Below the pieces are notes generated by a model. That model made no database searches and was not told the DNA's origin. It saw only the letters and a list, made by a program, of their open reading frames with translations. From positions 1-18,167 of the forward strand of contig PMWA01000105.1 of NCBI GenBank assembly GCA_003166335.1: a DNA stretch of 18,167 nucleotides. The letters run 5' to 3'. Made by a program: the position numbers and the translations under genes. This document shows, piece by piece, positions 1-18,167 of this stretch; the first letter of the stretch is position 1; the number at the start of each line of letters is the position of its first letter. Source of the stretch: Methanobacterium sp. GTDB taxonomy: Archaea; Methanobacteriota; Methanobacteria; Methanobacteriales; Methanobacteriaceae.

Positions 1-45
1 GTGCCGTCGTTCACTGTGCCCGACGCCGAAGGCAAACAGCAATAG

Positions 46-187
46 TATATCCACATTCCCAAGGCAATATTTAAACTTGAATACTTCCCCTTTATGTTTT
101 CCATGATGGAGTGTTCTTTGATAGGAGAACTCTTGACATTTAGGACATTGTTTTGCATAAAGATTTATCCAGTGGTATAACTGACAT
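46..187 (-). pseudogene. Degenerate small zinc-ribbon (CxxC...CxxC) protein
   Basis: Manual translation from ATG at 187 gives MSVIPLDKS, then after a frameshift YAKQCPKCQEFSYQRTLHHGKHKGEVFKFKYCL, then after a second frameshift ECGY. Two indels are needed to restore the CPKC...CLECG pattern. Confidence 0.35.
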
Positions 188-207
188 ATTAAATTTTAAA
201 TCTGTTG

Positions 208-256
208 AACTTCGCATAAAATATATAATTATATATTTTTATTATAATACGAAGTT
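208..256. repeat. Inverted repeat AACTTCGCAT...ATACGAAGTT enclosing a perfect 22-bp AT palindrome
   Basis: Arms at 208-217 and 247-256 (9/10 complementary); internal AAAATATATAATTATATATTTT at 218-239. Confidence 0.7.
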
Positions 257-379
257 GGAAACTTCCAAAATCTTGAAATATTAAAATCCTTTTCCATCCT
301 TTATTTACTTTAAAACTCCATGAGAATCCTCATTAAATCTGTATTACTTTTTTATACTTTTTTATAATTTAATATTTTT

Positions 380-407
380 ACTTCGTTAAACTCGACTATT
401 ACGAAGT
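380..407. other. Candidate tyrosine-recombinase (dif/lox-like) site, 11-6-11
   Basis: ACTTCGTTAAA-CTCGAC-TATTACGAAGT. Read as 13-8-13 (377-410), the arms match loxP arms at 9/13 and 10/13. Confidence 0.55.
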
Positions 408-523
408 TAACATTTGTGTATATAAAAAATTTTTATAATAAGCTATCAAACACCCCTATTCTAATAAACACTATTTTTACTACTAATTATAGTAATACTT
501 TATTTATTTAAAACAAAACATAT

Positions 524-951
524 TTAAATCGTATTTTCATAAAAATGCAAAACTAAAAGAGCTAGAAGACTAAATAAGCAATTATAATGGCTTCCGAAAG
601 GAAGCAGCCGGTTATATAAATCATCATTTTTAGCCAAAATATTTTGAATTTTCAACATAGAATCTGCATATTTTTTTTTCTTTTTATCAAAAGGTTTATT
701 TCCCCAACTTTCATTCCATTGCCTCAATGCAATGGTCAGATTTCCGAGTTTATCCTTATACTGTTCATGAATTATCTTTTCTTCAGCATTCAAATTTAGT
801 TTTGATGGATTATTTGGCCATACATGTTCAATCTGGAAATCTGGAACCAAAATATTTCAAGAGGTATTTCTAAAGATTCTTCCATTAATGATTTTTCATA
901 TTCATATAGTAGGTTCTTTATATCATTTTTAGAAATCTTATTATAGAAATT
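524..951 (-). pseudogene. Internal fragment of a DUF1524 (GmrSD C-terminal, HNH-like) nuclease domain protein
   Basis: Motifs IEHVWP, LGNLT, N-x4-NKPF..KK..Y..S. Coding signal continues upstream of 850 in another frame (NFYNKISKNDIKNLLYEYEKSL). There is no N-terminus, and homology appears to stop near 620. Confidence 0.7.
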
Positions 952-956
952 TAGGT

Positions 957-2081
957 TTATAGAAATTCTCCATATATATTTAAAGTTTTATGTGCTGCTT
1001 TATCCCAATTAAATAGTTTAGCTCTTTTTAATCCTTTATTTGTCATGTTATCCTTCAAAGTATCATTTGTCAGCACGTCATACATTTCATCGGCCATTAA
1101 TTCAATATCTTGTGGGTTTATCATTATCCCTGCGTCACCAACAACTTCAGGTAATGAGGTTGTGTTTGAGGTGATTACTGGTGTGCCGCAGGCCATTGCT
1201 TCCAATGGGGGAAGACCAAAACCTGCATAAGCACATGGATAAACCAGAATATCTGCAGCATTGTACCATTTGGGCATGTCTTCCTCTGGTACGTATCCAA
1301 CAAAAATAACATCTTCTTGTAAATGCAAGTCATTGATCAACTTTAAAATATTTTCACGTCCACGATAACCTTGAGATTCTCCTATTTTCACCATTTTAAT
1401 GCCTGGAATTTTTTTCTTAAGTTGTGCAAAAGCCTTTATCAAAACAGGGACGTTCTGTCGCGAGGTTTCAGAACCCACATAAAGCACAACTTTCTGATCA
1501 TTTGGAATCTTAATTTTACTTAAAATCTCTTTATCCTGATTCTCATAATAAACAGAATGATCAACAGCTGGATAAACAATTCTAATCCTTTCTTCAGGAT
1601 AATCTAAATATTTCATAATCTCCTCCTTAGAAAACTTAGAGATTGTAATAATAATATCCGCAAGTCCCAGCCCCTTCATGTTTTCTTTCCATATAGAAGA
1701 CCTGTCTTTGTCGTATACCCAAGGGATAAGATCGTAACATGTTACAATATTATTTTCAAGTTTAACAGAATTCAGGATATATGCAAATCCCTGTGAGGTT
1801 ATATGTTTGATATTGCCCTCTTTAACTTCATTCTTGACTGTGTGGATATATTTGTGTTTATCAATGGTTTTTAAAGTTTTTTTTCCCATATCTGTGATAA
1901 ATTTTAGTGATTTATTTTCATATGAGTCTGATTTGAGCGGCATCAATGAATCATATTCAATAACATTCAATTCAACATTTAACCGTTTAACTATCTCCAT
2001 CTGGTACTTAGATATAGATATCCAAAATATTTTATCTGTTCTGGACCCGTTTATATAATCGATTTCCATTAATTTCACCAT
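957..2081 (-). CDS. Glycosyltransferase family 4 (GT-B fold)
   Basis: 374 aa; [48 protein letters not shown] and [10 protein letters not shown] motifs. Confidence 0.93.
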
Positions 2082-2138
2082 ATTACAAACTATGTAACTC
2101 TATTAATGTATATTAACAGGGTTAAACTTGAATAAAAA

Positions 2139-2253
2139 ATGAAAATGAAACAAATTAACCTGAAACTAACAGAAAACCAACTTGATCAATTAGAACAGCT
2201 CTCAAATGCAATGGGTAATGTATAGTAAATCCAATCTAATTAGGATAGCATGT
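2139..2253 (+). pseudogene. Frameshifted ribbon-helix-helix (CopG-like) DNA-binding protein
   Basis: Not in ORF track. MKMKQINLKLTENQLDQLEQLSNAMGNV is followed by TAG; skipping 1 nt at ~2223 continues SKSNLIRIAC, completing a typical beta-helix-G-x-S-x-S-xx-IR RHH pattern. Confidence 0.65.
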
Positions 2254-2556
2254 ACTACAAATGTATGTATCAAGATAACATTGTTTGGGTTCTTCTTTGA
2301 AGATTAAATTAATATTTAAGTCTAAGATATTTATACTCTCTAAGATTCTGGTCCAATAGCCTATTAACTTCCATTCCTCACTTCTATCAAGATGCATTTC
2401 TACTTTTTGAATATAATCAATCTGTTCAATCATAGACCTATAAGTCCGATTGAAATCTTCCCTTGTAAATACAATAACTTCATCGTAGTTAAGGAACATT
2501 TCAGGATTATACAATTCTGCAATCCTTCCATTAGGTACCCCTTCACTCACTTTCAT
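2236..2556 (-). CDS. Hypothetical protein (mobile-element-like)
   Basis: 106-aa ORF, co-directional with the upstream small-gene cluster; shares a motif with 2922-3080. Confidence 0.6.
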   Translation of the reverse strand: MKVSEGVPNGRIAELYNPEMFLNYDEVIVFTREDFNRTYRSMIEQIDYIQKVEMHLDRSEEWKLIGYWTRILESINILDLNINLIFKEEPKQCYLDTYICSTCYPN

Positions 2557-2591
2557 TTAAAACTTCCTAATAATCAACATTAAAAATTTTT

Positions 2592-2729
2592 TTAGAATAT
2601 TATTCTATGTTGTAATATCAGCACGAACAATAAAGCTGCAAATGTCCAGGTACCTGCAACAAACATGCCAGTAAACAATGCATTGTAGTCCATTTTAGGC
2701 TCAACACAAGCTAAACAACGTTTATACAT
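2592..2729 (-). CDS. Small single-pass membrane protein with N-terminal CxxC (45 aa)
   Basis: Below ORF-track cutoff: MYKRCLACVEPKMDYNALFTGMFVAGTWTFAALLFVLILQHRIIF. Strong GGAGGTGA RBS; starts immediately after the stop of 2730-2912. Confidence 0.65.
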   Translation of the reverse strand: MYKRCLACVEPKMDYNALFTGMFVAGTWTFAALLFVLILQHRIIF

Positions 2730-2912
2730 TTATAAATCACCTCCAATCTTTTTATTCGATTTTATTGCACGCATAGTTATCTCACTAAAACGATTGTACT
2801 GATTATGGGAAAATGTCAAGTTACAATGAGGGCATAGATGCCAGAGCTCCTGTTCAGACGGTTTTTTAAGATAGTAATCTTCCATGGTTTCCCTGCAGTT
2901 GGAGCATTCCAT
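2730..2912 (-). CDS. Small zinc-ribbon protein
   Basis: 60 aa with CSNC and CPHC pairs; tightly packed with its neighbours. Confidence 0.7.
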   Translation of the reverse strand: MECSNCRETMEDYYLKKPSEQELWHLCPHCNLTFSHNQYNRFSEITMRAIKSNKKIGGDL

Positions 2913-2921
2913 AAAATCAGA

Positions 2922-3080
2922 TCAAATTTCCTTTCTTTTCATCTCAATTTCTTGGACTTGGTTCCTGGTGAACTCATACCAATTTATAAAATCTTTCTTA
3001 GGAATTATAAGCAATTCCTTATGCTTAGGCTTCTCAACGTTCTTTAAATCCTATTTTTCAATGGTTTTAGTGTTTTCCAT
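2922..3080 (-). pseudogene. Small hypothetical gene interrupted by in-frame TAG at codon 10
   Basis: GAGGAGTGA RBS, ATG at 3080; MENTKTIEK*DLKNVEKPKHKELLIIPKKDFINWYEFTRNQVQEIEMKRKEI; TAG at 3051-3053. Confidence 0.55.
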
Positions 3081-3099
3081 AATATCACTCCTCAGGGTG

Positions 3100-3115
3100 G
3101 ATCACTATAGTGATC
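3100..3115. promoter_or_regulatory. Perfect 16-bp palindrome GATCACTATAGTGATC (operator or 5'-UTR hairpin)
   Basis: Directly visible; ~20 bp upstream of the ATG at 3080 and downstream of a minus-strand TTTATATC box (3191-3198). Confidence 0.5.
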
Positions 3116-3342
3116 AACATTAACGAGGCTTACCCGAGAGAGCAAATGATAAGTAAAAATAATAAAAATGTTTGATTTATGATTAAAGTAGATATAAAGA
3201 CAGTTTCAGAATTAATATTTTCAAAAAAAATTGTTAAAATGGAATTTTAAGGATCAAAATAAGGCTAATGTAAGGAAAAACAGTTTAAAATACGGTATAT
3301 TTAAATATCTTCATTTATAAAACTATGATTAGGTGATAAAAT

Positions 3343-3552
3343 ATGTCTGAATTACCATTAGCTCCAATAAAAAGAATAATAAAAAATGCAGGTGGACAAA
3401 GAGTCAGTGAGGGTGCAGAAGTAGCTTTAGGAAAAGCATTAGAAATATGTGGTGAAGAAGTCTCTATTAAAGCAGTTAGACTTGCAAAACACGCTGGAAG
3501 AGTAACAGTTAACGCATCTGACATTGAACTAGCCCTTAAAGAAATTGCTTAA
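3343..3552 (+). CDS. Archaeal histone (HMf/HMt family), divergent paralog
   Basis: 69 aa: [19 protein letters not shown]...KHAGRxTV.ASDIELA; AGGTGA RBS; T-tracts downstream. Confidence 0.96.
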
Positions 3553-3556
3553 ATTA

Positions 3557-3582
3557 TTTCTTTTTTTTATTCTATTTTTTTT
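3557..3582 (+). terminator. Oligo-T archaeal terminator of histone gene
   Basis: Two T8 runs (3561-3568, 3575-3582) just after the stop codon. Confidence 0.55.
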
Positions 3583-3637
3583 AAACTTCATTGTTCTCTA
3601 TTAACAATTTTGTAGAAACTTAATAACAATATTTTCA

Positions 3638-3663
3638 ACTTCGGATCCCAACATTAAACAAGT
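3638..3663. other. Degenerate ACTTCG-family inverted-repeat site (26 bp)
   Basis: ACTTCGGATCC-CAAC-ATTAAACAAGT (AACTT...AAGTT ends); lies between convergent histone and Lit-like genes. Confidence 0.35.
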
Positions 3664-3694
3664 TAGAAAAGAATTCTAAATAATCATGAGTTTA

Positions 3695-4834
3695 CTAACA
3701 ATGTTTACGAAATTTTTTTATAATTTTCATAAATTCATCCTCACTGCCCAAATCCTCAATTGGAGTAAGATTTACCTTACAATATGGTTCTAATAATGGT
3801 CTCACATTACGCCAGTTATTCTGAATTTTATACATTTGTTCCCATCCTTTTCTAGTATAAGTACATCCCATTGGGAGAGAATGGAAACGATCAATAAAAG
3901 GGGGTGTAACTGAACCTTTCTTCAAAATTTTTAATGAATCTTCAACTTCCTTAATTGCTAATGAAGTCTTATTACAGATACTATCATTTAAATTTGAATA
4001 TTTAGAATCCATAATAATTGTAGGGATAATTACTCCAATATAATGTTGCCTAAAACCAGGATAAGGATGTGAATATACATCTAATTCGTTAAAGTTATAC
4101 TCTATATTTCCAAAAAATCTAAAGAGTGTATAAGTTGAAAATGTCCATAAAAACAATGCATCTTCAAGGGAATTAAAATAAGGCTTAATTTTTTCAGGTA
4201 AAATTTTCGTTGTTTGATAGTTAATGAGTATATCTTTAATACCAACACTAGCAGCATAACAATCAGCATCATATTCGAGAGTCTGGGAAATTAAACCGCC
4301 GCTTTTTTTTATACTCACCATCTCAGAAATAAAGGACATACCATATTCTTCTTTAAGCTCCAGATGTCCATCTATTATATGCGCATATTCATGCCAAATT
4401 AAAAATAATACTGCAAAATGAAATAATCCCTCTGCATAAATTTTTCTTTCTTTATCTTTAGGTTTTATCATATTTGCATTACTTATATCAAAAATAGGTT
4501 CTATTTCATTTCCATTATTACCTACAAAACTCAATACATTGGGAAATGACAACAAATAGTTAAAAAATATATATAAATTAGAAATTGCCCCATGATTTAT
4601 GCCTATATAGTATGAATCATTATCTTTGAATGTATATGCATTAAATGATGAATTGTCAATAAAATCGATGTACACATCAGGTACATTTGGATTAATTTTC
4701 CTTAACCCTTCTATTAATCCTACTCCTTTCTTACGTGCTTCTGCTAAAAGACAAGATAAGAATTGACCTTTTTTGAGATAAAATTTACCACCAAAATCTT
4801 TGGTCCTTTTATCAAAAATAATATCTTTATCCAT
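3695..4834 (-). CDS. Lit-like phage-exclusion zinc metallopeptidase (peptidase U49 family)
   Basis: 379 aa; FNA..F....Y.IGIN.G, FLIWHEYAHIIDGH (HExxH), LEYDADCYA and HPYPGFR motifs characteristic of Lit/U49. Confidence 0.8.
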   Translation of the reverse strand: MDKDIIFDKRTKDFGGKFYLKKGQFLSCLLAEARKKGVGLIEGLRKINPNVPDVYIDFIDNSSFNAYTFKDNDSYYIGINHGAISNLYIFFNYLLSFPNVLSFVGNNGNEIEPIFDISNANMIKPKDKERKIYAEGLFHFAVLFLIWHEYAHIIDGHLELKEEYGMSFISEMVSIKKSGGLISQTLEYDADCYAASVGIKDILINYQTTKILPEKIKPYFNSLEDALFLWTFSTYTLFRFFGNIEYNFNELDVYSHPYPGFRQHYIGVIIPTIIMDSKYSNLNDSICNKTSLAIKEVEDSLKILKKGSVTPPFIDRFHSLPMGCTYTRKGWEQMYKIQNNWRNVRPLLEPYCKVNLTPIEDLGSEDEFMKIIKKFRKHC

Positions 4835-4931
4835 TTTTAATCCTTATTCCCATAGATCGGTAGAATTAACAATTAATTTAATTTTAATATTATATACTTT
4901 ATTTCAGAATTGAGTAAATAAAAATATTTCT

Positions 4932-4959
4932 AATTCGTTAAATCGTGCTATACAGAAGT
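4932..4959. other. Candidate recombination site, second 11-6-11 copy
   Basis: AATTCGTTAAA-TCGTGC-TATACAGAAGT. Arms are 10/11 and 8/11 identical to the 380-407 site; the spacer differs. Confidence 0.5.
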
Positions 4960-4987
4960 AAAGAAAAAATAAAAAATTAATTCTCTA

Positions 4988-5713
4988 TTATTCAGGTTTA
5001 TAATGGTCTATAAGATTAAGTATTTTGCTAGAATAAAGTTCTAATTCCCTAAACATACTTTCACTCAAAACATTGGAATGAGCAATGGTATTTCGAGGAA
5101 TCTCAAGACTTTCTAAATATGTCTGAGTTACTACCTGATCCTTAAAAACATCTTCAAATAGATCCCAATTTTTATTTATTATTTTAATAAGGTCAGAAAA
5201 ATCAGTATATTGGATATTGCTTTTTGGTAATTGTATATGCCAATCATGGAGGCTATGAGTCTTTATATTATCTTTTACTTGTTTAGATACATTTGTTTCC
5301 CACCAATCAGGACCTTTATTCTGTTCTAATAGATATGAAATAAAAAATCGTAATTTGTTCTCAAAACTAACAAATAATGCATAAGCACTCATCATTCTTC
5401 TCAAATCTTCTTCAAAAGATTTTATTATATGTTCAGTGACTGGGACTTCAATATTTACATTTGGAACTTTCCCGAATTTTTCTTTAATTTTAAACTCAAT
5501 AATATTAGGATCATCTTTAAGAATCTCAACTTCTCCCAATTCCGCCAAATAGCTTAATACTCTTCTTGAATTCCACTTACCTATTACTCTATGTCTAAAT
5601 GGAGGATGGCCAATATCTTCAGTGCTAAACGTATCGTCTTGATAAATATCTACCATATTCTTTATAACACCTTTCACATATTCCACTTGAGCATCCAAAG
5701 GTAATTTTCTCAT
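4988..5713 (-). CDS. Swt1-like HEPN domain protein (putative RNase) with N-terminal extra domain
   Basis: 241 aa; Y..F..FEN.LR.FI...L.....WW, Y.DF.DL..II..NW..F and RNTIAH (Rx4H) motifs; GGAGG RBS. Confidence 0.82.
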   Translation of the reverse strand: MRKLPLDAQVEYVKGVIKNMVDIYQDDTFSTEDIGHPPFRHRVIGKWNSRRVLSYLAELGEVEILKDDPNIIEFKIKEKFGKVPNVNIEVPVTEHIIKSFEEDLRRMMSAYALFVSFENKLRFFISYLLEQNKGPDWWETNVSKQVKDNIKTHSLHDWHIQLPKSNIQYTDFSDLIKIINKNWDLFEDVFKDQVVTQTYLESLEIPRNTIAHSNVLSESMFRELELYSSKILNLIDHYKPE

Positions 5714-5785
5714 TCATATCCCTCCCATTAATGATTTTTATATGGTGAGTAGGATATAAATTTATTAATTTATATTATAATTTCT

Positions 5786-5811
5786 ACTTCGTATGGTCAA
5801 TATAAAGAAAT
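5786..5811. other. Degenerate ACTTCG-family site (26 bp)
   Basis: ACTTCGTATGG-TCAA-TATAAAGAAAT; right arm is 9/11 identical to the right arm of 4932-4959. Confidence 0.4.
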
Positions 5812-5863
5812 CACACTAAAAAAAAATATTCAAAAAATAAAAAATTTTTTGATTAACCTTTTT

Positions 5864-6277
5864 TTAAAGTTTCCTAGAATGGACTATAGAATGGGTTAGC
5901 ATGTTGCACATCATCATTGGTATTGTCAACTGGACGTGAACAGTATTAAAAGTTATTTTGCTTCCTTTACGGTCTTCTGGATTTGCATCTAAATAATCAT
6001 CTATAAGTTCCTTAGCTTGTTTCTCCCAAGCTGCCGCTGCTGGATTACGGGCTTCATTACTTTTATAATAGGCATCTAATATGATAACAGCAGCATAGAG
6101 ATTGGCAGCCTGGATAATAGCATCTGGTGTTGGGTGAGGTAAGGTTACTCTTTGGACCTTATTTCTTATTCTTTGGTCTGCAAAAGTTAAAGCCTGTGCC
6201 ATATTAGTTTCTTGGATATTTGTAGGCACGTCTTGTACTAAAACTGTTAATGCCGCCTCATCTGCAAAAGTTATCAT
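5864..6277 (-). CDS. Putative viral head-tail adaptor/connector-like protein; C-terminus probably frameshifted
   Basis: 137 aa with helical pattern A...AD..I.....P.P..I..A....AA..........A...I, reminiscent of gp6/gp15/Mu gp36-type adaptors; GAGGTGA RBS. An alternative frame from ~5939 gives SRPVDNTNDDVQHANPFYSPF*, ending at 5874. Confidence 0.5.
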   Translation of the reverse strand: MITFADEAALTVLVQDVPTNIQETNMAQALTFADQRIRNKVQRVTLPHPTPDAIIQAANLYAAVIILDAYYKSNEARNPAAAAWEKQAKELIDDYLDANPEDRKGSKITFNTVHVQLTIPMMMCNMLTHSIVHSRKL

Positions 6278-6302
6278 TAAATCACCTCAAAAAAATTAGT
6301 TA

Positions 6303-7073
6303 TTAATCGTAGAAGGGATCCATAGCATCATTAGGATCTAAAAGACCACTCTCTGGCGGAATCGGAGTATCTTTACGTGATGTAAACACTTCAAATCCGA
6401 ATTCAACCTCTTCCTGCTCCAATCCATTATTATAGGTCGCTTTACCAAAATACGTGTATAAACCTGTAGCCAGTACTAAACCCTGCATATTACCTCTTTG
6501 AACAATAGAACCAGAATAAGCAATATTTCCTATCTTTTTATCTAACGGTAATGATTCTCCAGTTAAAGCAGATTCATCCACGGTGAGGTAGCTGTCTTCA
6601 ATGAGTTTGACATCTGCCGGGATTATATCCCCTAAATGCACTCTCACTACATCACCAGGCACGATTTCTTTAGAAGGTAATTCTATCCATTTACCGTCTC
6701 GAAGTACTTCGGCTTTGTATGATAATTTTTCTTTCAAGAGGTCAATAGTGTTATCTGCTGTATATTCTTGATAAAATCCAACAAGACCATTTATCATTAA
6801 TAAAATGAATATAATTGTGAATTCCTGCCAATGCTGGATGATCAGAGATAAAATAAGAGCAATTTCAATCATCCATGGAATAGGACCCCAGAAGAAATTC
6901 AGAAATTTTTTAATTGGACTAACTTTTTCTTCAGTGATTTCGTTAAACCCGTATTCAGTTAGTCTTTTTTGTGCCTCTTTCGATGAAAGACCGTGGGTAG
7001 TAGATGATAATTGGTTCAGTAAATCTGAAATTTCAATTTCTTCTGATTTTTGAACATCGATGGACTGATCCAT
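6303..7073 (-). pseudogene. Truncated P-type (type IIIA, H+-efflux) ATPase N-terminus fused in-frame to a 43-aa unrelated tail
   Basis: GLSSKEA..RL..YG.NEI, FWGPIPWMIE, PGD, GDIIPAD, VDESALTGESLP and TG..TYFGK are present. Homology ends at ~aa 212 (6441), and there is no DKTGT phosphorylation site. Confidence 0.85.
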
Positions 7074-7215
7074 GTAATATAATTTTATTAAAACACTTTA
7101 ATATGATTTTTCTACATCTTTGAAAATATAATAAAATAAATTTACACCTTAATAAAAGAACATTTTTTTATTACTAGAAAAAATTATCTTTGATATTAAT
7201 CATAAATAAAATGGG

Positions 7216-7662
7216 GTGAATATTATTAAGATTAATGAAAATGCACCCGTGATTGTTAAGGGTATGATTGAAATCAATTCAAGTCCTGAGACTATATGGG
7301 ACTTGATAGCTGACATTAAAAGATGGTCCAGTTGGAATCCTGATGTTAAGAATTCTTCTATTGAGGGGGATGTGATTAAAGGTTCAAAATTCAAATGGAA
7401 ATCCTGGTCAGTAACCATTACTTCAATTTTCCAAGAGGTTGATCGACCCCGATTCATAGGTTGGACCGGGAAGACCATGGGTATTAAAGCCGTACATATC
7501 TGGAAATTAGAACCCAAAAATGGTAGAACCATAGCTATTACAGAAGAGTCGTGGGAAGGTCCTTTAACACGTTTAACTCGGGGTCGTACACAAAATATGC
7601 TACAAAAAGCTATTAACTCCGAATTGGAATATCTTAAGATCGAAGCTGAACGAGTATCATGA
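7216..7662 (+). CDS. SRPBCC / polyketide cyclase-dehydrase (START-like) protein
   Basis: 148 aa; IEINSSPETIWDLIAD..RW..WNP N-terminal motif and C-terminal helix L..LK..AE. Confidence 0.85.
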   Translation: MNIIKINENAPVIVKGMIEINSSPETIWDLIADIKRWSSWNPDVKNSSIEGDVIKGSKFKWKSWSVTITSIFQEVDRPRFIGWTGKTMGIKAVHIWKLEPKNGRTIAITEESWEGPLTRLTRGRTQNMLQKAINSELEYLKIEAERVS

Positions 7663-7832
7663 TTAGAATAAAAAACATTTGCGTACTTCATTTACAAGAT
7701 TAATATTTTTTAATTAAGGAAAAGTAATCAAAAAATTTTAATAAAATAAAAGGGATTCTTAAACTACTATATAACCTTACAGAAACAATTGAGTTAAAAA
7801 AAATGAAAATTTTTATAAATAATAGATCATAA

Positions 7833-8189
7833 TCAATTAGAAAAATGAATTGCAACATATCCACCAATTATTCCAATAAAAAAACCCGCACCACCTATTG
7901 ATAATCCTAAAGAAACTAAACCCAAGGTATTCCAGTTGCTGAAACCTACTGGTGTTCCATTAAATAGAAGACCTATAAATATCATTCCCACACTAGACAT
8001 AATTTCACTTAAACCTCCATTTAGAATATAATCATTTTTTTTCATCGTCTGAATAAGCGCAGTAAATCCCGCAACGAAATTTGAGGTTAAAATTCCAGGA
8101 CCGGAAAAGCCAAAGAAAGCAGCTACTATTGAGGAGATTATTCCCGCGAGTGTTCCAATGAAAATAGAAGTAGAATTATACTCTGCCAT
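7833..8189 (-). CDS. Small Gly-rich multi-pass membrane protein (DUF5518-like)
   Basis: 118 aa, ~4 hydrophobic Gly-rich segments ending GIIGGYVA. Confidence 0.6.
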   Translation of the reverse strand: MAEYNSTSIFIGTLAGIISSIVAAFFGFSGPGILTSNFVAGFTALIQTMKKNDYILNGGLSEIMSSVGMIFIGLLFNGTPVGFSNWNTLGLVSLGLSIGGAGFFIGIIGGYVAIHFSN

Positions 8190-8425
8190 GCACTCTAATA
8201 TTTTTTTCTATTGTAAAAATTTATTTATTAATTTCATTACTCAGAAATAGGAGTGAAACATTATTGAGGCAATCCTATCCATGTGTTAATAGAAATCCAG
8301 GTGTGATACTATTTATTGGTTATTTCAGTACATGATGAGTAATGTATTCTTTATTATTATTTATTATTATTCACCCTCCATCAGGATTATATCTCTTGAA
8401 TGTAATTCTATTCATGAGGTGGGTT

Positions 8426-9187
8426 ATGATATTGGTGGTATCAGATTTACATTTAGGATATAAAAAAAGCAATCACGAAGATTTCTTAAACTTCTTAAAT
8501 GAATACGAGAATGTGAAAATTGATCATTTAATACTTCTTGGAGATATATTCGACTTTTGGAGGTGTAGAAGTAAGAAAATAATCACCGAAAACGAGGAGA
8601 TATTATCAAAATTATCAACTCTGACCCATAAAATTCATTATATAGCTGGAAATCATGACTACTACATTCTCAACTTAAAGGGAATATTCAATGGAAATTA
8701 TCCTTTCAAAGTTTCTAAGTATTTGAGGTTAGATGATCATGGAGAAAAATTTTATTTCATGCATGGCTATGAATTAGAAGTCCTTTTCACTCTTGATCCA
8801 TTAACTATTGACCTATATGAAAAGTTCAGTGAAAAAATGTGTTTAACAGAAAACATAATAGGAGGAATCGCCGGCTTTTTATGGGATTTTTTAGAAATAA
8901 GTCGCAGAAGCGTAGATCGAGTAACGGAAGAAATGAAAAAAAACCCACAAAACAGGAGGAAAATATGTAAAGTCTACGAATTAGCGGTATCCCAAGGCAG
9001 ATATCCCCTATTAGGCTTGAAACCTGATGAAAAACTGGTCTTTGGACATACTCATCGGCCTTTCATAAACAATGATAAAACGGTAGTGAACACGGGCTCC
9101 TGGGTTGACGAATTACCATCTAAGGAATACCATAACAGCTACGTTGAAATCTCTAAAGGTGAAATAAAACTTAAATTCTTTAAATAA
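8426..9187 (+). CDS. Calcineurin-like metallophosphoesterase (LpxH/UDP-2,3-diacylglucosamine hydrolase-like)
   Basis: SDLHLG, LGDIFD, GNHD, HG, GHTH and NTGSW motifs. Start moved from 8342 to ATG 8426, which follows a GAGGTG RBS. Confidence 0.88.
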   Translation: MILVVSDLHLGYKKSNHEDFLNFLNEYENVKIDHLILLGDIFDFWRCRSKKIITENEEILSKLSTLTHKIHYIAGNHDYYILNLKGIFNGNYPFKVSKYLRLDDHGEKFYFMHGYELEVLFTLDPLTIDLYEKFSEKMCLTENIIGGIAGFLWDFLEISRRSVDRVTEEMKKNPQNRRKICKVYELAVSQGRYPLLGLKPDEKLVFGHTHRPFINNDKTVVNTGSWVDELPSKEYHNSYVEISKGEIKLKFFK

Positions 9188-9189
9188 TA

Positions 9190-9276
9190 CGCCGGGACTG
9201 GGATTTGAACCCAGGGAGAACGTATGCTCAAACAGGATTTCGAATCCTGCGCCTTACCTAACTAGACTATCCCGGC
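9190..9276 (-). tRNA. tRNA-Ser(CGA)
   Basis: GCCGGGA acceptor stem, CAGGA-TTCGAAA-TCCTG anticodon arm, long variable arm, CTGGG-TTCAAAT-CCCAG T arm, G discriminator; no intron, no encoded CCA. Confidence 0.93.
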
Positions 9277-9366
9277 TTGATCAAAAATGATTAAGTAAAA
9301 TTATATTTGTAAGGCTAATGGATATATAATCTTTCAAACATAATTTGAAATGTAGAGGTCTGAAAA

Positions 9367-10121
9367 ATGGAGAAAAATGAACTTTATTCTATAATATTCA
9401 AGCGAAAATCGATTAGAAACTATGATTTAACCTCGCTTAATAAGAATATACTTACTGAGATTTCGAACCATTTCCAGTCTTTAAAGCATATGTACGATGA
9501 CATTAAAATTGAATTGAAGATTATATCACCAGATATGGTTAAAAGAAGAGTGATGAAAAAAGCACCGCATTATATAGCCGTGTTTTCAGAATCAAAGGAC
9601 GGTTATTTAACCAACGTGGGATTCATGTTGCAGCAATGGATCTGTTCCTCTCAGCACGTGGTATTGGCTCTTGCTGGCAGGGGATTCCTAAACCTACTAA
9701 AGAATTGTTGAAGAGTTCGAATTTAGAGTTTGTAATTTTCATAGCCTTCCGGCAGCCTAGCGAGCAGTTGCATAGGACAGATGTTTCTGAGTTCAAGAGA
9801 AAATCTCTTCAAGAAATAACTAACATTAAAGATGCTGATGTACTATTGGAAGCGGTGCGTCTGGCTCCATCAGCGACTAACAGTCAGCCATGGTTTTTTT
9901 CGGGTGATGATAAATTTATGCATGTTTATAGTGTTAAATTAGGCTTTATAAAATCTTTAATAGTAAAAAAGTACATTCCTATAGATGTAGGTATTGCTAT
10001 TTATCATTTACATGTTGCAGCTGAACATTTTGGTAAGAAAGTTAAAATTTTCGTTGATGAACCAGCGAAGATGAATCCTCCTAAAGATTGTGAGTATGTG
10101 GCAAGTTTGAAGATTGAATAG
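9367..10121 (+). pseudogene. Nitroreductase-family protein split by a 1-nt frameshift
   Basis: RKSIRNY N-terminus, GFMLQQ/MDLFLSARGIGSCWQG and APSATNSQPW motifs. CAG CAA TGG at 9631-9639 lacks one A relative to CAG CAA ATG. Confidence 0.85.
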
Positions 10122-10439
10122 GTTTTCCGATTTTTTCTTTACTATTTTAATAAATCAAATAAGAATAATAATATAAAAAACTTCTTTTATATATATTTAA
10201 ACATAATTTAGCGACCTATTATTAAGAATGATTATTTTTACTAAAACTCGTGTTAGAATATTACTAACAATGGATCTGGAATAAAAATCTGGTCTTCAAA
10301 ATGTATAATTATTTTAAATCATGTGATGAAACTAATAAACTGAATCAAACTGGTTTAACCCTAAATTTAAAAATTAGATTTAAGTAAAATATTCTGAATT
10401 TTTTTTGAATAAAACAATTCAAAATAAAAAAAAATATAT

Positions 10440-10658
10440 TTAAACAAGAATTTTCTTTACTTCTAATGGAGGTTTACGACGCGGGCAGTATTCAAATATG
10501 TATCCACATTCGCTACAGCGGATAATACCAATATCGCCTTGAGGTATATGTGGTATGTAAAATGCATCTTGACTCCTTTTAGAATTTCTCCTTCTGGATA
10601 TCCTTTTATCACGGGAATAACATTCAGGACATTCTTGAGCCATATCTTCGGGTTTCAT
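10440..10658 (-). CDS. Methanogen Cys-rich peptide (TIGR04165-like, two CxxC)
   Basis: 72 aa: MKPEDM..ECPEC.S.DK...RCSECGYIFEYC; AGGTGA RBS. Confidence 0.75.
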   Translation of the reverse strand: MKPEDMAQECPECYSRDKRISRRRNSKRSQDAFYIPHIPQGDIGIIRCSECGYIFEYCPRRKPPLEVKKILV

Positions 10659-10712
10659 TTGATTATCACCTTTTTATTTTTAAAATATATTAAAATTTTT
10701 AGATTATTAAGT

Positions 10713-10764
10713 AGTTCGTGTTATCTCGAACTGTATGATATTATACGAACTAATAATATATAAA
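10713..10764 (-). promoter_or_regulatory. TATA box with downstream TTCG-N8-CGAA operator boxes
   Basis: TTTATATA (minus strand) at 10757-10764; AGTTCG-N8-CGAACT at 10713-10732; extra half-site TACGAACTA at 10744-10752. Confidence 0.55.
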
Positions 10765-10932
10765 TATTTTTGTCCTAAATCATAATAGTTAAACAACAAT
10801 ATTGAACTAATCAATCAAATAATAAATTATCATACAAATTTAAAATTCAACGTGTTCATTTATACTAGATTAAATAATGATATAATGTCCTATTAAAATA
10901 AGACCTATTTAAAGAAAAAAAGTAGTAATAAA

Positions 10933-11017
10933 CGCCGGGACTGGGATTTGAACCCAGGTGGAGCAAAGCTCCACAGGATCTCAAGTCCTGCGCCTTCCCT
11001 GGCTAGGCTATCCCGGC
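10933..11017 (-). tRNA. tRNA-Ser(TGA)
   Basis: Cloverleaf with CAGGA-CTTGAGA-TCCTG anticodon arm, TGGAGC-TTT-GCTCCA variable arm and G discriminator; follows rps10. Confidence 0.96.
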
Positions 11018-11070
11018 AAATTAAAAAATAATAACTGTTACTTTTAATGAAAAAAAAGAGTTAAAATATT

Positions 11071-11379
11071 TTAGCTTTTGAGTTCGATTTCTATGCTTAC
11101 GTTGTCAGGCACGTTGACTTTCATAACTTGTCGCATGGCTCGTTCATCTGCTTCGATTCCTACGAGTCTTTTGTGGATTCGGAGTTCCCATTTTTCCCAT
11201 GTGGCTTTTCCTTCCCCATCAGGTGATTTACGTGTTGGAACAACTAGTTTTTTGGTGGGTAGTGGTATGGGTCCTGATAAGTCTACGCCTGTTCTTTCTG
11301 CTATTCTTTTGAGCTGGTCACATACATAGGCAAGTTTTTCTGGGTCAGTGCCGGTAAGTTTTATTCTGGCTTTGTTCAT
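11071..11379 (-). CDS. rps10: 30S ribosomal protein S10 (uS10)
   Basis: [22 protein letters not shown] and RIHKRL motifs; operon position. Confidence 0.98.
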
Positions 11380-11463
11380 TTAAATCCTCCATTAAAAAAA
11401 TAAAATGGAAGTCAGTAGAAGTTATATGAAATTCTACTTTCTCCCTGATTATAATTCATTATT

Positions 11464-12705
11464 CTATTTTGCTAGTACTAAGTCAATGCACATTCCAGCA
11501 GCTACCGTCTGTCCCATATCACGTATAGCGAATCTGCCCATGTGAGGAATATCCTTGATTTTCTCAATTACCATAGGTTTCGTTGGTTTCACTACCACGA
11601 ATGCAGCGTCACCAGTTTTTAGGAAGTCAGGATTTTCTTCTTTGATTTGTCCTGTGGCAGGGTCCAGTTTTTTCTGGAGTTCCATGAAAGTACAGGCCAC
11701 TTGGGCTGTGTGACAGTGGAATACTGGAGTGTAACCTACAGTGATAACTCCCGGGTGCTGTAAAACCACGATTTGTGCTGTGAATTCTTTAGCAACTGAT
11801 GGTGGATTCTTGGTGTGTCCTGCAACATCTCCTCTTCGGATATCATTTTTACCTACACCCCGTACGTTGAAACCTACATTGTCTCCGGGTTCTGCCTGTT
11901 CCAGTATTTCATGATGCATTTCTATGGATTTTACTTCACCGCTTGCGCCTGGGGGTTCGAATATAACGTTGTCTCCTCTCTTCATAACACCGGTTTCCAC
12001 TCGACCTACAGGTACAGTTCCCACACCAGTGATGGAGTAAACATCCTGTACTGGAACTCTTAGTGGTAATTTAGTTGGTTTATCAGGTGGAGATAGTTTC
12101 TGCAGTGCTTCTACTAGGCTAGGGCCTTTATACCATTTGGTGTTTTCACTTGCTTTAGTTATATTATCTCCTTCGAAGGCAGAAATTGGTATGAAATTTA
12201 TCTCTTTTGGTTTATAAGCCACAGTTCTTATTAGAGCAGATACATCATCTTTAAGTGCGTTGAATTTTGCTTCATCATATTTTACTAGGTCCATTTTGTT
12301 TATAGCGACAATTAACTGGCTAATTCCCAATGTCCTTGCTAGAAAAGCGTGTTCTTTAGTCTGAGGCATTACACCATCATCTATGGCTACTACTAATACC
12401 GCCGCATCTGCTTGGGATGCTCCAGTAATCATATTTTTAACGAAATCCCGGTGTCCTGGGCAATCCACAATCGTGAATTCATATTTTGGGGTTTCAAATT
12501 TCGCGTGAGCTAAATCTATAGTAACCCCTCTCTCTCTTTCTTCTTGGAGCTTGTCCATAACAAATCTAAACTTGTTTTCTCCTTTCGATAGCTGCTGCTC
12601 CGCTATAACACCGGATTGAAGCAGCAAATGTCCAACAAGTGTGGATTTACCATGGTCAACGTGTCCAATGAATGCTAAATTCATATGTTCTTTCTGTTTT
12701 GCCAT
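11464..12705 (-). CDS. tuf: Translation elongation factor EF-1alpha
   Basis: [29 protein letters not shown] and [11 protein letters not shown] motifs. Confidence 0.99.
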
Positions 12706-12842
12706 TTAATATACCTCCATTCAATTCTATTCATTTTTATCAGTTTGATTTTTCTTGATTTTATTTAAGTTATCTGATTAGATATTTAAAGCTAACTTAA
12801 ACTTCATGTTAGTTAAAATTATGAATTATCGTCAAATAAGAT

Positions 12843-15035
<2,193 letters not shown>

Positions 15036-15134
15036 TAAAATCACCTGAATAACTATGAAAAATGGATTGCTTGATTATTATTTTATGTGAATAATAATTC
15101 CTAAGTTCTTATATCATTAAAAACTATATCGGAA

Positions 15135-15698
15135 TTAATGTGCAGATCTAGCAACTCTTTCTTTTTCTTCTTTCTTCTGAATAGCGAAGCTTCTGGAGTC
15201 AGATTCTGCTGCATAGAGCAGTTCATCAGCCAGACATTCTTCCATTGATCTTTTCCTTTTAAAGGATGATTGCATGGTTCCTCTGGTTAAAAAACCTAGA
15301 GATAGATCGACTCTTCTTTGTGGGGCAATATCTACCGCTACTTGGTATCCGATTCCACCATATTTTATCCTAGTGGTTTCTTCACGAGGAGCTGTGTTTT
15401 CCACTGCTTTTACTAATATTTGTAGGGGATTCTGCTTAGATCTCTGGTTTATAATATCCATGGAACCTTTGACGATGTTGTAAGCTTTGTTCTTCTTACC
15501 TGAGTTTCTCTGAGTCCTCATGATCTTATTCATGAGTCTTTCTACTATGGAAACTCGTGATTTTGCAAACTGTCTTTTAACATGTCTTCCTAGGGTGTGA
15601 GGGACTAATATTTCTTCTAGGCAAATATAATTCATTAAGCCCATGTCCTCCACCTTAACTTCTTCTAAATCCCATTTATCGAAGACTTTGAAACTCAT
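15135..15698 (-). CDS. rps7: 30S ribosomal protein S7 (uS7)
   Basis: IVERLMNK, PREETTRI and KKEEKERVARSA motifs. Confidence 0.98.
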   Translation of the reverse strand: MSFKVFDKWDLEEVKVEDMGLMNYICLEEILVPHTLGRHVKRQFAKSRVSIVERLMNKIMRTQRNSGKKNKAYNIVKGSMDIINQRSKQNPLQILVKAVENTAPREETTRIKYGGIGYQVAVDIAPQRRVDLSLGFLTRGTMQSSFKRKRSMEECLADELLYAAESDSRSFAIQKKEEKERVARSAH

Positions 15699-15728
15699 AA
15701 AAATTACCTCTTTTCATACTTTGTGGTT

Positions 15729-16154
15729 TTATCTGACTGGTTTTTCTATTTTACCTTTAACCATTTCCTCAAGGGCGACATTGTTAACCTTAGTAACCTT
15801 CCATCTAACACCAGGAATGTCTCCCATAGACCTTCCTGATGGTCCACCTATTCCTTCTATCATGACTTCGTCGTGCTCATCTATAAATCCAATAGCACCA
15901 TCTCCAGGGGCGAATGCAGTTAATTGTTTACCATTTTTTATAAGCTGCACTCGAACACATTTTCTGATAGCAGAATTCGGCTGTTTAGCCTCTATACCCA
16001 CTTTTTCAATTACTATTCCCCTGGCCTGAGGTGCACCCTCTAAAGGGTCTGCTTTAACATCTAATCTTAATTCTTTTCTCTTGTAATGAGTGTCTTTCCA
16101 TCTGAAGTTTTGTCTGTTTTTTTTAAGCTTTTTTGCTGCAAAGAGTCCTGGCAA
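15729..16154 (-). CDS. rps12: 30S ribosomal protein S12 (uS12)
   Basis: [14 protein letters not shown] and GDIPGVR motifs; TTG start after GGAGG. Confidence 0.98.
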
Positions 16155-16283
16155 TGAAATTCCTCCTAATCAACATAAATAGTTAAATTCCGAATTTGCT
16201 TCTATTTCTTTATAATTTAATTCTTAATTATTAATATCGTGAAGATTAATATGATTCTAGAATTAATTTATTTTTTTTAATAG

Positions 16284-16715
16284 TTATTTTATAACGATAT
16301 TATTTATGTTATGTTGTCTTTTGGCTAATATTCTAGCTCTTTCTATGTTTTGACCGCCTTTTCCAATGGCCGTCCTTTTATTTCGAGGGTCTGTTTCTAA
16401 AGTAGCGATTTTTTCTCCGTTCTCCTTTTGGAGTATTCTAATACTTCTGATTTTAGCGGGTGCCATGATGTTAGATAAGAATTCCACTGGATCATCAGAA
16501 TGTTCTATTACTTCTACACCTTTATCTACGGTTTTCTGGACTTTAGCCACAGTACTTCCTCTTTTTCCAATGGCCAATCCCATATCTCCCTTTTTTACTA
16601 GGAAAGTTAATTTACCATGCTCATCATCTACTAAACAATCTTTAACTGTTGCACCGGTCATGCTCTCAAAGAGTGCAATGTATCTTATTTCGTTGGTTGC
16701 AAATTTTATCGTCAC
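16284..16715 (-). CDS. nusA: Archaeal NusA (KH-domain transcription factor)
   Basis: Two KH GxxG motifs (AIGKRG, AIGKGG); lies between rpl30e and rps12. Confidence 0.96.
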   Translation of the reverse strand: MTIKFATNEIRYIALFESMTGATVKDCLVDDEHGKLTFLVKKGDMGLAIGKRGSTVAKVQKTVDKGVEVIEHSDDPVEFLSNIMAPAKIRSIRILQKENGEKIATLETDPRNKRTAIGKGGQNIERARILAKRQHNINNIVIK

Positions 16716-16720
16716 TGAAA

Positions 16721-17020
16721 CTACCCCATGATCTCCAATATGTTGGAGTCTCCTGGATCTTTTATTATAAGAGTAGCCACGGTGAATGGCTTACCACATA
16801 CTGATCCAAGTTCTAAGCTTGTGCCTTCATAATCATGAACCGGAATATCAGATAATTTGGAGTAATGCATTACATCTTCCTGTATATCAACAGGACAGTT
16901 TTGGGCTATGATCACCAGTTTCCCTTTTCCAAGTTTAATTCCCTGGACTGATTTATCAGACCCCAAAGTAACATTTCCTGTATCTACGGCTACTCTAATT
17001 CCTCTATCTATATCCATCAA
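16721..17020 (-). CDS. rpl30e: 50S ribosomal protein L30e
   Basis: TG.V.LG, IIA.NCP, ELGSVCGKPF and DPGDS motifs; start may be TTG 17020 or ATG 17017. Confidence 0.97.
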   Translation of the reverse strand: MMDIDRGIRVAVDTGNVTLGSDKSVQGIKLGKGKLVIIAQNCPVDIQEDVMHYSKLSDIPVHDYEGTSLELGSVCGKPFTVATLIIKDPGDSNILEIMG

Positions 17021-17027
17021 CTGCCTC

Positions 17028-18167
<1,140 letters not shown>

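Follow-up and report, generated by a model that had tools for sequence, protein, structure and literature searches.

The window, by which we mean the whole stretch of 18,167 nucleotides analysed here, comes from the Methanobacterium sp. genome GCA_003166335.1 and holds, up to position 6439, an island in which genes alternate with short dyad-symmetric sites (see the table).

Table. Features of the island, in window coordinates
Feature	Coordinates	Strand	Evidence or remark
47-bp element	209..255	.	two outward arms, AT-rich core; not a 28-bp site
Intact 11-6-11 site, spacer CTCGAC	380..407	.	matrix score 33.1
GmrSD-type nuclease, C-terminal fragment	524..850	-	PF07510 E 2.9e-12
GT4 glycosyltransferase, accessory	957..2081	-	
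Repeated segment	2251..3169	.	further copies on contigs C17, C34 and C124
Archaeal histone gene	3343..3552	+	
Decayed 26-bp site	3638..3663	.	matrix score <5; spacer related to C36:6694 and C37:37066
Peptidase U49 (Lit)-like HExxH protein	3695..4834	-	rare: 2/251 genomes
28-bp site, weakened arms, spacer TCGTGC	4932..4959	.	matrix score 21.5
Swt1-like HEPN protein, candidate defence RNase	4988..5713	-	PF18731 E 3.4e-11; PADLOC PDC-M34B E 4e-31
Decayed 26-bp site	5786..5811	.	matrix score 6.4 with 4-bp spacer
Probable head-tail adaptor gene, virus-derived	5864..6277	-	46% identity to L197:1712-2125, E 7e-37
Viral gene end fused to truncated P-type ATPase	6303..6439	-	63% over 41 aa to L197:2130-2591

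A decayed island and its sites

The adaptor-like protein falls in viral clusters with a Mu gp36-like lead, and the fused remnant beside it forms the right edge of the island: this junction carries no site, and the alignment of relatives to the window starts at 6439 or later. The nuclease fragment has an 88% match inside a longer reading region in another genome (G156), and no protein family was found for the two ORFs tested in the repeated segment. The Swt1-like HEPN gene, present in 3/251 genomes, was predicted at the outset and is confirmed by both of its profile matches, whereas the Lit-like call is weak by HMM (E 3e-4 and 9e-4) but gains support from the Atlas, where the protein is Peptidase U49-like. 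As had also been noted, the window contains no recombinase gene.

ACTTCG occurs 11 times in the window against 3.76 expected, a number reached in none of 200 shuffles. The six copies originally reported are all where they had been placed, and the sequences given for the two 28-bp sites, at 380 and at 4932, are correct; the two 26-bp variants are likewise present, but both prove to be decayed copies with 2-bp deletions and low scores. The site at 380, whose spacer recurs in other genomes, is the sole intact one. The other three have three different spacers and two of them are broken. That at 5786 lies directly downstream of the viral gene, which is the position of a full site in virus contig L197, and homology among histone gene copies stops at the site at 3638; a variant or decayed site follows 5/12 histone matches of the source genome. 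An element like that at 209..255 stands next to a site in L088, with a partial copy on contig C61. Assembly error does not account for the arrangement: contigs from four public runs bridge 3638, and those of three among them bridge 380, 4932 and 5786 as well.

A paralogous locus on contig C36 has spacers related to those of the window and matching them in order and orientation, beside a histone region that is 94% identical. One spacer is identical to the window's (TCGTGC at C36:4821, with a 90% match to the site at 4932 over 48 bp) and one is related, and between them are four other ORFs, including a ParE-type toxin. Related spacers around different cargo suggest an old exchange. The window is likely to be a decayed virus-derived island, in which the Lit-like and HEPN genes came to lie between old sites through such events.

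A dif-like site that tracks XerA

The sites belong to a family with the dif-like consensus ACTTCGT(T/A)A(A/T)A-N6-T(A/T)T(A/T)ACGAAGT, fixed in its arms and variable in its spacers. There are about 20-26 copies in the source genome, 138/230 Methanobacteriota genomes have the site, and its carriers are chromosomes, plasmids and some viruses of the order Methanobacteriales. The 11-6-11 form supports the tyrosine-recombinase geometry proposed originally: perfect outer hexamer pairs peak genome-wide at 28 bp (7 copies), while no other spacing among the 41 gave more than 2. A matrix scan of the source genome found 20 sites with a 6-bp spacer at score >=16 against 0.4 in five local shuffles; with 15 copies as the training set of the matrix, this comparison is partly circular. 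A looser pattern was swamped by background, the control count exceeding the matches. Enrichment at contig ends is weak in the source genome (4/26 against 1.3 expected). Among 27 sites examined for gene context, 6 lie between convergent, 3 between divergent and 15 between tandem genes, with 3 at contig ends; no fixed distance or orientation relative to genes was found among them, in agreement with the original argument against a promoter operator.

Copy number varies with lineage. Some lineages have one or two copies opposite cdc6 and others about 4-20 with differing spacers; most genera have 2-16, and a single copy is confined to some host-associated genera. Spacers recurred in 0/263 pairs of sites within genomes compared with 26/3653 between genomes, a difference that is not significant. 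A same-spacer pair in one genome (G273) was considered as attL/attR and rejected, since identical flanks and genes mark it as a terminal duplication of the assembly. Sites in family f2 are about 150-180 kb apart, but even spacing was rejected as a general rule (minimum-gap test P<0.05 in 4/14 genomes, three of them close kin; Greenwood test 0/14).

Where do these sites lie on the chromosome? In few-copy genomes the site is found opposite the origin, as in known XerA/dif systems, and in many-copy genomes the sites keep away from the origin; cdc6 serves here only as a proxy for oriC. The angle from cdc6 is 181 degrees in G037 and about 172 degrees in G041. A site is located at 167-179 degrees from cdc6 in each of the 8/8 multi-site genomes, and in all eight the largest site-free gap holds cdc6. 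Only 3/57 sites fall within 45 degrees of cdc6, where about 14 are expected, though this avoidance may reflect accessory DNA itself avoiding the origin.

The source genome encodes XerA on contig C22 (NF040815; 358 bits, with the cut-off at 220). With sites counted at <=2 mismatches and XerA at E<1e-100, the site is present in 109/121 genomes with XerA, in 0/4 with a diverged or split XerA and in 1/36 without it. The 12/121 XerA-positive genomes that lack such a site count against XerA as the partner. In genus g5 the site is kept in all three genomes that retain XerA, two complete genomes lack both, and three with a XerA of ~50% identity have no site even at <=3 mismatches; the joint loss may be a single event in which other genes went along with xerA. 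No close XerA was found in the virus records of the 'phages' set, the best being 35-41%. XerA, which had been suggested as one possible recombinase, is supported as the likely enzyme by its co-occurrence with the site.

Taken together, we consider it probable, on comparative sequence grounds, that the motif is the XerA dif site of Methanobacteriales, multiplied with differing spacers, carried also by plasmids and some viruses, and reused for gene uptake. XerA would bind the arms and exchange strands across the 6-bp spacer. Differing spacers would make the sister copy of a site, and not the other sites, its main partner, giving dimer resolution; a spacer match would let incoming circles or viral DNA integrate at the site, and two successive events could swap a block between two sites.

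Breaks, mobile carriers and other readings

Flanks switch at the site in 20/56 anchored orthologous sides (16 without two soft loci) compared with 54/722 non-coding controls, in line with the original expectation that synteny breakpoints coincide with sites. Enrichment is modest in a broader set of more diverged comparisons (8/81 sharp ends against 3.1 expected). Some switches fall within the spacer and some connect non-matching spacers; at several chromosomal breaks the locus-specific arm is retained and the break lies at its outer edge instead of within the spacer. The far ends of chromosomal inserts showed no copy of the spacer. In the C16 provirus a 4-kb block is bounded by sites. Among the joints listed from contigs of eight public runs for the window and C16, none is at a site, and one joint on C16 (4833 to 5813) skips a site and ends 41 bp past it.

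Breaks at an arm's outer edge, like the spacing in family f2, could indicate that a protein organising the chromosome or regulating genes binds the motif without any recombination there, elements inserting beside the bound protein. IS1202-family elements are reported to insert 5 bp from pdif/dif arms (PMC10132070). We regard this as unlikely. The site and XerA are lost together, sites hold no constant relation to neighbouring genes, and one plasmid site is split with its spacer duplicated, which, with the switches inside spacers, requires crossing over within the site.

All 8/8 plasmid records scanned have one best site each (score 13.2-30.5), the next candidate scoring <=2.7. The split occurs in NZ_CP113502, where the site of a 4.4-kb plasmid type has its spacer on both sides of a 1.5-kb insert that lacks an integrase; the insert is a circularly permuted piece >98.6% identical to pFV1. 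This is the one case with the pattern of IMEX-type integration, which chromosomal inserts did not show. Homology between pFV1 and pFZ1 stops 7 bp past the site, before their differing restriction-modification regions, which are flanked by a full site on just one of their two sides. The small plasmid type carrying the site is used for shuttle vectors. A 42-base blastn search against plasmids returned nothing useful. Virus contigs L193, L194 and L198 were left out, as they were not shown to be from methanogen viruses and the ORFs of L198 look bacterial.

Might the sites instead be attachment sites for integrases of mobile elements or proviruses? Seven further tyrosine-recombinase matches occur in the source genome, several on site-bearing contigs, many of its site copies flank virus remnants, and in G061 an integrase-like ORF adjoins a site cluster. 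Against this, the site tracks XerA; four plasmid records examined have the site and no annotated integrase; psiM100, which encodes an integrase itself, lacks the site and uses another att; and G068 combines six sites with a single candidate in the XerA search. We give integrases of mobile elements or proviruses little credence.

Equally improbable is the original reading of a local integron-like array, in which every defence gene is a single-gene anti-viral cassette shuffled at present: the Lit-like and HEPN genes are bounded by sites, the C36 cargo includes a toxin and plasmid restriction-modification regions are preceded by a site, but of the three bounding sites two are broken, and no spacer matches another, the motif occurs on chromosomes and plasmids throughout the order, cargo is mixed and mostly non-defence (specific-looking PADLOC matches in only 2/43 site-adjacent proteins of the source genome), homologues of the two genes mostly lack sites (none nearby at 3/4, a decayed one-sided site at 1/4), and contigs of four public runs gave no junction variants.

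Relation to known systems and meaning

Archaeal XerA/dif is known from Pyrococcus, Thermococcus, Thermoplasma and Sulfolobus (PMC2958812, PMC8371274). The methanogen system resembles it in having one XerA, an intergenic 11-6-11 site and, in few-copy genomes, a position opposite the origin. However, archaeal dif has been described as single-copy (PMC8371274), whereas this motif has 2-16 copies per genome, differing spacers and carriers among plasmids and viruses. A dif candidate published for Methanosphaera stadtmanae (PMC2958812 Fig. S6, HMM E 0.00019) differs from the motif in sequence; contigs labelled as this species carry the motif.

The 28-bp Xer sites of Acinetobacter pdif/dif modules, chromosomal dif module islands among them (PMC13141974, PMC12907356), are likewise numerous and vary in their spacers. 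Single-module replacement between two spacer-matched pairs, known from these modules, may have a counterpart in the window compared with C36 and in the site-bounded block of the C16 provirus, though homologues of window genes mostly lack sites. The motif's arms resemble XerC-type arms of Acinetobacter pdif (Table 1 arms), and methanobacterial XerA has an XerC-like XR key motif (PMC2958812 Fig. S1). Distinct XerC and XerD arms in alternating orientation are not found, however: with one recombinase and near-symmetric arms there is no C/D alternation. Also unlike the clustered arrays of pdif modules, the methanogen copies mostly stand alone, scattered over the chromosome and inherited vertically.

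In IMEX elements, as with plasmid cer/psi sites, a host Xer site is present on elements that encode no integrase themselves, and the NZ_CP113502 integration, through a half-degenerate site with matching spacer, is similar; we found no description of IMEX-type integration in archaea in the literature searched. In integrons (attI/attC), archaeal ones included, a tyrosine recombinase captures genes at short sites, as proposed for the methanogen motif. They differ in having intI beside attI and long attC hairpins, in place of which the motif is a 28-bp double-stranded-type dyad in a window without integrase. Cre/loxP combines a Cre-like enzyme with a 13-8-13 site, whose arms may resemble the motif. 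The literature searched yielded no prior description of the multi-copy methanogen site.

More tentatively, and at somewhat less than even odds, these genomes may have a barcoded multi-dif chromosome, in which as many as about twenty XerA sites with individual spacers are distributed across the terminus-side two thirds. Any of them could resolve dimers with no need for an FtsK-type aligning motor, while each would be an orthogonal dock capturing or exchanging plasmids, viruses and defence genes - a natural archaeal cassette exchange. It is an open question how Xer recombination is directed in archaea, where no activating partner is known (PMC8371274). The motif provides an exact candidate dif site for the whole order, including the genetically tractable Methanothermobacter, and dif, held to be single-copy, would here be multiplied with distinct spacers. 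It may be an entry route of restriction-modification and other accessory genes into methanogen genomes, and its copies are candidate native landing pads for engineering methanogens.

The motif in the window and its genome

The motif, a 28-bp dyad of two 11-bp arms around a 6-bp spacer, is real and no artefact, and its distribution is wider than was first read. Read from the window sequence, the six ACTTCG hexamers and two 28-bp dyads lie where the original prediction placed them, though as a set of sites that prediction holds only in part: one copy is intact, whereas the others have weakened or decayed, and one hexamer pair belongs to another element. The latter is also kept in another genome (L088), approximately 125-160 bp from a full site.

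Features of the window
Feature	Position	State or description
Site 380	380..407	intact
Site 4932	4932..4959	weakened
Site 3638	3638..3663	decayed
Site 5786	5786..5811	decayed
Two-armed 47-bp element	209-255	distinct from the 28-bp site
Non-coding repeat, ~160 bp	449-607	further copies on contigs C31, C64, C78 and C123
Repeated segment, ~0.9 kb	2251-3169	with short ORFs lacking annotation; several copies in the window's genome and in relatives
Nitroreductase gene	9367-10121	broken across two overlapping frames

Across the window's own genome, assigned to the Methanobacteriaceae from the labels of other motif carriers and from kinship tables, perfect pairs of outer hexamers have their maximum at 28 bp, with 7 copies against at most 2 at each other spacing of 41. 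The proposed comparison with shuffled DNA likewise favours the motif: a matrix scan recovers 20 sites with a 6-bp spacer at a score of at least 16, where local shuffles give 0.4; 15 of the 20 are those on which the matrix was trained. At a score of at least 17, 25 of 27 sites fall outside called ORFs. Their distance to genes ranges from 4 to more than 1000 bp, with all gene orientations represented, so a promoter operator is a poor fit, bearing out the doubt voiced earlier.

Distribution and the candidate recombinase

With up to two mismatches, the motif is present in 109/151 genomes of the family and 138/230 of the phylum, where a reversed control pattern gives 0-2 matches per genome. An exact search of 49 of 64 parts of the GTDB contigs returned 114 loci, 105 labelled methanobacterial or euryarchaeal and nine bacterial, eight of these nine being short MAG contigs. 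Spacers are highly variable (87 kinds among 124 sites). Six viral contigs also match: L197 carries two sites within its head module, and L195 has six related sites with similar spacers between small early ORFs (3984-7539), possibly a cassette array within a virus. In the accessible literature, judged by title and opening of abstract, no description of the motif or of multiple dif sites in Methanobacteriales was found.

The best tyrosine recombinase of the window's genome is XerA. When the XerA search is crossed with the motif scan, 109 of the 121 genomes that have XerA (E<1e-100) carry a site, compared with none of four whose XerA is diverged or split and one of 36 without it, the identities of 16 of these 36 being inferred from tallies; Fisher values for this co-occurrence are too strong because the genomes are kin. 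The earlier suggestion of a tyrosine recombinase such as XerA is supported as likely. Twelve XerA-positive genomes have no close motif match, some of them carrying more diverged copies. In one large genus (g5), a XerA match at E<=1e-40 is lacking from 36 of 42 genomes; each of the three that keep XerA has a site, with spacer type conserved, and in two complete genomes neither XerA (best E 1e-6) nor site was found. The recognition segment of the XerA from the window's genome resembles the XerC-type motif shown by PMC2958812 (Fig. S1). The site arms resemble the XerC arms of Acinetobacter pdif in Table 1 of PMC13141974, but differ in the register of the inner bases.

Chromosomal position was assessed with the best Cdc6 match as a presumed proxy for the origin. 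The sole site of one genome (G041) lies ~172 degrees from cdc6 and the best site of another (G037) ~181 degrees. In all eight near-complete multi-site genomes the largest site-free gap contains cdc6 and one site lies at 167-179 degrees from it, while only 3 of their 57 sites fall within 45 degrees; the eight represent about four lineages (joint P about 0.02).

Footprints on plasmids and chromosomes

Each of the eight plasmid records scanned has one clear site, intact in a 4.4-kb type (L199, matching NC_002125.1) that we take to be pME2001. The alignment of pFV1 with pFZ1 ends 7 bp beyond their site, ahead of differing restriction-modification regions, at whose other end no full site was found. 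In NZ_CP113502 a 1.5-kb stretch of pFV1, circularly permuted, separates the left and right halves of the 4.4-kb type's site, with the same spacer beside each half; in pFV1 itself this stretch shows that spacer and is arm-like on one side. Such an arrangement is what tyrosine-recombinase integration is expected to produce. The pFV1 segment (L269:2852-4353), presumably FR-I, has a 6-bp direct repeat on both flanks and arm-like sequence at one end, and evidently circularises.

Comparison of related genomes, in line with the check proposed earlier, did place breakpoints at sites. Among 49 sites from 7 of 9 genomes of one family (f2), anchored by one 100-bp flank at least 85% identical, the opposite flank is unrelated in 20/56 cases, against 54/722 non-coding control anchors. 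On re-examination of 13 pairs, 11 alignments stop between positions +12 and +32 of the site, and two continue through; removing the four rows of the two run-through loci leaves 16/56, on about seven loci. Enrichment is weaker in a wider set of 188 sites (8/81 versus 3.1 expected). Some switches occur within the spacer, even where spacers do not match; in others a locus-specific arm is retained and the break lies along its outside edge. The far ends of chromosomal inserts, a 3.2-kb one included, yielded no copy of the spacer, and among the matches listed for eight public runs no joint falls at a site.

Several loci deserve separate mention. A 3.2-kb insert immediately adjoining a site (L208:2833-6006) encodes a 624-aa P-loop protein that, by eye, looks like a KAP-family NTPase. 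One genome (G006) has two inverted same-spacer pairs, L275:3059-5309 and L276:3093-3548, enclosing 2.2 kb and 0.4 kb, which are candidate invertible segments; one pair adjoins an adhesin-like gene. On contig C16 of the window's genome, two sites bound a 4-kb block (L041:1720-5772) between provirus portal and head-protease genes, in which no viral gene was recognised.

The window island and a possible route for accessory DNA

Eleven relatives lack window positions 1-6438 at their syntenic loci, save for one 0.5-kb repeat match (L022). This island carries a GmrSD fragment, genes for a glycosyltransferase and a histone, a repeated segment, the Lit-like gene and the HEPN gene, and a viral adaptor-like gene; part of the latter's viral neighbour is fused into a P-type ATPase. 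In virus contig L197 the adaptor gene is followed by a full site; the same place in the window holds the decayed 5786 copy. Contig C36 has, in the same orientation as the window, a histone gene, a site with related spacer, cargo and a TCGTGC site, but its cargo comprises four ORFs different from those of the window, one of them encoding a ParE-type toxin. This difference matches the two-step single-module replacement that PMC13141974 describes for Acinetobacter pdif modules, and the comparison offers the strongest indication that the Lit-like gene arrived as a module. The window's genome has 12 histone matches, and at five of them a variant or decayed site comes next, beyond which the copies diverge (contigs C33, C36, C7, C114 and C50).

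A dedicated defence array, as first proposed, is not borne out: the Lit-like gene occurs in 2/251 genomes and the HEPN gene in 3/251, their four homologues have one decayed site altogether, and PADLOC matches 5 of 43 proteins adjoining sites, specifically in only two. A Pfam search of 130 ORFs near sites further found one Schlafen/AlbA, one HEPN and the ParE protein.

The motif is probably the XerA dif site, multiplied and serving as a docking place for incoming accessory DNA. XerA would likely resolve dimers of chromosomes and plasmids at the sites. Differing spacers would prevent recombination between them, as the spacer rule in PMC13141974 suggests; the absence of shared spacers within complete genomes (0/263 pairs, 14 genomes) is not significant against 26/3653 between genomes. 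Elements with a matching spacer would integrate at the sites, as in the one clear footprint, and site-carrying viruses may distribute further copies, which would later decay, as in the window.
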